This document shows positions 1-64,000 of a DNA stretch of 64,000 nt, piece after piece; the first letter of the stretch is position 1; each line of letters begins with the position of its first letter. The position numbers and the translations under genes are program-made. The stretch is from positions 6,817 to 70,816 of the forward strand of contig DASWLM010000013.1 in the NCBI GenBank assembly GCA_036396095.1, in the 5' to 3' direction. The notes beneath the pieces are model-generated. The model was not told where the DNA came from and searched no databases. It saw only the letters and a list, made by a program, of their open reading frames with translations. The DNA is from Dehalococcoidales bacterium (GTDB lineage Bacteria > Chloroflexota > Dehalococcoidia > Dehalococcoidales > Fen-1064).

Positions 1-385
1 TCCCATCGGATTGAAGCTGAAATTTGAGCCGGATGGGAAGGGTATCAAAGCCATCTTTACTGCTGATGAGCGGTATCAGGGGTGGCCCGGGTATTTGCAT
101 GGAGGCATTGTCGGGTGTTTAATGGACGAGGTGATGAGTAACGTCACCTACCTTCAGGGAATAAGGTGTATCACTGCCAAGTTTGAAACCCGCCTCAAAC
201 AACTTATCCCCATCGGTATACCGCTAACAATTACCAGTCATATCACTAGAAAGACAAGGAAAGTGATAGATTGCGCATCTGCTGTAAAACTGCCGGGTGG
301 TACTGTGGTAGCTGAAGGAAGCGCAACCCATTTTGTGATTGGTGTGCAGAGAAGCAGCGGAAAGGCAGAAAGTAATGGCCGCTAA
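1..385 (+). CDS. PaaI/4HBT-type hotdog-fold thioesterase (5' end may lie outside the window)
   Basis: The frame is open to the window edge. The translation carries the hotdog thioesterase core GWPGYLHGGIVGCLMDEV. The TAA at 383-385 overlaps the next gene's ATG at 375. Confidence 0.6.
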   Translation, partial: PIGLKLKFEPDGKGIKAIFTADERYQGWPGYLHGGIVGCLMDEVMSNVTYLQGIRCITAKFETRLKQLIPIGIPLTITSHITRKTRKVIDCASAVKLPGGTVVAEGSATHFVIGVQRSSGKAESNGR

Positions 386-1490
386 TCAGTCCAGAGCTGT
401 CTTGTGGGATATGGACGGTGTTATCGTTGATAGCAGTGTCTACCACATGAGGTCGTGGCAGGAGACCTTTCACCAGACAGGAATTACCTTTACAGAGGAA
501 AATTTCAAGCATGTCTTCGGGTTAAGGAACGATGAAATCATCCGCGCGATGCTCGGCAAGGATTTTACACAAGCGAAATTTGAAGCTATTGCACAGACGA
601 AAGAAGTGGCTTTCCGCCGTCTCATTAAAGACAATGTGAAAGCGCTCCCGGGCGTACTCAAATTGCTTGCGGATATTAATTCGGCTGGATTTCAGCAAGC
701 GCTGGTTTCTTCCACACCAATGGAGAACATCGACCTCATCACCGGGACGCTGGGCATCAAACATTACTTCCGGCATATTATCTCCGGCTATGATGTGACC
801 GAGGGCAAACCCAGTCCCCAGGGCTACCTGCTGGCGGCACGGCGACTCGGTGTCAGTCCGGAAAACTGCGTGGTGATTGAGGATGCGGTAGCTGGTGTCA
901 AAGCCGCGAAGAATGGCGGTATGAAGTGTATCGCCGTAACCAATACCCACTCTGCTGATAGTTTGGCTGAAGCCGATTTAGTTGTGAACAGTCTGGAAGT
1001 AGTGAATACGGCGGTGGTGGAAAAATTATTTGGTGAAAATATGGCTTTGGGAGAAAGGAGTTCAAATCGAATGGAAAGGTCGCTGGTACTCATTAAGCCG
1101 GATGCGACGAAGCGGAATCTGGCGGGGGCAATAATCAGCCGTTTCGAACAGCAGGGGCTGAAAATCGTGGGGATGAAGCTTCTGCACATGGATAAAGCCC
1201 TGGCGAAGCGTCATTATGCCGTACATGAAGGCAAACCCTTTTTTAATTCACTGGTGGATTACATTACTTCTGCCCCTATCGTCGCTATTGTCTTCGAGGG
1301 GCAGAATGCCATTGAACTTATCCGTAAAATCATGGGTGCCACCGACCCGGCAAAGGCGGAAAAAGGCACCATCAGGGCGGACTTCGGGCTGGATATTCAG
1401 AACAATGTCGTACACGGCTCCGATTCGCCGGAAAACGCCGTTAAGGAAATTGCGCTCTTCTTCAAGAAAAACGAAATCTGTAGCGGTTAA
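375..1490 (+). CDS. ndk: HAD-superfamily phosphatase (beta-phosphoglucomutase-like) fused in frame to nucleoside diphosphate kinase
   Basis: One uninterrupted ORF. The N-terminal part has HAD motifs (LWDMDGVIVDS, VSSTP, EDAVAGVKAA). The last 139 aa, from ATG 1071 (MERSLVLIKPDA ... NVVHGSDS), are a complete Ndk. An SD (AAAGGAG, 1054-1060) precedes the internal ATG. Confidence 0.8.
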   Translation: MAANQSRAVLWDMDGVIVDSSVYHMRSWQETFHQTGITFTEENFKHVFGLRNDEIIRAMLGKDFTQAKFEAIAQTKEVAFRRLIKDNVKALPGVLKLLADINSAGFQQALVSSTPMENIDLITGTLGIKHYFRHIISGYDVTEGKPSPQGYLLAARRLGVSPENCVVIEDAVAGVKAAKNGGMKCIAVTNTHSADSLAEADLVVNSLEVVNTAVVEKLFGENMALGERSSNRMERSLVLIKPDATKRNLAGAIISRFEQQGLKIVGMKLLHMDKALAKRHYAVHEGKPFFNSLVDYITSAPIVAIVFEGQNAIELIRKIMGATDPAKAEKGTIRADFGLDIQNNVVHGSDSPENAVKEIALFFKKNEICSG

Positions 1491-1831
1491 AGAATCCTGA
1501 CGATGGGAGTGGCTTTGTGCCAGAGTTCGTCGAACTGGTAGAAGTCGCGTTCTGCCTGTGAAAACACATGGATGACGACATCACCGTAGTCGTAAAGCAT
1601 CCAGCCGGAGTCCGATGTGCCTTCGTGGTGAATAACGCGCACCCCGTTCTTCTTCAGGGAATGCTCGATTTCGTCGCAGATTGCCTGTAACTGGCGCTCG
1701 CTCTCACCACTGCAGATGACAAAATAACTTGCAAAGGTGCAAACATCCCGCACATCGAGGAGAGAGATGTCTAAAGCCTGTTTTTCCCCTGCCGCTTCAA
1801 CGGCTATTCGCGCTATTGCTAATGATTCCAG
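1487..1831 (-). CDS. rsfS: ribosomal silencing factor RsfS (iojap family)
   Basis: RsfS pattern DISLLDVRDVCTFASYFVICSGESERQ ... VVIHVF. The homology extends upstream of the first GTG (1753). The only plausible initiator is CTG 1829-1831, 8 nt after SD GAGGAG (1840-1845), with an in-frame TGA at 1844-1846. Confidence 0.8.
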   Translation of the reverse strand: MESLAIARIAVEAAGEKQALDISLLDVRDVCTFASYFVICSGESERQLQAICDEIEHSLKKNGVRVIHHEGTSDSGWMLYDYGDVVIHVFSQAERDFYQFDELWHKATPIVRIL

Positions 1832-1986
1832 AGATAGGACTCCTCAAGTAAGATTTCAGCTAGCTTAATTATACCAGATGCGGACAAGCCCGGACTATGC
1901 GCCATCTCAGTGTATGATGTACGGAGTCCGTCTTGACATCACCCCTGCCGACAGATATTATGCCAGTAATTGCGGAAAGGATGAAA

Positions 1987-2820
1987 ATGAACACACTGCT
2001 CTTTGGTACGGCGGGTAATCCCCACAGCTCCAAGCCGCCGCACTCGACGGTTGAAGGTATAAAACGCATCGCTGAGCTTGGCTTGGATTCCCTGGAGATA
2101 GAGTTCGTGAGGGGTGTCAATATCGGTGAAGTCAGTGCCCGACAGATTGCCCAGGTTGCTCTTAACCGCAATATTAAATTATCCGTCCATGCGCCCTACT
2201 TCATCAATCTGAACGCACACGAACCGGAGAAAATGAAAGCCAGTCAGGTCAGGTTGATTCAAGCGGCACGAGCGGCGGCTCTATGTGGTGCCGGCGATGT
2301 CGCCTTTCACCCCGCCTTCTATCTGGGTGACCCCCTGGAAAAGGTTTACGAAACAGTCAAGAATAGTCTGCTGGAAGTCCGGGAACAACTGGATAAGGAT
2401 GGGATTAAAGTCAGGCTGCGACCCGAACTCATGGGCAAAGCCAGCCAGTTCGGCGCTTTGAATGAGGTACTCCGTCTCGCATCGGAAATTCCGAGGGTAG
2501 CGCCTTGCATCGATTTTGCGCACTGGCATGCCCGGACGGGAGCCTTTAATTCCTATGACGAGTTCGCCACCGTACTCTCACAGATAAAGGAGCGGTTGGG
2601 GGCACCGGCGCTCAAAGAAATGCATATCCATGTAGCCGGGATTGCGTATGGTAAAAGTGGTGAGAAAAACCACCTCGACCTGAGAGATTCCGACTTCGCC
2701 TACCGGGAATTGCTACAAGCGTTGAGGGATTTCAAGGCGGGTGGACTGGTAATCTGCGAAAGTCCTAACCTGGAGGAAGATGCCCTGTTACTGAAAAGGG
2801 CGTTTGTAGAATTGAAATAA
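1987..2820 (+). CDS. endonuclease IV-like / xylose-isomerase-like TIM-barrel protein
   Basis: AP-endonuclease-2 type barrel motifs (LSVHAPYFINL, AFHPAFY, LRPELMGK, CIDFAHWHA). The start is ATG 1987, after GGAAAGG (1974-1980); alternatives are 1981 and 1960. Confidence 0.6.
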   Translation: MNTLLFGTAGNPHSSKPPHSTVEGIKRIAELGLDSLEIEFVRGVNIGEVSARQIAQVALNRNIKLSVHAPYFINLNAHEPEKMKASQVRLIQAARAAALCGAGDVAFHPAFYLGDPLEKVYETVKNSLLEVREQLDKDGIKVRLRPELMGKASQFGALNEVLRLASEIPRVAPCIDFAHWHARTGAFNSYDEFATVLSQIKERLGAPALKEMHIHVAGIAYGKSGEKNHLDLRDSDFAYRELLQALRDFKAGGLVICESPNLEEDALLLKRAFVELK

Positions 2821-2841
2821 ATGGATAAATGATAAGTCCGA

Positions 2842-2871
2842 ATATCTAATATCTAAATTCTAATATCTAAG
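2842..2871. repeat. heptad-periodic TCTAA array (ATATCTAATATCTAAATTCTAATATCTAAG)
   Basis: Read directly from the sequence: YCTAA recurs every 7 nt. The same array type occurs at 11334, 12044, 30728, 49597 and 50018. Confidence 0.6.
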
Positions 2872-2995
2872 CTCGAAACAATATTAAACTTCAATTAAAC
2901 TGTTAAAGTGCTAGTAAAGGATTTTAAGGGTCTAAGGAAACTAGTTAGCAACAAATATAACTTGATTTACTATGGCATCAGCTATTATATATCGC

Positions 2996-3280
2996 CTAGC
3001 GGAAATCTATTTCGAAACCACGAAAAGCAAAAGCACGGCGTATGTTATCGATGATTTTTTCCTTTGTCTTAACGTCTATAACCTCTCCTGTTTCCCATTT
3101 AATAATACGCGAAGCACCAATCATTATATCTGGATGTCCCATCAATATTTCAGAATCGATATGTAATGTGCGCTCTCCTTGTACATACTTTAATCCTGTC
3201 CTTCCCAATACCTCAACTGAAAAACCTTCATCAGATTCGATAACATTAACTCTTGGGATTTTAAACACTTTCTTCTCCAT
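2996..3280 (-). CDS. putative immunity protein of the adjacent polymorphic-toxin tip
   Basis: A 94-aa ORF whose ATG overlaps the toxin-tip stop (TAATG at 3278-3282). It sits in an AT-rich context. The call rests on position only; I recognised no family. Confidence 0.4.
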   Translation of the reverse strand: MEKKVFKIPRVNVIESDEGFSVEVLGRTGLKYVQGERTLHIDSEILMGHPDIMIGASRIIKWETGEVIDVKTKEKIIDNIRRAFAFRGFEIDFR

Positions 3281-3834
3281 TATGGGCCCAAAACGAATTT
3301 ACCAACACTATGATAATTAATACTCTTCACGGCTGGATTTTTTAACAGCGCAGGACGTTCAATTGTAGCCCAAATACTTCTTGGACTATATTGTGCAACA
3401 TTAATGAAGACATGGACATCTCCTGCCGCACCGCTTGCATTGCCTATAACCGGCACCACAGGAGCCAGGGATAGTGCTGCACCTCCCCAATCACCCTTAG
3501 CTACTGATATAATACCACTGGCTACATCGCAAATCTCTCCTATCGCCGGTATCATACCAGCTACATCAAGAACGGTCTGAACTATGTTAATGTTCTGCTT
3601 TACGACGTTTACCGCCGCCTGTATACCTTTGACAATCCCCTGACCTATCTTCGCCCAGTTGGGCCAGTGACCGGTGGGGTCATTATATTTTAGCGGATTA
3701 TTGAAGCAATAGGAATACTTGTTCAGACTTTGGGGATTCATCAGGTCTGGGGAGGCGGTATCAGGAGAAATGAACTTACCGATTGTTGGGTCGTAGTACC
3801 TTGCCTCATAATAGTAAAGACCTGTGCCCTCTGC
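3280..3834 (-). pseudogene. 5'-truncated RHS/YD-repeat core C-terminus plus variable C-terminal toxin tip (orphan)
   Basis: The translation from 3834 reads GTGLYYYEARYYDPTIGKFISPDTASPDLMNPQSLNKYSYCFNNPLKYNDPTGHW, which is the RHS-associated core end motif. An in-frame TAG at 3835-3837 lies immediately upstream. The first start codon (ATG 3741) lies inside the conserved motif, so the repeat body is missing. Confidence 0.6.
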
Positions 3835-3953
3835 CTACCCATGTAATTGAGATTTCGAATTTAAGGCGTAAAATGCCGTCTGCTATTGCATTTATGGTAA
3901 GTCTGCTATAATGAAGGCAGAGTCTACAAAGACTATAAAGAATTGAGGAAACC

Positions 3954-5870
3954 ATGAAACCGAAAGCGAGAAATACCGGGCTGTATTACTTGCTGCTCTT
4001 GGTAAGTATCGCAGCGCTGGTTGTTTTTATTATCCGTGTACCGCAACCAAAACCCCAGGAAATCCCCATCAGCCAAGTCATTAACATGTCTCAAAATGAG
4101 GAAATCGATAAAATCAACGTCAATGGTGAATGGTTGACCGTCTATGCCAAAGACAAGACAGAATACCGAAGCTATATCGGGTACTCTTCCATCTGGGATG
4201 TCACCGATTTGAATCTTCATGGGGTGTCCGTATACGAAATTAAACCAGGTAGTTTCGACTGGAGCAGTTTGCTCTGGACAACCGTACCACTCGTGCTTTT
4301 TGCCGTACTCATTTTCTTTATGTTCTTCCGTACACGTGGTATCAATAACCAAGCAATGTCTTTCGGGAGGAGCCGTGCCCGTCTTTTCCCGGGGGATAAA
4401 CCATCTGTGACCTTCGATGATGTCGCCGGTGTCGATGAAGCCAAGCAGGAACTGCACGAGGTTGTGGATTTCCTGAAGTCGCGTGAACGTTTCCAGACGT
4501 TAGGCGCGCGCATACCCAGAGGTGTTCTCCTGATAGGTCCGCCGGGAACAGGGAAAACCCTGCTTGCTCGTGCGATTGCCGGCGAAGCGGGTGTGCCTTT
4601 CTTCTCCATCAGCGGCAGTGAGTTCGTGGAGATGTTTGTTGGTGTTGGCGCTTCCCGGGTGCGCGACCTCTTCGATAATGCCAAGCGCCATTCTCCCTGC
4701 ATCATCTTTATTGACGAAATCGACGCCGTCGGACGGCACCGTGGGGCGGGGTTGGGTGGTAGTCACGATGAGCGTGAACAGACCCTGAACCAGATTCTCA
4801 CCGAAATGGACGGGTTCGATACCAATGTAAATGTCATCGTTCTCGCCGCTACCAACCGTCCCGATATCCTTGACCCGGCTTTGCTCCGTCCCGGGCGTTT
4901 CGACCGCCGGGTAGTGCTCGATTTACCAGACGTGATAGGACGCATTGGTATTCTTAAAGTACACATCAAAAACAAGCCGATGGCGCCATCCGTGAATCTT
5001 GAGACACTGGCAAAAGAGACTGCTGGCTTTTCCGGAGCCGACCTTGCTAACCTGGTTAATGAAGCGGCAATACTTGCCGCACGTCGTGGCAAGAAGGCAG
5101 TTGAGATGGACGAGTTGGAAGAGTCGATTGATAAGGTCATCGCCGGTCCGGAGCGGCGCAGTAAGCGTATAAGCCCAAAGGAGAAAGAAAAGATTGCTTA
5201 TCACGAGGCGGGACATGCCGTTGTTGCCAGGTTATTACCCAATGCCGAGCCACCCCACAAAATATCCATTATTGCGCGTGGCATGGCTTTAGGATATATG
5301 AAGCAACTCGAAGAAGACCATTCGCTGCAGGCGGTTTCTCAATTGAATGATAAAATCGCGGTGTACCTGGCTGGTCACGCGGCCGAGAAATTGATTTATG
5401 GTGAAAGTGCATCAGGTGTCCAGGAGGATATTAAACGGGCAACTTACCTGGCACGTACAATGGTCACCGACCTAGGTATGAGCCAAAAACTGGGCCCGCG
5501 TACATTTGGTGATAAGCAGGAACTAGTCTTCCTCGGGCGGGAAATTTCCGAGCAGAAAGACTACAGCGATAAAACGGCGGAAGCTATCGACCACGAAATC
5601 GATGAGATTATTCATGCACAGTATGAGGTTGCCACGAAAATTCTCACCGATAACAGGGAAGTGCTTGTTAAGCTGACCGAAACACTCATTGCTAAAGAGA
5701 CTCTCGACTATGACGAACTTGAGGCTCTCTTCAAAGAAATCGTTCCTGTGGCGTCATTACCGGAGAAGATAATCTTCCCTGAGTTATTGAAAAAACCGGT
5801 ACCGGCTGGGGGTAGTGCTTCGCCCGCCACTAACATAGTCTCAGAAACGCCTCCCCCCCAATCCACATAG
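3954..5870 (+). CDS. ftsH: ATP-dependent zinc metalloprotease FtsH
   Basis: N-terminal TM segments, Walker A GPPGTGKT, Walker [10 protein letters not shown], and zinc motif HEAGHA. SD GAGGA lies upstream. Confidence 0.95.
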
Positions 5871-5876
5871 TCCTGC

Positions 5877-6290
5877 GTGCTTATGATTGAGATTACCGAT
5901 AAACCAATCGCCCCGGAGCAGGTCATCATGCGTGCCAAAACAAAGGGAAGCGGCTGTGTGGTGACTTATGTCGGTGTCATCAGGGACACTTCTCATGATA
6001 AATCCGTCGTTTCTGTCGAATATCAGGACAGGGATGGCAAAGCAGTTGAAAAACTCCGGATGCTGGTGGCGGATGCTAAACAGAAGTGGCAATTAGAAAA
6101 TATCGCCTTCACGCACCGCATTGGCAAGCTCAGGGTGGGGGATATTAACCTGGTGATTGCGGTCGCCGCCGGACACCGCGAGGAAGGGTTTGCCGCCTGC
6201 CAGTACCTCATCGACCGTTTCAAGCAGTCACTGCCCACGCATAAGATTGAGACCTATGCGGATGGTTCGGTCAAGGTGGGCGGAGACTAA
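5877..6290 (+). CDS. moaE: molybdopterin synthase catalytic subunit MoaE
   Basis: MoaE-like pattern (VTYVGVIRD, THRIGKLRVGD, VAAGHREEGFAACQYLID). The start is GTG 5877 or ATG 5883, just after the ftsH stop. Confidence 0.8.
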   Translation: MLMIEITDKPIAPEQVIMRAKTKGSGCVVTYVGVIRDTSHDKSVVSVEYQDRDGKAVEKLRMLVADAKQKWQLENIAFTHRIGKLRVGDINLVIAVAAGHREEGFAACQYLIDRFKQSLPTHKIETYADGSVKVGGD

Positions 6291-6306
6291 CACTTCTTGA
6301 AATTTT

Positions 6307-6368
6307 CCCTCTCCCTTGAGGGGAGAGGCTAGGTGAGGGTGATGAAGACATCATCGTAAACCTCACCT
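6307..6368. repeat. GGGAGAGG-type palindromic element (two hairpins)
   Basis: Hairpin 1 is CCCTCTCCC-TTGA-GGGGAGAGG (6307-6328). Hairpin 2 is AGGTGAGG ... CCTCACCT (6331-6368) with inner GATGA/TCATC. Related copies lie at 52275-52375 and 62855-62883. Confidence 0.6.
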
Positions 6369-6458
6369 TAATTATATCTTCTCAATTTGTATGAGCCCCC
6401 GCTTGCCAGTAACTCCTCAATCCTGCTACTATTACTGACGAATCGTGAGGTACATAAG

Positions 6459-6941
6459 ATGGTCAAGAAACTGAGTCACGTTACTGCTGGTGGCGAAGCC
6501 CGCATGGTAGATATCAGCGCTAAAAGTCCAACCGTTCGGGAAGCAATTGCTAAAGGCAAGGTGCTGATGAAACCCGCCACACTTCTGCAGGTGAAGAATG
6601 CCAGTCTTAAAAAAGGCGATGTGTTAGCCGTTGCCCGTGTGGCTGGAATAATGGCGGCGAAAAAAGTCCCCGATATCATACCTCTCTGCCATACCATCCC
6701 CATCGATAGTATTACGATTGACTTCGACCTTTCCGCTAAGGACAGCATCGGTATCACGGCTACTGCCAGGAGCACGGGCAAAACCGGCGTGGAGATGGAA
6801 GCCTTGACCGCTGTAACTGTTACCGCGCTCACCATATATGACATGTGCAAGGCGGCGGAGAAAAGTATGACCATCACCGATATCTATCTGGAGAGCAAGA
6901 CCGGTGGCAAGAGCGGCTTGTACCGGCGGAAGAAAGTATGA
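6459..6941 (+). CDS. moaC: cyclic pyranopterin monophosphate synthase MoaC
   Basis: MoaC pattern LSHV...ARMVDIS.K..T.R.A.A ... IPLCHTIP ... EMEALTAV. ATG 6459 lies 8 nt after GTGAGG. Confidence 0.9.
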   Translation: MVKKLSHVTAGGEARMVDISAKSPTVREAIAKGKVLMKPATLLQVKNASLKKGDVLAVARVAGIMAAKKVPDIIPLCHTIPIDSITIDFDLSAKDSIGITATARSTGKTGVEMEALTAVTVTALTIYDMCKAAEKSMTITDIYLESKTGGKSGLYRRKKV

Positions 6942-7411
6942 CTATTAAAGTAGTTAAAGCGGAAGAAAAGCATGTCGCAGATATAGGCAAATTGTGGCTG
7001 GAGTTCTTACTCTTTCATGTGAGTATTGACCCTATCTGGACGCCCGATGATAATCCTATTCCAGGTTTTATAGAAAATCATTTAAAGCGCTTCATGCAAT
7101 CAGATGACTGGCTTGTGTTGGTGGCATTAGATAAGGATCGGGTTGTCGGTTATTCCCTGTCAGAAATACGGAGAAATACTCCGGGAGCAAAACGTAAAAA
7201 ATATGGATATATCGACCAAATGGCGGTAACGGAGATTTATCGGCGTCACGGCGTTGGTAAAAAAATGTATGACGAAATTGTGAAATGGCTTCAATCAAAT
7301 GACATCAAGCGCGTGGAATTGGGAACAACAGCTCAAAATTTAATAGGCAATTCATTCTGGCAGAAGCAGGGTTTCACGGTCTATATGTATACCCTGTACA
7401 AGAGCGTCTGA
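6938..7411 (+). CDS. GNAT-family N-acetyltransferase
   Basis: ATGA overlap with the moaC stop. Acetyl-CoA binding segment QMAVTEIYRRHGVGKKMYDEI. Confidence 0.75.
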   Translation: MTIKVVKAEEKHVADIGKLWLEFLLFHVSIDPIWTPDDNPIPGFIENHLKRFMQSDDWLVLVALDKDRVVGYSLSEIRRNTPGAKRKKYGYIDQMAVTEIYRRHGVGKKMYDEIVKWLQSNDIKRVELGTTAQNLIGNSFWQKQGFTVYMYTLYKSV

Positions 7412-7942
7412 ATGATGAATATACGTAAAACTGATATAAAAGTAAGAAGTTACGGTGATTCCGACTACTCTGCTTGTCGTCTTTTGTGGTCTGAACTTAC
7501 CCAGCACCATAGGAATATCTATGAAGATCCGACTATTGGTGAACCTGACCCAGGACAGGGATTCGAAATATACATTGCACTCCCCAACAGGAAAGCTACA
7601 TGGGTAGCTGAAGTGGACGGGGAAATAAATGGTTTTGTTGGATTGCTGACTTGCACATGGGAAGGTGAAGCGGAAATTGAACCGGTCATCGTTTCATCAA
7701 ATTGCCGCCGTCGCGGTATTGGCACGGCACTAGTAAGACATGTTATAAAGGAAGCAAATAAGTTCGGTGTTGAATTTCTAAACGTGCGTCCGGTCGCTCG
7801 AAATCGGGATGCAATCTTATTCTTCGCGAAGCTTGGCTTCAATACGCTAGGGCATATTGACCTTTTTCAAGAACTGAATCCATCATCAAAAAGGAAATGG
7901 GAAACTGGCATTACCATTCACGGGAAGAAACTACTGTTTTAA
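7412..7942 (+). CDS. GNAT-family N-acetyltransferase
   Basis: Starts directly after the previous TGA. Motif VSSNCRRRGIGTALVRHVIKEA. Confidence 0.75.
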   Translation: MMNIRKTDIKVRSYGDSDYSACRLLWSELTQHHRNIYEDPTIGEPDPGQGFEIYIALPNRKATWVAEVDGEINGFVGLLTCTWEGEAEIEPVIVSSNCRRRGIGTALVRHVIKEANKFGVEFLNVRPVARNRDAILFFAKLGFNTLGHIDLFQELNPSSKRKWETGITIHGKKLLF

Positions 7943-7975
7943 ATAGTCTTCTTCTCCTGAAGAGGATTATTCTCG

Positions 7976-8338
7976 TTATACAACATAATCGGTTGAGTCA
8001 AGGTCCATGTGCTCCTTGATAGCGACGCGTACTTCATCACGAAGCCGAGCATCATCAAGATATCCCAGTAGTCTTCCCAGTCTCTGCTTGGAAATTGTCC
8101 TTATCTGGTGAGCCATGATAATCGATTCCAAAGGCTGGCCAGCTTTTCTTTCCGCTAAAAGAACCTCAGATGGGTATAAACGGCGCTTGGTTGTGGTAAG
8201 AGGTAGGACAGTAACATTAGGCATTGCCTGGTTGAATTCCTCGTTACTTACTATAAGCACTGGTCGTATGCCTTTTTGCTCTGCTCCTACCACCGGGTTG
8301 AGGTTAGCCTCTATAACAGACCATTGTAGATTTGTCAT
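7976..8338 (-). CDS. mazF: type II toxin, MazF/PemK family endoribonuclease
   Basis: PemK-like pattern GAEQKGIRPVLIVSNEEFN ... TVLPLTTT. 4-nt ATGA overlap with the upstream antitoxin. Confidence 0.85.
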   Translation of the reverse strand: MTNLQWSVIEANLNPVVGAEQKGIRPVLIVSNEEFNQAMPNVTVLPLTTTKRRLYPSEVLLAERKAGQPLESIIMAHQIRTISKQRLGRLLGYLDDARLRDEVRVAIKEHMDLDSTDYVV

Positions 8339-8604
8339 TGGTCCATATTCCCCACAGTTTCAGCATCGGCATACCTGAAATCCATTTCAACTTCCGCTAC
8401 ATCTTTCAGAAACAGAGGGTCCTTTGCTGCTTCCTGCCATAGAGCTTTTCTTGCTTGTCGCTTCAACTCTTTCAGTTCTTTTAGCAGTGCCTGCTCAACC
8501 AAGGCATTCTTGCTGGACGCAATTCCCTGAGCCATTATCTTATCCAAGGCAGTCAGAACATCAGTGTGCAGGTTAAAAGTTGCTTTTTTTGTCTTTCCGC
8601 GCAT
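8335..8604 (-). CDS. type II antitoxin (ribbon-helix-helix-like) for MazF
   Basis: An 89-aa ORF translationally coupled to mazF. The N-terminus KKATFNLHTDVLTALDKI is RHH-like. Confidence 0.6.
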   Translation of the reverse strand: MRGKTKKATFNLHTDVLTALDKIMAQGIASSKNALVEQALLKELKELKRQARKALWQEAAKDPLFLKDVAEVEMDFRYADAETVGNMDQ

Positions 8605-8628
8605 ACGTGTAGTCCTCCTGTGTTTCGT

Positions 8629-8657
8629 ATTATAACAGAGACTTCCATAATTGGCAA
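8629..8657 (-). promoter_or_regulatory. sigma70-like promoter of the antitoxin-mazF pair
   Basis: On the minus strand: TTGCCA (8657-8652), 17 nt spacer, TATAAT (8634-8629), followed by SD AGGAGG and ATG 8604. Confidence 0.55.
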
Positions 8658-8690
8658 GTCATATCAGGAAGTATATTTGGCTGGTACAAT

Positions 8691-9530
8691 CTATTCTTTG
8701 GAGGCTTTAATAGAGAAAATGAGGGGTACCTTGTCGCCTTTTATTCTCCACCAGCCATCTGCTCCCTTTTCTGTGAAAGGGAAACAACGGTAAGCAGATA
8801 ACGGGAATTCGTGTAGATACTCAATCCTCAGATTTGCTCCGATGAGAGCATTGATAATATCTCCAAGGCTGTAAGTCCATTCGTATGAAGGATGGACTAC
8901 TGTAGCTTTGCTGGCATAGTCTCCCCCGGGTTCCCATTTTATAGGTTCTGGATTATGAAAGTAGGACTGGGTCACTTTAAAATCGGTGGCTTGCTCGGTG
9001 TTATCAAAGACCATTAAGAAAGGATGAAACTCTACGATATAAAAGAAGCCGCTAGGTTTTAAAAAATGTGCGATAATTTCTGCCCACCGTTTGAGATTTG
9101 GTAACCAACATTTGACGCCGTAGGAAGTGAAAACAATATCAAATTTTCCAGTCAATTTATCTGGTAAATCATAAATATCAGAGCAAAGGAAGTTCGCTTT
9201 CACCCCCACTTCGCGACTTAAATTCCGGGCTAAAGCAATGGCTTCCTCAGAAAAATCTATACCAGTTACTCTGGCTCCCAGTTTAGCCCAGGAAAGTGTG
9301 TCCATACCGAAATGGCACTGAAGGTGTAGCATTGATTTACCCTGTACCTCTCCCACCTCAGCGAGTTCCACCGGTTTTAGTGTCAATTTCCCCGCTTTAA
9401 AACCCTTAACATCATAAGACTCGGCTCTGGCGTGAATTGGTGTCAGTTCGTCCCATAGTTCCCGGTTTGCCTGTAAGTAATTATCCATTAATGCTTTCTC
9501 CATATAATTCTGACGCAAGTCAGGACTCAT
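8691..9530 (-). CDS. class I SAM-dependent methyltransferase
   Basis: Rossmann MTase pattern MLHLQCHFGMDTLSWAKLGARVTGIDFSEEAI. The start could instead be the internal ATG at 9503. Confidence 0.7.
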   Translation of the reverse strand: MSPDLRQNYMEKALMDNYLQANRELWDELTPIHARAESYDVKGFKAGKLTLKPVELAEVGEVQGKSMLHLQCHFGMDTLSWAKLGARVTGIDFSEEAIALARNLSREVGVKANFLCSDIYDLPDKLTGKFDIVFTSYGVKCWLPNLKRWAEIIAHFLKPSGFFYIVEFHPFLMVFDNTEQATDFKVTQSYFHNPEPIKWEPGGDYASKATVVHPSYEWTYSLGDIINALIGANLRIEYLHEFPLSAYRCFPFTEKGADGWWRIKGDKVPLIFSIKASKE

Positions 9531-9618
9531 ATAATCATGTGAAGGTAGATGAAGGGTCTACTCTTGTCCGTACGTGAAAACGAGTGGATGTAAAGAGTAG
9601 TGCAGGATTTGAACCCAC

Positions 9619-10824
9619 CTAGAACATCACGACTGTAACCGGGTCGCCCTTTTCCAGCAGGTCGATGTTCTCCGCAAGCTCTATGTAGCCGTCCGCTTCC
9701 GCAATACTGGTAATCGCCCCGGATTCCTTGAAGACCGGCACGGCTTCATCACCGACTATTTTCACCGTGAGAAATTGTCGACGTCCTGTGCTCATCGGCA
9801 TACGTCTTGATAGCTTTGCCTGTACCGTATCGCCCTTGCGTGGCGGTAGACGCGCCATTTTCCTGACAGACGGCATCAAGAAAAGATAAGAATTGATGAG
9901 GCAGGAGGTCGGATAACCGGGCATTCCCATCAGTGGCTTACCTTCAATCATCGCGAAAACGGTCGGTTTGCCGGGCTTGACCTGGACGCCGTGAAAGAGC
10001 ACGTGTCCCCACCCCTCGATTACATCTACCAGCAAATCCCTCGTACCGACCGATGAGCCACCGGAGAGCACTACCAGGTCGTATTTTAACGCTTCTCTGA
10101 TGGTCGCCTTCAATTTCTCCATGGTATCGCCGGCAATACCGATTCTGACCGGTGTGCCGCCATTGACACTGACCACCGACGCAATGGTATGCGAGTTGAT
10201 GTCGTAGAGCTGACCAAGCTTAAGTTTTTTACCGCCGGGTACCACTTCTTCGCCCGTGGGAATCACCGCAATTTTTGGTTTTTCATATACTGTGACTTTG
10301 GTCAATCCCTGCGAGGCAATCACCCCGATTTTCCCGGCATCCAGAAACACGCCGGCTTTGAGAATTGCTGCGCCGGCTTTAATATCTTCGCCTTGCTTGC
10401 CCACATTCGCCCCGGGAACAACTGCTTTGAATATCTTGATCTTAGCGCCATCCCGTTCCGTGTCTTCCACCATGACGACGGAATCAGCGCTAGTTGGCAT
10501 CATCGCACCTGTGGAAATCTGCAAGCATGTATTTGCATTCACCCGTTTCGTGGGCTTTTCACCGGCATGGGTCTCGCCGATAATCTCAAGAACCCTGGGC
10601 TTGAACTGCCCGGCACCGAAGGTGTCCTTTGCCTTGACCGCATAGCCATCCATCGCGGCACGGTTGAATGGCGGTACATCCATCAGCGCTGTAAAGTCTT
10701 CTGCCAGAACCCTGCCCACGGCTTCATCAATGGGCACTATCTCCGTGCGTGTGATAGCTTCGATATGGCGGTCGATAACGGCTTTTGCCTCTTCGTAGGA
10801 GAGGAGCGCGCGGAAGGGTCTCAT
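9619..10824 (-). CDS. moeA: molybdopterin molybdenumtransferase MoeA
   Basis: A 401-aa protein with typical MoeA N-terminus (SYEEA...I) and the MoCF-biosynthesis domain (LSGGSSVG.RD). ATGA-type overlap with moaB. Confidence 0.9.
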   Translation of the reverse strand: MRPFRALLSYEEAKAVIDRHIEAITRTEIVPIDEAVGRVLAEDFTALMDVPPFNRAAMDGYAVKAKDTFGAGQFKPRVLEIIGETHAGEKPTKRVNANTCLQISTGAMMPTSADSVVMVEDTERDGAKIKIFKAVVPGANVGKQGEDIKAGAAILKAGVFLDAGKIGVIASQGLTKVTVYEKPKIAVIPTGEEVVPGGKKLKLGQLYDINSHTIASVVSVNGGTPVRIGIAGDTMEKLKATIREALKYDLVVLSGGSSVGTRDLLVDVIEGWGHVLFHGVQVKPGKPTVFAMIEGKPLMGMPGYPTSCLINSYLFLMPSVRKMARLPPRKGDTVQAKLSRRMPMSTGRRQFLTVKIVGDEAVPVFKESGAITSIAEADGYIELAENIDLLEKGDPVTVVMF

Positions 10825-11324
10825 CGTGTTGCCTCCCTGACCAGGTGTCCGATTTCTGGCAGGATGATTTTGTCCATCGCCAGCGTTGCCGCGCCAAGAG
10901 AACCCGGAATACAGATGATGACTTTGCCATTTGTTACCCCGGCAATTGCCCGGCTCATAATAGACCCAGTGCCGATTTCCTGGTAGGTAAGCTGTCGGAA
11001 CAATTCTCCGAAGCCCTCCAGTTTCTTTTCCAGCATCGGAGTAATGGTGTTTACGGTCACGTCGCGTTTACTCAAGCCCGTACCGCCGCCGGTGATAATT
11101 ACCTGAATGTCGTCTCGTCGGAGCAGTTCCTCTATCTTTAGTTTGATAGCTTCAGAATCGTTCTTAAGGATGGCATAATACGCCACTTTATGACCGCTGT
11201 CTGTAAGTCGCTGTTTGATAAGTTTGCCGGACTCGTCATCCTGCTCGGTGCGGCTATCCGAGGTGGTAAGCACTGCACAGGCTACATTCGCTATTGAATG
11301 TTGTTTGTGTTCGTGATATCCCAT
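10821..11324 (-). CDS. moaB: molybdenum cofactor biosynthesis protein MoaB/Mog family
   Basis: MoCF domain pattern CAVLTTSDSR ... VIITGGGTGLSKRD ... IPGSLGA. Confidence 0.8.
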   Translation of the reverse strand: MGYHEHKQHSIANVACAVLTTSDSRTEQDDESGKLIKQRLTDSGHKVAYYAILKNDSEAIKLKIEELLRRDDIQVIITGGGTGLSKRDVTVNTITPMLEKKLEGFGELFRQLTYQEIGTGSIMSRAIAGVTNGKVIICIPGSLGAATLAMDKIILPEIGHLVREATR

Positions 11325-11333
11325 CGTAAGAAA

Positions 11334-11361
11334 TCCTAATATCTAAATCCTAAACTCTAAA
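11334..11361. repeat. heptad-periodic YCTAA array
   Basis: TCCTAAT ATCTAAA TCCTAAA CTCTAAA, immediately upstream of the moaB start. Confidence 0.55.
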
Positions 11362-11372
11362 AAGCTGACAGC

Positions 11373-11936
11373 TTAATAGTGTGGTTTACAGAGAATCTCC
11401 TTAATCTTCAGGTCGAAGAAATCGCCGGAATTCACCGGCCTAACGACTACGGCAAAATCAGCACCGCGTCCTGTCCCGGCAATGGTAATAACATCTTCAT
11501 CGGTGCGTATCAGCCCGGCGTCCGCGGCCATGACCGTAATTTCAACCACGACTTTCATTCCTTGTCCCATCAGCCGTAAGGTATTAGCGACAATATCACC
11601 GAGCAGATAGGTAGAGAACTTCTTGCGCATCGCGGCGCCCACACCTGAGAAAAGATGAGTCGCGGTAAAAATAGTTCCGCCGTTCTTAATAATCTTTTCG
11701 CGGTTTTCTTCAGTTAATTCCTGGGTGTTGGGACCATGAAAGCCGGCACTGTGAGTGACGACCACCACTTTCATGCCTTTGAATACTTCGACGGCACGGG
11801 CACCGGTATTACCCAGCGTGGAAGCCACCACAATGGTCTTGATACCGAGCTCCTGGGCGCGCTTTTTAGCAATCCGGAGCGTCTCCTCCATGTTGTCAAC
11901 ACCCGGTTTATCAAAGTAAACGATTTTCTGCTCCAT
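11373..11936 (-). CDS. stand-alone pyruvate-kinase C-terminal (alpha/beta) domain-like protein
   Basis: A 187-aa protein. Pattern IKTIVVASTLGNTGARAVEVF ... VVVVTH ... resembles the PK C-terminal domain fold family. Called from memory of this family. Confidence 0.55.
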   Translation of the reverse strand: MEQKIVYFDKPGVDNMEETLRIAKKRAQELGIKTIVVASTLGNTGARAVEVFKGMKVVVVTHSAGFHGPNTQELTEENREKIIKNGGTIFTATHLFSGVGAAMRKKFSTYLLGDIVANTLRLMGQGMKVVVEITVMAADAGLIRTDEDVITIAGTGRGADFAVVVRPVNSGDFFDLKIKEILCKPHY

Positions 11937-12043
11937 AGTTGTTGCCCTTTCATCCTTCAGTCAAAATCAGATTATCATCAAATAGGAAAGGAAAGCAAGC
12001 CGAATACATATGGTGATTGGATTCCCGCCTACACGTGAACAAG

Positions 12044-12063
12044 CATTAGAGTTTAGAGTTTTT
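12044..12063. repeat. short TTAGAGT heptad array
   Basis: CATTAGAGTTTAGAGTTTTT, upstream of nadK. The adjacent TGGATTCCCGCC...GTGAAC motif (12018-12040) recurs at 15270. Confidence 0.4.
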
Positions 12064-12103
12064 CTTGCATTTATGTTACACTTCTCTTATCTCGGAGATG
12101 CAG

Positions 12104-12937
12104 ATGAAGAAAGTCGGTATTATCTATCACCCCATGAAGAAAGAGGCAGTCAAGCTCGCTAAAGAACTGGAAAAATTCCTCAGTTGGCATGGCATAGTTG
12201 TCTGGTCTTGCTCCGCCTGGGAGAATAAAGCCGTACGCTCTAAAGTAAACGGCACCGACCTCATTCTCAGTATTGGTGGCGATGGCACCATCCTGCGCGC
12301 CGCTCAGGCGGTAGTCCCCGGTAAAATACCCATCACAGGTATCAATCTCGGTAATCTGGGATTTATGACCGAATTGAGTGTGAAGGAAGCAAAAGATAAA
12401 ATCGGCAGTTTGCTTGCCGGCGAAGGCTGGATTGATGAACGCGCCCTGCTGGAGGCGGAACTTACACCTGTGAATGCAGATGAAACCGGAAAATTTCATG
12501 CCCTGAATGACGTGGTGTTGGCACGTGGAGCGGTAGTGAGGGTAATTTTTGTGGAGGCTACGATTGACAACCAGCCAACGACTACCTATAAAGCCGATGG
12601 TGTCATTGTAGCGACTGCCACCGGTAGTACCGGCTATGCGTATGCCGCTGGCGGACCCATTTTACATCCCCATGCCAAAGAAATGGTACTGGCGCCGATT
12701 ATGCCCCATCTCAGCGCCAGCTATTGCCTCGTGTTACCCTCGACCGCTACGGTACGGCTCCGCCTGCAGACAGTACACCCGGCAAGTTTGAGCATCGATG
12801 GACACACGAACATCAGTATTGAGAGCGGGGCAGTTGTTACGGTGAAGCACAGTCGGGATACGCTCCGTTTCCTGCGGATTCATCCGGAGGCGGATTTTTA
12901 TAGTTCTCTGGAAAAGCGCCTGAAAGGGAAGCAGTAA
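12104..12937 (+). CDS. nadK: NAD(+) kinase
   Basis: GGDGT motif (SIGGDGTILRAA), NDVVL, and the TGSTGYA motif. ATG 12104 lies 7 nt after GGAG. Confidence 0.9.
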   Translation: MKKVGIIYHPMKKEAVKLAKELEKFLSWHGIVVWSCSAWENKAVRSKVNGTDLILSIGGDGTILRAAQAVVPGKIPITGINLGNLGFMTELSVKEAKDKIGSLLAGEGWIDERALLEAELTPVNADETGKFHALNDVVLARGAVVRVIFVEATIDNQPTTTYKADGVIVATATGSTGYAYAAGGPILHPHAKEMVLAPIMPHLSASYCLVLPSTATVRLRLQTVHPASLSIDGHTNISIESGAVVTVKHSRDTLRFLRIHPEADFYSSLEKRLKGKQ

Positions 12938-12938
12938 T

Positions 12939-13418
12939 TTGGCAAAGAAAACAACCATCAAGGTAGAAAAAGCCCTGATTAGCGATGTTCCCCAGATTCA
13001 CAAGCTTGTCAATTCGTTCGCAGGACGGGGTGAAATGTTGGCACGACCGCTAAGCGAACTCTATGAAAATATCCGTGACTTCTTTGTTGTCAGGAAAGGT
13101 AAGAAAATCGTCGGCTGTGCCGCGCTCCACGTGATGTGGTCGGATTTGGCTGAAATCAAGTCGGTGGCGGTTGACGAAGAGCTTCAGAAACAGGGTGTGG
13201 GTAATCAACTGGTGTCTGCTTGTCTCGCTGAAGCCAGGGAACTGGGTATTTCTAATATTTTCTGTCTCACTTACAAGCCGGGCTTCTTCGGAAAGTTCGG
13301 GCTGAAGGAAGTAGACAAGATGACTCTGCCGCAGAAGATCTGGACGGAATGCTATCGCTGTCCCAAGTACCCGAACTGCGATGAAACCGCCATGACGATG
13401 AAATTCCCAAAAGATTAG
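12939..13418 (+). CDS. GNAT acetyltransferase, short N-acetylglutamate-synthase-like (COG1246-type)
   Basis: TTG start. Pattern SELYENIRDFFVV...IVGCAALHV...LAEIKSVAV...QGVG..L and the C-terminal Cys pattern WTECYRCPKYPNCDE. Confidence 0.7.
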   Translation: MAKKTTIKVEKALISDVPQIHKLVNSFAGRGEMLARPLSELYENIRDFFVVRKGKKIVGCAALHVMWSDLAEIKSVAVDEELQKQGVGNQLVSACLAEARELGISNIFCLTYKPGFFGKFGLKEVDKMTLPQKIWTECYRCPKYPNCDETAMTMKFPKD

Positions 13419-13432
13419 AAAGCGAACTGGTT

Positions 13433-13969
13433 TTGGATAGAGAGAAAACTATCTCCAGCAAAGTGATTTATGACGGCCGGGCGGTGAAACTCCGGGTGGA
13501 TACTGTCCAGATGCCGGATGGACGTAAAACCACTCGTGAGATTGTGGAGCACTCCGAATGTATCGCTGTGGTGGCAGTCGACGAGAAAGATAATGTCCTG
13601 CTGGTCAAGCAGTACCGCACGCCAATCAAAAAGGAGTTACTGGAGATTCCGGCGGGTGGTATTGATGCCGGAGAAAAGCCCAGAGAAGCGGTACGACGTG
13701 AAATGCAGGAGGAGACTGGCTTTCTACCCCGGAAGCTGGTGAGACTGGGTGGTTTTTACTCGGCACCCGGTTTTTGCACCGAATACCTGCACCTCTTCCT
13801 GGCGACTGATTTAATTAAAAGCCAACTCGTTGCGGAAGACACTGAGAGTATCAAGCTGGAGCGCGTACCGGTGAAGGACATTCCCGCTCTACTAACTTCA
13901 GGTAAGATTGAGGATGCTAAAAGCATTGCCGGATTGCATTTATATCTGGAATACCGGAAGAAGCACTAA
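13433..13969 (+). CDS. NUDIX hydrolase (ADP-ribose pyrophosphatase-like)
   Basis: Nudix box GGIDAGEKPREAVRREMQEETGF. Confidence 0.85.
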   Translation: MDREKTISSKVIYDGRAVKLRVDTVQMPDGRKTTREIVEHSECIAVVAVDEKDNVLLVKQYRTPIKKELLEIPAGGIDAGEKPREAVRREMQEETGFLPRKLVRLGGFYSAPGFCTEYLHLFLATDLIKSQLVAEDTESIKLERVPVKDIPALLTSGKIEDAKSIAGLHLYLEYRKKH

Positions 13970-14358
13970 ATAATAATTTGTGTCCTTATAAAGTTACCGA
14001 GTTGAAATATATTGACACAATATAATAAACTAGTAGCGAACCTTTAAAGGGTAGGTATTCTATAATGACACGCCGTCGTTCTTCATAAAAACCGGCAGCA
14101 CCGTCCATGCCCCGATTGTTGTCGCTCAATGCTGGGTTCTTGTCATTGGGGACTCTATCTCGTAGAGCCTATTCTCAAAATTATTTAGAGATAATCTTGC
14201 CTTTATTTGTAATCTGATTTCGTCTTTATAGTGATAGGTGCTGGTCGTTCGATCCGGAATCATATGTAACTTTATTCCCTCTATCCGGGTATTCAATCAA
14301 TAGTGCTGCCGTGTGCTGGTATAAATTTCAAGTATTTTTCCAGTGAGGTGTCAGCGCT

Positions 14359-15234
14359 ATGAGGAATCCGAAAAAGCATCTTCACATTAGTTATTCCCAA
14401 AATGAGATAGTAAATCTAAAAATAATCGAGAAATTAGTCAATCAATCAAGCATTACTTATGACGACCTGGTTTACGATATAGGTGCCGGCGCGGGGGCTA
14501 TTAGTATGGCACTATTAAAGAAGGGTGCCAGAGTAATTGCTATAGAAAAAGACCGCGATAAGTACCTGAAATGTAAAGAGAAATTTATTGGCCAGGATAG
14601 GTTCGAATTATACCTCGATGACTTCCTCTTAAAAGACTTCCCAACCACTGGTAAATATAAAGTGTTCTCTAATATTCCCTTCTTCCACACGGCTGAAATT
14701 GTTAATAAAATACTTTTCAATGAGAATCCACCGGAAGATAGCTACCTTATACTCCAAAAAGAAGCGGCAGAGAAGTATACCGGGATTCCGAAGGACACTT
14801 TAGCATCACTAACTATAAAGCCATTGTTCTGGATTGATATCATATATCATTTCAATAGGACCGATTTCTATCCCGTGCCGTCTGTTGATATAGTCCTGCT
14901 GCAGATTGAAAAGAGAAGGTGCCAATTAATACCCACCCAGTATTACAATCTCTATAAGGATTTCTTGATTTCACTGCGGGAGGGAGCAGATAATACGATT
15001 AAAAAATCACTGAAACAACTTTTCACCTACGCCCAGGTAAAACGACTTGCGAAATTACTGCGTATTGATTTTCGGTCCAGCCCAACTGACCTCGATTTCA
15101 CTCAGTATCTGTGTCTTTTTCAATTCTATCTAGGCCATAACCTTAGAGGCAGGTCTTTAATACAAGGAGCTGAGCAGAAGTTGCGTCAACAACAAGCAAA
15201 CATCATTAAAATCCACAGGACCCGAAGTATTTGA
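14359..15234 (+). CDS. Erm/KsgA-family rRNA adenine N6-methyltransferase, Erm-like paralog
   Basis: Collinear with Erm proteins: YSQNEIV (SQNF region), VYDIGAGAGAIS (SAM motif I), VIAIEKD, YKVFSNIPFFHTAEIV (N-I-P-Y/F motif IV), FYPVPSVD. It is AT-rich relative to its neighbours, and a bona fide rsmA exists at 53215. Confidence 0.6.
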   Translation: MRNPKKHLHISYSQNEIVNLKIIEKLVNQSSITYDDLVYDIGAGAGAISMALLKKGARVIAIEKDRDKYLKCKEKFIGQDRFELYLDDFLLKDFPTTGKYKVFSNIPFFHTAEIVNKILFNENPPEDSYLILQKEAAEKYTGIPKDTLASLTIKPLFWIDIIYHFNRTDFYPVPSVDIVLLQIEKRRCQLIPTQYYNLYKDFLISLREGADNTIKKSLKQLFTYAQVKRLAKLLRIDFRSSPTDLDFTQYLCLFQFYLGHNLRGRSLIQGAEQKLRQQQANIIKIHRTRSI

Positions 15235-15269
15235 AGAAAACAGCCCAATATCGCTCATCCCTCTCCCTC

Positions 15270-15321
15270 TGGATTCCTGCTGTAGTTTACCCCGTTCACG
15301 GTGAATCCGTTCATGGTGAAC
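15270..15321. repeat. TGGATTCC motif followed by a tandem 15-nt direct repeat, each unit containing the palindrome TTCA(C/T)GGTGAA
   Basis: CCGTTCACGGTGAAT (15292-15306) and CCGTTCATGGTGAAC (15307-15321), in the convergent intergenic region after the erm-like gene. Confidence 0.5.
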
Positions 15322-15440
15322 CTGTACGCCGATACAAGATGGGAATGAAAATTAAGCGTGGTCATAATTATTGGCTCTTCGGGAATGCTCAGAATAAATT
15401 CTACGCGGTAATGCCATAACGAGGAAAGCATTATCGATAA

Positions 15441-15989
15441 CTAGCGTAGTTTAATGGCTGCTTCAAGCAACATTAGCTGAACTTTCTCAATGGGCAACTT
15501 CCGCACCTCGTCAATCAGCAACAAATCCGCCATGAGGGCGTAGTCATCTGGTACACGTGCATAAGGCACGAACTCACCTGCTTCAGCCAGATAGATAGGC
15601 CAGATAAAGTCCGGATACGGATACCTGTAACCCAGAGGCTTACTGCTCAGATGATGAAAATGCATAAATCCCAGAGGTTTGGTGATAGATAGCGTCCATC
15701 CAGTTTCCTCTAGTACTTCACGTCTTAAAGTTTCGTCTAATTTCTCTCCTGGCTCTACTCTTCCACCAGGAGTAATATAAAGTTGCCCATTTTTTTCTTT
15801 TACTACAAGTACGGAATTGTCATGGAAAACAATAGCACGCACTGACGATACATAATCAATGGGTGGGTTCTCATTACCCAAATAATAACTTATGCGGAGA
15901 GATATTTCTCCACCCCACATCACCTTGTTTTCGGAAATTAACGTACCGGATGCTAGAAATGCCTTGAGTTCAGCATTCATAAGATTCAC
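15441..15989 (-). CDS. NUDIX hydrolase
   Basis: Nudix box GGRVEPGEKLDETLRREVLEETGW. Confidence 0.8.
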   Translation of the reverse strand: MNLMNAELKAFLASGTLISENKVMWGGEISLRISYYLGNENPPIDYVSSVRAIVFHDNSVLVVKEKNGQLYITPGGRVEPGEKLDETLRREVLEETGWTLSITKPLGFMHFHHLSSKPLGYRYPYPDFIWPIYLAEAGEFVPYARVPDDYALMADLLLIDEVRKLPIEKVQLMLLEAAIKLR

Positions 15990-16061
15990 TTGATATTTGT
16001 TAGTTAGTTGTTGTTTCGAGTTTCGTGCTTCGAATTTTGAAATTCCCGCCGTGGGCGGGCC

Positions 16062-16406
16062 TTATCCCATCTTATCGCTCAGGCGTCTGCCGCCCAGCAG
16101 GTGCAAGTGAAGGTGCTTTACTACCTGTCCCCCCTCCTCGCCGCAGTTGATGACCACCCTGAAACCTTTCTCGGCAATGCCTGTCTGCCGCGCCAGTCTG
16201 TTTGCTACCAGAATCATGTGTCCCACCAAAGAAGATTGTTTTTCCGTCAGGTCGGTCAGATAGGCAATATGCTCGCGCGGGACAATTAATAGGTGCACTT
16301 GCGTCACCGGGTGAATATCCTTGAAGGCAATCAAAGTCTTATCATGGTAGACAGTGTCGCTGGGGATTTGCCCGGCGATAATTTTACAGAACACACAGTC
16401 TTCCAT
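16062..16406 (-). CDS. HIT-family (histidine triad) nucleotide hydrolase
   Basis: CVFCKI N-terminus and the HIT motif HLHLHLLGG. Confidence 0.9.
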   Translation of the reverse strand: MEDCVFCKIIAGQIPSDTVYHDKTLIAFKDIHPVTQVHLLIVPREHIAYLTDLTEKQSSLVGHMILVANRLARQTGIAEKGFRVVINCGEEGGQVVKHLHLHLLGGRRLSDKMG

Positions 16407-16410
16407 GCTC

Positions 16411-16968
16411 TTACCTCCGGTATTGCGCCTTTGCCTGCTCGAAGAGGTCGCCGCCGTATATGTCGTTCGCTACGATGGCGGGAAAGTCCTTAACAGTTAG
16501 CTTCAAGACCGCTTCCGCGCCAAGCTCCTCGTAGGCAATGGTTTCCGATTTCTTTATAGATTTTGAAATCAATGCGGCGGCACCGCCGGTGGCAACCAGA
16601 TAGACGGCTCTGTATTTTTTAATAGCTTCCCGGACAGCGGGAGAGCGGTCGCCCTTACCAATCATCGCTTTCAAGCCCACTTGAAGTAGGCGGGGAGTGA
16701 AGACATCCATTCGGGAACTTGTGGTCGGTCCCGCCGAACCGATAACCTGTCCCGGTCGCGCCGGCGATGGTCCCATGTAGTAGATGGTTTGCCCCTTGAT
16801 ATCAAACGGGAGTTTTTCGCCTTTGTCTAACGCCTGCACGAGCCGACGGTGTGCGGTATCCCGTCCCACATAGATAATGCCGGAAATAAGTACGGATGCA
16901 CCTGTTTTCAGCTTCGCGATATCCGCATCACTGAATGGTGAGGTTATACGTAACGGTTTATCTGCCAT
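16411..16968 (-). CDS. class I (Fe-S) fumarate/tartrate hydro-lyase, beta subunit
   Basis: Pattern GIIYVGRDTAHRRL ... YYMGPSPA ... GPTTSSRMD ... IGKG. Confidence 0.85.
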   Translation of the reverse strand: MADKPLRITSPFSDADIAKLKTGASVLISGIIYVGRDTAHRRLVQALDKGEKLPFDIKGQTIYYMGPSPARPGQVIGSAGPTTSSRMDVFTPRLLQVGLKAMIGKGDRSPAVREAIKKYRAVYLVATGGAAALISKSIKKSETIAYEELGAEAVLKLTVKDFPAIVANDIYGGDLFEQAKAQYRR

Positions 16969-17813
16969 TAGAGTACTACCTCTTTGTGTCGGGTGCTATG
17001 ACATTGCATATTGACTGCCACGGGCATACTGGCGATGTGGGCGGGCATCACCTCGGCGTGGACGGCAAGAGCAGTTACCCGTCCCCCCAATCCGCCGGGA
17101 CCGATACCCAGGTCATTGATTCGTTTCAATAGTTCCCGTTCTAATTCGGCAACTTCCGCATCCGGATTCGGGTTACCAACAGAGCGAAGTAAGGCGCGTT
17201 TCGCCAGTTCCATAACCTTGTCCGCCGTGCCGCCGATACCTACACCGACAATCACCGGTGGACAGGACTTGCCACCGGCTTCATCAACCGTTTTCACAAT
17301 AAAATCGATAATACCCTGACGTCCGGCGCCCGGTGTTAGCATACCGAGCCGGCTCATATTCTCCGCGCCGCCGCCCTTGCACATCACTGTGATTTTCAGA
17401 TGGTCGCCGGGGACGATTTCGGTGTGGATGATGGGTGGGGTATTGTCTTTGGTGTTAATACGAGCTGAGAAAGGCTGACGCACCATCGATTTACGTAAGT
17501 AGCCTTCTGTGTAGCCTTTGCTTACGCCTTTTTCAATAGCTTTGTTCAAATCACCGCCGACGATATGTACATCCTGCCCGATTTCCAGAAACATGACCGC
17601 CGTGCCGCAATCCTGGCATAATGGCAAAGACTCCTCGCGAGCGATGCGGGCGTTTTCAAGTAACTGTCGTAAGGTTTCCTTGCCCAGAGGCGATTCTTCC
17701 TCACGCTCCGCTTTCTTCAATGCCGTGAGCGCATCCTCGCCAAGTTCGAAGTTCGCCGATTGGCAGAGTCGCGCTATAGCTTCTGTGATTTTACTGGCTT
17801 TTATTTCTCTCAT
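16968..17813 (-). CDS. class I (Fe-S) fumarate/tartrate hydro-lyase, alpha subunit
   Basis: Starts at ATG 17813 (MREIKASKITEAI). Pattern LCQDCGTAV ... MCKGGGAENMS ... PPVIVGVGIGGT. 1-nt overlap with the beta subunit. Confidence 0.85.
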   Translation of the reverse strand: MREIKASKITEAIARLCQSANFELGEDALTALKKAEREEESPLGKETLRQLLENARIAREESLPLCQDCGTAVMFLEIGQDVHIVGGDLNKAIEKGVSKGYTEGYLRKSMVRQPFSARINTKDNTPPIIHTEIVPGDHLKITVMCKGGGAENMSRLGMLTPGAGRQGIIDFIVKTVDEAGGKSCPPVIVGVGIGGTADKVMELAKRALLRSVGNPNPDAEVAELERELLKRINDLGIGPGGLGGRVTALAVHAEVMPAHIASMPVAVNMQCHSTRHKEVVL

Positions 17814-17840
17814 TATTAGTGCCTTATCTTTTTGCCCTCT

Positions 17841-17870
17841 GTCGTTCTGATACGAAGCGAAGAATCTCAG
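17841..17870 (+). repeat. dispersed palindromic repeat, GTCNTTCTGA...CGAAGAATCTC family
   Basis: GTCGTTCTGATACGAAGCGAAGAATCTCAG, between mdh and the fumarase genes. Other copies are at 28527, 58327 and 58767. Confidence 0.55.
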
Positions 17871-17938
17871 GGTGGGGAAAGAAGTGAACCACCCCCTGCC
17901 GATACCCTTCACTATCGTTCAGGGTGACAATAAGATGC

Positions 17939-18877
17939 CTACGTGCCCAGTTTCATCACTCCAATTAGTTCCTGTACCGCCTTCGCTGAGTTCGCCAGCG
18001 CGTTCTTTTCCTCGGCGGTCAGTTCCAGTTTCACCACCTGCTCGATACCGTTCTTGCCGAGTTTCACCGGCATACCGAGGACTGTATCCCTGATGCCGTA
18101 CTCACCATCAAGTCTGGTGGCGCAGATAAGGACTCGTTTCTTGTCCATAATGACCGCTTCTGCCATCTCCGCCAGCGCTGCCGAAGGTGCGTAGAAAGCA
18201 CTGCCGGTCTTGAGCAGGGCGACAATCTCCGCCCCGCCGTTTACCGTCCGGTCGGCAAGTTTGGCAATTTTATCTGAGGACATCAGTTTTGTAATTGGCG
18301 TGCCTTTGACCGTAGTCAGACGCGGAATGACCACCATACTCTTGCCGTGCTCACCGATAACGCAGGGAGAAACATCCTCGATGGATATCTTCAACTCCGC
18401 GGCGATAAAGGTAGCCAGTCGCGCGCCATCTAACACGCCAGATAGTCCCAGTATCCGCTTGCGTGGGAATTTGCTCTCATGAAGCGCCAGATAGACCATG
18501 GCATCGACCGGATTCGTGGCGATGATGATAACGCAGTTGGGAGAATATTTCACGATATTGCGGGTGACTTCGCTGACAATCTTCTGGTTGGTAATTAGCA
18601 GGTCGTCGCGGCTCATGCCCGGCTTCCGCGCCACACCAGAAGTGATGATGACGACATCGGATTTAGCCGTCGCTTCATAGCTATTGGTGCCGGTAATTTT
18701 CGAATTGAAACCGAGGATGTTTGCCGATTGCTGAATGTCCAGCGCCTTGCCCTGTGGTAGTCCTTCGATGATATCCAGCAGGACAACGTCTGCATAGCCT
18801 TTTTCTGCGATTCTCTGGGCACAGGATGCCCCCACATTCCCCGCCCCGATAATGGTTACTTTAACACGGCCTTTCAT
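17939..18877 (-). CDS. mdh: malate dehydrogenase (LDH-like type)
   Basis: Starts at ATG 18877 (MKGRVKVTIIGAGNVGAS). Full-length LDH/MDH-family pattern including GEHG. Confidence 0.9.
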   Translation of the reverse strand: MKGRVKVTIIGAGNVGASCAQRIAEKGYADVVLLDIIEGLPQGKALDIQQSANILGFNSKITGTNSYEATAKSDVVIITSGVARKPGMSRDDLLITNQKIVSEVTRNIVKYSPNCVIIIATNPVDAMVYLALHESKFPRKRILGLSGVLDGARLATFIAAELKISIEDVSPCVIGEHGKSMVVIPRLTTVKGTPITKLMSSDKIAKLADRTVNGGAEIVALLKTGSAFYAPSAALAEMAEAVIMDKKRVLICATRLDGEYGIRDTVLGMPVKLGKNGIEQVVKLELTAEEKNALANSAKAVQELIGVMKLGT

Positions 18878-19004
18878 TATGCACCGCCTTCGTTGGAAAC
18901 TCACAGCGTATTGTACTGCATAAAGGGGAAAAGGTAAATATGGGAAAATACCAATTCTCAATCGTCAAATAACAAACAACTTGTGAGAAAGAAGAGAATG
19001 CCAA

Positions 19005-19985
19005 TCAGCCGCCAATTTGTCGCATTGAACGTCCCGCCGGAATATTCCCTTCACTTAAATGGTGTTGGGCTCGTTTCAGGAAAGCCGCCGACTGAATAAG
19101 CTGTGCCAGTTCCTCAATTGTGGCGCCTCTGCGTAACGGCTCTTTAATATCGATTTCATCATCGTCCAGCAGGCAGGGGCGCAGTTTGCCATCCGCTGTG
19201 AGACGGAACCGGTTGCATCCTGCGCAGAAACACTCGGTCACCGCTCCGATAAATCCGAGCGTGCCGTTGGCACCGGGCAGTTTGTAGTATCGGGCGGGAC
19301 CGTTGCCATCTGCCGGTTTGTGCGGTACCAGTTTCCCGAGGTTACTTTCGATACGCTTTATAATTTCCGCAGTGGATACCAATCCGTTACCGCGAGATGC
19401 AGAATTTTCGAAGGGCATATGCTCGATGTAGCGAACGTGCCAACCGTCGGTTTGGGTCTTGCGGGCGAAGTCGATGATCTCATCCTCATTGATGCCTTTG
19501 AGGACGACCATATTGATTTTGACCGGCTGAAGTCCGACGCGGTTAGCTTCTGTAATGCCTGCCAGTACGTCCGCCAGTTTATCGCCGCCCGTGATTTCAA
19601 AAAATCTACTCGGTTTCAGAGAGTCGAGGCTAACATTGACCCGTTTCAGTCTGGCTGATTTGAGTTCTTCAGCGTAGCGTGCCAGCAGAGTGCCGTTGGT
19701 CGTCATGGAGACTTCTTCAACACCCGGTACGCCGGCGAGCATCCTGACCAGATTACTGAGGTATAAGCGCACCAGCGGCTCGCCGCCCGTGAGACGGATT
19801 TTGGTAACACCGAGGCTGGCGGCCGCTTGGACAATACGGTGGATTTCCTCGTAACGGAGGATATCTTCGTGGGTATGTGCTTCGAACCGCGATGTGCAGT
19901 AGATACAGCGCAGATCACAGCGGTCGGTCACGGAGATACGCATATAGTCGATACGGCGGCTGAACGAATCAACGAGATTGGACAT
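19005..19985 (-). CDS. moaA: GTP 3',8-cyclase MoaA (radical SAM)
   Basis: CDLRCIYC radical-SAM motif and the C-terminal CxxCxxxxC...C cluster region (CFCAGCNRFRLTADG). Likely start is ATG 19985. Confidence 0.9.
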   Translation of the reverse strand: MSNLVDSFSRRIDYMRISVTDRCDLRCIYCTSRFEAHTHEDILRYEEIHRIVQAAASLGVTKIRLTGGEPLVRLYLSNLVRMLAGVPGVEEVSMTTNGTLLARYAEELKSARLKRVNVSLDSLKPSRFFEITGGDKLADVLAGITEANRVGLQPVKINMVVLKGINEDEIIDFARKTQTDGWHVRYIEHMPFENSASRGNGLVSTAEIIKRIESNLGKLVPHKPADGNGPARYYKLPGANGTLGFIGAVTECFCAGCNRFRLTADGKLRPCLLDDDEIDIKEPLRRGATIEELAQLIQSAAFLKRAQHHLSEGNIPAGRSMRQIGG

Positions 19986-20004
19986 GCAGAATAGCAAAGG
20001 GCTG

Positions 20005-20170
20005 AATCAAAAATGTGAGCCTTCTTGCGGAAGGCACAATTAATTATCAGGCATACAGCCCTGAACTTCCCTCCTTTCCAGAATGGGGGGCGCAACCGTT
20101 TCCCGTTGCACCGTATCGGTCGCCGTCCATAGGCATTCTGCCCACAGGCACGGCAACTCGGAAGGAACTT
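20005..20170 (-). promoter_or_regulatory. Moco (molybdenum cofactor) riboswitch-like leader with intrinsic terminator, upstream of moaA
   Basis: The minus-strand leader CCTTCCGAG...GATACGGTGCAACGGGAAACGGTTGC...TTCTGGAAAGGAGGGAAG (20170-20066) contains segments I recall as conserved in the Moco RNA motif, plus nested hairpins. It is followed by GCCTTC-CGCAA-GAAGGC and ATTTTT (20037-20005). Confidence 0.55.
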
Positions 20171-20282
20171 TTACAGTTCTATTTTCACTATAGCGTGTTG
20201 GATGCGGAGAGTCAATTTCCTGACAATTTTGGATGGGTTTTGCTTGATTCTCTGGCGTTTCCCCTGTATCATTATCTACAAT

Positions 20283-21035
20283 ATGACGGACGCAGAGTCA
20301 CAGCGACTGGCGGCAGAGGCGCTAAATGCCTCCTTCTATTACGGAAAGCTGAAGGTGCTGGATAACCTGTCCCTGCGTATACCGCATGGTATTAGTTACG
20401 GTCTACTGGGACCGAATGGCGCCGGGAAAACAACCCTTATCCGACTCCTCGTCGGGCTATTAAGACCGCGTCAGGGTTCGATTTCTGTGCTCGGTCAGAC
20501 GCCCTCACGTCAGACTGCTCATCTCATCGGGTATATGCCTCAACAACACTCTCTCTACAATGAGCTTTCCATTGTTCAAAACGTCGATTTCTTTGCACGG
20601 ATTTACCTTACGGATAACCGGAACGAGCGTGTGAAGCGTGTGGAAGAAGCCGTCAAACTAGTAGGTTTATGGGAGCGCCGTAACGACGGGATTATGAAAC
20701 TGAGTGGTGGGATGAAACAGAGAGTCAGCCTTGCCTGTGCGATTGTCCACGACCCGCCCCTCCTGTTTCTCGATGAACCGACCGTGGGACTAGACCCGGA
20801 ATTGCGGGTCAATTTCTGGGAACATTTCGCCGACTTGAATAAGAAAGGCGTCACCATTGTTATTTCCAGCCATACTATGGATGATGCCGCTCATTGCGAC
20901 CGTCTGGCTTTCATGCGGAATGGTCAACTGATTGCCGAAGGCACCCCGAATGAATTGCGGCGGGCAACCGATAAATCGAATGCTTCTCTCGAAGATGCCT
21001 TCCTTTATTTTGTGCGTCGTGAGGAGACAAGGTAA
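20283..21035 (+). CDS. ABC transporter ATP-binding protein (ABC-2 exporter type)
   Basis: Walker A GPNGAGKTT, signature LSGGMKQR, Walker B LLFLDEP. Confidence 0.9.
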   Translation: MTDAESQRLAAEALNASFYYGKLKVLDNLSLRIPHGISYGLLGPNGAGKTTLIRLLVGLLRPRQGSISVLGQTPSRQTAHLIGYMPQQHSLYNELSIVQNVDFFARIYLTDNRNERVKRVEEAVKLVGLWERRNDGIMKLSGGMKQRVSLACAIVHDPPLLFLDEPTVGLDPELRVNFWEHFADLNKKGVTIVISSHTMDDAAHCDRLAFMRNGQLIAEGTPNELRRATDKSNASLEDAFLYFVRREETR

Positions 21036-21772
21036 TGCACAGTCGTGCGTTAACTATCGCCGGCAGAATAATCAAGCAGATTGTACGTGACCGCCGTACG
21101 CTGGCACTGATTACAGTCGTGCCGATTGTGGTAATGACACTGATATGGCTCAGTTTTCCTGACGTACCCGGTATGCTCGACTACATCGCCCCGGCGCTAC
21201 TCGCTACGCTAGCCCTGTTTTTCGGCTTCCTGCTTACAGGTATCAGTTTCCTCCGGGAGCGCTCGCAGGGCACATTGGAAAGGCTCATGGCGTCACCGGT
21301 CTCGCGGCAGGACATCGTGCTGGGGTATCTGCTGGGATTCTTTCTCTTTGCGCTCCTGCAAACATTGATTATCGTGCTTTTCACCATCTATGCACTGGAT
21401 GTGCAATACAAAGGCGACCTCTGGCAAATCTTCGTGTTCCAGGTTATCGTGCTCGTCGGGGCAATCAATCTGGGCATATTTATCTCCGCATTCGCCCGCA
21501 ATGAATTCCAGATGGTGCAATTCATCCCGCTCATTATCCTGCCGCAGGTCTTTCTTTGTGGCATTCTCTGGCCTGTAGAGCAGATGAACGATTTCCTGCA
21601 ATGGGTTGCCAAGTTTCTGCCGCTGACTTATGCTGTTGACGGGATGAGAGACATCATGGTCTATGGCAAGAGCTTGCTGGATGTGGGCTTAGACCTTGCG
21701 GTACTGGCGGCATTTGCAGTGGGGATTTCCGTTATTACGGCTTTAACCTTGCGGCGAAGTAGCGGCGGGTAG
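21035..21772 (+). CDS. ABC-2 type transporter permease
   Basis: TAATG overlap with the ATPase. Six hydrophobic segments. Confidence 0.8.
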   Translation: MHSRALTIAGRIIKQIVRDRRTLALITVVPIVVMTLIWLSFPDVPGMLDYIAPALLATLALFFGFLLTGISFLRERSQGTLERLMASPVSRQDIVLGYLLGFFLFALLQTLIIVLFTIYALDVQYKGDLWQIFVFQVIVLVGAINLGIFISAFARNEFQMVQFIPLIILPQVFLCGILWPVEQMNDFLQWVAKFLPLTYAVDGMRDIMVYGKSLLDVGLDLAVLAAFAVGISVITALTLRRSSGG

Positions 21773-21871
21773 GGAATCCACACTCACGCTGTATTCATTT
21801 TACCCTTCGAGTTTTATTCAAGAAAAATCGGATGCTATGTCTGAAGAAAAGATAATTTTTTCTGAAAAATG

Positions 21872-21900
21872 AAACCGCCGGACTAACTCCCCGGCGGTTT
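21872..21900 (-). terminator. rho-independent terminator (serves the minus-strand NHL gene; possibly bidirectional)
   Basis: AAACCGCCGG-N9-CCGGCGGTTT. On the minus strand it is followed by CATTTTTCAGAAAAAA. Confidence 0.7.
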
Positions 21901-21926
21901 AAGACTATGTGATTTGGATTATTTAT

Positions 21927-24296
21927 TTACTTGTGAATGACAATACTCCCGCCACTGAGTTCTGTAAGATCACTAGATGTGTCACTGACTCCCATCTTAT
22001 TATCGTATATTATGTTGCCAGTCACTTTGTCCCATATCTTAATACGGAGGCTGTCAATTCCTCCGCCACCATTGATCTGACCATCTCTAGCAGTGAGTAT
22101 GAAACTGTAGTCGCCGGTTCCATTGATCGTTCCTGAGCCCTTAAATTGAGCCCTAGCTCCGCTAACAACGAGCCAGTCATAAATGGTGCTTTTGAAATGG
22201 AGATTGCCAACTTTAAACTGGAACTCTGTCTGTCCAGTAGGTACATTAGCGCCTTTTTGATATTTAGATACAAAGCCGAAGGATGCTTTGCCGGTTAAAG
22301 TTTGGTTCGCAGAGTAGGCGCCAGCAGGTGAGTCTATCCAACCGCCACCGGTGACAAAGCCACCGTCGGGGTTATATATCACGATATATTGATAACTGGC
22401 TTCACCCATCCTGCCACACCCATCGGTCACCACTATCCTGATAGTGTATACGCCAGGTGATAAATAAGTATGCTCTGCGCTGACGTAACCCTGAGTGTTC
22501 ATTAAGACGCTGGTCGGCGGGATCTGGTCACCCCAATAGATGTTTACCATGTACGGACTATCCATCACTAGGGCAGAGAAGCTAGAGTTGACGCTGATCG
22601 TGCTTCCAATCGGGCAAGGCATCAGAGTGCTGGGTATGATTTCCTCAACATCAAGTGATACAATACCCACTCCAAAGATACTGCCCTGCAGGTTGCACAG
22701 ACTCGGTGTCGTCGAGTCTGTGACTGTTATCGTAATAGATCCAGAGACCGCGTCGTATACCTGGTCAGAGACGACAATCCATTCAGCTCCGTTCCACCAA
22801 TAGACAACGTTTCCACCATTAAGATTGCAGGCAATAATAGTGGCATAGGCGAAGTTGTTATTGATATCCAGGTAAACATCAAAGTATGAATTAGTACTCA
22901 TAAAACTTGGTGTGCCGCCTGGATTTGACTCATACTGCGCCACGACTACCGTACCACTGCCTGAGCCTGTTGCAGTAAGGCTACCAGGAGTAGATGGTCC
23001 CTCGCCTCCAATTGATGCGGTAGCGTTTCCATCTTGGTCTGTGCTTGTTCCAGCATCCCATTCTGTAATTGTTGTGCTGGTTTCGGTGATGAATAGTGGT
23101 AGCCATATGGACATGCTCCCATCGGGGTACTGAACAAAGATCTCGACAGTCATTGGACTGTTGAATAGCGATACTGGAACCGTAGCTGAAAGCTGAGTTG
23201 GAGAGATGTACGTAGTTGGTAGCTCTCCTTCCCCGGAACTACCAAACCACTTAATGATACTGTTGTTTGTAAATCCCCATCCATACGCCGCGATCGTGAA
23301 TTCATCACCGCCTGCAGTAGCTGTATTCGGGCTGATGCTGGTTAATTCAGGCATCTTCGCTGTGGCTTCGTCAAAGACCTGAATGCGGTGATTGCCACGG
23401 TCAGCGACATAGATGTGGCCCAATGAGTTGACAGCGATACCATACGGAAGATTGAATTGACCATCGTCACTGCCAGCCGAGCCCCATTTGGTCAGGAAAT
23501 TGCCATTGGAATCGAACTTCTGTATACGGTTGTTGCCTGAGTCACAAACATAAACATTGCCCAACTTGTCCACTGTAATACCATGGGGTCCATTGAACTG
23601 TCCATCGCCTGCTCCTGCGGAACCCCAGTCAGTGATGGGTGTGCCATTGCTACTGAATTTGTGTACGCATTGATTATACTCATCAGTAACATAAATATAA
23701 TTTGAAGAATCCACGGCGATGCTGGACGGTTGCCATTCGGTCGGTTCATCAGTCCCATATAGTCCCCAGCGAGTCAAAAACAAGCCATTGGTATCAAATT
23801 TTTTAACCCACCGTTTCCAGTCGTAGAGGGTTTGAGTAATAACGTAGATATTGTCAGATGAATCCATAGCTATACCGGTTGGTGAAATCGTTTGGGGATG
23901 CCCCAGAGAATTACTAAGTAAAGTACCATTGCTAGTGTACTTGAAAATTCCGTAATGAAAGTAATCTAAAACATTGACATTGTCTGAAGAATCCACAGCG
24001 ATGCCAGTCACGTTCCACCACTCGGTGCCAACGCCCTGTGTCCAGCAGGTCAGAAGAGTGCCACTACAATCAAACTTTTGGATTTCATGGCCATAACCTC
24101 CTATAACACCCACGTAAACATTATCGGACGAGTCGATAGCTATTGGGTAGACACTTTCCCCCCAAGGCCCTGAACCGTACGGTAAGTCCCACTCAAAAGG
24201 AAACTCGGGTAGATCCACCGCTTGAACAGGCGCCACACTTAGTGAACCGGCGGTTAGCACAATACATACAAGTAGCAAGAAAAAATAATTTTTCAT
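21927..24296 (-). CDS. secreted multi-domain protein: NHL-repeat beta-propeller + IPT/TIG-like + PKD-like domains
   Basis: Signal peptide MKNYFFLLLVCIVLTAGSLSVAPVQA. Repeated NHL units (GQFNGPHGITVD..GNVYVCDSGNNRIQKFD). PKD-like EHTYLSPGVYTIRIVVTD. Confidence 0.8.
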   Translation of the reverse strand: MKNYFFLLLVCIVLTAGSLSVAPVQAVDLPEFPFEWDLPYGSGPWGESVYPIAIDSSDNVYVGVIGGYGHEIQKFDCSGTLLTCWTQGVGTEWWNVTGIAVDSSDNVNVLDYFHYGIFKYTSNGTLLSNSLGHPQTISPTGIAMDSSDNIYVITQTLYDWKRWVKKFDTNGLFLTRWGLYGTDEPTEWQPSSIAVDSSNYIYVTDEYNQCVHKFSSNGTPITDWGSAGAGDGQFNGPHGITVDKLGNVYVCDSGNNRIQKFDSNGNFLTKWGSAGSDDGQFNLPYGIAVNSLGHIYVADRGNHRIQVFDEATAKMPELTSISPNTATAGGDEFTIAAYGWGFTNNSIIKWFGSSGEGELPTTYISPTQLSATVPVSLFNSPMTVEIFVQYPDGSMSIWLPLFITETSTTITEWDAGTSTDQDGNATASIGGEGPSTPGSLTATGSGSGTVVVAQYESNPGGTPSFMSTNSYFDVYLDINNNFAYATIIACNLNGGNVVYWWNGAEWIVVSDQVYDAVSGSITITVTDSTTPSLCNLQGSIFGVGIVSLDVEEIIPSTLMPCPIGSTISVNSSFSALVMDSPYMVNIYWGDQIPPTSVLMNTQGYVSAEHTYLSPGVYTIRIVVTDGCGRMGEASYQYIVIYNPDGGFVTGGGWIDSPAGAYSANQTLTGKASFGFVSKYQKGANVPTGQTEFQFKVGNLHFKSTIYDWLVVSGARAQFKGSGTINGTGDYSFILTARDGQINGGGGIDSLRIKIWDKVTGNIIYDNKMGVSDTSSDLTELSGGSIVIHK

Positions 24297-24643
24297 GACT
24301 TTTTCCTCCTCAAGAGTAAATATACAAGTGAGTACTAATCGTGAATAAACCAGACGTATGCAGAATTATAATGCCTGAGCAAGGTAATGTAAAGGTATTG
24401 TAATCACTCACAAGGTACCATGTTTCAGCGACTCATTTTGTTATCCGTTATCCAGAATGTTGGCATGCTCACTTTCTGGTATTTCGCGTCATAAAAAGAA
24501 TTAAAGCCCAAAATATCCAATCTGTTTGATACAACTTTATCGCCCAATTTAAAACCCACCTGTGTATCACTCATTTCATCTTATCCATCTCACAGTTCCA
24601 TTTATGCTAAAATATCTTCAATAATCGTGGGAGTCCGTTTTCT

Positions 24644-25741
24644 TTGAGTAGTACGGTGAAAGCAGTTATATTGGTCGGGGGGCAGGGCACGCGATTGCGT
24701 CCGCTCACCTGCAACACTCCCAAATCGATGGTGCCCGTGCTCAATATCCCTTTTCTGGAGCATGTCCTCCGCAATCTGAAAGCACACGACATCACTGATA
24801 TTATCCTTGCCCAGCACCACCTTCCCGCACCGATGTTACAGTACTTCGGAGATGGCGCCCGGTTTGGCGTTCACCTGACCTATGTCATGGAAGATTCCCC
24901 CAGAGGTTCGGCCGGTGCGGTTAAGAACGCCGAGAAATATTTGAAAAACACATTCCTGGTACTCAATGGCGACATTTTTCATAACCGCGATTTCACGGAC
25001 ATGCTGGCTTTCCACCGTCGTAACCATGCGAAGGCAACCATCGACTTGGCGCCAGTCGAAGACCCTACCATCTATGGCATGGTAGATACCGATGAGCAGT
25101 GTAGAGTGAAGAGGTTTATAGAGAAACCGAAGCGTGAAGATGTCACCACCAATCTCATCAATGCCGGCACCTGGATTATTGAACCGGAAGTGCTCCAGCG
25201 TATCCTGCCGGACGTTAAGTGCTCTTTTGAACGTGAGATTTTCCCGTCACTGATACATGATGGAGAGCCGCTGTATGCCTATCCCTCCTATCGCTACTGG
25301 ATGGATATGGGCACGCCGGAGAAGTATCTGCAACTACACCGCGACCTGCTGGATGACAAGTGCGAGGGCTATCCCTCCGACCGGAATGTGATTAAAGGTA
25401 AGAACTGTCGGATTCACCCGACTGCGAAACTGAGTGGGAAAATTGTCCTAGGGGATAACTGCACAGTGGCGGCAGGAGCAAAAATAACGGGACCGGTAGT
25501 TCTCGGTTCGGGTTGTCGCATCGGGCGGAGGGTGGTGATTGAGGACAGCGTGCTCTGGGATAATGTTAAGGTTAGGGCGCGCGCCGTATTGAGGAGTAGT
25601 GTCATCGCCAACGATTGCGCAATCGGCGCTGAGGTGTACCTCCGTGATGCGGTTCTTGGTGACCACATTCGCTTGCCTACCGGTTCTAAACCCGAAACCG
25701 GTGTCCGTCTTTTCCCCGAAGAAATGTCTGGTAATACCTAG
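24644..25741 (+). CDS. sugar-1-phosphate nucleotidyltransferase (mannose-1-P guanylyltransferase-like) with C-terminal left-handed beta-helix
   Basis: N-terminal AVILVGGQGTRLRPLT motif and C-terminal hexapeptide repeats. The start is TTG 24644 or a nearby GTG. Confidence 0.8.
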   Translation: MSSTVKAVILVGGQGTRLRPLTCNTPKSMVPVLNIPFLEHVLRNLKAHDITDIILAQHHLPAPMLQYFGDGARFGVHLTYVMEDSPRGSAGAVKNAEKYLKNTFLVLNGDIFHNRDFTDMLAFHRRNHAKATIDLAPVEDPTIYGMVDTDEQCRVKRFIEKPKREDVTTNLINAGTWIIEPEVLQRILPDVKCSFEREIFPSLIHDGEPLYAYPSYRYWMDMGTPEKYLQLHRDLLDDKCEGYPSDRNVIKGKNCRIHPTAKLSGKIVLGDNCTVAAGAKITGPVVLGSGCRIGRRVVIEDSVLWDNVKVRARAVLRSSVIANDCAIGAEVYLRDAVLGDHIRLPTGSKPETGVRLFPEEMSGNT

Positions 25742-25823
25742 CCAGTTCTATTTTTCTCCCTATCTCACTCACTGTGTTATAATTTCTGTGGAATTCAAGG
25801 GATTCACCCTGAAGGGCTGTACT

Positions 25824-26894
25824 ATGTGGGAAAAACTGGAGCAAATTGATAAACGGCACGAAGAAATCATCGCCGAAATGTCGAAACCGGAAGTAGCTTC
25901 GGACCGACAGAAAATAATGAAGCTCGCTCAGGAAAAGTCGGCGATTGATGACCTTGTAGCCCTCTACCGTGATTACAAAGCGACGGTTAGAAATCTTGAG
26001 CAGACCAGGGCAATGCAGGATGACAAACTGGATAGTGATATGCTGGCACTCGTCAAGCAGGAAGTCCACACGCTTGAAGAGAAACGTGACCGCCTCCAGG
26101 AAGACTTGAGGTTGGCTCTTCTCCCCAAAGACCCTAATGATGAGCGAAATGTCATTTTGGAAATCAGGGCGGGAACCGGTGGTGATGAAGCGGCGCTCTT
26201 TGCCGCCGACCTGTTCCGCATGTATACCCGTTATGCCCAATCAAAACGGTGGGATGTGGATGTCATCAATACCAGTGAAAGCGGTGGTGGCGGCATGAAG
26301 GAAATTATTGCTGAAGTGAGAGGGAAGGGTGCTTTCAGCCGGTTCAAGTACGAGCGTGGTGTCCACCGCGTTCAGCGTGTGCCGACGACCGAGGCTTCCG
26401 GACGAATTCATACCTCGACCGCGACTGTTGCCGTGCTACCGGAGGCAGAGGACGTTGAAGTTGACATAAAACCAGATGAGCTACGGATAGATATTTTTCA
26501 CAGCGGCGGCGCCGGCGGGCAGAACGTCAATAAAGTCGCGACCGCCGTCCGTCTCACACACCTACCGACCGGTATGGTGGTGGTCTGTCAGGACGAACGC
26601 AGTCAGCTACGTAACCGTCAGAAAGCCATGGCGGTGCTCAAGGCGCGTTTGCTGGAAATGGAAAGCCAGAAGCAGGAAGCGGAAATGACCTCGATGAGGC
26701 GCAGTCAGGTGGGCACCGGAGAGCGTGCCGAGAAAGTCCGTACCTATAATTTCCCTCAGGACCGTATCACCGACCACCGCATCGGGGTGACCCTGCATAA
26801 TCTGCCACGTATCATGGCGGGAGAACTTGACCAGTTGATAGACGCCCTAGCGACAGACGATCAAGCAAAGCAGTTGCAGGAACAGTCAACATGA
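25824..26894 (+). CDS. prfA: peptide chain release factor 1
   Basis: ATG 25824 (MWEKLEQIDKR). Motifs RVP-TTE...GRIHTS and GGQ (SGGAGGQNVNKV). Confidence 0.95.
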   Translation: MWEKLEQIDKRHEEIIAEMSKPEVASDRQKIMKLAQEKSAIDDLVALYRDYKATVRNLEQTRAMQDDKLDSDMLALVKQEVHTLEEKRDRLQEDLRLALLPKDPNDERNVILEIRAGTGGDEAALFAADLFRMYTRYAQSKRWDVDVINTSESGGGGMKEIIAEVRGKGAFSRFKYERGVHRVQRVPTTEASGRIHTSTATVAVLPEAEDVEVDIKPDELRIDIFHSGGAGGQNVNKVATAVRLTHLPTGMVVVCQDERSQLRNRQKAMAVLKARLLEMESQKQEAEMTSMRRSQVGTGERAEKVRTYNFPQDRITDHRIGVTLHNLPRIMAGELDQLIDALATDDQAKQLQEQST

Positions 26895-27730
26895 CCCGGC
26901 AGGAATTACTCAACCGTGCCCGCACACTTCTTTCCAATAATAATGTAGAAGATGGAGCTCTGGAGGCAGAACTACTTCTACGACACACTCTGAATATCGA
27001 CCGCACCAGATTTTTTACGGAATCCGATAAGGCATTAACTTCAGAGCAGGAAGCCGATTTCTGGAATAAAATTGAGCGCCGTGTGAAAGGCATGCCCAGC
27101 GCTTATATCACTGGCGTGCGCGAATTCTACGGGCTTGAATTCTATGTTGATGGCAGTGTCCTTATCCCACGTCCGGAGACGGAGTTGCTCGTGGAGAAAA
27201 CTATTGAAATCGCTCGCAATTATTACTCTCCGGTAATTGCGGATATCGGCACGGGGTGTGGCAATATCGCTATCAGTCTGGCTGTAAATTTACCGCATGC
27301 TTCTATTTTTACGACTGATATTTCTCAGAAGGCATTAGACACCGCCCGCCGTAATTGTGAACGGCATAACGTTGAAAGACGAGTCCGGTTGTGCGCCGGC
27401 GACCTGCTGGAACCTATTCTCCAACCCGTTGACATCATCGTTGCGAATCTGCCGTATGTCAGGACTGCGGATTTACCCGCAGTAAATACAAATGGCTACG
27501 AACCGCGCCTGGCGCTTGATGGTGGGGAGGATGGGCTTGACGTCATCCGACGTCTCTGCACGCAAGTTGATAGGAAGCTGAAACCCAACGGTTCTCTATT
27601 GCTTGAAATAGGCATGGGGCAAAGAGAAGAAGTCGTCAATTTGCTACATGCGCTATTCTCTTTAGCACCAATAAGTGTTATCCCAGACTTGACTGGCATC
27701 GACCGTGTCGTGTGCATGACAAGGAGGTGA
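26891..27730 (+). CDS. prmC: release-factor glutamine N5-methyltransferase PrmC/HemK
   Basis: ATGA overlap with prfA. SAM motif IADIGTGCGNIA and catalytic IVANLPYV (NPPY-type). Confidence 0.9.
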   Translation: MTRQELLNRARTLLSNNNVEDGALEAELLLRHTLNIDRTRFFTESDKALTSEQEADFWNKIERRVKGMPSAYITGVREFYGLEFYVDGSVLIPRPETELLVEKTIEIARNYYSPVIADIGTGCGNIAISLAVNLPHASIFTTDISQKALDTARRNCERHNVERRVRLCAGDLLEPILQPVDIIVANLPYVRTADLPAVNTNGYEPRLALDGGEDGLDVIRRLCTQVDRKLKPNGSLLLEIGMGQREEVVNLLHALFSLAPISVIPDLTGIDRVVCMTRR

Positions 27731-27734
27731 TACC

Positions 27735-28484
27735 ATGCTTAAACAAAAGCCCTGGCATGAAAATGATGATTTCTGGGAGCTCTGGGGTCCCGTGATGTTC
27801 AATGAAAGAAGAGTGGCTGATGCACCCACAGAGGCAGACAATCTAATTTCACTCCTGAAAATAAAACCCGGGAATAGGGTGCTTGACCTGTGCTGTGGTA
27901 TAGGCAGACATTCATTGGAACTGGCGCGGCGTGGTTTCAAAGTAACAGGAGTGGATAGGACTGCTGACTATCTTTCCGCCGCCTCCAAACAGGCAAAGAA
28001 GGCTGGATTGGATATCGAATTTGTAAATGAAGACATGCGGTCTTTCCGTTGTCCCAGTACTTTTAATACCGCTATTTGTATGTTCACCTCCTTTGGTTTC
28101 TTTGAAGACCCGGAGGATGACCGGAAAGTTGTGCTTAATATGTATCAGTCTCTCAAGAAGGGCGGGTGTTTTCTGATTGATGTCAATGGTAAAGAGAGAC
28201 TCGCCGCTATCTTTCGGGAACGAGACTGGCGAAGAGAGGATGATGCCATTATTCTTGAGGAACGTAAAGTCACACAAGACTGGTCGTGGATGGAAGCACA
28301 CTGGACTCTCATTAAAGACGGGAAAATCCGTGAGAACACATTAACTCATCGTATTTACTCTGCGGCTGAGTTGAAGGCACTTCTTACCAGTTGTGGTTTT
28401 TCCGAAGTAAAAGTCTATGGTGACTTTGCGGGTAGTCCATACGACCAGAATGCAAAACGGCTGGTGGTGGTGGCGAAGAAGTGA
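27735..28484 (+). CDS. class I SAM-dependent methyltransferase
   Basis: Motif I VLDLCCGIGRHSLELARRGFKVTGVD. Confidence 0.75.
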   Translation: MLKQKPWHENDDFWELWGPVMFNERRVADAPTEADNLISLLKIKPGNRVLDLCCGIGRHSLELARRGFKVTGVDRTADYLSAASKQAKKAGLDIEFVNEDMRSFRCPSTFNTAICMFTSFGFFEDPEDDRKVVLNMYQSLKKGGCFLIDVNGKERLAAIFRERDWRREDDAIILEERKVTQDWSWMEAHWTLIKDGKIRENTLTHRIYSAAELKALLTSCGFSEVKVYGDFAGSPYDQNAKRLVVVAKK

Positions 28485-28526
28485 TATCTCCCACACTACA
28501 GTGCAGACTTTTTCTGCTTGAATGTC

Positions 28527-28578
28527 AGAGATTCTTCGCGGAGTTTATACTGAGTGATAATGAAGTGCTCAGAATGAC
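28527..28578 (-). repeat. dispersed palindromic repeat, GTCATTCTGAG...CGAAGAATCTCT family (inverted orientation)
   Basis: AGAGATTCTTCGCG-N25-GCTCAGAATGAC, read directly. The termini are the same as the copies at 58327 and 58767. Confidence 0.55.
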
Positions 28579-28709
28579 ATGCCGCACGCTAGGTAGTAAT
28601 CGCATACGCCGAATTACCGACTTGACGCTCAAATTCATCAAGTGATAAAGTAAACAGGGGTTTTTTAACTTACTAAGCAAATTGTGTTCTAAGGAGGAAA
28701 TGGCACACA

Positions 28710-29513
28710 ATGAATATGATTGTCTGCGCAAAACAAGTGCCTGACCCGGAAGCACCGCCAGCCAGTTTCAAGATTGACCCGGCTACCAATAAAGCGGTGC
28801 CCCCGCCAGGCGTACCACCCGTCGTTAGCCCGTTTGATGAGCAAGCGGTAGAAGCTGCTCTCAGAATCAAAGACGCCACCAGGGGTGATAAGATTTCCGT
28901 CATCAGTCTGGGCGTCAACCTGTTGAGAGATGTCGTCAAGAAGCCGCTCTCTATGGGTGCTGACGAACTGATTCTCTTGGAAGACCCGGCGTTTGCGGAA
29001 GGTGATAGCTGGTCAACTGCCTACGCTCTGGCAATGGCTATCAAGAAAATCGGCCCATTCGATATTGTCTTCTGTGGACGGCAGGCGGCGGATACGGATG
29101 CCGGTCAGGTCGGCTCTGCGATTGCTGAAATCCTGGGAATTCCCAGCGTTACCATTGCCAAAAAGGTAGAAGTCACCGATGGTAAGGCAAAGGTAGAAAG
29201 AGTCACCGCCGATGGTTATGAGGTGGTCGAAGTATCCCTGCCGGCTCTTATTACTATAAGCAACGAGCTTGGGGAACCACGCTACGCTACCATCAAGGGT
29301 ATTATGGCGGCGAAGCGTAAGGAACCGATTATCTGGAAACCGGCAGATATCAGTGTGGATGCTGGTCAGATTGGCGCCGCCGGGAGCTGCAGTAAAATGC
29401 TCAGGCTCTTCCAACCTGTAAAGGAAGGTAAATGTGAGATCATAACCGGTGACAATGAGGAAGAAGCCGCCGGCAACCTCGCGAAAAAGCTCATGGAGGC
29501 GAAGCTGTTCTAG
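28710..29513 (+). CDS. etfB: electron transfer flavoprotein beta subunit
   Basis: MNMIVCAKQVPD N-terminus and full-length EtfB pattern. SD AGGAGG at 28692-28697. Confidence 0.9.
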   Translation: MNMIVCAKQVPDPEAPPASFKIDPATNKAVPPPGVPPVVSPFDEQAVEAALRIKDATRGDKISVISLGVNLLRDVVKKPLSMGADELILLEDPAFAEGDSWSTAYALAMAIKKIGPFDIVFCGRQAADTDAGQVGSAIAEILGIPSVTIAKKVEVTDGKAKVERVTADGYEVVEVSLPALITISNELGEPRYATIKGIMAAKRKEPIIWKPADISVDAGQIGAAGSCSKMLRLFQPVKEGKCEIITGDNEEEAAGNLAKKLMEAKLF

Positions 29514-29550
29514 GGAGTCTTCAGGACTTTTCTAACAGTGAAGGAGAGAA

Positions 29551-30549
29551 ATGGCTGATAATAAAGGTGTGTTGGTTATTGCAGAGTTCGTAAATGGTGC
29601 TTTAGCACCCATTGCGAAAGAAATGCTCGGGGCCGCTCGCAAGCTGGTAGGCGGTCTGGGTGAAGAGGTAAGCGCTGTGCTCATCGGTAGTGGGATTGCA
29701 GGCGTTGCGGCGGAAGCAATCAGCTTCGGTGCTGATAAAGTCTACGTTGTCGATGACCCGTTGTTGAAAGATTACCGCACGGATTCTTATGTGGCTGTGG
29801 CTGAAAAGGTGGTCAAGCAGGTTAATCCGCGTATTGTCCTTGCCGGGCAAACCACCATCGGGCGCGATTTAGCACCGCGGCTTGCCTTTAGATTGAATAC
29901 CACAGTCACTCTGGATTGCATTGACCTGGAGATTGACGCAAGCACGAAACTACTATTGAAGACCAAACCTGTCTATGGCGGTAATGCCCGTGCTATCTTC
30001 AGCAGTGAACGGCTACCACAGATGGCGACAGTGCGTGCCAAGACAATGACAGCTCTGGCTCCAGATAGCGGGCGTAAGGGAGAAACGATTACTGTTGCTG
30101 CTGGTCTTGATGCCGCTGGTATTAGGACAAACGTACTCCAGAAAGTTGTTGCTGAAGTTGTCGGTATCAAGCTAGAAGACGCTCCGGTGATTGTTACCGG
30201 TGGCAGAGGCATAGGCGGACCTGAAGGTTTCAAACAGCTTGAAGAACTTGCCAAGATACTCAAGGGTGCCGTTGGTGCCACGCGACCGCCGTGTGATAGT
30301 GGTTGGGTACCTGAAACCATGCAGATTGGTCTAACTGGTAAGATTGTCTCCCCGGATACTTATATTGCGGTAGCATTATCCGGTTCCAGCCAGCATATGG
30401 CAGGATGTTCCGGTTCTAAGAACATCATCGCCATTAACCGTGATGCGGAAGCGAACATCTTTAAGGAAGCCCGCTTTGGTGTTGTTGGCGACTGGAAGAA
30501 AATAGTCCCTGCATTCCAGACAAAGATTAAGGAATTGCTGGGCAGATAA
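29551..30549 (+). CDS. etfA: electron transfer flavoprotein alpha subunit
   Basis: The C-terminal FAD-binding region (GGRGIGG ... VGATRPPCDSGW ... QIGLTGK ... YIAVALSGSSQHMAG) is typical of EtfA. Confidence 0.9.
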   Translation: MADNKGVLVIAEFVNGALAPIAKEMLGAARKLVGGLGEEVSAVLIGSGIAGVAAEAISFGADKVYVVDDPLLKDYRTDSYVAVAEKVVKQVNPRIVLAGQTTIGRDLAPRLAFRLNTTVTLDCIDLEIDASTKLLLKTKPVYGGNARAIFSSERLPQMATVRAKTMTALAPDSGRKGETITVAAGLDAAGIRTNVLQKVVAEVVGIKLEDAPVIVTGGRGIGGPEGFKQLEELAKILKGAVGATRPPCDSGWVPETMQIGLTGKIVSPDTYIAVALSGSSQHMAGCSGSKNIIAINRDAEANIFKEARFGVVGDWKKIVPAFQTKIKELLGR

Positions 30550-30576
30550 TAGCTGGTGGTTTTTTGCTAAACAGAT

Positions 30577-30608
30577 GGGGCTACTCGTGAGGGTAGCCCT
30601 TTTCTTTG
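30577..30608 (+). terminator. rho-independent terminator after etfA
   Basis: GGGCTAC-N8-GTAGCCC followed by TTTTCTTTG. Confidence 0.7.
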
Positions 30609-30727
30609 TGAAACTAGGTATTTGAAATGAGAAATTGTACGACTCCGTGCAGTTCCAATTTGTCTCTCATGCGGAATCCTGTAAGATATTTGGAATCGGG
30701 ATATTAGGTATAAAATCGGAATTTAAA

Positions 30728-30771
30728 GATTAGTGTTTAGATATTAGAGCTTGTAGGGTAGTTAGGGCTAG
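30728..30771. repeat. TTAG-type heptad array downstream of nuoN
   Basis: GATTAGTGTTTAGATATTAGAGCTTGTAGGGTAGTTAGGGCTAG. Confidence 0.4.
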
Positions 30772-30778
30772 ATGGTGA

Positions 30779-32239
30779 CTAGAATCCCATCATTTGCGCT
30801 GCCCATTCGGCAAGCTTCATTACATAGTTAGGGATAACGCCGAGCAGTAAAACACCGAAGCAGGCGAGAAAAAGAGCCAGTCGTAGCGCGCCGGAAGAGG
30901 ATACACTTCCCTCAAACTTAGGCTCATCTAACCACATTACCTTTACTACTCTGAGATAGTAGTAGGCTGATATGACACTGTTCAACACGGCAATAATAAC
31001 CAACCATAACAGATTTTGCTGTACCGCGGCGCTAAAAATGTAGAACTTGCCCATAAAACCGGCGGTCAGTGGAATTCCGGTTAGAGAAATAAGACACAGG
31101 GTTAAGGCTAAAGCCAGTAACGGCGACCTCTTCCCGACTCCGGCATAATCTTCAATCAGGTCGCTACCTACCTTGTTTGAGATAGCAATAATAGCAATAA
31201 ACGCCCCCATATTTGTCACAGCATAGCCCGCCAGGAAAAAGATAACACTGCTTTGTCCTAAAAAGTCATGGCTTTTAGAAAGACCCATTGTGGCAATACC
31301 CAGCATGAGGTAACCTGCCTGGGCTATGCTAGAATAACCCAGCATGCGCTTGATATTGACTTGAGGGATAGCCACGATATTACCTACCGTCATACCTATT
31401 GCTGCAAGAACGGCAAATATAATTCCCCAGTCCTGACTTAACCATGTAGGAAGGTCAAATGCGGTGTAGAATATACGGAGAATAATGGCAAAGCCGGCAG
31501 CTTTACTTGCTACGGAAAGGTAGGCAGTGATGGGTGTCGGCGCTCCTTCATATACGTCAGGGACCCACATCTGGAATGGGAAAGCGGCAATCTTGAAACC
31601 AAACCCCACTATTAACAGTATTAAACCCAGCAGGAGCCCAAAGCTGGCAGAACCTCCAGCAAGAGAGAGAGTCCCGATAGCTTGAGCGATATCTCCCAGT
31701 TGTGTCTTTCCTGTGAACCCGAAGACAAATGCCATACCATAGAGCAATATCGCTGAAGCGATTGCTCCAAGCAACATATATTTCAGGGAAGCTTCCGTAG
31801 ATTTGGAGTCTTTAAGAAAACCAACCAGGGCATAAAGAGAGATACTGATTAATTCCAGTGCTACAAAAATTGTGATTAGCTCCGTTGCCGCTGTAAGTAA
31901 CGTCATACCAAGTGTGGATAAAAGCACCAGTGCATAGTACTCGCCTTGAAAACGAGTGAACTTAGATACATAATCGGTTGAAGCTAAAATCACCAGCGCA
32001 GAAATAACCAGGAACAAGAACTTAAAGAACAAGGCAAATTTATCCACCGTCAGCATGTCGTTAAATGTGGTTTGAGGATTGCCACACCATAAACCTACAG
32101 CGCAGCCGAAGGATATTGCCAGTCCTGCCAGACTAATTACCGCCAGTAAGCTTTTTCGCTGGAGAAACAGGTCAAGTAAAATCACCACAATTGCGCTGAC
32201 AAGCAGGACTATTTCTGGCGTTATTAACACAAGGTCCAA
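30779..32239 (-). CDS. nuoN: NADH-quinone oxidoreductase subunit N
   Basis: A 486-aa polytopic antiporter-like subunit, last gene of the nuo operon. Confidence 0.9.
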   Translation of the reverse strand: MDLVLITPEIVLLVSAIVVILLDLFLQRKSLLAVISLAGLAISFGCAVGLWCGNPQTTFNDMLTVDKFALFFKFLFLVISALVILASTDYVSKFTRFQGEYYALVLLSTLGMTLLTAATELITIFVALELISISLYALVGFLKDSKSTEASLKYMLLGAIASAILLYGMAFVFGFTGKTQLGDIAQAIGTLSLAGGSASFGLLLGLILLIVGFGFKIAAFPFQMWVPDVYEGAPTPITAYLSVASKAAGFAIILRIFYTAFDLPTWLSQDWGIIFAVLAAIGMTVGNIVAIPQVNIKRMLGYSSIAQAGYLMLGIATMGLSKSHDFLGQSSVIFFLAGYAVTNMGAFIAIIAISNKVGSDLIEDYAGVGKRSPLLALALTLCLISLTGIPLTAGFMGKFYIFSAAVQQNLLWLVIIAVLNSVISAYYYLRVVKVMWLDEPKFEGSVSSSGALRLALFLACFGVLLLGVIPNYVMKLAEWAAQMMGF

Positions 32240-32279
32240 AAGTTCACTCCTTATGCCGTTTTACCCAAACTCTACTTTA

Positions 32280-33785
32280 CTACCCACCGAGCAAATTTAT
32301 TATGGGTGTGATTCCTGTTTTAATCACATTGGTCAGTATTGACGGATAAACACCAACCAAGAAAATCATGATGATGAAAATAGCCGAATATACTCTTTCC
32401 AATTTATCAGCATCATGGACACCATTAAACTTATCCTGCGGTGCATTGTAAAAAACCCGCTGTAAAAGCCATAAAATGTATCCTGCCCCCAGTAAAATGC
32501 CGAGTATAGATATTACTGTGAATACCTTAGCAATTGGGAAGGCGCCAACCAGAATATCACTTTGAAAACTACCTAAAAAGGTCATAAATTCGGCAATAAA
32601 ACCACTCGTAGAAGGCACTCCCATTGCCCCCAGGCCGGCAATTGTAAAGATTACGGTAATAATTGGAATCTGCCTGGCTAAACCACCCATTTTATTGATA
32701 TCACGCTCGTGGGTATTATGCATAACTATGCCGGCGGTAGCAAAGAGAAGTCCTGTGATAAGACCGTGACTGAACATCTGTAATGTGGCGCCGGTCAAAC
32801 TGACGGTAGTCAAACTAAAAATACCCAGTAATACAAAGCCCATATGACTGACACTACTGTACGCAATTAGCCTCTTAATATCGGTTTGTTTCAATGTAAC
32901 TGCCGCGCCGTATATTATATTGACCATCGCCAAACTTATTAAAATCGGGGCAAATTGTCTGGCTGCATCGGGAAATATGGAGACACAAACACGTATCATT
33001 CCGTAGCCACCCATTTTTAGCAGGGTCCCTGCCAGCACTACACTCACCGCTGTCGGCGCATCGGTATGGGCATCAGGTAACCACGTGTGGAATGGGAAGA
33101 CGGGTAATTTGACAGCAAAACCACCAAGCAATAAAAAGAACATTAGGGCTTGCGGAACAACCGGGATATAGGAAGCAATCCCTCGTGCGGTTATATCGAC
33201 CATACTGAGACTATGGGTAGTAAAATAAACACTCAGGATGCCTGCCAACATCATAGCGCTACCAAACAAGGTGTAAAGAACATACTTGAAGGCTGAATAT
33301 TCTTTCCTGCCGGCTCCCCAGATAGAGATTAAGAAGAACATGGGAATAACTTCGATTTCCCACATGATGAAGAAGAGCAGGAAGTCCAGCGAAGCGAATA
33401 CACCGAGAATACTCATTTCCAGTAGTAGGAGCCATGCAAAATATTCCCTCGGGCGGAGGTCAATTTTCCAGGAGATTAAAACGACGAGGAAACCAAGCAA
33501 CGTCATTAAGAAAAAGAGCGGGAGACTCACACCGTCTAGACCTACATGGTAATAAGCATTAATTAAAGGAATCCAGGATGCCTTTTCTTCGAACTGTATT
33601 ACACCAGCCATTGTTGGTGACCTATCGAAACTAAAGAATACACAGATAGCTAAAATTAGAGGGATCAAAGTAAATATTGCTGCGATATATTTAATCAGCT
33701 TTGCTCGTGAATTAGATGTACAAGCTATTAAAATTGCTCCCAGAGCAGGGAGGAAAATTATCAATGATAGAATATTAAAATTCAA
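32280..33785 (-). CDS. nuoM: NADH-quinone oxidoreductase subunit M
   Basis: A 501-aa antiporter-like subunit (FPFHTWLPDAH motif). Confidence 0.9.
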   Translation of the reverse strand: MNFNILSLIIFLPALGAILIACTSNSRAKLIKYIAAIFTLIPLILAICVFFSFDRSPTMAGVIQFEEKASWIPLINAYYHVGLDGVSLPLFFLMTLLGFLVVLISWKIDLRPREYFAWLLLLEMSILGVFASLDFLLFFIMWEIEVIPMFFLISIWGAGRKEYSAFKYVLYTLFGSAMMLAGILSVYFTTHSLSMVDITARGIASYIPVVPQALMFFLLLGGFAVKLPVFPFHTWLPDAHTDAPTAVSVVLAGTLLKMGGYGMIRVCVSIFPDAARQFAPILISLAMVNIIYGAAVTLKQTDIKRLIAYSSVSHMGFVLLGIFSLTTVSLTGATLQMFSHGLITGLLFATAGIVMHNTHERDINKMGGLARQIPIITVIFTIAGLGAMGVPSTSGFIAEFMTFLGSFQSDILVGAFPIAKVFTVISILGILLGAGYILWLLQRVFYNAPQDKFNGVHDADKLERVYSAIFIIMIFLVGVYPSILTNVIKTGITPIINLLGG

Positions 33786-33813
33786 TCTTCTACCCCCTAC
33801 GAGTATTTACCTG

Positions 33814-35787
33814 TTAACCAAATAAAAACAAACAGACAATTAGTGCGACAATGCCCAACCCGATGATTAAGCCATAGAGCTGTAACTGTCCAGTTTGTAC
33901 CTTCCTCATCGTTTTACCAGCGATCAATGTAGTGTCAGCTACACCGTTTACTGCACCATCTACACCCTTTTGATCGAATGATTTAAACCACCCGAATAAG
34001 TTACGTACAATAAACCCCTGTACGAAATTAGTATTGATACCTCCATCGATGACTTTGCTATCGAAGAGTTGAAATACTCGGAAGATACCGCCCATCAAAA
34101 CTTTCTTTACAATGATTCCTTCATACAACTCGTCAACCCAGTATTTGTTATAAAACAACTTATACAATGCTGAGAATCTTTTCCCGATTGCTTCTGCTGA
34201 TAACCACTTTTTACTATAGACTGCATATGCCGTAAAGATTCCCAGCCCTGCCAGTATCAGAGATAGCCACGGTAATGGATGAGCGAAGATGCCAAAAAGC
34301 CCTTCAACAACACTGTACGTTTCACCATGACCGAAAAATGCACTGAACCCACCGGTGACATTAAGCAGGCCGGAACCGCATGCCAGAATAGCCAGGATTA
34401 TTAGAGGTATTGTCATCACTGAGGATGATTCATGAAGGTGTTCCTTGCCTCTATATTCCCCACCAAAGGTCAGGAAGATAACGCGGAACATGTAAAAAGC
34501 GGTCATAAATACGGTTATCATCGCTAGGGCAAATAGGACAGGTTGATTTTCCAGAGATTTGACTAGTATCTCATCCTTGCTCCAGAATCCTGATAGAGGC
34601 CAGATACCAGCGAGGCTCAATGCTCCGATCACAAAGGTAGCATATGTTCGTGGCATCACTTTGCGTAAACCACCCATTTCTCTCATGTCAAAGGTCTTGG
34701 TAGCATGGTTGACACTACCGGCGCCAAGGAATAGCAAAGCTTTGAAGAAGGCATGATTAAACAAATGAAAGATGCCGACAGCGACACCACCAGTCGCCAG
34801 ACCGAGCATCATATAACCAAGTTGGCTGATAGTAGAATAAGCCAGAACCCGCTTTATATCGTTCTGTACCAAACCTATCGAGGCGGCGAAAATAGCCGTA
34901 AACCCGCCGACAGTAGCTACTGTCTGCAAAGCAACTGCCGAGTGCTCAAAGAGGGGATAAGTGCGGGCGACCAGAAAGACACCAGCGGCGGCCATCGTAG
35001 CAGCATGGATTAAAGCGCTAACAGGAGTTGGACCTTCCATAGCATCTGGTAACCATACATGTAGTGGGAATTGAGCTGATTTACCCACTGCACCGGCAAA
35101 TATACCAATAGCTCCCCAGGTGAGGACGTTACCTGCCAGCACTCCGCTAATTGCCATTTGATGCAGTTCGGCAGTATCAAAAGTGCCGGTATTAGCGTAC
35201 AAATAGATCATTCCGGCTAAGAACCCGAAATCTCCGATACGGGTAACAATAAAAGCCTTTTTTGCGGCATTGGCGGCAGAGGGTCGGTGGAACCAGAATC
35301 CAATAAGCAGATAAGAACACAACCCTACTAATTCCCAGAATACGAACATTAATAACAAGCTATTCGCCAACACCAAGCCTAGCATGGCAGTGGTAAACAG
35401 AGACATATGAGCGTAATAACGGTGATAACCGGCATCGCCATGCATATAACCCTGTGAGTATATCTGCACCATTAAACTAACCACAGTTACGACAATAAGC
35501 ATCACTGCAGTCAGCGAATCGACTATTATCCCAAGATTGATGGTAGCTCCACCCTCGATAATCACCCATGAAATATTTGGGACCTCTAACTCATGATGTG
35601 GTTCGCCGAGCACTGTTACTAACACCCAGATTGAAAGCAGTAAAGAGGTAGCTACAGCCGCAATAGTAACATAACCTGCAATCTTCGGTTTATCCTTGAA
35701 GAAAGGTTTGAGTATCAAGGAAATTATTGCCCAAGATAGGAGCGGTATTAGAAAGATTAACCAAATATATTGATTCTGATCGAACAT
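33814..35787 (-). CDS. nuoL: NADH-quinone oxidoreductase subunit L
   Basis: A 657-aa antiporter-like subunit with a C-terminal lateral-helix extension (FPLHVWLPDAMEGPTP). Confidence 0.9.
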   Translation of the reverse strand: MFDQNQYIWLIFLIPLLSWAIISLILKPFFKDKPKIAGYVTIAAVATSLLLSIWVLVTVLGEPHHELEVPNISWVIIEGGATINLGIIVDSLTAVMLIVVTVVSLMVQIYSQGYMHGDAGYHRYYAHMSLFTTAMLGLVLANSLLLMFVFWELVGLCSYLLIGFWFHRPSAANAAKKAFIVTRIGDFGFLAGMIYLYANTGTFDTAELHQMAISGVLAGNVLTWGAIGIFAGAVGKSAQFPLHVWLPDAMEGPTPVSALIHAATMAAAGVFLVARTYPLFEHSAVALQTVATVGGFTAIFAASIGLVQNDIKRVLAYSTISQLGYMMLGLATGGVAVGIFHLFNHAFFKALLFLGAGSVNHATKTFDMREMGGLRKVMPRTYATFVIGALSLAGIWPLSGFWSKDEILVKSLENQPVLFALAMITVFMTAFYMFRVIFLTFGGEYRGKEHLHESSSVMTIPLIILAILACGSGLLNVTGGFSAFFGHGETYSVVEGLFGIFAHPLPWLSLILAGLGIFTAYAVYSKKWLSAEAIGKRFSALYKLFYNKYWVDELYEGIIVKKVLMGGIFRVFQLFDSKVIDGGINTNFVQGFIVRNLFGWFKSFDQKGVDGAVNGVADTTLIAGKTMRKVQTGQLQLYGLIIGLGIVALIVCLFLFG

Positions 35788-35791
35788 TATG

Positions 35792-36103
35792 CTACCACTT
35801 CATCAAATCGATTTTTCCAGCATCAATGGTTTCACGACTACGATAGATGGCAATAATAATTGCCAAACCCACAGCTGTTTCAGCCGCCGCCACTGCAATA
35901 GTAAATATCGCAAAGACCTGCCCGGTCAATTGTAGCGGCACGATGTATCGGGAAAAAGCAACCAGAGCAATGTTTACTGCACTCAGCATGATTTCAATGC
36001 ACATCAAAATAACTATGGCATTATGTTTGGATAAAGCGCCATACAAACCTATAGAGAATAATATGGCTGATAAAATTAGATAATGCTCTAACCCGATTGA
36101 CAT
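35792..36103 (-). CDS. nuoK: NADH-quinone oxidoreductase subunit K
   Basis: 103 aa, three TM helices, with a conserved membrane Glu (AAAETAVGLAI). Confidence 0.9.
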   Translation of the reverse strand: MSIGLEHYLILSAILFSIGLYGALSKHNAIVILMCIEIMLSAVNIALVAFSRYIVPLQLTGQVFAIFTIAVAAAETAVGLAIIIAIYRSRETIDAGKIDLMKW

Positions 36104-36595
36104 TTATTTCTTGTCCTTTACTAAAACAATCGCACTTAAAACAGTGGCGAGTAAAAGAATCGGAATAATCTGCAGAGGTAAAACAAAACCGTCTTCACCG
36201 AAAAGTTTAACCGCCAATTTGGAAGTGGTATTTGCTTCTGGTAATACATTAGATACTTGCCATTGGGTACTGAGTATCGCATAGCATACCCCGCCGAAGA
36301 ACAGCGCCACTACGAATAAAGCCGGAATACGGAATTTATTTGATGGACTTCCTAGCGGAACCTCTCTGGTTAACATGATTGCCAGAATGATTAATATTCC
36401 TATGGCGCCAACGTAAATCAGAACCTGAATTGCCGCCAGAAAATCTGCATTCAGCAAAATATATACTCCTGCTATGCCTATGAAGCTCAGAATGAGCAAC
36501 ATGGCGGCTCGAAATACATTACGTAGCAGAACCACGCCTAAAGCGGCAACTACGATGATTACAGCAAAAATCCAAAAGGCTATTACCTGTCCCAT
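36104..36595 (-). CDS. nuoJ: NADH-quinone oxidoreductase subunit J
   Basis: A 163-aa membrane protein. Assigned by position and pattern. Confidence 0.85.
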   Translation of the reverse strand: MGQVIAFWIFAVIIVVAALGVVLLRNVFRAAMLLILSFIGIAGVYILLNADFLAAIQVLIYVGAIGILIILAIMLTREVPLGSPSNKFRIPALFVVALFFGGVCYAILSTQWQVSNVLPEANTTSKLAVKLFGEDGFVLPLQIIPILLLATVLSAIVLVKDKK

Positions 36596-36598
36596 TTA

Positions 36599-37078
36599 TC
36601 ACCTGTCAATTAGTAAAGTCTGCATGGGTAACTTGGATTCATTTTCAGGACTAAAATAACCGCTGGGTATTCGTTTCTCCGAAGGCATTAAATCTTCCCC
36701 GGTTAAAATAAAGTTCTTTCGGCTATATGCAGATTTTTCATAATCACAACTCATAAATAAACATTTTACGGGGCAAGACTCCACACATAGTCCACAAGAG
36801 ATACAGATGCCGATATCCTGTTCTATCTTATCCACTTTTAATTTCTTGTTCTCATCCCTGGAGGTTACGACAATGAGACAACCCGCTGGACAAGCGCGAC
36901 TACAAGCGCTACAGGCATTACAAACATTTTTATCCCAGACAAGCTGATTCCCGCGAATCCGACGAGAAACATACAATCTCTCTTCCGGATATTGAGTGGT
37001 AATAGGTCTACGGAAAAAGTGTTTTAAGGTTAACGCCATCCCTTTGGCAATACCTTTCCCGTACCGTTCAAACTTCAA
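36599..37078 (-). CDS. nuoI: NADH-quinone oxidoreductase subunit I (2x[4Fe-4S])
   Basis: CNACSACSRACP and CISCGLCVESCP motifs. Confidence 0.9.
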   Translation of the reverse strand: MKFERYGKGIAKGMALTLKHFFRRPITTQYPEERLYVSRRIRGNQLVWDKNVCNACSACSRACPAGCLIVVTSRDENKKLKVDKIEQDIGICISCGLCVESCPVKCLFMSCDYEKSAYSRKNFILTGEDLMPSEKRIPSGYFSPENESKLPMQTLLIDR

Positions 37079-38198
37079 CTTTTTTATCTCCCGTCAGCCT
37101 GTAAAATTTAGACCAGAACAATATTAGCACTGCAGTCACTACGAAATTAATGGCGACTATCACCCACTGTGAGAGATCGGGTAAGGTAATTACCTGAAGT
37201 CCGGTAATGAGTAAGTTAATCAATGCCAAAGGCAGAAGGAACTTCCAGGCAAAACCCATCACCTGGTCAATCCGTATACGTGGCAAGGTAGAACGTACCC
37301 AGATTATTAATATAAAGACAGCAACCATTTTAATTAAAAACCAGAGTATCGGAGGCAGTAATGGGCCTCTCCAACCACCGAGGTAAATGGTGGCTATAAT
37401 CGCTGAAATTGCCAGCGCCTCTGCGTATTCTGTCAGGAAAAACAGGGCAAACTTGATACCGGAGTACTCAATATTAAAACCGGCAACAATCTCAGACTCA
37501 GCCTCCAGGAGGTCGAACGGAGTACGGTTAATCTCTGCCAGCGCCGCAATAAAATAAATGATAAAACCCAGCGGCTGTAACAGGATAAAAGGAATGTTTT
37601 GTGATTCCACAATACTATTCATAGATAGATTACCGGTAAGTAACACCACACCGATAATCGATAAAGCAAGCGGAATTTCATAACTCACTACTTGAGCAAT
37701 CACACGCATAGCGCTAATCAAAGCGTATTTATTATTAGAAGCCCAACCCGCCATCAATATACCAACGACACTTACAGAACTGATAGCCACGATATAGAGA
37801 ATACCTATGTTGAGGTCTACCAGCGCCACGCCGTTCTGGAGAGGGATAACTGCAAAAATCATTAGAGTCGGGATAAAGGCGATTGCCGGAGCTAATAGAT
37901 GCAATAATCCATCGGCGTTTTGGGGAATGATATCTTCCTTAATTAATATCTTGATGGTATCAGCTACTGGTTGGATGATACCGAAGGGTCCGGTACGATT
38001 GGGACCGATGCGTATCTGGAAACGTCCCAGTACCCGTCGCTCGATGTATATAAACGCCATAACACCCAGTATCACAAAAACGAAAAGGATGACAATAAAA
38101 ATTAACATATGGCTCCAGAATCCGCCGGGCCAATCTGGAGGCAATGCGGAAGCGTAAAGTATATTTGGGTTTGTATTAGTAATGAATGTTGACAACAC
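37068..38198 (-). CDS. nuoH: NADH-quinone oxidoreductase subunit H
   Basis: Pattern ERRVLGRFQIRIGPNR.GPFG. Likely GTG start at 38198, overlapping the nuoD TAG (TAGTG) and preceded by AGGAGAGG. The ORF track's TTG 38222 is an alternative. Confidence 0.9.
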   Translation of the reverse strand: MLSTFITNTNPNILYASALPPDWPGGFWSHMLIFIVILFVFVILGVMAFIYIERRVLGRFQIRIGPNRTGPFGIIQPVADTIKILIKEDIIPQNADGLLHLLAPAIAFIPTLMIFAVIPLQNGVALVDLNIGILYIVAISSVSVVGILMAGWASNNKYALISAMRVIAQVVSYEIPLALSIIGVVLLTGNLSMNSIVESQNIPFILLQPLGFIIYFIAALAEINRTPFDLLEAESEIVAGFNIEYSGIKFALFFLTEYAEALAISAIIATIYLGGWRGPLLPPILWFLIKMVAVFILIIWVRSTLPRIRIDQVMGFAWKFLLPLALINLLITGLQVITLPDLSQWVIVAINFVVTAVLILFWSKFYRLTGDKKVEV

Positions 38199-39301
38199 TA
38201 ACGGTCTACCTCTCCTAAACAAATATCAATACTACCGAAGATGACGATAGCATCTGCAATTTTTACGCCGGTCATTAATTCACGAAGCACCTGCAAATTG
38301 ATGAACGATGAAGGTCTGACATGGAAACGGTACGGATTAGTCGAACCATCGGACACCAGATAAAAGCCCAGCTCACCTTTCGGGGCTTCGATGTGCCCGT
38401 ATGCCTCGCCTTTCGGAGGACGTAAAACACGCGGTACTTTTGATTGAATCTCACCGGATGGCATTTGTGCCATCGCTTGTTTAATGATGCGAATGCTCTG
38501 ATGCATTTCCTCAATTCTCATGCGGTAACGGTCATATATATCTCCCACGGAGCCGACCGGTACATCAAAATCAAAGCGGTCATAAATGGAATAGGGGTCT
38601 GCTTTTCGGATATCCCAGTTCACCCCACTGGCACGGAGCACTGGTCCAGAGACGGAGCAATTAATAGCGGTCTCCCGTTTTAAGATGCCGATATTCTTTG
38701 TGCGCATGAGCAATATTTCATTTTCGGCAAGAAGTTGGTCATACTCGGCTATAAAACCGGGTAAACTATCAATGTATCTTTTAAGAGCAGGGAGAAACTC
38801 TTCAGGAATATCCTGACTGACACCACCGATGCGCAAATAGTTATAAGTAAGCCTCTGTCCGCAAACCATCTCGAAGAGGTCCAGAATTTTTTCTCTTTCA
38901 CGGAACATATATAGCAGAGGAGTCATAAAAGCTCCGAGTTCATTCAATAAAAACCCAACTGTCATAAGATGACTGGAAATCCGCATCAGCTCCGTCATAA
39001 TGACCCGCAGATATTCAGCCCTTTCCGGAACCTGAATTCCTGCAAGTTTTTCTACTGCCAGAACATAAGCCTGATTATTTGACATAGATGTCAGATAATC
39101 CATTCTATCTGTAAAAACAATATCTTGAGTGTAATTTAATCCTTCCGCCAGTTTCTCGATTCCCCGGTGTAAATAGCCGAAAACTGGTTCGACATCTTGT
39201 ATGACTTCGCCATCGAGAGTGAAGCGCATGCGGAATAACCCATGAGTGCTGGGATGCTGAGGTCCCGCGTTAACGACAAAAGGCTCGGTCTTGAATGTCA
39301 T
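38198..39301 (-). CDS. nuoD: NADH-quinone oxidoreductase subunit D
   Basis: 367 aa. Motifs [14 protein letters not shown], and C-terminal [11 protein letters not shown]. Confidence 0.9.
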
Positions 39302-39744
39302 TGTAACTTGAAATCCTTCCTTAATGGGTGTCCTTGAAATCCCTCCCAGAGCATTATTCTTTTCAGATTAGGATGGCCCTCAAATTTGATACCCATAAGG
39401 TCGTAGACTTCTCTCTCCTGGAAATTGGCGCCGTTCCACAGACTAACCACCGAAGGAACGGTAGGATTTTCACGGTTAGTACAGCGTGTCTTCAGTATTA
39501 GACCGTGATTATGCTCTAACGAGACAAGGTAATAAACAACTTCAAAATAAGTATTGTAATCAACAGCCGTTATGAAGTTAAGGTAGTCAAAATCAAAACC
39601 GGGGGTATTTTTCAGGAATGAAGCAATTTGAAATATGGATTCGGGCTTAACAACAATGGTATTCCCGCTCGAGTCAACGAGACTTCCTGGAAATTGTGTC
39701 TCTAATTTAGCGCTTATTTCTGTAGCTGGGAGTGCTAAGGTCAT
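39298..39744 (-). CDS. nuoC: NADH-quinone oxidoreductase subunit C
   Basis: 148 aa. Pattern [23 protein letters not shown]. Confidence 0.9.
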
Positions 39745-40373
39745 GATTGTTCCTTTTTCTTAGCAATACTTTGGTGTTTTATTTTTTCCTGTAACGCCTG
39801 TATTCCATGTAGCAAAGTTTCAGGACGTGGAGGACATCCCGGAATATAAATGTCTACCGGGATTATCATATTTATACCAGGAACGACGCTGTAGGAGTGG
39901 CGGAAAAGTCCACCACTGATAGCACACGAGCCCATCGCTATCACCCACTTCGGTTCCGCCATTTGTTCGTATATTCTCTTATATGTCGGTGCCATCTTCC
40001 ATGTTAAAGTTCCGCATGCAATCAATAAATCAGCCTGGCGTGGAGACGGGCGGAATATTTCCATACCGAAGCGAGAAATGTCAAAGCGAGAAGCAGCGGT
40101 GGCAATCATCTCGAAAGCACAACATGCTAAACCAGAGTTGATAGGCCAGATTGAAGAACGACGTGACCAATTGATTATTGCATCGACTGTTGTTAACAGA
40201 ATATTACGGCTAATATCCTCTTCTAACCAGCTATCAGGGTCTTTAATAGGCTGTTTATACAGTTTTCTTGCTGCTTCAATGGCTTCACCTTCTGTTCTGT
40301 CCAGCTCAATATCAGGATAGATATATGGTTTTGAGATGTCTTCTATACCCATTCTAGTGCTTTCTTCTTCCAC
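39741..40373 (-). CDS. nuoB: NADH-quinone oxidoreductase subunit B (about 50-aa N-terminal extension if ATG 40373 is used)
   Basis: [18 protein letters not shown] and [14 protein letters not shown] cluster-N2 motifs. Overlaps the nuoA end; the alternative ATG is 40352. Confidence 0.9.
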
Positions 40374-40714
40374 GCATAAATATAACCAATGACAATAACG
40401 AATACAAAGATAAGTACACTAGTCAATGCCGGCATTCCTAAAAGCTTCAATTGAACTGCCCAGGGATAGAGAAATGCTACCATAACATCTAATGTTAAAA
40501 ATATCAGAGCATAAAAATAGTAGCGGAAATTGAACTGAACCCATGTTTTACCTATGGTCTCCATACCGCATTCATAGGTGGAGGTCTTAACGGAATTAGG
40601 TTTGTGGAGAACAACACGAACATATCTGAGCAGAACGGGTAAACCGAGGGCAATAACTGCAAACAGAATACCTGCGATGAGGAAGTAGGCAATGTAACCG
40701 AAATCAGTCAACAA
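40343..40714 (-). CDS. nuoA: NADH-quinone oxidoreductase subunit A
   Basis: 123 aa, three TM helices (STYECGME motif). TTG start after GAAGGAGG. Confidence 0.9.
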
Positions 40715-40787
40715 TTTCCTCCTTCAAGCGGGTATAACGTATTTCATTTAAATCTTCAGGAGATTTTAGGCTGGCAACCATTCGTAA

Positions 40788-40982
40788 TTAACTGGCTTTC
40801 TCCAGTTCATTCTCATAGAACGCCATATTATAACCGGTCTTTTCGGCTTTCATAATGACATAGCCGGGAGGATTTGCCTTGACCTCAATAACAGTTCCGG
40901 TCATGTTAGCGATTTTATAACCGCCGGGCCAAACCGGCCTGTCTGCTACCTTAACTTTGTCACCCACACTAAATTTTGCCAT
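40788..40982 (-). CDS. small (64 aa) beta-rich SH3/KOW-like protein of unknown function, first gene of the nuo transcription unit
   Basis: ATG 40982 lies 6 nt after AAAGGA. Sequence MAKFSVGDKVKVADRPVWPGGYKIANMTGTVIEVKANPPGYVIMKAEKTGYNMAFYENELEKAS. It is on the same strand as nuoA, 73 nt upstream of it. Confidence 0.5.
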   Translation of the reverse strand: MAKFSVGDKVKVADRPVWPGGYKIANMTGTVIEVKANPPGYVIMKAEKTGYNMAFYENELEKAS

Positions 40983-41012
40983 AATCAATCCTTTTACTAT
41001 TACCGCTATTTT

Positions 41013-41150
41013 TCAAAAGGCTTGTGCCTTGTGAGATATTATTCTGTACATTCTAATTGCTTGCATTAAAGCTTCAGGCCACGACAGACAACCCGGCAGG
41101 TAGACATCGACTGGGACAATAATTCTCCAGCAACTATTACCCTCCAGTGC
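41013..41150 (-). pseudogene. relic of a NuoB / [NiFe]-hydrogenase small-subunit-like gene (C-terminal 45 codons only)
   Basis: The minus-strand frame between TGA (41151-41153) and TGA (41013-41015) reads ALEGNSCWRIIVPVDVYLPGCLSWPEALMQAIRMYRIISHKAQAF. Compare the intact NuoB here, [25 protein letters not shown]. There is no start codon, and the CPPRPE motif has degenerated to CLSWPE. Confidence 0.45.
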
Positions 41151-41163
41151 TCAAAACGGTTAC

Positions 41164-41193
41164 AGTATATCACACACTTTTTTGCAAAAGCAA
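41164..41193 (-). promoter_or_regulatory. candidate sigma70-like promoter for the small gene + nuo operon
   Basis: Minus strand: TTGCTT (41193-41188), 18 nt spacer, TATACT (41169-41164). By eye only. Confidence 0.3.
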
Positions 41194-41404
41194 GAGGTTA
41201 CATCCTTAATTTGCGGTACGCATTATTGGCGGATGTGAAGTGTATTTTTATGCTAACTAGCTTGCCTTATGCAATTCGCCTCCTCTTATTTGGGAATTCA
41301 AGGCAGTTGGGTTTCAGCGGATACTTGAATTGTCTCCCTTGTGGCGGTATAGTGGGGAAAGATTTAGCTTCATTGCTACGAGTGAAATGAGTGGTTTTCC
41401 GGTG

Positions 41405-42946
41405 ATGGCGAACAAAAAGAAAGAACATCAAAGCGCATCTCAAACTGAGCGTGAAGGATTCAGTCTTGCACTGATTGAACCAGTGATGTTTTCTTTACTA
41501 AGGAAAATTATGGCATACCTTCAGCCACGAAAGGTAAAGGCTTATGTAGTTGGTGGGTTTGTCCGTGACGCATTGCTGGGTCGTGAAACGGCTGACATCG
41601 ACCTGGCAGTCACGGCAGATGCACTGGAGATTGCCCTCGGTATGGCAGAGGCACTTAACGGTACATATGTCCTGCTAGATAGCGAAAACAAAGTCGGGCG
41701 GGTGGTTCTTACTTCCAGAAAGGCGGAAGGAGAACAAAGCGTAATCGATATCTCGACCATCGCCGGTACACTGGAAGACGACTTGGCACGGCGCGATTTT
41801 TCTATAAATGCTCTGGCACTCGACCTCAAGGAGCTGGTGGCAGGTAAGGCGGTTGCGAGTCTCGTCGACCCATACAAGGGGCGTGACGACCTTGACCGCA
41901 GTATCGTGCGCAGTATCCGCGAGGAAAACCTATCAGCCGACCCGGTGCGCCTTTTACGTGCCGTCCGTCTTGCCGTCGAGTTGGGTTTCCGTATTGAACA
42001 AAAGACTAAGGAACAAATCCGTCGTTCTGTCGCTTTACTGGCGTCGGTTCCCGGGGAACGCATTAGAGAAGAGCTGTTGCGTCTTTTTGCCATTTCGCGG
42101 GGAGGGCAATTTCTCTTTGACCTCGATGAATTGGGGTTACTGACGGTTCTGATTCCCGAACTTGCCATGACTAAAGGCGTGGAACAACCAGTAGAGCATC
42201 ACTGGGATATTTTTGCTCACTCCGTAATGACAGTGAGCGCCGTCGATTACCTGTTACATCAGGGGATGTGGGAGTATCAACAGGATAACATCCTTGAGAT
42301 GGTGCCGTGGTCGGAAGAATGTGTCCGTCATTTTGAAAAATCCGTTGCCGTCGGTAGTAGTCGGCGGACACTTCTCAAATTGGCGGCGCTCCTCCATGAT
42401 ATTGCCAAACCACAGTCCAAGGCGATTGATGGTAAAGGACGGATGCGGTTTCTGGGACATTCGGAACAGGGAGCCGAAATGGTCTCCCATATTCTGGAAA
42501 GGCTCAGATTTAGTACCCGAGAAATAAAATTGGTGGCTGACGTGGTAAAATACCATTTAAGGCCTACCCAAATGGGTCAGCCGCCGTCACACCATGCCAT
42601 ATATCGGTATTTTCGTGACACCGGCGATGCGGGTATAGATATCCTGTATTTGAGCCTGGCTGACCATCTGGCAACGAGGGGACCGGGATTGATTCCGGCA
42701 AATTGGCGAAAGCATGCCGATGTTGTGCGACATGTTCTGGAGGAACATTACAATCAGGAAAAAATCACCCTGCCGCCCAAACTGGTTGACGGCAACGACC
42801 TGATGAATATCTTCGGGTTAAAGCCGGGACCGAAATTGGGGGAACTTCTGGAAATGGTACGGGAAGCTCACGCAACTGGGGAGTTGACGACCAGGGAAGA
42901 AGCGTTAGAATATATACATAACGTATTAACCGAGGGAAAGAAGTAA
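41405..42946 (+). CDS. cca: CCA-adding enzyme / poly(A) polymerase-family tRNA nucleotidyltransferase with HD domain
   Basis: Head-domain motif AYVVGGFVRDALLGRETADIDLAV, RRDFSINAL, and the HD region LLHDIAKP...FLGHSEQGA. The start is uncertain (41330, 41387 or 41405). Confidence 0.85.
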   Translation: MANKKKEHQSASQTEREGFSLALIEPVMFSLLRKIMAYLQPRKVKAYVVGGFVRDALLGRETADIDLAVTADALEIALGMAEALNGTYVLLDSENKVGRVVLTSRKAEGEQSVIDISTIAGTLEDDLARRDFSINALALDLKELVAGKAVASLVDPYKGRDDLDRSIVRSIREENLSADPVRLLRAVRLAVELGFRIEQKTKEQIRRSVALLASVPGERIREELLRLFAISRGGQFLFDLDELGLLTVLIPELAMTKGVEQPVEHHWDIFAHSVMTVSAVDYLLHQGMWEYQQDNILEMVPWSEECVRHFEKSVAVGSSRRTLLKLAALLHDIAKPQSKAIDGKGRMRFLGHSEQGAEMVSHILERLRFSTREIKLVADVVKYHLRPTQMGQPPSHHAIYRYFRDTGDAGIDILYLSLADHLATRGPGLIPANWRKHADVVRHVLEEHYNQEKITLPPKLVDGNDLMNIFGLKPGPKLGELLEMVREAHATGELTTREEALEYIHNVLTEGKK

Positions 42947-43714
42947 ATGAAGAGGACGCATAGCAGGTTTTCACCTGTAATCCTCTGGGTTCTCTTATCT
43001 TGTTTAATTTTATTCGTTGGTTGTTCAAAATCAAACGTTGAATCCAGTATGGAATTACTGTACCAGATGGATCTGTCTACGATTGATAAAGGCAAACAAG
43101 AAGAAATTATTAACGACACGATCAAGGTGTTGACTTTGCGTGTCCAAGCTCTAGGTATTAAAAAACCCATGATTGAACGACTTGGTGAGAGTCAAATAGT
43201 TATCAGATTCTCTGGGGTAACTATTACTGATGTTCAAGCGGAGCGCATTGGCCGAACGGCGCTACTGGAATTTCGCGAACTAGTTCAGACTAAGGATGCC
43301 CAAGGCAATGTAATTGAGGAGAGATGGGTACCAGCGACCGGCACCTATAATGGAGAGATAAAAGTACTGAACAGCAGTTACTTAAAGAGAAATACAGAGA
43401 TAAGAGTTAGTAGTCTTGGTGCAATAGAGCTTTATTTCGAGTGGGATGAAGAAGGTGCTGTACTCTTTAAAGAGATAACCACAAGACTACTTAACAAACC
43501 CTTGGGTCTTTACGAAGGTTCCGGAGATGATGCACTACCTCTCTTAGGAGAAGATGGAGAACCGATAGCGCCAATTGTACAGGCGGTGCTTACGACAGAT
43601 TGTGTAATCACCGGACTAAGTCGTCAGGAAGCTACAGAACTTTCTAAACAATTGAATGCCGGACGTCTACCCATTCAATTGAAGTTAATTGGAGTGCAGT
43701 CTACAACACATTAA
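42947..43714 (+). CDS. lipoprotein paralog of the SecD periplasmic (P1 head) domain
   Basis: Signal and lipobox (LSCLILFVGC). Residues ERIGRTALLEFRELVQT...QLNAGRLPIQLKLIG align without gaps to SecD ERIGRTALLEFRELVQT...QLNAGRIPVPLELIG. The DNA repeat is 43242-43693 versus 44078-44529. Confidence 0.8.
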   Translation: MKRTHSRFSPVILWVLLSCLILFVGCSKSNVESSMELLYQMDLSTIDKGKQEEIINDTIKVLTLRVQALGIKKPMIERLGESQIVIRFSGVTITDVQAERIGRTALLEFRELVQTKDAQGNVIEERWVPATGTYNGEIKVLNSSYLKRNTEIRVSSLGAIELYFEWDEEGAVLFKEITTRLLNKPLGLYEGSGDDALPLLGEDGEPIAPIVQAVLTTDCVITGLSRQEATELSKQLNAGRLPIQLKLIGVQSTTH

Positions 43715-43741
43715 AGTCATAAACTAGAAGGAAAGAAATAA

Positions 43742-45109
43742 ATGTCAAGAAACAGCTGGGTATTCGTTACTATCATCATCATATTTGCTCTGAGTCTTAT
43801 CGCGCTACTCGTAAACCCAATAAAAATTGGGAATTTCACAAGGAGTGGCATTGTTTACGGTCTTGACTTGGAAGGCGGCGTCCGTCTGGTTTATAAGGCA
43901 GACCTGACAGGGGTGGAGGAAAGTAATGAAAAGGAAGTTGTCAACGATGTCATTGCCGTTATAGCCAACCGTGTTAATCCGCTGGGTGTTACCGAACCCA
44001 ATATCGAGCACCGTGGTGCCGACCAGATAGTGGTGGAACTCCCGATGCCCAAAGGCGGTCTTACAGAAGTGCAGAAGGAGCGTATCGGCCGGACGGCACT
44101 ACTGGAATTCCGCGAACTGGTTCAAACTCTGGATGCAGATGGTAATGTAATAGAGGAGGAATGGATACCGGCAACAGGTACTTATAACGGAGAGACGAAG
44201 GTTCTGAATAGTAGCCTGTTTAAAACAAATACGGAGCTTAGAGTTAGTAGTCTTGGTGCAGTTGAGCTTTATTTCGAGTGGAATGAAGAGGGCGCGGCGC
44301 TCTTTAAGGAGATAACCACGAGGTTGCTTAACAAGCCTTTGGGGATTTACGAAGGTTCGGGTAATGATGCACTACCTCTCTTGGGGGAAGATGGGAAGCC
44401 GATAACACCCATTGTACAGACGGTGCTTACAAATGACGGAGTCGTCACGGGTCTCAGCCGTAAAGAAGCTGCAGAACTTTCACAACAATTGAATGCCGGG
44501 CGTATACCCGTTCCATTAGAGTTAATCGGGGAAAAGCTAGTAGACCCGTCGTTGGGAACTGACTTCATTAAATTGAGTGTGCGGGCAGGTATCATCGGTA
44601 TTGCGGCAGTTATGCTTTTTCTGATTGCCTACTACCGTGTTCCGGGTGTGGTTGCCGCACTGGCGCTCGCTTTCTATGGAGCGTTAACACTGGCAATTTT
44701 CAAGCTAATACCCGTCACGATGACCCTATCAGGCATTGGCGGTTTCGTGTTGTCTATGGGTATGGCAATCGATGCCAATGTGCTTATCTTTGAGCGTATG
44801 AAAGAGGAGCTTCTGGCAAAAACGACATTAAGCTCCGCTATGGAATCGGGGTTCAGCCGGGCGTGGACTGCTATCTGGGATAGCAATGTGACCACTATCA
44901 TCGCCTGTCTGGTGCTTTATTGGGTAGGAGATACAGTCGCCTTTGGCGGTACGGTGAAGGGTTTTGCGCTGACTCTGGGTATAGGCGTGCTGGTCAGTAT
45001 GTTCACTGCCGTTCTCGCCAGCCATACCTTATTGCGTATGGTGGTTCGTACAGGATTGTCAAAACAAACCGAACTCTTTAAGCCATATACGGGAAGGAGA
45101 CTGGCGTGA
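43742..45109 (+). CDS. secD: protein translocase subunit SecD
   Basis: N-terminal TM helix, periplasmic domain, and C-terminal 5-TM RND-like bundle (SMGMAIDANVLIFERMKEE). Confidence 0.95.
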   Translation: MSRNSWVFVTIIIIFALSLIALLVNPIKIGNFTRSGIVYGLDLEGGVRLVYKADLTGVEESNEKEVVNDVIAVIANRVNPLGVTEPNIEHRGADQIVVELPMPKGGLTEVQKERIGRTALLEFRELVQTLDADGNVIEEEWIPATGTYNGETKVLNSSLFKTNTELRVSSLGAVELYFEWNEEGAALFKEITTRLLNKPLGIYEGSGNDALPLLGEDGKPITPIVQTVLTNDGVVTGLSRKEAAELSQQLNAGRIPVPLELIGEKLVDPSLGTDFIKLSVRAGIIGIAAVMLFLIAYYRVPGVVAALALAFYGALTLAIFKLIPVTMTLSGIGGFVLSMGMAIDANVLIFERMKEELLAKTTLSSAMESGFSRAWTAIWDSNVTTIIACLVLYWVGDTVAFGGTVKGFALTLGIGVLVSMFTAVLASHTLLRMVVRTGLSKQTELFKPYTGRRLA

Positions 45110-46032
45110 TAAATATTGTAAGTAATAGGCTGTGGTTTTTTATTATTTCTAGCATTTTACTGGTGGTGGGTATTGTATCCCTCTCGATTTTCGGATTAAA
45201 GACTGGAATTGATTTTGCTAGTGGTTCTCTTTTAACCGTGAAATTTGAACAGACGGTTATTCCTGTCGACGTTGAAAAAGAACTGCCCGGTTTTGGTTTC
45301 GTCGGCACAGTCGAAACTGATGCTCAAGGTAATATCGTCATCCGGACGGTAGAATTAACCGCGCAGGAGAAAACGACTCTTAAGGACGATTTAACCGCTA
45401 AGTTCGGGGCTTTGACAGAGCTGGGTTTTGAGAATGTCGACCCGATTGTTGCCAAACAAACCGCGCAGGCGGCTATTTGGGCTACAGCAATCGCATCAAT
45501 TGGTATCCTCCTCTATATCGCTTTTGCCTTCCGCAAGATGCCCAAGCCTTTCCATTTCGGTGTATGCGCTGTAGCTGGACTCCTGCTGGATGTCATAGTT
45601 GTGCTGGGAGTTTTCTCGATTCTGGGTAAAGTGGCGAATTGGGAGATTGACTTGGCGCTGGTTACTGGTATCCTGACTGTCATTGGTTACGCGGTCAATG
45701 ATACCATTGTTGTCTTTGACCGTATCAGGGAGAACCAGAAGAGGTACCCGGGGGTGGATTTCGGGCTGGTGGTCAACAATAGTCTGATGGATGTGATGAC
45801 TCGTGAACTCGCGACCGGCGTGGGTGTGCTGTTTGTGCTGATTGCCCTCTTGCTTTTTGTCGGTCCGACCATTAAAAACCTGGTCGTTGTACTGATGGTG
45901 GGCATATATTTCGGCACGTTTACCTCGGTTTTTGTGGCAGCCCCGCTACTGGTTGTCTGGGAAAAGGGTGGCTGGGGGAGTTTATTCTCCCGAAAGCAAA
46001 TACCGAACAAAACAGCCGAAGTCCGGGGTTAA
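45106..46032 (+). CDS. secF: protein translocase subunit SecF
   Basis: GTGA overlap with secD. Pattern GYAVNDTIVVFDRIREN. Confidence 0.9.
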   Translation: MINIVSNRLWFFIISSILLVVGIVSLSIFGLKTGIDFASGSLLTVKFEQTVIPVDVEKELPGFGFVGTVETDAQGNIVIRTVELTAQEKTTLKDDLTAKFGALTELGFENVDPIVAKQTAQAAIWATAIASIGILLYIAFAFRKMPKPFHFGVCAVAGLLLDVIVVLGVFSILGKVANWEIDLALVTGILTVIGYAVNDTIVVFDRIRENQKRYPGVDFGLVVNNSLMDVMTRELATGVGVLFVLIALLLFVGPTIKNLVVVLMVGIYFGTFTSVFVAAPLLVVWEKGGWGSLFSRKQIPNKTAEVRG

Positions 46033-46178
46033 TTGACATAGCGTAAATTTATTTGGTATGCTAAAAAAGCTGGAGCAGGCATGACAGATACGTGCTTGTC
46101 ATAGCCGGGCTAATTGCAGTGGTAAAGAGCCACAGGACTGGCAAATCCTGTGGCTCTTTTTATGGGGGTGAAAAACCA
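46033..46178 (+). promoter_or_regulatory. promoter-like element plus structured leader (candidate metal-sensing czcD/NiCo-type riboswitch or attenuator) of the CDF gene
   Basis: TTGACA (46033-46038), 18 nt spacer, TATGCT (46057-46062). Then GCTGGAGCAG-[GGCATGACA...TGTCATAGCC hairpin]-GGGCTAATTGCAG-[TGG...CCA]. Then the terminator hairpin, only 16 nt before the GTG start. Confidence 0.35.
46125..46162 (+). terminator. intrinsic terminator hairpin inside the CDF leader (could also terminate secDF)
   Basis: AAGAGCCACAGGA-CTGGCAAA-TCCTGTGGCTCTT followed by TTTTAT. Confidence 0.65.
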
Positions 46179-47102
46179 GTGAATGCTTTTTCAAGTAAAA
46201 GCGGGGCAGTGAAACTGGCGCTGTGTGTTGTTCTCTTTCTGATTGCTCTAAAGGTGGCTGTTTCCATCATTACCAAAAGCATCAGCATTACCGCGCAGGC
46301 AACGGACAGCTTGCTGGATTTATTTGCTATCGGCGTCGCTTTCCTTGCCGTCCGTGTCGCCAGTGAGCCGGCTGACGAGGAACATCCATTTGGTCACGGC
46401 AAGATGGAGGGTGTGGCTTCGATTGTTCAGGCAGGACTGATTCTTACAGCGGTCGCCTTTATCGTCTACTCTGCTATCGACCGTATTCTTCATGGTACTC
46501 CACTGGAACTCACGACAGCTGGTATTGGTGTCATGTTCGTTTCCGTCATTGCCAGTATTTTCTTGTCACGCCACTTACAACGGGTCGCAAAATCAACCGG
46601 CTCGACAATAGTAGATGCCCTGGCGAAAAATATCAACGCTGATATCTATTCGGCGGCGGGAGTGCTGATAGGACTGGTTGTGGTGCAGTTCACGAAACTT
46701 CTGGTTCTTGATTCGGTCATCGCGCTAATCATGTCAGTGCTGATATTGAGGTCGGCCTACCAGGTTGTCAGGCGGTCGTTCACGGAACTGACTGACACGC
46801 GTCTCCCAGAGGAAGAACATGAGGCGCTGCTTGCCTGTATCAAAGAGCATGTTGACCGGTTTCCGGGATTTCATGAAGTGCGCAGTCGGCGTGCTGGGAG
46901 CCAGCGTTTTGTAGATTTGCATCTCGTCATGCGCCGCAATGCCAGTGTGGAAGAGGCACACGATATGTGCGACCATCTGGAACAGGATATCAAACATCGT
47001 TTACCGGATGCTAGTGTGGTGATTCACGTTGAGCCATGTAACCGAGGGGACTGTCCGGTGTGTTTAATTGTCCAGTGCGAGTTGCGAGGGACTACCGGCT
47101 AA
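46179..47102 (+). CDS. cation diffusion facilitator (CDF) family metal exporter
   Basis: GTG 46179 lies 8 nt after GGGGGTG. TM2 TDSLLDLFAIG and HPFGHGKMEG motifs, plus the C-terminal cytoplasmic domain (FVDLHLVM, VVIHVEP). Confidence 0.85.
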   Translation: MNAFSSKSGAVKLALCVVLFLIALKVAVSIITKSISITAQATDSLLDLFAIGVAFLAVRVASEPADEEHPFGHGKMEGVASIVQAGLILTAVAFIVYSAIDRILHGTPLELTTAGIGVMFVSVIASIFLSRHLQRVAKSTGSTIVDALAKNINADIYSAAGVLIGLVVVQFTKLLVLDSVIALIMSVLILRSAYQVVRRSFTELTDTRLPEEEHEALLACIKEHVDRFPGFHEVRSRRAGSQRFVDLHLVMRRNASVEEAHDMCDHLEQDIKHRLPDASVVIHVEPCNRGDCPVCLIVQCELRGTTG

Positions 47103-47106
47103 AGCG

Positions 47107-47733
47107 TTAGATAATCTGTTGAATGCCGGAAATGATGAACCAACCCCCGAAACCGAGAAGTAACAGACTACAGATAATAAAGATGCCCGTTTGGAATTTC
47201 TTCCCCCAGAGTGTTTTCGTGCGGTAAATCACGAACGATACTATTGATAACCAGATAAGGTCGCAAGTCCAGTGTGTCAGAATAAAGATGGGGAGCCCGG
47301 CCATCCCGAATTCCATGAATTTCATCACGAGCGTTATGCCCACGGTTGCCCACCAGAGCAGGAAGAAAGGATTACTGGCGCTCATAATAATGCCAGCGGT
47401 AACAGCACCGTAGACTAAGTCTTTGCCACTCTCCACCACATCCTTACGAGCACGAAACATGCCGATGCCCATCCAGATGAGCATCCCTCCACCCAACAGG
47501 CTCAAGACAATCTGTACGATATTATTCTGAAAGAAGCGGGAAAACCCGAAGTAAATCAGAAGAATGAGCGGCACTTCAATAATGGCATGACCCAGAGAGA
47601 TTTGCACGCCTGCCCAAGGACTGCGATAGCTCTTAGCGACTGTGACGGCAAACATAGGACCTGGAGTCATCACGCCGGATAGGGAAATAACCACTACGCT
47701 AATTATAATAGGAAGCAAATCCCCACCTCTCAT
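47107..47733 (-). CDS. LysE/RhtB-type membrane translocator
   Basis: N-terminal MTPGPMFAVTV motif and 5-6 TM segments. The start is taken at ATG 47733; the ORF extends to 47838. Confidence 0.6.
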   Translation of the reverse strand: MRGGDLLPIIISVVVISLSGVMTPGPMFAVTVAKSYRSPWAGVQISLGHAIIEVPLILLIYFGFSRFFQNNIVQIVLSLLGGGMLIWMGIGMFRARKDVVESGKDLVYGAVTAGIIMSASNPFFLLWWATVGITLVMKFMEFGMAGLPIFILTHWTCDLIWLSIVSFVIYRTKTLWGKKFQTGIFIICSLLLLGFGGWFIISGIQQII

Positions 47734-47840
47734 TGATTGTAACCCAGCCAAGATAGACAGTGCCACTCTATTGATGTCAGTAAGCGGGTAGTATAGGATG
47801 TATATATCTTCACTATCAGCCTGCTTTGGAGTGAGCAAAA

Positions 47841-49031
47841 GTGTCGCTTGACCTATCCCAAGTCGTAAAACAGATTACCGAGATGGTCGCCCGATTAAAA
47901 ACTAGACGGAAGGAGCGGCTGGAACGGATTACCCGTGCCGTTGATATCCTGCACAGTCAGGCGGATAAACTCGATTCGCTCAAGAAGAAAATTGCACTGA
48001 GCAAAACGACGTGGCTGGTTGCCGAACCTGTTGAGGTGCTGGACAAGTGTATGCCTGCTCCAGATGTGCCCACTGATTTTACGGTCATCGCTACGGATGG
48101 CTCGCATATTGATGTCGACCGTCACCACGCCGCGAACTGTTTTCTGATTAATATCGGGGTGGTAGTGTTGCGCTATGGCGCTAATCCGGACGCATTTTTG
48201 GATAGTCAGCCCGTGGTCTATTCCAGTGATGCTGACCTGATGATTGCATCACCCGATGGACTGCGCGAAGTGCCGGTGGAAGGGAACTTGCTTGGTGTGA
48301 AACGGAGCGTAGAGGAATGCCGCCGATTGGCGGAGCTGGTACGCAAGCTTCCATCTAATAGTACGGTGCTGGGGCTGATGGATGGTTCACTTATTCTCTG
48401 GAATCTGGAAGCCTATCCGGAATTCGTCACGGAATCATTGCTTAATAAAGGCTATTTGACTTATCTGGATGAGATTCACCGACTGACCAAGGATAAACAG
48501 ATTGTCGTTGCCAGCTATATCAGCTTCCCCCGGAGCACGGATGTGGTCAATGCCCTGCGTGTGGCAATGTGCCCTCGGGAATTGGTGGATAGCGACCGTT
48601 GTTCTGACTGCACAACTAGGGAGTGCTACAGTATTTCTGGTGTGCATGACCGCGACCTGTTTGCCGGAATATTGAAGCCAGGAGAGCGTTCGGTGCTTTT
48701 CATCAGTCCTTCCAAAATCCAGAAGCGGTATGGCAAACACTTGGTGTATTTTTTCTACCTGAGATTAAACGGAGAGATTGCCCGTGTGGAAGTACCGCGC
48801 TGGGTAGCGGAAGACAGAGTAAAATTGGGACTCGTTCATACGCTGGTGCTTGACCAGTGTCGGCGCGGACAGGGTTATCCGGTGGCTCTCAGTGAAGCCC
48901 ACGAAAAAGCAGTGGTTACAGGCGCTGACCGCGATAATTTCTGGCGGATGGTCGATGAATCGTTGGTAGAAAAGCATCTGCCCGTCACCGAGTCAGAGAA
49001 GAGCCGTAGTAAGAGGACAAGATGGCTTTAA
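47841..49031 (+). CDS. nurA: NurA-domain nuclease
   Basis: Motifs FTVIATDGSHIDVD and VLGLMDGSLILWN are typical of the NurA RNase-H-like fold. 396 aa, GTG start. Confidence 0.75.
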   Translation: MSLDLSQVVKQITEMVARLKTRRKERLERITRAVDILHSQADKLDSLKKKIALSKTTWLVAEPVEVLDKCMPAPDVPTDFTVIATDGSHIDVDRHHAANCFLINIGVVVLRYGANPDAFLDSQPVVYSSDADLMIASPDGLREVPVEGNLLGVKRSVEECRRLAELVRKLPSNSTVLGLMDGSLILWNLEAYPEFVTESLLNKGYLTYLDEIHRLTKDKQIVVASYISFPRSTDVVNALRVAMCPRELVDSDRCSDCTTRECYSISGVHDRDLFAGILKPGERSVLFISPSKIQKRYGKHLVYFFYLRLNGEIARVEVPRWVAEDRVKLGLVHTLVLDQCRRGQGYPVALSEAHEKAVVTGADRDNFWRMVDESLVEKHLPVTESEKSRSKRTRWL

Positions 49032-49115
49032 AAATTCTGTTGACCCTCTATCCTAATCGTTATAGAATACGCACACAGGAGATGACATCCCGCTCCCGGG
49101 CGGAGGAGGTGTACT

Positions 49116-49596
49116 ATGGTGCCAAAGAACATTGCGGAAGGACTGCGAGTTTGTGAGTTATTTGTAACATTGGATGAGAAGGAGATGAAAACACTGCTCG
49201 ATGTGCTTGGTACTGCCTGTGAAACGGTGGACTATAAGCCAGGCGACCACATCTTCGACCAGGGTGAAAATGAGCACGAAGCTCTATGTCATTGTCAGCG
49301 GGCAGGTAACGCTGGCGCGCTCGGTCAATATGGGTAACAAGACCGGCGCCTGGCCCCTGGGTCTTTTGGGACGAGGGCGTGCAATGGGGTGGTCGGCGGT
49401 GCTTTACGGGCCTCGTTATTCCACGGCATCTGCCGTCTGCCAGAAGGCGGCACAAATAATCACCATCGATGGCGCCAGATTGAGGGCGGTGCTCGAAAAT
49501 AATCCGGTGATAGGTTTTAAGGTAATGGACAAGCTGGCGTGTATGCTAGGAGAGAGACTCAGGGCAGCGTACAATACACTGGAAGGACACCTGTAA
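49116..49596 (+). pseudogene. stand-alone cyclic-nucleotide-binding (CAP/cNMP) domain gene interrupted by a +1 frameshift
   Basis: The domain is split across two frames. Frame A (from 49116) reads ...VDYKPGDHIFDQGENEH. Frame B continues KLYVIVSGQVTLARS...GLLGRGRAMGWSAVL...RYSTASAVC. The junction is at about 49265-49280. Confidence 0.7.
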
Positions 49597-49632
49597 AACT
49601 AAATATCTAATATCCATTTTCTAATTTCTAAG
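49597..49632 (+). repeat. heptad TCTAA array, left arm flanking the four-helix-bundle gene
   Basis: AACTAAATATCTAATATCCATTTTCTAATTTCTAAG. Confidence 0.6.
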
Positions 49633-49638
49633 GAATTT

Positions 49639-50022
49639 ATGGTGAAGAGTGAATATAAGTCTACGGGGAAACGTGACCTGGAAGAACGGACACTGAAGTT
49701 TGCGAATGACATAGTCGGATTTGTTGAAAGACTTCCGAGAACAATACCCAACAACGAATTGGTGAAGCAGTTGGTGAGGTCTGCGGGTTCAATAGGTGCT
49801 AATTACATCGAAGCTAATGAGGCACTAGGGAAGAAAGACTTCCTACTCCGGCTCCGTATCTGTAGAAAAGAAGCAAAAGAGTCTGTTTACTGGTTAAAGC
49901 TTATTCGTGTAAAAACCGATATAATTGTTGAGCAACGCGATACTCTTCTGCAAGAAGCCACCGAATTGACAAAAATATTTGGTGCAATCGTTACTAAACT
50001 TCAACCCCCAGAAAATGTTTAG
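49639..50022 (+). CDS. four-helix-bundle protein (23S rRNA intervening-sequence protein family)
   Basis: Pattern LVRSAGSIGANYIEANEALGKKDFLLRLRICRKEAKESVYWLKLI is typical of this family. Confidence 0.8.
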   Translation: MVKSEYKSTGKRDLEERTLKFANDIVGFVERLPRTIPNNELVKQLVRSAGSIGANYIEANEALGKKDFLLRLRICRKEAKESVYWLKLIRVKTDIIVEQRDTLLQEATELTKIFGAIVTKLQPPENV

Positions 50023-50044
50023 ATATTAGATATTAGGTATTGGG
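50018..50044 (-). repeat. heptad TCTAA array in inverted orientation, right arm flanking the four-helix-bundle gene
   Basis: TTTAGATATTAGATATTAGGTATTGGG, the reverse complement of the ...CCTAATATCTAATATCTAAA type. Confidence 0.6.
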
Positions 50045-50051
50045 AATTATT

Positions 50052-50639
50052 ATGAGTACCAAAATTGCTGAAGTAATCGAGTCCTCTACCACAGGTTTTA
50101 TTGCCGAAGCATACGAACTCTACGATTTGCCTTCTTTCGGCAGTCTGGTGAAAATCATTGAGCCGCCGTCAGAAATCTACGGCATTGTTTGTCAGGCAGG
50201 CACGGCGAGTATCGAACCGGGGCGGCGTCCTATCGCCCGCGGTAAAGATGAAGCCTCTGAGAGGGCAGTCTATCAGACCAACCCTCAACTGATGAAACTT
50301 CTCCGAAGCGAGTTTACCGTGCTGGTGGTGGGATATACGAACGATGGGAAAATGTACCAGTACCTGCCTCCCAAACCGGCGCACATTCACGCTTTTATTC
50401 ACCCATGCAGTCCAGATGAAGTGAAACGATTCAGCCAATCCTTTGATTTTCTCAATCTGCTCATCACGGGGAATTCTCAGGTACCAACGGAAGAGCTAAT
50501 TGCCACCGTCCTGCGGGAGATGAGCCGGGTACAGGATGACCCGCGTGCTTTTCTGGTTAATGCCGGGAAATCGCTCACCACTTTGCTCAGTGGTGACTAC
50601 CAGCGGTTGCGAGCGATTCTTGGGAGGTTGCGGACATGA
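50052..50639 (+). CDS. uncharacterised 195-aa protein, translationally coupled to herA; N-terminus resembles a small beta-barrel (HAS-barrel-like)
   Basis: Its stop overlaps the herA ATG (ATGA, 50636-50639). The N-terminal KIAEVIESSTTGFIAEAYELYDLPSFGSLVKIIEPPSEIYGIVCQ resembles the HerA N-terminal barrel pattern. No enzymatic motif recognised. Confidence 0.6.
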   Translation: MSTKIAEVIESSTTGFIAEAYELYDLPSFGSLVKIIEPPSEIYGIVCQAGTASIEPGRRPIARGKDEASERAVYQTNPQLMKLLRSEFTVLVVGYTNDGKMYQYLPPKPAHIHAFIHPCSPDEVKRFSQSFDFLNLLITGNSQVPTEELIATVLREMSRVQDDPRAFLVNAGKSLTTLLSGDYQRLRAILGRLRT

Positions 50640-52252
50640 CAGAAACCAGTCAGGCGCTCGGTATTGTCGTCTCCGGCTCGGTGGAGAAGGGTGTTGATAT
50701 TCGCCTTGATGCGCAGGCTTCCGTCGAGGATATGGTCGTCGGGCGGTATGTAACTATCGAGGGTAAGAAGCGCCGTTTCTTCGGTATGATAACGGACATC
50801 AGACTCGGTGTGACCGATGAAGCCATCACAGCGACGCCGCCGGATACCTCCGACCCTTTTACCGCTGAAGTGTTAGAGGGTACCGCAACCTACGGCACTC
50901 TACACGTCCTGCCGATGTTAACAATTGGCGGAGATGTCACCAGCATCGTTGAAGGACCCCAGCCGGTAAAGACAGTACCCAGCCACTTTTCTCGCGTCAG
51001 CCTCGCCTCGGAACAGGATATGGAATTGGTCTTCGGCAAGGAAGACGCTCAGCGGTTCTGGATTGGCAATCCACTGGATATGGAGACAAAGTTATGCCTT
51101 AATCTTGAGGAACTGGTGAAGCGAAGCAATGGTATCTTCGGCAAGAGCGGCACAGGTAAGACCTTCCTGACGCGCTTGCTCCTCATTGGTATGCTTCAAA
51201 AAAGCAAAGCAGTCAACCTCATCTTTGATATGCACAATGAATACGGCTGGGAGGGGAGCAGTGAGAGCGCGGGTCGCAAAGTAAAGGCGCTGAAGCAACT
51301 CTTCCCGGAGAAGGTGGCGGTTTTTACTCTGGATGAAGAGAACTCGAAGCGGCGTGGCGTCAGCACGGATTTCACGGTGCGCATCGGTTTCGATGAAATT
51401 GAACCAGAAGACATCGCTCTCCTCCGACAGACTCTGAATCTTACAGAGGCGGCGACCGAAGCGGTCTATCAATTACGACGTCGCTTTGGTAGAGACTGGA
51501 TGCAGAAAACGCTTGACCTTTCGGATTCAGAGGAGACGAAGAATCTGCTCCAGCAGATGAATATCCACGAAAGCACATTTCAAAATCTACGGCGCGGATT
51601 GGCAACCATCCGCCGTCTACCGTTCATCGTTCAGCGCACGCCGGTAGATGCCGTGAAAAGTATACTGGAATACCTCGACCGCGGTATTAATGTAGTCCTT
51701 GAATTTGGACGGTACCGCGATATCACTGCTTATGTACTGGTGGCGAACATGCTCGCCCGCCGTATTTATAATCGCTATCAGGAAAAGATGGAAGCATCCA
51801 TGGCGGGAAATGTGGCTTCTCCTACCCCGCTGGTTATCACTATCGAAGAAGCCCATAAGTTCCTCAACCGGGAGGTGGCGAACTACACTATCTTCGGTAC
51901 GATTGCCCGCGAGATGCGTAAATACAATGTCACTTTACTCGTCATCGACCAGCGTCCCAGTGCCATCGACGAAGAGGTGATGTCGCAGTTGGGCACTAAA
52001 ATTACCTGCCTGCTGGACAATGAGAGGGACATCGATTCTGTGCTTGCTGGTATCTCAGGAAAAAATGAACTAAAAACAGTACTGGCGCGTCTGGCACCTA
52101 AACAACAGGCATTGATTTTCGGACATGCCGTCCCGATGCCTGTGCCCATCAAGACCAGAGAGTGGGGCAGTCAGGAGTCATACAAAGAGTTTGCACGTGG
52201 TAATGTCTCCAAACAACAGGCAGAAAAAGACATAAAGGAGCTTTTCGACTAG
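50636..52252 (+). CDS. herA: HerA/FtsK-type hexameric ATPase (DUF87 family)
   Basis: N-terminal barrel (LGIVVSGSVEKGVDIRL...VGRYVTIEG), Walker A GIFGKSGTGKTF, Walker B-like PLVITIEEAHKF, and LLVIDQRPS. Confidence 0.85.
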   Translation: MTETSQALGIVVSGSVEKGVDIRLDAQASVEDMVVGRYVTIEGKKRRFFGMITDIRLGVTDEAITATPPDTSDPFTAEVLEGTATYGTLHVLPMLTIGGDVTSIVEGPQPVKTVPSHFSRVSLASEQDMELVFGKEDAQRFWIGNPLDMETKLCLNLEELVKRSNGIFGKSGTGKTFLTRLLLIGMLQKSKAVNLIFDMHNEYGWEGSSESAGRKVKALKQLFPEKVAVFTLDEENSKRRGVSTDFTVRIGFDEIEPEDIALLRQTLNLTEAATEAVYQLRRRFGRDWMQKTLDLSDSEETKNLLQQMNIHESTFQNLRRGLATIRRLPFIVQRTPVDAVKSILEYLDRGINVVLEFGRYRDITAYVLVANMLARRIYNRYQEKMEASMAGNVASPTPLVITIEEAHKFLNREVANYTIFGTIAREMRKYNVTLLVIDQRPSAIDEEVMSQLGTKITCLLDNERDIDSVLAGISGKNELKTVLARLAPKQQALIFGHAVPMPVPIKTREWGSQESYKEFARGNVSKQQAEKDIKELFD

Positions 52253-52274
52253 TACCTATTTGAGAAATTCATAA

Positions 52275-52375
52275 CTCCCTAGGGGAGAGGGTGAATAAAT
52301 ATAGGCAGTAGTGGAAAAGATAAACGACCTCACCCCGTCCCTCTCCGTCGACGGAGAGGGAGATGGAGGGAGAGG
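52275..52375. repeat. GGGAGAGG-type palindromic elements (including a perfect 22-bp palindrome)
   Basis: CTCCCTAGGGGAGAGGGTGA (52275-52294), CCTCACCCC, then CCCTCTCCGTC|GACGGAGAGGG (52339-52360), then GGAGGGAGAGG. Confidence 0.6.
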
Positions 52376-52387
52376 TAGAATGTAAAT

Positions 52388-53218
52388 ATGAACAACAAAA
52401 TGAATCGTAAGAAAGTTGGATTAGCGCTGGGTGGCGGCGCGGCGCGTGGGCTGGCGCACATCGGGGTGCTGGAAGTATTGGAACGAGAGAGTATCCCCAT
52501 TGACATGATTGCCGGCACGAGCATGGGGGCAATCATCGGGGCTTTCTATGCCCATACCCGTGACATCAACCTGATTAAAGACCTTGCGGTGGAGGTGGGC
52601 AAACACCGCATCCGGTTTTTTACCGACCTCACTATCCCCAGGACGGGAATCCTGCGCTGGAAATGGGTCGAGGACAAGTTGAAGAGAGTTATCGGCGGGG
52701 TACGGTTCGAAGACTTGAAGATTCCTTTTTCCTGCGTGGCGGTTGATATTGACAATGGTGAGGAGCTTATCCTTAATGAAGGACTAGTCTGGGATGCGGC
52801 GCGTGCCAGCGCTACCGTTCCCGTAGCACTATCAATAAATCCGTGGAAGAACAGGTACTTGGTTGATGGTGGAGTCTCCAATCCAGTCCCGGTCAGCGTT
52901 TTGAAACAGATGGGCGCCGATTTCATCATTGCAGTCAATGTCCTGCACGATACCGCTAATGTTGCTGACCACGAACCTTCTAAGAAAGAGAAAGCCAGAG
53001 AGCACAATATTTTCACGATTATGGCTAAGACTATGTATATAGTTAGTTATCGTGTTATCGGCACATCCCTTGGTGGTGCAGATGTGGTGATTGAACCGGA
53101 TATGATCGGCATCAACTTCACAGATTTCCAGCGAGCGAAAGAATGTATCAAGAGAGGTGCGCTTGTGACACAAAAAGCCATCCCTGAAATTAAGCGCCGA
53201 TTATCCCTCGCTGAGTGA
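52388..53218 (+). CDS. patatin-like phospholipase (RssA/YlbK type)
   Basis: Oxyanion GLALGGGAARGLAHIGV, nucleophile GTSMGA, and the catalytic Asp region YLVDGGVSNPVP. Confidence 0.9.
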   Translation: MNNKMNRKKVGLALGGGAARGLAHIGVLEVLERESIPIDMIAGTSMGAIIGAFYAHTRDINLIKDLAVEVGKHRIRFFTDLTIPRTGILRWKWVEDKLKRVIGGVRFEDLKIPFSCVAVDIDNGEELILNEGLVWDAARASATVPVALSINPWKNRYLVDGGVSNPVPVSVLKQMGADFIIAVNVLHDTANVADHEPSKKEKAREHNIFTIMAKTMYIVSYRVIGTSLGGADVVIEPDMIGINFTDFQRAKECIKRGALVTQKAIPEIKRRLSLAE

Positions 53219-54087
53219 CAATGCAGACAGAATCGCTTCTCACCCGAACTAAAAAGCTACTGAAAGCCTATGACCTCCATGCCCGCAAGGGGCTGGCTCA
53301 GCACTTCCTGGTCGATGGTGGGGTGGTCAAGCAAATCCTTGCCGCTGCCGAATTATCTCCATCGGATACCATCATCGAGGTAGGACCGGGGCTGGGAGTG
53401 CTCACCGGGGAACTGGTGAAAAGTGCGGGAAAAGTGATTGCCATCGAACTCGACCAGCGGCTTGCCGGGCTTTTAAAGGGGAAAATGGCTTCGCCTGATA
53501 ATCTTGCTGTAATTAATGACAATGTGCTCAAAACGGACCCTGCGCAATTACTCACACCACTCGGTGTCTCCGACTACAAAGTGGTGGCAAACCTGCCTTA
53601 CTACATTACCGGGGCGGTCATTCGCCATTTCTTGGAAGCTTCCCTGAAGCCGCGCCTGATGGTGCTGATGGTACAGCGAGAGGTGGCGAAGCAAATCACG
53701 GCAAAACCAGGTGAGATGAGCCTGTTGAGCGTGAGTGTGCAGTTCTATGGAGTTCCCAAAATAGCCGCGAAAGTGCCGGCGCACGCCTTCTATCCCACAC
53801 CGAAGGTTGATTCGGCAGTGCTCAGAATCGATGTCTATCCGCAGCCAAAGGTAGCAGTGAATAATGTCGACGAATTTTTCCGGTTGGTCAAAGCCGGTTT
53901 CAGCGCCAATCGGAAACAACTTATTAATTCCCTATCACATGGTTTAGATTTACCAAAAACCGAAGTTCTGCTGTTTCTGGAGAAAGCGGGTATCGACCCG
54001 AAGCGCCGCGCCGAGACCCTGACCATTGGAGAATGGGGGCAGTTGTTGAACATTTTACGTGAGCGAGGTGCGCATGATAACCATTGA
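53215..54087 (+). CDS. rsmA: 16S rRNA (adenine1518/1519-N6)-dimethyltransferase RsmA/KsgA
   Basis: GLAQHFLVD, VIEVGPGLGVLT, VVANLPYYIT. GTGA overlap with the patatin gene. Confidence 0.9.
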   Translation: MTMQTESLLTRTKKLLKAYDLHARKGLAQHFLVDGGVVKQILAAAELSPSDTIIEVGPGLGVLTGELVKSAGKVIAIELDQRLAGLLKGKMASPDNLAVINDNVLKTDPAQLLTPLGVSDYKVVANLPYYITGAVIRHFLEASLKPRLMVLMVQREVAKQITAKPGEMSLLSVSVQFYGVPKIAAKVPAHAFYPTPKVDSAVLRIDVYPQPKVAVNNVDEFFRLVKAGFSANRKQLINSLSHGLDLPKTEVLLFLEKAGIDPKRRAETLTIGEWGQLLNILRERGAHDNH

Positions 54088-54928
54088 AGCGCCCGCCAAA
54101 ATCAATCTCACTCTCGAAGTGTTGAGGAAACGTCCAGATGGCTACCACGAAATCTGCAGTGTTGTACAAGCCATTAGTCTTTGTGATACCCTGCGCTTCT
54201 CTTTGAGCAAAAGCATCGAAATACGCTCCGCTTCGCCGGGATGGTCGGCAGAGCAAAGTATTATCCCGAAAGCGATACGTGTAATAAAGACGATAACAGG
54301 ATATGTGGGCGGGGTTGTTATTGACATTGAGAAGCGTGTCCCTCTGATGGCGGGGTTGGGTGGCGATAGCAGTGATGCCGCTGCCGTTCTGCGGGGTCTT
54401 AATGAACTCTGGCAGTTAGGTTTATCACATGAGAAATTGCTGGAACTGGCGCCGCAGTTAGGTTCGGATGTTGCCTTCTTTCTCTATGGTGGCACGGCAT
54501 TGATGGAAGGGCGCGGCGAAATAATTACGCCACTGCCAGCTTTTCCCCATCATTACGTTATTCTGGTAAACCCCGCCACTCCACATATATCGGGGAAAAC
54601 CGCTGCCTTGTATGCAAAACTCCAGCCGTCTCACTACACAGACGGGCAAATCACGGGACAACTGGTACAGGATTTGAAATCAGGGAGCGAATTCCATCCG
54701 GCGCGGCTATTCAATACCTTTGAGAACGTGGTTTTCACACGTGGTACGGAATTGACGACCTATCGTTCCCATATTCGTAAAAGCGGCGCGCCCCATGTCC
54801 ACCTCGCCGGGTCGGGTCCGGCGCTATTCACGCTCGTGAAAGACAGGACGCGCGCGGAAGACATGGCTGTTCGACTGAAAAATCAGGGGATGGAGACCCA
54901 TCTTGTTGAGACGCGTGATTGTCGGTAG
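54074..54928 (+). CDS. ispE: 4-diphosphocytidyl-2-C-methyl-D-erythritol kinase
   Basis: APAKINLTLEVL.KRPDGYHEI, and the GHMP motif PLMAGLGGDSSDAAA. Confidence 0.9.
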   Translation: MITIEAPAKINLTLEVLRKRPDGYHEICSVVQAISLCDTLRFSLSKSIEIRSASPGWSAEQSIIPKAIRVIKTITGYVGGVVIDIEKRVPLMAGLGGDSSDAAAVLRGLNELWQLGLSHEKLLELAPQLGSDVAFFLYGGTALMEGRGEIITPLPAFPHHYVILVNPATPHISGKTAALYAKLQPSHYTDGQITGQLVQDLKSGSEFHPARLFNTFENVVFTRGTELTTYRSHIRKSGAPHVHLAGSGPALFTLVKDRTRAEDMAVRLKNQGMETHLVETRDCR

Positions 54929-55006
54929 TATTGTGACTTAGGTTACTGGTAGTAAAAAGCCGATGCCTTTATAATGAGGGCAATCTATAAAAAATGGAGG
55001 GGAGCA

Positions 55007-55513
55007 ATGAGCGAAAAAACCGAAGCCAATTTGCAACAGGCATTTGCGGGAGAAAGTCAGGCGAACCGGAGGTACCTGTTCTTTGCGGATAAAGCGGATA
55101 AAGAGGGATTGCCTCAGGTCGCTAGATTGTTCCGCGCCGCTGCGGAAGCCGAAACGGTTCACGCCTATAACCATTTCAATACGATGACTGGCATCGGCAC
55201 GAGTATCGATAATCTCTCCGCTGCCGTTATCGGAGAACACCAGGAATTCACCCGGATGTATCCCGCAATGATTAACCAGGCGATTGAAGATGAGAACAAG
55301 CGTGCCCAGACTTCATTCGAATGGGCGGATGCGGTGGAAAAAATCCATTACGACCACTTTCAGGGTATGCTGAAGGCGGTCAAAGAGAAACAGGCAATCA
55401 AGAACGAACCTTACTTTGTCTGTCCGGTGTGCGGTAACACCGTGCTGGGAAAAGCCCCGGACAAGTGCCCGGTATGCGGAGCGCCGGGAAGCAAATTTAA
55501 GAAGATTGAATAG
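55007..55513 (+). CDS. rubrerythrin
   Basis: Di-iron four-helix motifs (FAGESQANRRY, EAETVH..., EH.EF) and the C-terminal rubredoxin-like CPVCG...CPVCG. SD GGAGGGGAG. Confidence 0.9.
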   Translation: MSEKTEANLQQAFAGESQANRRYLFFADKADKEGLPQVARLFRAAAEAETVHAYNHFNTMTGIGTSIDNLSAAVIGEHQEFTRMYPAMINQAIEDENKRAQTSFEWADAVEKIHYDHFQGMLKAVKEKQAIKNEPYFVCPVCGNTVLGKAPDKCPVCGAPGSKFKKIE

Positions 55514-55571
55514 CAATTAATTGACCCTGTTTTTAATATGTAACGATTGGGGATTGCACTGAGAAAAATTT

Positions 55572-55904
55572 ATGACAGAAAATTTTAAAAAACTATATAA
55601 AAAGGAAGAAGAGTTCCTTGACGAATTCAGAAATATAGCAAGTGTTGCAGTGAAATTACTTAAAGGTGAATGGCAACCCAATTATTCTGCCAGTGACGCT
55701 ACAAGGAAAAACCAAGAGTATTTCTTTTCGAAAAGCCAAATTAAAGACCTCGTTTTCGATTCGGCGGCAGTGTATAACGATGACAATGGGTTTTCGTCCG
55801 TGCAAATTATCCTGAAATCATCCCACCGTATTGTTAATGTTCGGGTTAGGACAGTAAATGGAGAATTAGTCGGGGAAAAGATTATTGACAGACCTATAAA
55901 CTAA
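55572..55904 (+). CDS. hypothetical protein (110 aa), AT-rich islet
   Basis: An ORF with no recognisable motif, immediately upstream of the HIRAN-domain gene. Strongly AT-rich by eye. Confidence 0.45.
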   Translation: MTENFKKLYKKEEEFLDEFRNIASVAVKLLKGEWQPNYSASDATRKNQEYFFSKSQIKDLVFDSAAVYNDDNGFSSVQIILKSSHRIVNVRVRTVNGELVGEKIIDRPIN

Positions 55905-55958
55905 CTTATGAACAAGCCGTGAAAGTAGTGGCTCTACGACGTCCTTAAGAGGTGAGTA

Positions 55959-57122
55959 ATGCGATTTCTATCTCGTTTATTTGGGCAGCCGCCCAAAAAG
56001 ACTGAAATTAATATTCATCTTACTGGACCAAGCACATTCTCAACTCAAGTTGTTGGTGAATCATATTATCAGGAAAACCTGAGCAAGATATGTGGCGGTT
56101 TTACTGAAGAAGGGGTAGACCGGATTACAACCGCTAAGTTGGTCCACACCGATGATAATCCACATGACACTAACGCTATAAGAGTTGAAATATCTGGTAT
56201 GCCAGTAGGTCATCTGAACAGGACGGAGGCACAGAATTATAGAGAACGAATGAAAGCTAATGGACATTCGGGATTAACTGCTACTTGCAACGCCAAAATA
56301 ACAGGGGGATGGGATAGAGGTAGCAACGATATCGGTTACTTTGGTATAACTTTAGATATGCCAAATGATCTCGTCGAGTCGCTAAGTAACGGTGCTCCGA
56401 TCACAAATAATTTAGAACAAACAATGGAATCTGATGCTTTCTTATTTGATGTTGAAAAAAGTCCGCCAGAAGAATTGGAGCGATGCCGTATAGGGGATTA
56501 TGTGAATTTTTGGGTTCCCAAAGATAACACGAGCAAGGTCTTCATTTTTCGTCGTAGAGCCGTTGGGGGTACCGGCAAAATAGGAATCGTGCCAAATAAG
56601 TATTCAAATGTTATTTCTGCTCATTTAAGCAAAGGGTTAGAGTGTGAAACGGAAATAGTAGAAATTGACATTGACAAATCAATCTGTAAAATAAAATGTA
56701 AATTAATAAGCAAAGAAGAAACCGCTGCTAGGCAAGCATCAGAAGTCGAAGCCGCTGCTAGTCGTTTAAAAGATGAATTACAAAAAAGATATAAACCGAA
56801 ACAATCTCTTTTAATCAGAGTACAACTACCGAAAAACCATCAATTGAAAGAAGGGCAAAAGTTATATCTTGAAAAACAAACCTTGGAATATTACATTCAG
56901 AATGCGACGAGCCTTCATATTAATCTAGTTGACAAAGATGGAATTGTTGTTGCACAAAAAAATAATGAGCCCCGATTAATTTCCTCTATTCTTAGAGCGT
57001 TTTTTAGCCAATACGCGATGACTTTCCAGATAAGTTCAATAGAAAAGCCAGATAAGTACACTCTGAAATATTTAGATCAAATAGAAGCTAAGGTAACAGT
57101 TTCTTTTGAAAAGGATGCATAA
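55959..57122 (+). CDS. HIRAN-domain protein with two further uncharacterised beta-rich modules
   Basis: The N-terminal VVGESYYQENL ... AKLVHTDDNPHDTNAIRVEISGMPVGHLNRTEA matches the HIRAN pattern (GxxYY ... EPxNPxDxNAI.V ... vGyl.r..A). The remainder is unknown. Confidence 0.65.
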   Translation: MRFLSRLFGQPPKKTEINIHLTGPSTFSTQVVGESYYQENLSKICGGFTEEGVDRITTAKLVHTDDNPHDTNAIRVEISGMPVGHLNRTEAQNYRERMKANGHSGLTATCNAKITGGWDRGSNDIGYFGITLDMPNDLVESLSNGAPITNNLEQTMESDAFLFDVEKSPPEELERCRIGDYVNFWVPKDNTSKVFIFRRRAVGGTGKIGIVPNKYSNVISAHLSKGLECETEIVEIDIDKSICKIKCKLISKEETAARQASEVEAAASRLKDELQKRYKPKQSLLIRVQLPKNHQLKEGQKLYLEKQTLEYYIQNATSLHINLVDKDGIVVAQKNNEPRLISSILRAFFSQYAMTFQISSIEKPDKYTLKYLDQIEAKVTVSFEKDA

Positions 57123-57231
57123 TATAATCCTCATCTCTTCGAAATTTTGTAAACTGTTTCAGGCCTTTTGTGGGAATCTTGTTGTATCTGTTATATTGAT
57201 TGGTGGCAAAATTCACGCATATTTTCTAAGA

Positions 57232-58167
57232 CTAAATGATAATCCCTCTCACTTCATTTATTATCCGCATCTGTTCCTTTGAAAAACGCAAGTATTTGGT
57301 AATTTGCGTAATCCCATCTTCATTGAGACGACAGGTTAACAATCCCAAATAGGTATCAGGAGTTATTTTACCAGACTCTCTTGCTTCCTGAAATTTCCTC
57401 ACCAGCCATTTATCGGCTTTCAGCGCCGGGTGTAATTCCTTCAGCACCCCCAGTCTGTCAGCTCTCACCAGAATTTTCTCAGGCTCTTTCTCTTTCAGGA
57501 CCAGTTCCAGTTCACGCCTGAGTCGGTACCCCCCCACCGTTTTCAACATTGTCACATCGTGTTTCAGGAGTTTGAGGGTCTTAGGCTCTATCTTAAAACC
57601 AAGTCGTTGTTCGTAGCGGATAGCTCGCCAGATACGGGTGGCATCGTCAACAAAGCTCTTTTCATGCAGAATGCGGATTAATTTGCTTCTCAGGTCATCC
57701 CGACCACCGTATAGGTCAATCAATTCGCCATAGTGTTCGGGATTCAGACAGATTGCCATAGCGTTAATAGTGAAGTCACGACGGAACAGGTCGGTTTTAA
57801 GTGTGCCGGGCTTGACGGTGGGTAACGCACCAGGTTTGGCATAGGTTTCGGTGCGCGCCATCGCGAGATCTACCTTCCATTTATCCAGCTTAACCGTGGC
57901 AGTGTTGAACATCGGATGAATGGTTAGTTTCCCGTCAACAGCCTCAGCAAATTCTTTCACCAGACCGATGGCATCGCCTTCTACCACGAAATCGAGGTCG
58001 AGATTCGGCAGTCCGAGTAACAGGTCTCGCACCACACCCCCGACAAGATAGAGTTGCTGATTTCTGCGGGCGGCAAGAGTTGCCACTCTCTGCATCAAGG
58101 CTACCAGTTCTTTCGGCAGGTTCCTCTCAATTAATCCGGATAGGTTTGTATGCTCATTCATAGTCAA
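57232..58167 (-). CDS. second poly(A) polymerase/CCA-family nucleotidyltransferase, short form without HD domain
   Basis: LYLVGGVVRDLLLGLPNLDLDFVV, RRDFTINAMA, and the ATRIWRAIRYEQRLGF motif. 311 aa. Confidence 0.8.
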   Translation of the reverse strand: MTMNEHTNLSGLIERNLPKELVALMQRVATLAARRNQQLYLVGGVVRDLLLGLPNLDLDFVVEGDAIGLVKEFAEAVDGKLTIHPMFNTATVKLDKWKVDLAMARTETYAKPGALPTVKPGTLKTDLFRRDFTINAMAICLNPEHYGELIDLYGGRDDLRSKLIRILHEKSFVDDATRIWRAIRYEQRLGFKIEPKTLKLLKHDVTMLKTVGGYRLRRELELVLKEKEPEKILVRADRLGVLKELHPALKADKWLVRKFQEARESGKITPDTYLGLLTCRLNEDGITQITKYLRFSKEQMRIINEVRGIII

Positions 58168-58326
58168 TCGTTCATTATCTTACCATAATAAACATTCCAC
58201 ATGTCACATCTCATGCTGTAGAAACGGTGATATAATAAAGTCACTCGTAACACTCTTTCCTGTGTGCCCTCGTGGGGGTTCCGGTAGGTTGGAAAGACAA
58301 CGAAATCTTAAAAGTTAAACCCATAA

Positions 58327-58373
58327 TGTCATTCTGAGGAGTCCCGATGGAGTCGGGATGAACGAAGAATCTC
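58327..58373 (+). repeat. dispersed palindromic repeat, GTCATTCTGAG...CGAAGAATCTCT family
   Basis: GTCATTCTGAGGAG-TCCCGA-TGGAG-TCGGGA-TGAACGAAGAATCTCT, upstream of the GIY-YIG gene. Confidence 0.6.
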
Positions 58374-58439
58374 TGACAAATAAGCAGAAATTCCCTTCGT
58401 TTGTTTCAGGGTAGAAATGATTGGTGGGCGGAGAACGTT

Positions 58440-58793
58440 ATGTTTGAATACTATGTGTACATCATGACCAGCCGCTCAGGGACACTATATACAGGCGTTA
58501 CTAATAATCTTTTCAGACGTGTAGAGGAGCATAAACGCCACACTGTACGAGGATTCACAGCGAAATATAACATAGAGCGATTAGTCTATTGCGAATCTAC
58601 CGATAGTATTGATTCGGCGATAGTACGGGAGAAACAGATAAAAGGTTGGCGTAGAGAGAGAAAGGTAGCGCTTATTGAGTCGATGAATCCAGAATGGTAT
58701 GACCTGAGCCTCGAATGGGCAGACAATGATATAGACAAAAGGGCTCTCAAGCCAGTTTTCAGGCAAAGAGATTCTTCGCGTAGCTCAGAATGA
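58440..58793 (+). CDS. GIY-YIG domain nuclease (small stand-alone type)
   Basis: YYVYIMTSRSGTLYTGVTNNLFRRVEEH...KQIKGWRRERK. ATG 58440 lies 6 nt after GGAG. The C-terminal tail and stop are encoded by the downstream repeat copy. Confidence 0.85.
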   Translation: MFEYYVYIMTSRSGTLYTGVTNNLFRRVEEHKRHTVRGFTAKYNIERLVYCESTDSIDSAIVREKQIKGWRRERKVALIESMNPEWYDLSLEWADNDIDKRALKPVFRQRDSSRSSE

Positions 58794-58794
58794 C
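58767..58794 (-). repeat. dispersed palindromic repeat, same family, inverted orientation
   Basis: AGAGATTCTTCGCGTAGCTCAGAATGAC, the reverse complement of GTCATTCTGAGCTACGCGAAGAATCTCT. Confidence 0.6.
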
Positions 58795-58893
58795 ATCTTG
58801 ATAGTAGTGGGAGTGCTTTATACATGTTTGCGTTGATTGCGATTCTTGTGTCGGAATGGTGATTGGAAAGGACCAGAGTGAGTGAGGAAAGAA

Positions 58894-60054
58894 ATGGATA
58901 ACCAGAGATTGAAACGGCATGTAAAAATCGTTTGCACACTCGGTCCGGCGAGCCAGTCAGCGGAAGTGATTGGAAACATGCTCAAAGCAGGTATGGACAT
59001 TGCCCGTCTCAATTTGAATTACGGCACGCTTGAGGAACATGCGCGGACTATCTCCCTGGTGCGCCGGTTGAGCAGTGAACTCGGATTGCAGACGGGTGTC
59101 ATGCTCGACTGTCCCGGTTTGAAGAAATACCCGTCAGCGACTGTGAATGCGGCGTTCAAAAAGCATCTTGAGTTCGCCCGGTCGCAAACTATAGACTTCG
59201 TGGCGCTATCGTTCATTTCCACTGCGGAACAGGTAGCTGAGGTGCGGCGATTGCTGACCGCTATCGATTTCTCAGTGCCACTGATTGTGAAAATCGAGCA
59301 AGCGTCAGCCTTGATGGAGAGTGACCAGATTCTGGATATTGCTGAAGGTATTATGGTGGCGCGTGGCGACCTGGCAATTCAGATTAGCATCGAAAAAGTA
59401 CCGCTTGCCCAAAAGCGGCTCATCAAGGCGGCGAACCAGCGCGGTAAACCTGTTATCACTGCCACTCAAATGCTCGAATCGATGGTAGAATCCGCTCAAC
59501 CCACTCGTGCCGAAGCTGCCGATATTGCCAACGCTGTGCTCGATGGCACGGATGCGCTCATGTTATCCGAAGAAAGTGCAGTGGGTAAGTATCCAGTTGC
59601 CACCGTCGAGACAATGGCTAGAATTGCACTGGAAGCCGAAACTGCTTATCCCCATGATGTGAGACTGCGGGATGCTTATCTGGCAAGCCTTCCGGAGGTC
59701 AATGATGCCACTGCCCGCGCCGCCTGCCAGATTGCGGACCAGGTTGGTGCGAAAGCCATTATTGCCTTTACTACCGGCGGCACCACCGCCATACGCGTTT
59801 CAAAGTATCGTCCCAGTCAACCGATTATTGCCGTAACACCTTCCGAAATGGTAATGAGACGATTGGCTATTCTGTGGGGAGTTCATGCAGTACAGAGAAC
59901 GAATCCCGTGAGCCTGGAAAAAGTATTTGACCTGGCGGTGGAAGTGGCAACAGGACTGGGTTTAGCTGTGAAGGGCGATAGACTGGTGCTTACAGCCGGT
60001 GTGCCGTTGATGGTTGCCGGGAGCACGAATCTCGTTAAGGTGCACGTGGTCTGA
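58894..60054 (+). CDS. pyruvate kinase-like protein lacking the B (lid) domain
   Basis: A-domain and C-domain motifs are present (KIVCTLGPAS, ARLNLNYG, VKIEQ, MVARGDLA, ITATQMLESM, PTRAEAADIANAVLDGTDALMLSEESAVGKYP). However, LDCPGLKKYPS runs directly into the post-B segment (IDFVALSFIS), so about 90-100 residues are missing relative to canonical PykF as I recall it. Confidence 0.75.
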   Translation: MDNQRLKRHVKIVCTLGPASQSAEVIGNMLKAGMDIARLNLNYGTLEEHARTISLVRRLSSELGLQTGVMLDCPGLKKYPSATVNAAFKKHLEFARSQTIDFVALSFISTAEQVAEVRRLLTAIDFSVPLIVKIEQASALMESDQILDIAEGIMVARGDLAIQISIEKVPLAQKRLIKAANQRGKPVITATQMLESMVESAQPTRAEAADIANAVLDGTDALMLSEESAVGKYPVATVETMARIALEAETAYPHDVRLRDAYLASLPEVNDATARAACQIADQVGAKAIIAFTTGGTTAIRVSKYRPSQPIIAVTPSEMVMRRLAILWGVHAVQRTNPVSLEKVFDLAVEVATGLGLAVKGDRLVLTAGVPLMVAGSTNLVKVHVV

Positions 60055-60057
60055 GTT

Positions 60058-60963
60058 CTAGTCCCTCAGTAGCACTCTCAAATTTCGCGCTGTACGCAGA
60101 TATAATTCCTCGTCAGCAAGCCTATCCAATTTATCTCTGGTCTCCATGTCTAAGTTGTCTATCGGGGTGCCGTTTAAAATCAATTTTGTTTCACTCTCAG
60201 AGAAATGTGGTCCAACAGTAATCTTGCGCAAATAAGGTTTATTTGCCGGGCACACTTGTTGACATCTCACACAGCCGACGAGCGTATTGTGCCAGTGAGG
60301 TTGAACCCACCATGAAGAATCCTTCTCTGCCCTGTCAAATGTCTGACAGTTTTCGGCGTGAATCAGAAAGCGATCGGCTGAAATAGATTGTGCCGGACAA
60401 TTCTCACGGCAGAGCGAACAGTTGTTGCAGGCTTTCATTGCGACGATTTCATGCCAGTTATCTTCTTCACAGGGATAATCAGTATAAAAAGCAATGAGTC
60501 TGTGAGAGCTACCCATCCCCGGCACATAGCTGATATTGTTTTTACCGTACTTTGCCAGCCCGCTTCGTACTGCGAGGGTCTTCAATGCCAGGTGAGCTTT
60601 TACTACCTTGTATCCGCCAGTTTTCAATATGTTGCTAAGAATTTCTCCAGCACGTGACTCATCCGCTCTGATAAAAATTCCGGGTGGAAAATCTGCGGAA
60701 TAAGCTTTTCCCTGCCATTCAAATTGTGCGCATGTAATAGATTGGGGCATTGCGATAATGAAAATAGTTTCTACCTTGGGCAAGTCTTTGTTACTGTCCA
60801 GGTAGAAATGCCAGTTGCTATGAAGTTTTTCGCTTATCATCCCTTGCCTGACTAATTTTGCCACCGCCTCCTGTACTTCCGGCAAATGAGAGATTGATAC
60901 AGACTTAAACTTGTAGCCATATCGCTTCATTTCTCGCGATATCTTATCTAAAATCTCGCTCAT
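60058..60963 (-). CDS. QueG/reductive-dehalogenase-superfamily Fe-S protein (epoxyqueuosine-reductase-like), paralog 1
   Basis: CNNCSLCRENCP and GCVRCQQVCPANK cluster motifs. LAVRSGLAKYGKNNISYVPGMGS core, as in QueG. Confidence 0.65.
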   Translation of the reverse strand: MSEILDKISREMKRYGYKFKSVSISHLPEVQEAVAKLVRQGMISEKLHSNWHFYLDSNKDLPKVETIFIIAMPQSITCAQFEWQGKAYSADFPPGIFIRADESRAGEILSNILKTGGYKVVKAHLALKTLAVRSGLAKYGKNNISYVPGMGSSHRLIAFYTDYPCEEDNWHEIVAMKACNNCSLCRENCPAQSISADRFLIHAENCQTFDRAEKDSSWWVQPHWHNTLVGCVRCQQVCPANKPYLRKITVGPHFSESETKLILNGTPIDNLDMETRDKLDRLADEELYLRTARNLRVLLRD

Positions 60964-60970
60964 AACTCAC

Positions 60971-61900
60971 TCACCAGCCTTCAGTACGGTAATTCTTCAT
61001 CAACAGGTTCAGGTTACGGGCAAGGACTTCATACCAGTCATCGGCAGAGATACTAACCAGTTTACCTCGCGTCTCTTCTGCAAGTTTATCGAAGGGCATC
61101 TTCTGCAATAGTAAACCTGTTTCTTTCTCAGAGAATTGTGGACCATCTGCAACCTTCTTAATTTGCGTTTTGTTTACGGGACAAACTAACTGACAGCGCA
61201 TACACCCGATTATTGCATTGTGCCAATCGGGTTTTACCCAGTCGGGGAAATCGAGCTCATTTTCGTTCAGCCAGGTCAGGCAGTTCTCGGCATGGATAAG
61301 AAAGCGGTCGGTAGAAATGCATTGTGTCGGGCAGTTCTCCATGCATTTGAAGCAGGTTTCACAGGCTCTCATTACTTTAAGTTCCTGCCAATCGTCTCGC
61401 TCTATCGGACAGTCCGAATAAAAGGCGACCAACCGCTGGAAACTCCCCATCCCGGGAATATACGTGATGTTATTTCTACCGTATTGCGTTAGTCCGCTTC
61501 GCACTGCCAGTGTTTTGACTGGCAAGTGCGCTCTCTCCAATCTGTAGCCGGTGGGTTTCAGCACTGATGTGAGTATATCTTTGACCCGCGTATCATCTGT
61601 CTTACCGATGTATGTAGGTGGGATGTCTGCTTCATAAGTTGTACCTTGCCAGGTAAACCGGGCGCGGGTGATGGGTTGGGGGACAGCGACGATAAAAATG
61701 GCGGTGGCTCCGTTTATGTCTTCAGATGGGCTATATTGGAAACGCAGGTAGCTATCGCTGAGTTGTTTATCCAGCAGACCCTGCCGGTGGAATTTATCTA
61801 TATCTTCCTGTAGTTCAGACAGGTGGGTTATGGAAACAACCTTTGACTTATATCCGGCATTTTGTAGTTCTTGAAGAGCTTTATCAGTGATTCCACCCAT
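60971..61900 (-). CDS. QueG/reductive-dehalogenase-superfamily Fe-S protein, paralog 2
   Basis: The start is set at ATG 61900 (GGAGGA 8 nt upstream), collinear with the paralog 1 N-terminus. Motifs CETCFKCMENCP, GCMRCQLVCPVNK, LAVRSGLTQYGRNNITYIPGMGS. Confidence 0.65.
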   Translation of the reverse strand: MGGITDKALQELQNAGYKSKVVSITHLSELQEDIDKFHRQGLLDKQLSDSYLRFQYSPSEDINGATAIFIVAVPQPITRARFTWQGTTYEADIPPTYIGKTDDTRVKDILTSVLKPTGYRLERAHLPVKTLAVRSGLTQYGRNNITYIPGMGSFQRLVAFYSDCPIERDDWQELKVMRACETCFKCMENCPTQCISTDRFLIHAENCLTWLNENELDFPDWVKPDWHNAIIGCMRCQLVCPVNKTQIKKVADGPQFSEKETGLLLQKMPFDKLAEETRGKLVSISADDWYEVLARNLNLLMKNYRTEGW

Positions 61901-61927
61901 TGTCGCTATCCTCCATTTGGTGAGATA

Positions 61928-61956
61928 TTCGTACCACGCTGGACGTTGGAAGTCAA
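61928..61956 (-). promoter_or_regulatory. candidate sigma70-like promoter of the QueG-like gene pair
   Basis: Minus strand: TTGACT (61956-61951), 17 nt spacer, TACGAA (61933-61928). Confidence 0.35.
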
Positions 61957-62044
61957 GAGTCCCGCAATAAAGCAACTTTCCAAAACTGTGTTTCCGTGTT
62001 ATGATTGTTGCTGATTTTGCCATTATATTCAAGTAGGAGGATGT

Positions 62045-62785
62045 ATGAAAAAAGTACTTTGGTTGTTGCTGGTCGGTCTGCTTACGGTCGGTCTGGCACT
62101 CGGCGGGTGTACCAAAGAAGCGACCAAGATAGTTGTTGTCACAGATGCTACCTGGATGCCCTTTGAATATGTAAACGAGCAGACCAAGGAAATCGTAGGT
62201 TTCGATATCGACCTGATGAAAGCTATCGCTGAGAAAGCTAACCTGGAAATCGAATTTAAAAATGTTGCCTGGGACTCTTTACTGCCGGGTATAGCACAGG
62301 GAACCTATGATGTGGCTATCTCATCCATTAGCATCCTTCCAGAGCGTCAGAAAGAAATGCTCTTCTCCGATCCATATTTTGCGGCGGGACAGCTTATCGC
62401 GGTGCGTATCGATAATACCACCATCAAAAGTAAAGCTGACCTGTCTGGGAAAACGGTTGGCGCGCAAATTAGTACTACTGGTGCGTTCGAAATTGATAAT
62501 ATTGCGGGCGCTGTTAAGAAAACCTATGATGACATCGGGCTAGCATTTCAAGACCTGATGAACGGACAAATCGATGCTATCGTCTCTGATAATCCGCTGG
62601 TATTAGGCTATGTCAATAAAAATCCTACCAAGCTCAAGACTGCAGGTGAGGTTTTCAGTGCTGAGAATTATGGTATTGCGGTAGCAAAAGGTAAAGAAGA
62701 CCTGCTGAAAAAGATTAATGATGGTTTGAAGAAGGTTTTGGCTGAGGGTATTATCGAGACTCTGTCTAAAAAGTGGTTTGAATAA
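62045..62785 (+). CDS. amino-acid ABC transporter substrate-binding lipoprotein
   Basis: Signal and lipobox (LALGGC). PBP type 2 pattern (PFEY...G..VGFDIDL, AISSISI...R, SDPY). Confidence 0.85.
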   Translation: MKKVLWLLLVGLLTVGLALGGCTKEATKIVVVTDATWMPFEYVNEQTKEIVGFDIDLMKAIAEKANLEIEFKNVAWDSLLPGIAQGTYDVAISSISILPERQKEMLFSDPYFAAGQLIAVRIDNTTIKSKADLSGKTVGAQISTTGAFEIDNIAGAVKKTYDDIGLAFQDLMNGQIDAIVSDNPLVLGYVNKNPTKLKTAGEVFSAENYGIAVAKGKEDLLKKINDGLKKVLAEGIIETLSKKWFE

Positions 62786-62854
62786 TAGACAGTGAAAGTA
62801 TAACGACCTATCTCCCGGACTTAAGTCGTTGATTAGCAAGACGAACTAATAATT

Positions 62855-62883
62855 TGGAGAGAGGGATAGATTCCCTCTCTCCA
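62855..62883 (+). repeat. intercistronic perfect stem-loop (GGGAGAGG-type)
   Basis: TGGAGAGAGGGA-TAGAT-TCCCTCTCTCCA, between the binding-protein and permease genes. No T-run follows. Confidence 0.6.
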
Positions 62884-62899
62884 GCTCTTCTGTTTAAGG

Positions 62900-63733
62900 T
62901 TGCGTATGTTCACACGGCGCGAACCTAAGATTGACGAACAGGAACTGACTCATATCCCCGGAGCCGAGCCACAAAGTCGCATGGATGTCTGGTGGTGGCT
63001 GGTAGCTCTGGTTGTCGGAGTCATCGTTATCCTGAGTGTGACCATGCCCGACCCCTACTGGAATATCATCAAATTTGTCCGGGATGGTCTGAAAATCACC
63101 GTTTTTCTTACGGTTGTGGCTTTTGGTTTTGTACTTGTGGTGGGGATGTTAGGTGGGCTGGGTCGTCTTTCTAAAAACAGAGTTATAAATCTGATTGCCA
63201 CACTTTATGTGGAGCTTGTTCGCGGTGTCCCATTGCTCGTGCAGTTAATCTGGTGGTACTTTGCCTTCCCGGTGGTCATTCAGCAGATTGGGAAGTGGAC
63301 TCACATTTCCGCGCTTGCTGAATATCAGGCGAATGCCGTTTTTGTGGCAATCGTCGGATTTGTAGTCTGTTATGGTGCTTATATGAGTGAGATTTACCGT
63401 GCTGGTATTCAGAGTGTTCCCAAAGGGCAGATGGAGGCAGCACGCAGTCTCGGGATGAGTTACTTTCAAGCCATGCGCCACGTTGTTTTACCACAGGCAA
63501 TCCGCGTTATTCTCCCACCGGTCGGTAATGAGTTTATTTCCTTGTTAAAAGACTCATCACTGGTGAGCGTGGTCGCTGTCGCTGACCTGACCCGGCGGGG
63601 TCGCGAATTTATGTCCACCCATTTCAACCCGATTGAGGTCTGGACGATGGTGGCATTATTATATTTAGTACTGACACTGTTTTCGGCACGCATCGTTACA
63701 TGGATTGAACGCCGCACCAAGTTTGAAAGATAA
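62900..63733 (+). CDS. amino-acid ABC transporter permease (HisM/GlnP type)
   Basis: EAA-loop region MEAARSLGMSYFQAMRHVVLPQA. The start is TTG 62900 or ATG 62906. Confidence 0.9.
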   Translation: MRMFTRREPKIDEQELTHIPGAEPQSRMDVWWWLVALVVGVIVILSVTMPDPYWNIIKFVRDGLKITVFLTVVAFGFVLVVGMLGGLGRLSKNRVINLIATLYVELVRGVPLLVQLIWWYFAFPVVIQQIGKWTHISALAEYQANAVFVAIVGFVVCYGAYMSEIYRAGIQSVPKGQMEAARSLGMSYFQAMRHVVLPQAIRVILPPVGNEFISLLKDSSLVSVVAVADLTRRGREFMSTHFNPIEVWTMVALLYLVLTLFSARIVTWIERRTKFER

Positions 63734-63735
63734 CC

Positions 63736-64000
63736 ATGGAAACTATTATCAATATAGAAAATGTTCACAAATACTTCGGCAGAGTCCATGCTTTGCGTGG
63801 TGTCAATTTGCAGGTACAGAAGGGTGAAGTGCTTGTTATCGTCGGACCTTCCGGCTCGGGGAAGTCAACCCTTTTACGCTGTATCAACCATCTGGAAGAA
63901 TACACCAGCGGTAAAATTATAGTCGACGGAATTCATCTGGATAGCGCAGAGAATATTAATGCCGTCCGCCAGGAAATCGGGATGGTATTTCAGTCGTTCA
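63736..64000 (+). CDS. amino-acid ABC transporter ATP-binding protein (3' end outside the window)
   Basis: ATG 63736. Walker A GPSGSGKST. Truncated by the window end. Confidence 0.9.
   Translation, partial: METIINIENVHKYFGRVHALRGVNLQVQKGEVLVIVGPSGSGKSTLLRCINHLEEYTSGKIIVDGIHLDSAENINAVRQEIGMVFQSF

What the first reader, a model, noticed from the sequence alone, without database searches (positions are those of the whole stretch)
40788..40982. Small SH3/KOW-like protein encoded directly upstream of nuoA in an EFG-less complex I operon: possible NdhS-like electron-donor docking subunit
The nuo operon has 11 genes and no NADH-oxidising module, so the electron donor is unknown. Its first cistron is a 64-aa beta-rich protein: MAKFSVGDKVKVADRPVWPGGYKIANMTGTVIEVKANPPGYVIMKAEKTGYNMAFYENELEKAS. 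It has its own SD and lies 73 nt before nuoA on the same strand. Established knowledge: cyanobacterial and chloroplast NDH-1 is also an 11-core-subunit enzyme lacking NuoEFG. It uses ferredoxin, which docks on the small SH3-like subunit NdhS (CRR31). The G-D-K-V-K-V ... F..-E-L-E layout here is reminiscent of NdhS as I remember it, but this is recall, not an alignment. If it holds, this would be an unrecognised donor-docking subunit for a non-photosynthetic complex I.
Basis: inference. Interest (0 to 1): 0.6.

Follow-up and report, generated by a model that had tools for sequence, protein, structure and literature searches.

The report
Small SH3-like protein tied to complex I
A real, strongly conserved 64-residue beta-barrel protein of uncultured Dehalococcoidia is nearly always encoded inside the operon of a complex I that lacks its NADH-oxidising module, so it is probably an unrecognised extra subunit, but it is not a member of the NdhS family and a role in docking the electron donor is unproven.

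Summary
The ORF is real. It lies on the minus strand at 40982-40788, encodes 64 aa, has a Shine-Dalgarno sequence, and ends 73 nt before nuoA of an 11-gene nuoABCDHIJKLMN operon.

It belongs to an unannotated family of about 63 aa with no Pfam or NCBIfam hit, found only in Dehalococcoidia/Chloroflexota MAGs. AlphaFold gives a confident five-strand SH3/KOW-like barrel. Foldseek's best hits are Spt5/NusG KOW domains, and cyanobacterial NdhS is the best full-length match (TM 0.72-0.77).

Sequence-level membership in NdhS is not met. Profile similarity to PsaE (P 7e-5) is matched by unrelated SH3-like controls (R67 DHFR, NusG KOW), so it is only fold-level.

The strong evidence is genomic. In 33 of 44 species-level loci the gene sits between nuoB and nuoC of EFG-less operons. 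These operons also carry a second small gene between nuoK and nuoL.

The window's layout is derived. The old operon was replaced, and decayed nuoB and nuoC remnants still flank the small gene. The small gene itself stayed intact under purifying selection (dN/dS 0.04-0.18) in five lineages.

Best reading: a supernumerary complex I subunit that may work like NdhS. Donor docking is untested.

The parts
40788..40982 (-). Small ORF, 64 aa including start, TAA stop. Predicted SH3/KOW-like five-strand beta-barrel; candidate supernumerary complex I subunit.
   Evidence: sequence; homologues; pLDDT 84.7; fold; synteny; dN/dS 0.04-0.20.
40989..40993 (-). Shine-Dalgarno AAGGA, 6 nt upstream of the ATG.
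   Evidence: Read directly. A purine-rich block is present in all aligned relatives (columns about 605-620).
41121..41255 (-). Conserved promoter/leader of the nuo operon. It includes an extended -10-like TGATATACT at 41172-41164. This is the region that precedes nuoA in relatives with the ancestral operon.
   Evidence: 93% identical to L001 4891-5026, just upstream of L001 nuoA; 80% mean identity among rearranged lineages, as high as the coding region. Promoter function is inferred; the consensus scan did not call it.
41007..41120 (-). Pseudogene remnant: 3' end of the former nuoB (encodes ..VPVDVYLPGC.., frameshifted).
   Evidence: 85% nt identity to the L001 nuoB 3' end, with indels; tblastn E 6e-10; stops and frameshifts in all five lineages, mean identity 67%.
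40739..40781 (-). Remnant of the first ~43 nt of the former nuoC, between the small ORF and the present nuoA.
   Evidence: aligned to the start of L001 nuoC, 71%; 68% mean identity among lineages.
40343..40714 (-). nuoA (TTG start, GGAGG Shine-Dalgarno) of the replacement operon.
   Evidence: (PF00507, E 6e-31).
39741..40373 (-). nuoB, with an N-terminal extension of roughly 80 residues before the Pfam domain (which starts at residue 84).
   Evidence: (PF01058).
39298..39744 (-). nuoC.
   Evidence: PF00329.
38198..39301 (-). nuoD, directly followed by nuoH (no nuoEFG).
   Evidence: PF00346.
37068..38222 (-). nuoH.
   Evidence: PF00146.
36599..37078 (-). nuoI (2x[4Fe-4S]). This is the most likely partner surface by analogy with NdhI-NdhS and PsaC-PsaE.
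   Evidence: Fer4 dicluster families. The partner role is inference from PMC7021789.
30779..36595 (-). nuoJ (36595-36104), nuoK (36103-35792), nuoL (35787-33814), nuoM (33785-32280), nuoN (32239-30779). There is no extra ORF between nuoK and nuoL here.
   Evidence: ORFs and translations; no small2 homologue in the window.

Best explanation
The 64-aa protein is a lineage-specific supernumerary subunit of the 11-core-subunit (NuoEFG-less) complex I-like enzyme of uncultured Dehalococcoidales.

It folds as an SH3-like beta-barrel. It is made stoichiometrically with the Q-module subunits: ancestrally it is encoded between nuoB and nuoC, often with overlapping or near-abutting reading frames.

It most likely packs onto the exposed top of the truncated peripheral arm (NuoI, NuoB, NuoC, NuoD), where NuoG/E/F would sit in a 14-subunit enzyme. 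There it would act the way NdhS does in photosynthetic NDH-1. That is, it would be a small barrel seated against the 2x[4Fe-4S] subunit that stabilises or shapes the site where the soluble donor (probably a ferredoxin) delivers electrons to cluster N6a.

What is shown: a real conserved gene, the SH3-like fold, operon embedding in EFG-less operons, and purifying selection that survived replacement of the operon.

What is inferred: physical membership of the complex, the binding site on NuoI, and any role in donor binding.
For: Synteny:
- In 33 of 44 species-level loci the gene lies directly upstream of nuoC, and in 32 of them visibly between nuoB and nuoC (L003 starts at the small gene), on the same strand, in operons where nuoD abuts nuoH (gene calls and Pfam).
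- Spacing is tight: 6-28 nt in L001, and an 8-nt overlap with nuoB in L034.
- All 18 such loci that reach the nuoK-nuoL junction also carry a second conserved 64-aa ORF there. The enzyme therefore looks like a 13-gene variant with two add-ons.

Natural experiment:
- In the window's clade the nuo genes were replaced by a different lineage. Window NuoD is 65% identical to L001 NuoD, although the small protein is 84% and the neighbouring CCA-adding enzyme is 82% identical.
- Remnants of the old nuoB 3' end and nuoC 5' start still flank the small gene.
- Five lineages share this layout.
- In those lineages the small gene has dN/dS 0.04-0.18 with near-saturated synonymous sites and, apart from one codon missing at the 3' end of L134, no indels. 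The flanking remnants carry stops and frameshifts and have dropped to 67-68% identity.

Fold:
- AlphaFold2 gives pLDDT 84.7 and five strands.
- Foldseek hits NdhS chains 6khi_S and 6l7o_S with TMq 0.72, TMt 0.73-0.77 and rmsd 2.2-2.5 A. This is the best full-length target.
- About two thirds of positions are at least 90% conserved, as expected for a protein buried in interfaces.

Literature:
- The donor of 11-subunit complex I is unknown, and extra subunits are 'not excluded' (PMC11238625).
- NdhS sits in a groove of NdhI, and the Fd site of NDH-1 mirrors the PsaC/PsaE site of photosystem I (PMC7021789).
Against: - There is no experimental or modelling evidence of binding to any Nuo subunit.
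- NdhS family membership fails.
- The sequence resemblance to PsaE is no better than to unrelated SH3-like proteins.
- 11 of 44 loci are standalone in unrelated neighbourhoods. In L022 and L012 the gene sits beside the CCA-enzyme gene with no nuo genes downstream. Whether those genomes have nuo elsewhere could not be checked.
- The nearest relatives of the window's present nuo operon have no such gene within 3.5 kb. That operon type evidently works without it in cis.
- A sister subfamily of the same domain is fused to, or encoded next to, MaoC/FAS1-type dehydratases. The domain is therefore a general adaptor module and not a dedicated redox-docking one.
- The family is not basic, with mean pI 5.7-6.9.
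Confidence: 0.5

Rival explanations
1. It is an assembly factor or chaperone for the Q-module (NuoB/C/D/I). It would be needed during Fe-S insertion or subunit joining but would be absent from the mature complex.
For: The operon position between nuoB and nuoC fits a factor that acts on the nascent Q-module as well as it fits a subunit. Standalone copies and retention next to a different nuo lineage are compatible with a trans-acting factor.
Against: The extreme sequence conservation over the whole surface and the tight, partly overlapping reading frames are more typical of a stoichiometric subunit. There is no similarity to any known complex I assembly factor.
Confidence: 0.15
2. It is a general SH3-like adaptor protein whose function does not depend on complex I. 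It would bind some other partner, and its place in the nuo operon would be historical hitch-hiking.
For: A quarter of the loci are standalone in diverse contexts. L022 and L012 keep the gene but have no nuo genes at the locus. The gene survived replacement of all neighbouring nuo genes. Relatives of the domain partner with MaoC-like dehydratases.
Against: An identical intra-operon position persists across two deeply diverged subgroups (50-57% identity between them). It co-occurs with a second add-on gene and with EFG-less operons only. The MaoC-associated proteins form a separate subfamily that lacks the C-terminal KTGYNMAF.E.ELEK signature.
Confidence: 0.2
3. It is a KOW-like nucleic-acid- or ribosome-binding protein that regulates or couples expression of the long nuo operon, in the manner of an operon-specific NusG/Spt5-type factor.
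For: The top Foldseek hits are Spt5/NusG KOW domains (E 1.3e-3). There are weak Pfam KOW2_Spt5 hits in 9 of 42 members. hhalign against a NusG KOW sequence recalled from memory gives P 6.8e-5 over 28 columns.
Against: There is no NGN domain, which NusG-family regulators need to bind RNA polymerase (established knowledge). The KOW Pfam scores are far below threshold (13 vs 28.9 bits). A mid-operon position is unusual for a regulator. The similarity is no stronger than to non-nucleic-acid SH3-like proteins.
Confidence: 0.07
4. It is not a functional gene in this window, only a not-yet-decayed relic of the old operon.
For: It is flanked by pseudogene remnants of the old nuoB and nuoC.
Against: The ORF is intact in five diverged lineages with dN/dS 0.04-0.18 and synonymous sites near saturation, while the flanks decayed. 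The Shine-Dalgarno sequence and the upstream promoter/leader are conserved.
Confidence: 0.02

Closest known systems
NdhS (CRR31; Ssl0352/Tlr0636; Pfam PF11623) of cyanobacterial and chloroplast NDH-1
   Same: It is a single-domain SH3-like beta-barrel of about 60 residues (TM 0.72-0.77 to 6khi_S and 6l7o_S). It is an add-on to an 11-core-subunit complex I that lacks NuoEFG. It carries an N-terminal 'G-x-x-V-+-V' and a C-terminal 'F..-E-L-E' pattern.
   Different: There is no significant sequence relationship. The organisms are non-photosynthetic anaerobe-type Chloroflexota. The gene is encoded inside the nuo operon, whereas, from my own knowledge (not tested here), ndhS is unlinked to the ndh genes. 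It has a long conserved DRPxWPGGYKIA loop that NdhS lacks. No NdhV or NdhO partners were identified. NdhS itself may not touch ferredoxin (PMC7021789).
PsaE (photosystem I subunit IV, PF02427)
   Same: It has an SH3-like barrel next to a 2x[4Fe-4S] subunit. It is the best sequence-level hit of the family profile in the PDB (E 0.19). hhalign gives probability 63%, P 7e-5 over 53 columns, as strong as NdhS versus PsaE. The near-invariant K45 aligns with the Arg of the PsaE 'VVVRF' strand. From memory, not tested here, that Arg is the ferredoxin-binding Arg39.
   Different: The score is not specific. R67 DHFR and NusG-KOW score the same. There is no Pfam hit. The biological context is unrelated.
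KOW domains of Spt5/NusG
   Same: They are the best Foldseek E-values (1.3e-3, TMq 0.70). Weak Pfam KOW2_Spt5 hits occur.
   Different: There is no NGN domain. The KOW motif is only partly present. The gene context is respiratory, not transcriptional.
Lineage-specific extra subunits of bacterial complex I (Thermus Nqo15/Nqo16; Paracoccus NDUFS4/S6/A12 homologues; Mycobacterium A9; Campylobacterota NuoX/NuoY, which replace NuoE/F in the operon)
   Same: They set a precedent that bacteria add small non-core proteins to complex I, and that operon-embedded unknown genes mark a change of electron donor. (Partly from PMC12361115. Thermus and Campylobacter are from established knowledge.)
   Different: There is no sequence or fold relation to any of these. 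Here the add-on is an SH3-like barrel between nuoB and nuoC, and no biochemistry exists.
SH3-like C-terminal domain or small partner of MaoC/FAS1-type dehydratases (P0085, P0112, P0128; P0089 in L131)
   Same: These are true sequence homologues of the N-terminal two thirds, GDRVRIKDRPDWPG.Y+LA..EG (E down to 5.6e-13).
   Different: The C-terminal third differs. The partner is a hot-dog-fold hydratase, not complex I.

Membership tests
NdhS / CRR31 (PF11623) | Significant match to the NdhS sequence profile | tested here: not met
   No PF11623 hit at E<=10 for the protein or any of 42 relatives. hhalign against a 32-sequence NdhS alignment gives probability 0.7-4.3%, P 0.01-0.08.
NdhS / CRR31 (PF11623) | Single SH3-like five-strand beta-barrel of about 55-65 residues | tested here: met
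   AlphaFold2 pLDDT 84.7 with five strands. Foldseek to 6khi_S and 6l7o_S gives TMq 0.71-0.72, TMt 0.73-0.77, rmsd 2.2-2.5 A.
NdhS / CRR31 (PF11623) | Belongs to a complex I-type enzyme that lacks NuoEFG | tested here: inconclusive
   Genetic linkage is strong: 33 of 44 loci lie inside EFG-less nuo operons. Physical association was not testable.
NdhS / CRR31 (PF11623) | Sits in a groove of NdhI/NuoI and supports ferredoxin oxidation (foothold for NdhV) | not testable with these tools
   Needs multimer modelling or biochemistry. The feature is taken from PMC7021789.
PsaE (PF02427) | Significant and specific sequence-profile match | tested here: not met
   No Pfam hit. The PDB profile search gives PsaE as top hit, but at E 0.19. 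hhalign gives P 7e-5, above all 300 column shuffles, but this is equalled by R67 DHFR and NusG-KOW controls.
KOW / NusG-Spt5 | KOW motif above the Pfam threshold, together with an NGN domain | tested here: not met
   KOW2_Spt5 scores 13.1 bits against a cut-off of 28.9. The protein is a single 64-aa domain with no NGN.
Supernumerary subunit of bacterial complex I (functional class) | Conserved co-encoding with core nuo genes | tested here: met
   It lies between nuoB and nuoC in 33 of 44 species-level loci. It was retained as first cistron after operon replacement, with dN/dS 0.04-0.18.
Supernumerary subunit of bacterial complex I (functional class) | Co-purifies with, or is resolved in, the complex | not testable with these tools
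   All carriers are uncultured MAGs.

The most novel reading that the evidence does not exclude
Uncultured Dehalococcoidales have a previously unrecognised 13-subunit form of the NuoEFG-less complex I. Its two add-ons are the SH3-like protein between NuoB and NuoC and a DUF2007-like protein between NuoK and NuoL. In this reading the SH3-like subunit, seated on NuoI, forms part of the docking site for the physiological donor (ferredoxin or another low-potential carrier). It would be a non-photosynthetic, independently evolved counterpart of NdhS and PsaE, and would identify the long-sought electron input of an 11-subunit complex I.
Probability: 0.25. Interest if true: 0.75.

Novelty: new variant of a known kind. 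Interest (0 to 1): 0.55.

Why it matters
The electron donor of the widespread 11-subunit, NuoEFG-less complex I of anaerobes is an open question. The 2024 literature states that no common donor protein has been found and that extra subunits 'are not excluded' (PMC11238625).

This is an unannotated protein that is embedded in such operons. It has the fold of the small subunits that flank the ferredoxin sites of NDH-1 and photosystem I. It is kept under selection even when the operon around it is swapped. That makes it a concrete, cheap-to-test handle through multimer modelling, pull-downs and complexome profiling.

It also shows that Dehalococcoidia complex I operons contain conserved non-core genes that current annotation calls 'hypothetical'.

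Tried and rejected
1. NdhS membership was rejected. There is no Pfam hit and hhalign probability is below 5%.

2. For a while the PsaE link looked real. PsaE was the top PDB profile hit. hhalign gave P 7e-5, equal to NdhS versus PsaE, and beat 300 column shuffles and reversed controls. I then ran unrelated SH3-like controls. R67 DHFR scored 24.3 over 56 columns and a recalled NusG KOW sequence scored 25.8. The similarity is therefore fold-level only, and I withdraw it as evidence of specific kinship.

3. My first 'NdhS' seed recalled from memory turned out to be PsaE. The real NdhS sequences were then recovered from PDB entries 2jz2 and 6a7k.

4. An R67-DHFR-like NADPH site was considered and rejected. 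The pore residues K32 and Q67 align to V12 and M53 (alignment; residue roles from memory).

5. The leader-peptide and relic-ORF idea was rejected by dN/dS and the decay of the flanks.

6. I looked for natural fusions to Nuo subunits or ferredoxin domains among 1.84 billion representatives. None were found, only MaoC-type fusions and repeat proteins.

8. The metagenome scan with the window's NuoB found no close relative of the present operon (maximum 68% identity over the full-length protein), so its donor lineage is unidentified.

9. L045 and L046 are 100% identical in DNA to the window. They confirm the assembly but give no polymorphism data.

Full report
OBSERVATION.
- The ORF exists as described but lies on the minus strand.
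- An AAGGA Shine-Dalgarno sequence sits 6 nt upstream.
- The ORF ends 73 nt before the TTG start of nuoA (40714), which has its own GGAGG. No terminator-like hairpin lies between them.
- Downstream on the same strand are nuoA-B-C-D-H-I-J-K-L-M-N (40714 to 30779), with nuoD abutting nuoH. Pfam confirms A, B, C, D, H and I.
- No NuoE/F/G-like ORF is apparent in the 64-kb window. The rest of the genome is unseen, and a related Chloroflexi genome has been reported to carry nuoEFG in a separate operon (PMC5736913).

THE PROTEIN FAMILY.
- Neither Pfam, NCBIfam nor PDB sequences give a significant hit.
- A search of 5.8 billion proteins found 73 cluster representatives of 62-88 aa at 61-90% identity. 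Those that carry a name are called 'hypothetical protein' from Dehalococcoidales or Chloroflexota MAGs.
- About two thirds of the positions are at least 90% conserved.
- An exhaustive HMMER profile search of 1.84 billion representatives found only 60 hits at E <= 1e-3 and 16 at E <= 1e-10. The family is therefore narrow.
- The more distant hits are a sister subfamily that shares the N-terminal 'GDRVRIKDRPDWPG.Y+LA..EG' part. They occur as the C-terminal domain of ~460-aa MaoC/FAS1-dehydratase proteins, or as a small gene right after such a gene.

FOLD.
- AlphaFold2 with the family alignment gives a confident model (mean pLDDT 84.7) of five beta strands.
- Foldseek against the PDB returns SH3-like/KOW barrels. 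Spt5 and NusG KOW domains come first (E 1.3e-3, TMq about 0.70).
- Cyanobacterial NdhS (6khi_S, 6l7o_S) ranks 19-20 with TMq 0.71-0.72, TMt 0.73-0.77, rmsd 2.2-2.5 A and 21% identity. It is the best match that covers a whole target chain.
- No hit reaches E <= 1e-3, so this assigns a fold, not a family.

IS IT NdhS OR PsaE?
- I recovered real NdhS sequences (Ssl0352, Tlr0636) from the PDB and built a 32-sequence NdhS alignment.
- Profile-profile comparison with the small family gave probability 0.7-4% and P 0.01-0.08. Membership is not met.
- The family profile's best PDB sequence hit was plant PsaE, at E 0.19.
- Against a 12-sequence PsaE alignment taken from PDB chains, hhalign gave probability 63%, P 7e-5 and score 26.3 over 53 columns. 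That is the same as NdhS versus PsaE (score 26.6). It is above all 300 column-shuffled controls (mean 10, sd 2.4, maximum 22.4) and above reversed controls (about 8).
- Two unrelated SH3-like proteins score equally well. R67 dihydrofolate reductase (sequence verified) scores 24.3 with P 1.7e-4 over 56 columns. A NusG KOW sequence recalled from memory scores 25.8 with P 6.8e-5.
- The 'GD+V+V ... G.V.EV ... P.GY.V ... It is not evidence of kinship with NdhS or PsaE.

GENOMIC CONTEXT, THE DECISIVE EVIDENCE.
- A pattern scan of one genome per species (GTDB) gave 44 loci, all Dehalococcoidia/Chloroflexota MAGs.
- In 33 of them the gene lies on the same strand immediately upstream of nuoC. In 32 of those, nuoB is visible immediately upstream of it (nuoA-nuoB-small-nuoC-nuoD-nuoH-nuoI...). 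nuoD is followed by nuoH, so these are EFG-less operons (independent gene calls and Pfam).
- Spacers are short. In L001 they are 28 nt after nuoB and 6 nt before nuoC. In L034 the gene overlaps nuoB by 8 nt.
- This holds in two subgroups whose small proteins are only 50-57% identical to the window's.
- Every one of the 18 loci that extends at least 150 nt past nuoK carries a second conserved 64-aa ORF between nuoK and nuoL. That ORF has a weak, sub-threshold match to DUF2007.
- One subgroup (L027-L043) additionally has a 575-aa B12-binding radical-SAM gene between nuoC and nuoD.
- The remaining 11 loci have the small gene alone in assorted neighbourhoods, for example after clpP/tig or before groES-groEL.
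- In a sample of 80 metagenomic loci chosen by similarity to the window's NuoB, only one (L056) has the small gene. The closest ones have nuoB abutting nuoC.

THE WINDOW'S ARRANGEMENT IS DERIVED.
- The window's small protein and the neighbouring CCA-adding enzyme are 84% and 82% identical to those of L001. The window's Nuo proteins are only 56-65% identical to L001's, although L001 and L002 share 89-93% (NuoB, NuoD, NuoH). The window's NuoD is nearer to other groups, up to 77%.
- DNA alignment explains this. Window 41255-41121 matches the region upstream of nuoA in L001 at 93%. It is joined directly to a frameshifted remnant of the 3' end of the old nuoB (41120-41007, 85%). Then comes the small gene (85%, no gaps), then the first ~43 nt of the old nuoC (40781-40739, 71%). 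Only then do the present nuoA and its Shine-Dalgarno sequence begin.
- Four further lineages have the same layout: P0005/L133, P0003/L134, P0002/L135-138 and P0006/L139-140. Their NuoA is 81-95% and their NuoB 95-96% identical to the window's. Several of them also keep a piece of the old nuoA 5' end.
- Among these lineages the small gene has pS 0.45-0.70, pN 0.06-0.11 and dN/dS 0.04-0.18. Apart from one codon missing at the 3' end of L134 it has no indels, and it keeps 81% nucleotide identity.
- Over the same lineages the nuoB and nuoC remnants have dropped to 67-68% identity and carry stops and frameshifts.
- The junction was assembled identically from two other samples.
- So the core genes were swapped for another lineage. 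The second add-on gene was lost. The SH3-like gene was kept, under selection, as the first cistron behind the old promoter.

HOW IT MOST LIKELY WORKS.
- Shown: a structured, strongly constrained SH3-like protein whose gene is embedded in, and co-inherited with, EFG-less complex I operons.
- Inferred: it is a supernumerary subunit bound to the Q-module, most plausibly against the 2x[4Fe-4S] subunit NuoI at the apex left bare by the absence of NuoG/E/F.
- The analogy is with NdhS, which 'sits in a groove of NdhI', and with PsaE next to PsaC. The two ferredoxin sites are near-superimposable (PMC7021789).
- The same paper places NdhS about 25 A from bound ferredoxin and interprets it as a foothold for NdhV. 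'Docking subunit' is therefore too strong even for NdhS.
- The family's mean pI of 5.7-6.9 gives no electrostatic argument for binding an acidic ferredoxin.
- My estimates: about 0.65 that the protein physically associates with the Nuo complex as a subunit or assembly factor. About 0.25-0.3 that it contributes to the donor site.

RIVALS.
- An assembly factor for the Q-module.
- A complex-I-independent adaptor. Support comes from the standalone copies, from L022 and L012 where no nuo genes follow it, and from the MaoC-associated sister subfamily.
- A KOW-like expression factor. This is weakened by the lack of an NGN domain.
- A decaying relic. This is refuted by the selection analysis.

NOVELTY.
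- No source names the protein. It has no family model. The papers I could search on Dehalococcoidia or 11-subunit complex I do not mention it.
- It is best classed as a new variant of a known kind. It is a lineage-specific add-on to complex I with the fold of NdhS and PsaE, but it is not a member of their families.
- It matters because the input side of 11-subunit complex I is unresolved (PMC11238625), and this gives a specific, testable candidate.

Noticed in passing
L001 10153-10344; L003 4103-4294; L025 5724-5915; L034 12019-12174 (and 14 more loci); absent from the window: A second conserved 64-aa ORF (MWVEIKKVQTLMLAEMWKEFFEGEGIPTRIMPE...) lies between nuoK and nuoL. It is present in all 18 ancestral-type operons that cover that junction, and it has a weak sub-threshold match to DUF2007 (PF09413, E 1e-3 to 5e-2). 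Together with the SH3-like gene it makes a 13-gene operon. It was lost in the window's replaced operon.
   Followed up: partly
L034 6676-8403 (same position in 12 of the L027-L043 loci; the other 5 are unresolved or cut short): A 575-aa B12-binding radical-SAM enzyme gene is inserted between nuoC and nuoD in one subgroup of Dehalococcoidia nuo operons (Pfam PF02310 + PF04055). It is possibly a modifying enzyme for a Q-module subunit. Its function is unknown.
   Followed up: partly
window 40739-41255 and 30779-40714: The whole nuo operon of this lineage has been replaced by a nuo operon of another lineage. NuoD is 65% identical to that of the nearest relative, against 84% for the small protein. 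Pseudogene stubs of the old nuoB and nuoC remain around the retained small gene. The donor lineage was not identified (best full-length NuoB match in JGI metagenomes is 68%).
   Followed up: yes
window 28710-29513 and 29551-30549 (+): etfB and etfA (electron-transfer flavoprotein, Pfam ETF/ETF_alpha) converge on the 3' end of nuoN. This could be relevant to the electron input or output of the chain. I did not check whether the adjacency is conserved.
   Followed up: no
L131/L132 3728-5210; proteins P0085, P0112, P0128: A sister subfamily of the same SH3-like domain is fused to the C-terminus of ~460-aa MaoC/FAS1-dehydratase proteins, or is encoded as a 69-aa gene immediately after a 419-aa one. 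This is a split/fused pair of unknown function.
   Followed up: partly
L022 5935-6192 and L012 1788-1973: In two other species the small gene sits next to the divergent CCA-adding-enzyme gene, as in the window, but no nuo genes follow it. Either the operon was deleted or moved while the small gene was kept, or this layout is older. I could not check whether these genomes have nuo elsewhere.
   Followed up: no
window 39741-40373 (-): NuoB carries an N-terminal extension (the Pfam domain starts at residue 84). Only the closest Chloroflexota-type relatives match the first ~50 residues (full-length matches in L051-L074, truncated matches in more distant loci).
   Followed up: no

Follow-up and report, generated by a model that had tools for sequence, protein, structure and literature searches.

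A 255-aa open reading frame directly 5' of secD in a Dehalococcoidales genome encodes a lipoprotein-type paralogue of the entire periplasmic P1 domain of SecD, comprising both base and head. It lies in a 64,000-nt stretch of contig DASWLM010000013.1 (assembly GCA_036396095.1), referred to here as the window. Our account of this gene combines a lipid-anchored P1 domain, an old partial duplication of secD with later gene conversion of the head, and passive capture of exported chains by the product; taken as a whole, we consider it probable while allowing appreciable doubt. The features of the locus are as follows.

41330-42946, + strand: CCA-adding enzyme gene (Pfam PolyA_pol, HD and tRNA_NucTran2_2)
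42947-43714, + strand: lipoprotein gene, 255 aa, paralogue of SecD residues 1-263 (ORF and homology)
42947-43024, + strand: predicted lipoprotein signal peptide with n-region MKRTHSR, hydrophobic core and lipobox LFVG-C26, alternatively LLS-C19 (PROSITE-type lipobox regular expression)
43037-43240, + strand: diverged N-terminal half of the P1 base, residues ~31-98, SecD_1st (37% amino acid identity, dN 0.58, dS ~2.3)
43241-43663, + strand: P1 head, residues 99-239, tract probably homogenised with secD (direct repeat of 44078-44500; 82% amino acid and 79% nucleotide identity)
43664-43714, + strand: last beta-strand of the P1 base, short tail (…IQLKLIGVQSTTH) and stop codon; I240 and Q241 replace SecD V-P
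43715-43741, + strand: 27-nt spacer (AAGTCATAAACTAGAAGGAAAGAAATAA, followed by ATG), putative tandem-duplication scar (aligns with the 3' end of the CCA gene)
43742-45109, + strand: secD, 455 aa, complete with TM1, P1 and TM2-6 (TIGR01129 304 bits; Pfam SecD_1st, P1_head and SecD_SecF_C)
45106-46032, + strand: secF, 308 aa, 4-nt overlap with the secD stop codon (TIGR00966 237 bits, cut-off 160)

Architecture of the lipoprotein

The lipoprotein and the adjacent SecD share 157 of 263 aligned residues (BLASTP, E = 9e-108). Only SecD_1st (E = 5.8e-11) and SecDF_P1_head were recognised by Pfam in the lipoprotein, SecD having SecD_SecF_C in addition; PF21760 scored 42.1 bits (cut-off 27) and PF22599 25.3 bits, just below its cut-off of 27, the genuine adjacent SecD itself reaching only 23.2. 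With the SecD equivalog model TIGR01129 (cut-off 244.4) the lipoprotein scored 63.6 bits and SecD 304. The SecD_SecF_C membrane domain (TM2-6, proton pathway) is absent from the lipoprotein in the Pfam scan and the stop codon falls 6 residues past the end of P1, just short of SecD TM2, so the protein lacks the proton-conducting membrane domain, and its sole hydrophobic segment is the N-terminal signal peptide. No PPIase/parvulin, PrsA N/C chaperone or SurA-like domain was found in it with Pfam. The NCBI annotation of the gene is a shorter hypothetical protein, VGA85_02560, starting at M35.

Similarity to SecD changes abruptly along the protein. Residues 99-249 align without gaps to SecD 113-263 (ERIGRTALLEF to LKLIG) with 124 of 151 identical, exactly the hand count of the preliminary description, while the N-terminal part retains ~37% amino acid identity, homologous yet more diverged as that description had it, with a sharp step near residues 97-101. 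In the DNA, the segment 43242-43693 recurs in secD 837 nt further on (359/452 identical, 79.4%), a spacing also returned by a repeat search of the window; the offset of 836 nt reported earlier is wrong, as it gives only 29% identity, with random offsets averaging 25% and reaching 33%. The copy had also been taken for the SecD head only, and this needs widening to the whole of P1. ORFs, Pfam matches and lipobox bear out the earlier view of a lipoprotein without the SecD membrane domain directly 5' of secD.

The AlphaFold model of the lipoprotein (pLDDT 76 overall, <50 at residues 1-29 and 84-92 in the base part, with a strand at E245-254) was compared by Foldseek with known structures, a comparison with SecD P1 that had been suggested beforehand. 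Its top matches were indeed SecDF P1, the best being the isolated P1 domain 3AQO (E = 4e-12), which was also matched in the sequence search, and the full SecDF structures 5XAN and 5YHF were matched as well. Relative to the P1 domain of Thermus thermophilus SecDF (3AQO, 3AQP, 5XAN, 5XAP, 5YHF), the whole of P1 is homologous, with a SecD_1st base and a SecDF_P1_head; unlike SecDF, the lipoprotein has no TM2-TM6 or proton pathway, and a cleavable lipoprotein signal peptide takes the place of TM1. The base has further lost the SecD-invariant motifs LDLxGG and GVTEP, the latter being replaced by G(I/V)KK in the window protein and its orthologues P0009 and P0146 and by the related GVKN in the lipoprotein of L003, and it lacks the PMPxGG insertion of group I SecDs. 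The lipoprotein-specific positions 240-241 are common to three lipoproteins, and the tail GVQS(T/I)T(H/Y) is common to the window protein and its orthologue on contig L013.

The signal peptide and lipobox noted in the preliminary description (MKRTHSRFSPVILWVLLSCLILFVGC) were confirmed. Following the definition in PMC12462473, a lipobox was taken as a positively charged n-region, a hydrophobic core and [LVI..][ASTVI..][GAS]-C within the first ~35 residues, and MKRTHSR-FSPVILWVLLSCLILFVG-C26 has this form. The PROSITE PS51257 pattern accommodates C19 as well as C26; in the alignment of 22 family members, the cysteine column that is ≥90% conserved falls at C26. Lipoboxes are also present in P0009 (LTAGAC) and P0146 (LALVGC), and 40 of 42 complete family members passed the PROSITE-type regular expression. 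A literature search returned nothing specific on lipoprotein-processing enzymes in Dehalococcoides.

Gene order and the duplicated junction

The arrangement CCA-adding enzyme gene, secD, secF is conserved in about 80 Dehalococcoidia loci, and in ~70 of these ~80, among them the closest relatives L005 and L035, the lipoprotein gene is missing from between the first two; a single origin would therefore need several losses or relocations. The extra gene was absent from all nine loci of a scan of GTDB representatives, so that metagenome contigs are the basis for sampling the taxa that carry the lipoprotein. A closer alignment (A4) search likewise returned mostly canonical CCA-secD-secF loci, with stand-alone P1 genes only at L060 and L070. 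A search of related genomes for the split arrangement nevertheless found it in independent assemblies: the Logan contig L001 has the order CCA gene, lipoprotein gene, secD (then secF), and the JGI contig L013 has the lipoprotein gene followed by secD with a near-identical spacer.

The spacer carries the trace of the presumed duplication. The last ~15-30 nt of the CCA gene (...GAGGGAAAGAAGTAA), which supply the lipoprotein gene with a Shine-Dalgarno-like GAGG, are the left copy of a duplicated junction, and the spacer between the lipoprotein gene and secD is a copy of this 3' end with its Shine-Dalgarno region, now serving secD. The same TAGA(A/G)GGAAA variant occurs in the spacers of the window, L013 and L001. 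The start context of the lipoprotein gene is homologous to that of secD, and the signal peptide derives from SecD TM1. No terminator-like sites were found within 42947-45109.

The window comes from a metagenome-assembled genome, and the tandem copy could in principle be an artefact of assembly. This explanation is effectively refuted: the DNA copies are only 79% identical and the N-terminal protein parts ~37%, each copy has its own start, stop and spacer, and independent assemblies of different samples in the NCBI, JGI and Logan data recovered the arrangement.

Origin of the gene

The lipoprotein appears to be a mosaic, with a lipoprotein-specific base and C-terminal end and a head that groups with the secD of the same genome. 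In the head, 22 quartet sites grouped sequences by genome and 2 by paralogue type, and in the base 1 grouped by genome and 7 by paralogue type (head vs base, Fisher P = 8e-5). Over 165 nt compared between the window and L013, 9 sites grouped by genome, 1 by orthology and 2 otherwise (binomial P = 0.004), the by-genome sites including synonymous ones. Together, the quartets and the nucleotide sites indicate that part of secD was duplicated in tandem long ago and that gene conversion has since acted repeatedly on the head, an origin that we regard as well supported by these sequence comparisons. Trees agree for the head, in which the window lipoprotein fell within its own secD clade in 158/200 bootstraps, each lipoprotein joined the SecDs of its own lineage (158/200 and 193/200) and the three lipoproteins were monophyletic in 0/200. 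In the base tree the window lipoprotein fell inside its own SecD clade in 0/200 bootstraps and the three lipoproteins were monophyletic in only 3/200; their grouping there could partly reflect long-branch attraction. The high similarity of the heads, for which gene conversion had been offered earlier as an alternative to recent duplication, thus does reflect conversion, judging from head trees, nucleotide sites and quartets.

Runs of identity between lipoprotein gene and secD are significantly longer than overall divergence would predict, both in L013 (42 nt, P = 0.016) and in L001 (26 nt, P = 0.02). No long identical tract was found in the window, where the longest run is 21 nt (P = 0.52), and conversion there is therefore ancient and deduced from comparisons. 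We propose that the last ~20-30 nt of the CCA gene and the first ~265 secD codons were copied in tandem in the ancestor of a Dehalococcoidales subclade, that the base half then diverged quickly under its own, weaker constraint, and that the ~420-nt head tract (43241-43663; partner 44078-44500 in secD) would have been repeatedly homogenised with the adjacent secD head, the last such event in the window genome probably being old (dS about 0.7-1). We rejected the idea that the lipoproteins form an ancient clade of their own with no relation to the neighbouring secD, as the head nests among the local SecDs and the spacer duplicates the CCA/secD junction.

An origin without conversion, in which each lineage duplicated secD in tandem separately and rather recently and the base then changed very fast under relaxed or positive selection beside a constrained head, would fit several observations. 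The best BLAST matches of the base are SecDs (44-46% identity, with other lipoproteins at 33% or less), most related loci lack the gene, and the L001 and L003 lipoproteins share 72% of head residues but only 20% of base residues, so that, whatever the origin, the base changes about five times faster. Within the window, NG86 dS between lipoprotein gene and secD is 2.3 for the base and 1.0 for the head, and the fraction of identical codons (10/26 in the base, 72/122 in the head) does not differ significantly (Fisher P = 0.08), a comparison that is underpowered and suggestive only. Repeated independent duplication nonetheless seems unlikely to us. The lipoproteins of the window and L013 are clearly orthologous in tail and spacer, yet each shares lineage-specific nucleotide states, synonymous ones among them, with its own secD (9:1:2); the scar variant is common to three lineages; the characters G(I/V)KK, A65 and I240 are shared among lipoproteins; these jointly lack the PMPxGG insertion, having both head insertions (indel table); and the long identical tracts in L013 and L001 also count against it.

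Concerted evolution of bacterial tandem paralogues has a classic example in tufA/tufB. As there, lineage-specific substitutions are common to the paralogues of one genome, and different stretches of the gene give conflicting phylogenies; the difference is that here conversion would be limited to one subdomain of a partial duplicate, leaving a stable mosaic.

Selection and divergence

In several lineages the gene evolves under purifying selection, and its reading frame is uninterrupted in the window, L001/L002 and L013; dN/dS is 0.10-0.18 between the head copies of the lipoprotein gene and secD (dS 0.66-0.99), ~0.25 between the base parts and 0.13-0.22 between the lipoprotein genes of the window and L013. 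Head dS between the two paralogues is as large as between secD orthologues of different species, which does not fit the recent duplication proposed in the preliminary description; nor does a duplication intermediate, also proposed there, as the gene is intact and selected and its base part and scar point to one old duplication. In the lipoprotein copy of L003 the signal peptide seems to be interrupted by a frameshift.

Some of the head conservation could result from copying out of a selected secD and not from selection on the lipoprotein. Taken further, the gene would be a non-functional remnant that looks conserved only through conversion, which could imitate purifying selection in the head; the shorter NCBI annotation and the apparent L003 frameshift would suit such a remnant. 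We consider this very unlikely, because the ORF has remained uninterrupted in the window, L001/L002 and L013 even though synonymous sites are saturated, the unconverted base keeps its low dN/dS, a confident fold and its Pfam match, and the lipobox cysteine is kept across dozens of clusters, most of them not adjoining any conversion donor. A pseudogene was rejected on intact ORFs, the conserved cysteine and dN/dS below 1.

A wider family of P1-only lipoproteins

A profile search covering 1.84 billion representatives, with architectures sorted by our own heuristic, returned at least ~60-80 clusters (50% identity) of P1-only proteins, mostly lipoproteins. Membership in the family (profile A5) was defined by a signal peptide with a cysteine, P1 base and head, a stop within ~10 residues and no TM domain. 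Among the best 149 matches, 42 were complete lipoproteins ending right after P1, 16 were N-anchored P1-only proteins, 21 ended at P1 with an unclear N-terminus and 37 were true SecDs. Named sources of P1-only proteins were Dehalococcoidia, Dehalococcoidales or Chloroflexota. Because the window sequence is one of the 22 in the profile, its family score of 264 bits (SecD, 230) is partly circular. A protein search with the family profile returned mainly true SecDs, with P0276 and P0299 as the only new members, and a profile of the N-terminal 110 residues of three lipoproteins had no match among 5.8 billion proteins.

All five distant members examined, and L003 likewise, are encoded away from secDF, suggesting that most of the family usually does not adjoin it. 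The P1-only proteins are labelled 'hypothetical protein' by NCBI and SecD or SecD/SecF fusion protein by JGI, and our literature search found no description of a stand-alone or lipoprotein SecD P1. The earlier impression that such a protein had not been described therefore stands for the literature searched, while the protein is no one-off: P1-only lipoproteins appear to constitute a widespread, uncharacterised family in public metagenomes.

Proposed function

SecDF is understood to work as a motor driven by protons, with a P1 head that seizes exported proteins; precursors emerging from SecYEG make contact with the amphiphilic cavity of the head and the periplasmic region binds unfolded protein, while a ratchet mechanism has not been excluded and the contribution of capture alone remains open (PMC5974789). 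By homology, the lipoprotein is inferred to be a membrane-tethered capture module for exported polypeptides that is uncoupled from the proton-motive force. After Sec export and lipidation, the P1 module would be anchored on the outer side of the cytoplasmic membrane, where its conserved head may bind unfolded exported chains as the SecDF head does. Lacking a motor driven by the proton-motive force, it is limited to passive action, and it might serve as a ratchet or holdase near the translocon, against back-sliding or aggregation, in parallel to or upstream of the SecDF head. Such an extra substrate-capture module, one of the roles suggested from the start, seems the most plausible function.

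As a distinct but secondary possibility, the lipoprotein may be an accessory subunit or regulator of SecDF that docks on SecD/SecF (base to P4, head to head) as a second head, decoy or brake. The gene is co-oriented with secD and 27 nt 5' of it with no terminator-like site between, its head tracks the cognate SecD head in three lineages and could be kept matched for mutual recognition or for exactly the same substrates, and lipoproteins built into the Sec/SecDF complex have a precedent in wall-less Mycoplasma (bioRxiv 10.1101/2025.04.25.650208). Against docking, no part of the lipoprotein evolves faster than the base, the region that packs against P4 and the TM domain in SecD, and the SecD-invariant motifs are missing from it, which argues against attachment to SecDF in the manner of the SecD base; the distant members and L003 lie away from secDF, and conversion between tandem repeats needs no selective explanation. 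For the same tandem pair one may also imagine functional coupling of the two heads, the lipoprotein acting as a first-contact and hand-over module or as a sequence reservoir swapping cassettes, with homogenisation selected and not incidental; we think this doubtful. If true, it would mean that the P1 head can do something useful without the proton-motive force, and it would bear on the question of ratchet versus power stroke in SecDF. The surface-exposed SecD head is a hot spot of insertion and variation in this wall-less lineage.

The passive capture module that we favour can be set beside known Sec accessory systems. Vibrio carries SecDF1/SecDF2. Two SecDF forms are described in Streptomyces coelicolor (PMC4139356). 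These are also lineage-specific duplications of Sec accessory components, but they are complete transporters with membrane domains, whereas here only a lipid-anchored periplasmic domain was duplicated. PpiD/YfgM of E. coli are membrane-anchored chaperones on the trans side of the Sec translocon. Mdp lipoproteins take part in the Sec 'dome' of Mycoplasma pneumoniae (bioRxiv 10.1101/2025.04.25.650208). With these and PrsA of Firmicutes the lipoprotein would share its proposed mode, a membrane-tethered, ATP- and PMF-independent action on unfolded chains leaving SecYEG in the absence of an outer compartment; none of them is homologous to it, and the analogy is functional only.

Significance

The locus of the lipoprotein gene and secD offers a clean example of conversion limited to one subdomain of a partial duplicate. 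The family has been hidden in databases as 'hypothetical protein', as mis-named SecD or behind truncated starts that remove the signal peptide. As soluble, naturally stand-alone P1 domains, its members would lend themselves to binding and structural studies. In many metagenomic clusters of Dehalococcoidia and Chloroflexota the capture domain appears to have been cut from the motor, tethered by lipid and kept under purifying selection, and these P1-only lipoproteins suggest that the P1 domain has an activity independent of the motor.

A lipoprotein-type copy of the SecD P1 domain

Four consecutive genes make up the locus, and farther neighbours in the window are housekeeping genes (nuoA/nuoB on the opposite strand, a CDF transporter, a LysE-type translocator and a NurA-domain protein).

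Genes of the secDF locus
41330-42946, + strand, CCA-adding enzyme (CCA) gene, identity backed by Pfam/NCBIfam
42947-43714, + strand, 255-aa ORF (the lipoprotein), matching SecD_1st and SecDF_P1_head only
43742-45109, + strand, secD (TIGR01129, 304 bits; cut-off 244)
45106-46032, + strand, secF (TIGR00966, 237 bits)

The 255-aa protein is homologous to P1, the periplasmic domain of SecD comprising a base and a head, yet fails the tests for SecD itself: the Pfam scan finds SecD_1st (E = 5.8e-11) and, as the preliminary description had stated, no SecD_SecF_C membrane domain, while TIGR01129 yields 63.6 of the 244.4 bits required. BLASTP aligns it to the window SecD with 157/263 identical residues (E = 9e-108), and the ungapped block from ERIGRTALLEF to LKLIG contains 124 identities in 151 residues, exactly the count made earlier by hand. 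The preliminary description's observation of a stand-alone P1-type ORF beside secD is therefore confirmed, with its interpretation as a whole supported in part. The copied region is not the head domain alone but the entire P1, base included, from SecD TM1 to just short of TM2, and the two DNA copies line up when offset by 837 nt (359/452 identical, 79.4%) rather than 836 nt, where identity is at the chance level of 29%.

The N-terminus, MKRTHSRFSPVILWVLLSCLILFVGC, satisfies the PROSITE lipoprotein pattern at C19 (in LLSC; 43001-43003) as well as C26 (in FVGC; 43022-43024), in agreement with the signal peptide and lipobox originally proposed. The nearly invariant Cys of a 22-member family alignment falls on C26, which favours this residue as the putative lipidation site. 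The NCBI annotation (VGA85_02560, a 221-aa hypothetical protein of a Dehalococcoidales MAG) starts at M35 and drops both signal peptide and lipobox (42947-43048). The ATG at 42947 is the preferred candidate for the true start because its upstream context (GAGGGAAAGAAGTAA before ATG) is homologous to that of secD (GAAGGAAAGAAATAA before ATG), the orthologs P0009 and P0146 also begin with a signal peptide plus Cys, and no Shine-Dalgarno-like sequence was found ahead of M35. The same start context is also homologous to the CCA-secD junction of relatives without the extra gene. Within the CCA gene 3' end, TTGACG-16-TAGAAT at 42884-42911 resembles a sigma-70 promoter (10/12) and precedes the lipoprotein start by 36 nt; it amounts to a consensus match only, in conserved coding sequence.

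Age of the duplication

Assembly duplication was rejected, since the head copies of lipoprotein and secD differ at 21% of nucleotides and the arrangement recurs in Logan and JGI contigs. A search of relatives, as the preliminary description advised, recovered the order CCA, lipoprotein, secD, secF in Logan contig L001, and a lipoprotein fragment (84% identity), followed by a near-identical spacer and secD, in JGI contig L013; a second Logan contig, L002, encodes a lipoprotein identical to that of L001. The suggestion of a recent duplication did not hold: dS between the heads is 0.99/0.66 (NG86/YN00; dN/dS 0.10-0.18), a divergence as large as that separating the window secD from its ortholog in L005, the nearest GTDB relative (dS 0.4-1.0). 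Window and L013 lipoproteins give a dN/dS of 0.13-0.22. Apparent single-base frameshifts are present in two Logan contigs, splitting the secD N-terminus of L001 into 52-aa and 448-aa ORFs (1609-1770) and placing the signal-peptide-like segment of the L003 lipoprotein out of the P1 ORF frame (4858-4962); they stem either from indels in the assembly or from true inactivation.

A mosaic gene with a probably converted head

The window lipoprotein gene is a mosaic, with amino acid identity to SecD jumping from ~37% (residues 30-98) to ~82% (residues 99-249). Among the related sequences compared, each lipoprotein head is similar to that of the SecD from the same lineage: the window head is 81% identical to window SecD and 86% to the close relative P0002, and the L001 head 78% to L001 SecD, whereas the window and L001 lipoproteins share just 61%. 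Neighbour-joining bootstraps of the head placed the window lipoprotein within the clade of its own SecD in 158/200 replicates and the L001 and L003 lipoproteins with the SecD of L001 and L018 in 193/200, with monophyly of the three lipoproteins in 0/200; for the base, the window lipoprotein fell within its SecD clade in 0/200. Quartet sites between window and L001 group by genome or by paralog type in a ratio of 1:7 in the base and 22:2 in the head (Fisher P = 8e-5). Lipoprotein-specific states return past residue ~239 (I240, Q/S241 in place of SecD V-P), so the homogenised tract is placed at ~43241-43663.

These patterns bear out the gene conversion offered as an option in the preliminary description, and one old duplication with later head conversion appears well supported over repeated fresh duplications. 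Repeated duplications are disfavoured by several shared characters. The 27-nt spacer duplicates the 3' end of CCA, and a TAGA(A/G)GGAAA variant is common to the window, L013 and L001 spacers and found in no CCA 3' end. Three lipoproteins (window, P0009, P0146) have G(I/V)KK instead of SecD GVTEP, and that of L003 has the related GVKN. The PMPxGG insertion of all 'group I' SecDs, the lipoproteins' own SecDs included, is missing from the lipoproteins, which do have both head insertions of this clade. By position the lipoproteins of the window and L013 are orthologs, and they share a tail, GVQS(T/I)T(H/Y); yet in 165 nt of head sequence each lipoprotein pairs with its own secD at 9 informative sites, synonymous ones included, against 1 by orthology and 2 the other way (P = 0.004). 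Identical runs between lipoprotein and secD reach 42 nt in L013 (P = 0.016) and 26 nt in L001 (P = 0.02); the window pair has no unusually long run (P = 0.52), and synonymous divergence differs between base and head at no more than a suggestive level (P = 0.08). In ~70 related loci, the nearest relatives L005 and L035 among them, secD directly follows CCA. A single duplication therefore calls for several losses, and precise loss via the short duplicated junction is plausible. This conversion history is unusual in being restricted to one subdomain.

A family of P1-only proteins

A profile of four lipoproteins searched against 1.84 billion cluster representatives gave 1619 matches (E <= 1e-3). 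An ad hoc heuristic divided the best 149 of these into classes including 42 complete lipoproteins that stop a few residues past P1, 16 more N-anchored P1-only proteins, 21 proteins ending at P1 with an ambiguous N-terminus and 37 genuine SecD or SecDF. Variants include base-head inserts, head-only lipoproteins of 156-184 aa with the P1 head directly after the lipobox (P0134, P0135, P0153, P0161, P0176, P0186) and large multidomain proteins of 595-1177 aa that include a P1 module (P0129, P0132, P0139, P0142, P0160). Conserved housekeeping genes surround P0134 in two assemblies (L097, L098).

Public databases either misname the family or leave it without annotation: NCBI names, where given, are 'hypothetical protein [Dehalococcoidia/Chloroflexota bacterium]', and JGI uses 'preprotein translocase subunit SecD' and once 'SecD/SecF fusion protein'. 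No description of a stand-alone or lipoprotein P1 was found in the literature searched, in keeping with the preliminary description; the domain is familiar, and the stand-alone lipoprotein architecture is new and widespread.

All five distant members examined lie away from secDF in varied contexts, as does the L003 lipoprotein, so the window gene, adjacent to secD, is the exception, and its position explains why conversion can occur there. On two unrelated contigs (L003 5740-6045, L096 7906-8385), a P1-only lipoprotein gene is closely followed by a comM/yifB-like Mg-chelatase gene, an arrangement that may be a second recurrent location. On L095, an AglB-core-like (oligosaccharyltransferase-type) gene (5024-5938) directly precedes a distant member, with putative surface proteins (PQQ beta-propeller, BACON/PA14) farther upstream.

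SecD itself varies among relatives, with an insertion hot spot in the loop of the P1 head flanked by LEFRE and W(I/V)PA. In the nearest relatives lacking the lipoprotein, namely L005 (4255-4700), L035 (a SecD of 594 aa), P0121 and P0124, this loop holds ~146 aa of Gly/Thr-rich 'GGSGYTxAPxVTI'-type repeats, and in six other Dehalococcoidia SecDs (L023, L028, L031, L067, L071, L072) acidic Glu-rich inserts of 30-100 aa. A 519-aa SecD in L007 (3641-5200) has an extra N-terminal segment matching SecF residues 7-104 (31% identity, tblastn).

Predicted structure and possible function

The AlphaFold model of the window lipoprotein (mean pLDDT 76) has a disordered segment at residues 1-29, with base and head both confidently folded. 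Comparison with SecD P1 structures, another suggested check, gave 3AQO, the isolated P1 of T. thermophilus SecDF, as the best PDB match (E = 4e-12), then full SecDF (5XAN, 5YHF, 5XAP) over ~250 columns; sequence search recovers the same entries.

SecDF conducts protons through its membrane domain, and the amphiphilic cavity of its P1 head contacts precursor proteins, with a pure capture (ratchet) contribution still possible (PMC5974789). SecDF duplications described so far comprise whole transporters (PMC4139356), whereas here P1 alone is duplicated, in lipoprotein form. The lipoprotein has no membrane domain and a head under purifying selection, and its base has lost the SecD-invariant LDLxGG and GVTEP motifs, located within or close to the conserved part of SecD through which the membrane domain is coupled to P1. 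The main rival reading, a docked SecDF subunit or decoy, is made less likely by the dispersed genomic locations of family members and the fast-evolving base. The most economical reading is that the protein is probably a lipid-tethered module at the membrane surface, uncoupled from the proton-motive force, that would bind unfolded exported chains. It would then work like PrsA and the Mycoplasma Mdp lipoproteins, trans-side translocon chaperones of bacteria without an outer compartment (Mdp: bioRxiv 10.1101/2025.04.25.650208), to which it is unrelated.

Follow-up and report, generated by a model that had tools for sequence, protein, structure and literature searches.

In the D. radiodurans study, nurA and herA are treated as one operon and were deleted and complemented jointly; their products are described as a complex of HerA and NurA in a 6:2 ratio that lacks a third subunit, and in which the HAS-barrel domains of HerA form the docking surface for NurA (PMC9960219). 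Each of the three interfaces between HerA and NurA in T. kodakarensis involves the alpha1 helix of the HAS domain and its preceding loop, and the cellular role of NurA-HerA is still debated (end resection versus destruction of foreign DNA) (PMC12977600). The papers found by full-text searches handle NurA-HerA as a two-protein machine, and none of those found describes a third subunit of NurA-HerA or a HAS-barrel partner encoded on its own.

Other HerA-based systems, i.e. SIR2-HerA, DUF4297-HerA and TdpAB, carry a partner gene beside herA; their partners are enzymes (NADase, nuclease), and the systems constitute mobile defence loci. The partners in HerA defence complexes dock on the HAS-barrel face.

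The window analyzed here, a stretch of 64,000 nucleotides from a Dehalococcoidales bacterium, likewise encodes both enzymes on one strand, and its HerA, like that of D. radiodurans, has a HAS barrel. In contrast to the D. radiodurans arrangement, the Chloroflexota possess a conserved third gene between nurA and herA (referred to as X in the following) that is translationally coupled to the one or the other. X resembles the partner genes of the defence systems in its position beside herA, but its product is devoid of a catalytic domain and of any PADLOC match, and its gene is embedded in conserved housekeeping synteny. The favored reading of protein X is that of a third, stoichiometric component of the NurA-HerA complex, which would bind via HAS-type contacts (as adaptor or collar, possibly as regulator); we assign this reading a probability of about 0.5.

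Gene X and its neighborhood in the window

Gene X (50052..50639 including the stop codon, forward strand) starts with the ATG at 50052, terminates with the TGA at 50637..50639, and encodes a protein of 195 amino acids (HAS barrel and helical tail; pI of the whole protein 6.3). An identical copy of the protein is already recorded from a Dehalococcoidales MAG; the homologue search yielded 2143 homologues at E<=1e-3, and an exhaustive profile search delineated a family that comprises 958 clusters at 50% identity, of which 625 reached E<=1e-10. In comparison with an 87%-identical homologue, the dN/dS ratio (omega) of gene X amounted to 0.21; HerA yielded 0.025 and NurA 0.15 in the same comparison. 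X is a real gene that is kept by purifying selection. The family members carry no annotation beyond "hypothetical protein" labels.

Upstream of X, nurA (47841..49031, forward strand) encodes a NurA nuclease of 396 amino acids (Pfam NurA PF09376, E 5.4e-33); two small inserted genes, one with a cNMP-binding domain and one for a four-helix bundle of the 23S-rRNA-intervening-sequence type, part it from X. Downstream, herA (50636..52252, forward strand) encodes a HerA-type ATPase of 538 amino acids (Pfam DUF87, E 7.8e-33; HAS-barrel, E 5e-8) with distant sequence matches to the solved HerA proteins. According to Pfam, this HerA already owns a complete HAS barrel, an observation that speaks against X as a third subunit. 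A patatin-like phospholipase gene is situated 3' of herA in Dehalococcoidales, overlapping it by 4 nt at two loci (L161, L162), and the flanking housekeeping genes secDF, ksgA and ispE are conserved across Dehalococcoidia. A promoter and terminator scan of 47600..52700 gave counts equal to the shuffled expectation.

Overlap of gene X with herA

An earlier note on this DNA had stated that gene X ends in an ATGA that forms the herA start. This is correct: the tetranucleotide at 50636..50639 is common to both genes, since the herA ATG (50636..50638) overlaps the TGA of X (50637..50639). The complete coupling signal (50622..50639, forward strand) consists of the Shine-Dalgarno sequence GGGAGG (50622..50627), an 8-nt spacer between its GGAGG core and the herA ATG, and the ATGA; the GGGAGG site falls within the codons for the conserved C-terminus of X (L-G-R-L-R). 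Among 79 loci with both X and herA (78 other Dehalococcoidia genomes and the window), the identical 4-nt overlap was present in 51, as ATGA in 44 and GTGA in 7 cases, and the gap did not exceed 3 nt in 64. All 51 overlapping loci have a Shine-Dalgarno-like motif 5' of the overlap, 41 of them GGAGG. The X-herA overlap is no mere chance feature and represents a conserved coupling.

Distribution of the family and gene order

The organism-labelled members of the family all originate from Chloroflexota (Dehalococcoidales, Dehalococcoidia, SAR202 cluster, "Chloroflexota bacterium"), save one bin labelled Deltaproteobacteria (L040), which is probably mis-binned. Gene order was compared in a near set of 80 loci from species genomes, with X proteins 57-87% identical to that of the window, and in a distant set of 80 metagenome loci (37-46% identity), retrieved with a three-sequence alignment of a distant sub-family. 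In the near set, herA is located 3' of X on the same strand at 70 of the 71 loci with enough downstream sequence (at 62 within 200 nt or less), usually followed by patatin, ksgA and ispE; nurA is located 5' of X on the same strand within 6 kb at 44 of 68 loci, usually at a distance of 0.4-3.5 kb with variable small genes between. One Dehalococcoidales genome has the order X-herA-patatin-ksgA-ispE, with X as first gene and no nurA within 10 kb. In the distant set the module is compact: nurA precedes X at 60 of 68 loci (directly, i.e. within 300 nt or less, at 54 of the 68), herA follows at 47 of 63, and the patatin gene is absent. The adjacency to HerA ATPases expected from the earlier note was thus found in both sets. 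X is not a plain HerA appendage, however: distant lineages couple X more often to nurA (gap of 2 nt or less at 24 of 64 loci) than to herA (4-nt overlap at 9 of 55). Judged from this linkage and coupling pattern across the loci, the association of X with NurA is no weaker than that with HerA.

The order nurA-X-herA is kept from approximately 87% down to approximately 37% protein identity of X, whereas the genes around the module are entirely different. By its neighborhood, X belongs to the NurA-HerA gene module, in which it takes the central position (nurA-X-herA) across Chloroflexota; from the conserved housekeeping synteny in hundreds of species genomes, the module looks vertically inherited.

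The linkage is broken at some loci. At 13 of them, nurA and X occur with no herA within 5 kb (e.g. the succession GroEL, nurA, X in L139); X stands alone at three (e.g. beside Fer4 proteins and TsaD in L106), and unrelated metabolic genes are found 3' of X in L058. The broken linkage in L058, L106 and the 13 loci with nurA and X only is an observation that counts against X as a third subunit. The few genomes with disrupted linkage (L058, L106, L088, L108) could also be taken to indicate that the function of X lies outside NurA-HerA and that the adjacency is no more than inherited synteny. Such a coincidence would be very unlikely in view of the persistence of the gene order despite complete neighbor turnover, the start/stop overlaps with both neighboring genes, and a predicted fold (see below) that is the N-terminal module of HerA itself.

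The 13 loci bear on a further interpretation: X might act as a negative regulator or decoy that, as a mimic of the HAS barrel, either withholds the NurA dimer or covers the side of the HerA ring on which NurA docks; the nuclease-translocase would then be kept inactive until X is displaced by a signal, for instance a DNA end or damage. X stays with nurA, often coupled to it, where herA is absent nearby, which would fit a pair of nuclease and keeper; the binding of NurA to HAS barrels is established, the barrel of HerA could face competition from that of X, and the activity of NurA alone differs strongly from that in the complex (PMC12977600). Nevertheless, the equimolar coupling to herA in Dehalococcoidales suits a structural subunit equally, and X shows no sign of a sensor or ligand-binding domain. 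The decoy and the third subunit overlap insofar as both require binding, and they differ solely in whether the effect is inhibitory or not; a role as decoy is considered the main alternative, although a tentative and rather unlikely one.

Predicted fold of protein X

The HAS-barrel family of Pfam (PF09378) matched the window protein with 16.0 bits (E 0.013), below the gathering cut-off of 25.2 bits. Among 25 diverse members of the X family, 12 were matched at E<=0.1 (best E 7.7e-8), and a precomputed PF09378 match exists for two homologues (P0347, P0363). At the family level, these profile matches support the assignment to the HAS barrels.

The AlphaFold2 model of X, based on a 95-sequence alignment, reached a pLDDT of 91.7 and a pTM of 0.86. 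It superseded an earlier model from 37 close homologues (pLDDT 71.9) whose Foldseek matches, at E 2e-3 or worse, were already almost all HerA chains. The Foldseek comparison of the final model with the PDB resulted in 64 matches at E<=1e-3, and the best 50 of these 64 consisted of HerA chains throughout (probability 1.00, E between 2.5e-6 and 1.7e-4). The matches include HerA of the T. kodakarensis HerA-NurA complex (9x1l, E 2.5e-6), S. solfataricus HerA (4d2i, E 4.3e-6), D. radiodurans HerA (7wrx, E 1.4e-4), the HerA-DUF4297 complex (9c1m_Q, rmsd 2.4 Å over 135 columns) and SIR2-HerA complexes; in the solved HerA-partner complexes among them, partner and HerA ring form a joint assembly. The barrel suspected in the earlier note was thereby recovered in the predicted structure.

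According to the model, residues 1-120 (50052..50411, forward strand) constitute a HAS-type beta barrel with strands at residues 6-11, 15-20, 32-37, 40-53, 84-97, 100-102 and 115-118, an assignment consistent with the Foldseek and PF09378 matches. The protein ends 75 residues past the barrel, and this tail (residues 121-195, 50412..50636, forward strand) is predicted to be all-helical with five helices. The first two (121-127 and 133-139) superpose on HerA; the best Foldseek alignments span approximately 127-140 columns, corresponding to the HAS barrel and these two helices. The modeled X thus superposes on the solved HerA N-terminal domain and shares with the HAS barrels of 4D2I, 9X1L and 7WRX the beta-barrel fold, the helical insert and the two exit helices. 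The remaining helices (146-158, 164-178 and 183-191) are family-specific: for the region 146-193, Foldseek revealed no structural match in the PDB or the viral structure library, and the tail was matched by no model of Pfam, NCBIfam, PADLOC or PHROGs. The earlier note had limited the HerA likeness to the first ~50 residues and had described the remaining ~140 as motif-free; the likeness itself was confirmed, but the module comprises approximately 120-135 residues, and only the ~50-75 C-terminal residues are left as orphan helices.

In contrast to HerA, X is a stand-alone protein of 195 amino acids that is devoid of the RecA-like ATPase and of the helix-bundle domain, and that carries three additional C-terminal helices with no structural counterpart. 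Neither a P-loop nor a DUF87 or AAA domain was detected in X by Pfam and NCBIfam, nor was a nuclease motif; this agrees with the earlier note, which had reported no nuclease or ATPase signature, and PADLOC likewise gave none. HerA/FtsK-type ATPases (DUF87, PF01935) are characterized by a RecA-like core with Walker A and B motifs; as this core was looked for in X and is absent, X is not a HerA. Rather, according to the model, X is an ATPase-less copy of the HerA N-terminal module with an orphan three-helix tail.

With X alone as query, no match was obtained in NCBIfam, PADLOC or PHROGs, and PDB sequence searches with X alone and with a 25-member profile returned nothing relevant. The comparison with viral structures (BFVD) gave no match at E<=1e-3, and a viral origin of X was rejected on this basis.

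The structural matches to SIR2-HerA and DUF4297-HerA recall that many bacterial HerA ATPases act in defence, and X might accordingly be imagined as an accessory or sensor of an anti-phage rather than a repair function of NurA-HerA. The T. kodakarensis study suggests that HerA-NurA may destroy foreign DNA (PMC12977600), and the patatin-like phospholipase gene after herA in Dehalococcoidales, with its 4-nt overlap at two loci, would be compatible with such a role. However, HerA-based anti-phage components are recognized by a match to a component model together with a variable or mobile context, a combination that X does not show: it has no PADLOC match and no phage or viral relatives, its synteny with housekeeping genes extends over hundreds of species genomes and looks vertical, and the patatin gene is missing from the distant loci. 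A defence function of X is therefore judged highly improbable.

Conserved segments and charge distribution

Two segments of X stand out in the alignments. The first is the insert of the barrel (residues 51-83, 50202..50300, forward strand), which in the AlphaFold2 model consists of a loop (54-69) followed by two helices (70-76 and 78-83). Its invariant or near-invariant residues are T51, P56, G57, R58, P60, A62, R63, G64, P78, Q79, L83 and L84, of which R58, P78 and L83 are conserved in at least 90% of 60 diverse X sequences; they form a loop motif (T51 and P56-G57-R58-R59-P60-x-A62-R63-G64) and a helix motif (P78-Q79..L83-L84). By topology, not by residue-level alignment, the modeled insert would correspond to the HAS alpha1 helix of HerA and its preceding loop. 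The second segment (residues 105-120, 50364..50411, forward strand; L-P-P-x-P-x3-H113-x-F-V-x2-C119) shows the highest mean conservation of all segments of the family. The cognate HerA has serine at the positions of H113 and C119; the family-specific invariant residues R58, H113 and C119 of X are missing from it.

The loop of the insert is exposed, its arginines are conserved, and its pLDDT (~78) is below that of the rest of the model. These features, together with the DNA-processing context of the operon, could be explained by a DNA-binding accessory whose arginine-rich loop (R58, R59, R63, K65) would contact DNA ends or single-stranded DNA and thereby load NurA-HerA or raise its processivity, with no need for HerA-like contacts. 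The calculated charges do not favor this explanation: the loop region is nearly neutral (mean net charge +0.9 at the near and −0.8 at the distant loci), the remainder of the barrel carries a negative net charge (−3 to −4.6), and the pI of the whole protein is on the acidic side. In addition, mutation of a conserved HAS-domain arginine in D. radiodurans HerA left resection unaffected (PMC9960219). Such a DNA-binding role of X is hence viewed as improbable.

Relationship to HerA and indications of partnership

Compared by hhalign, the X family and the N-termini of the HerA proteins encoded at the same loci matched with an E value of 0.02 over 56 columns, and nothing in the HerA N-termini matched the C-terminal helices of X. 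The origin of X by recent duplication of the 5' end of the cognate herA was unsupported by this comparison: the weak profile likeness makes a recent duplication unlikely and implies that mimicry of the HerA contacts is not guaranteed. As far as the profiles permit a judgment, X would be an ancient paralogue or a domain retained by convergence, and not a young duplicate.

Natural fusions of X and HerA were not present among the best 120 matches to a concatenated 733-aa query; the matches had a length of ~504-550 amino acids (most ~538-540), equivalent to HerA alone. A charge complementarity between the insert of X and the acidic insert of HerA was considered and dismissed, being inconsistent across the family. 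In the mirror-tree analysis, X correlated better with NurA (overall r 0.96) than with HerA (0.94; partial r 0.65 versus 0.36); in the control with 13 loci, X-NurA reached 0.785 and NurA-patatin 0.77. The similar value of the patatin control renders the correlation indistinguishable from shared phylogeny and rate. The weak profile match between X and HerA, the inconsistent insert charge, the mirror-tree result at the level of the patatin control and the missing fusion are observations that stand against X as a third subunit.

Proposed role of X and its implications

Several observations favor X as a third subunit: the confidently predicted HerA-type fold, the lack of ATPase and nuclease motifs, the linkage to nurA and herA, the start/stop overlaps with either gene, the purifying selection, the conservation of the insert that would be the topological counterpart of the NurA-contacting element of HerA, and the housekeeping setting. 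If X is a third subunit, the start/stop overlaps (with herA in Dehalococcoidales, often with nurA elsewhere) would ensure its synthesis in a constant ratio to its neighbors, and it would join the NurA-HerA complex as an additional structural component. As the HAS-barrel face is the docking site of NurA and of other effectors in the solved HerA complexes, X would most likely use a like surface, formed by the conserved loop 54-69 and the helical part 70-83. It could then provide a HAS-type platform for the NurA dimer, or sit like a collar on the HAS ring of HerA, and might thereby couple or gate DNA transfer between the translocase and the nuclease. The earlier note's proposal of an adaptor that caps the HerA ring or recruits onto it is accordingly plausible, with the genomic context of the family indicating NurA as a partner no less than HerA. 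A more far-reaching variant, which is speculative and has considerably less than an even chance of being correct, envisages that X forms an ATPase-less HAS-barrel ring of its own, which would be the true platform of the NurA dimer (a three-tier stack NurA2-X6-HerA6) or a gate between NurA and HerA. If such a ring exists, it would constitute a "domain-mimic ring" derived from the N-terminal collar of the motor, a mode of coupling or regulation that we have not met before.

What would be new is a lineage-wide, so far unannotated accessory subunit of a known machine, for which the outlined mechanism appears plausible. Approximately a thousand clusters at 50% identity, labelled "hypothetical protein" to date, receive a first testable annotation. 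If the third-subunit assignment is true, the NurA-HerA complex would have to be pictured anew for a whole phylum, including Dehalococcoidia and the marine SAR202, and X would provide a natural tool for studying the role of the HAS collar in NurA docking, ring assembly and DNA gating.

Spacing between nurA and X

In the Dehalococcoidales, the interval between nurA (NurA nuclease; 47841..49031, plus strand) and X, the gene of the 195-aa HAS-barrel protein without ATPase (50052..50639, plus strand), comprised 0.4-3.5 kb and was filled by variable small genes (49031..50052 in the window; comparison loci L001, L004, L010 and L075), whereas X directly adjoined nurA in distant Chloroflexota. The window interval holds a gene for a 23S-rRNA-intervening-sequence four-helix-bundle protein (49639..50022) and, on the plus strand, a frameshifted cNMP-binding-domain gene (49116..49596); among relatives the order of these two genes differed, or they were missing. 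The frameshift was recognized by ORF comparison with L001: the window ORFs 49116..49337 and 49201..49596 jointly correspond to an intact 159-aa ORF of that locus (5066..5545), and the DNA alignment of the gene placed one additional A in an A-run of the window near 49265-49277. The frameshift reflects either a pseudogene or a homopolymer error of the assembly.

A distant clade retained the nurA-X pair (metagenomic loci L083, L103, L119, L120, L125, L129, L138, L139, L141, L142, L148, L150 and L158), and in these 13 loci no herA was found within 5 kb downstream of it; nurA/X overlaps of 1-4 nt were frequent in this clade without nearby herA. At L139, GroEL is encoded as upstream neighbour of nurA-X, and the genes downstream lie on the opposite strand. 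The database protein P0189 (372 aa) consists of a C-terminal NurA fragment fused to a full X sequence; this fusion is most probably an artefact, caused by a frameshift or by gene calling where nurA and X abut. Locus L040 carries the bin label Deltaproteobacteria, yet its X-herA arrangement is typical of Dehalococcoidales; it is therefore probably mis-binned.

Conserved residues of X

Family conservation was highest in residues 105-120 of X (window 50364..50411, plus strand). This segment includes His-113 and Cys-119, each at least 90% conserved family-wide, the latter being the sole conserved cysteine of the family; the cognate HerA, encoded by the window herA (50636..52252, plus strand), possesses serine at both corresponding positions. 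A metal-binding or catalytic fold was not evident around His-113/Cys-119.

Genes downstream of herA

Across the near loci, i.e. species genomes with X 57-87% identical to that of the window, a patatin-like phospholipase gene was located downstream of herA (window 52388..53218, plus strand; 12204..12995 and 7096..7887 in the related Dehalococcoidales loci L161 and L162, respectively, with a 4-nt overlap between it and the herA stop in both); no patatin gene was present in the distant nurA-X-herA loci. The patatin gene may be an addition specific to this lineage, or its adjacency to herA may represent mere synteny in a super-operon of housekeeping genes (herA-patatin-ksgA-ispE).

Further downstream in the window, 3.7 kb 3' of herA, lies the gene of a 387-aa protein (55959..57122, plus strand) that carries a HIRAN domain at its N-terminus (PF08797, 5.7e-9); HIRAN is a DNA 3'-end-binding module. 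This gene is preceded by a small ORF and a gene for rubrerythrin. The HIRAN gene was not seen at the equivalent place in L161. An SbcC/Rad50-like gene is situated approximately 6 kb 3' of herA in L161 (18451..20588, plus strand; Pfam AAA_23, weak SMC_N and faint SbcC_Walker_B matches); a scan of the window ORFs between 58 and 64 kb found no such gene. The combination of herA and a downstream SbcC/Rad50-like gene in L161 is reminiscent of the archaeal herA-mre11-rad50-nurA cluster.
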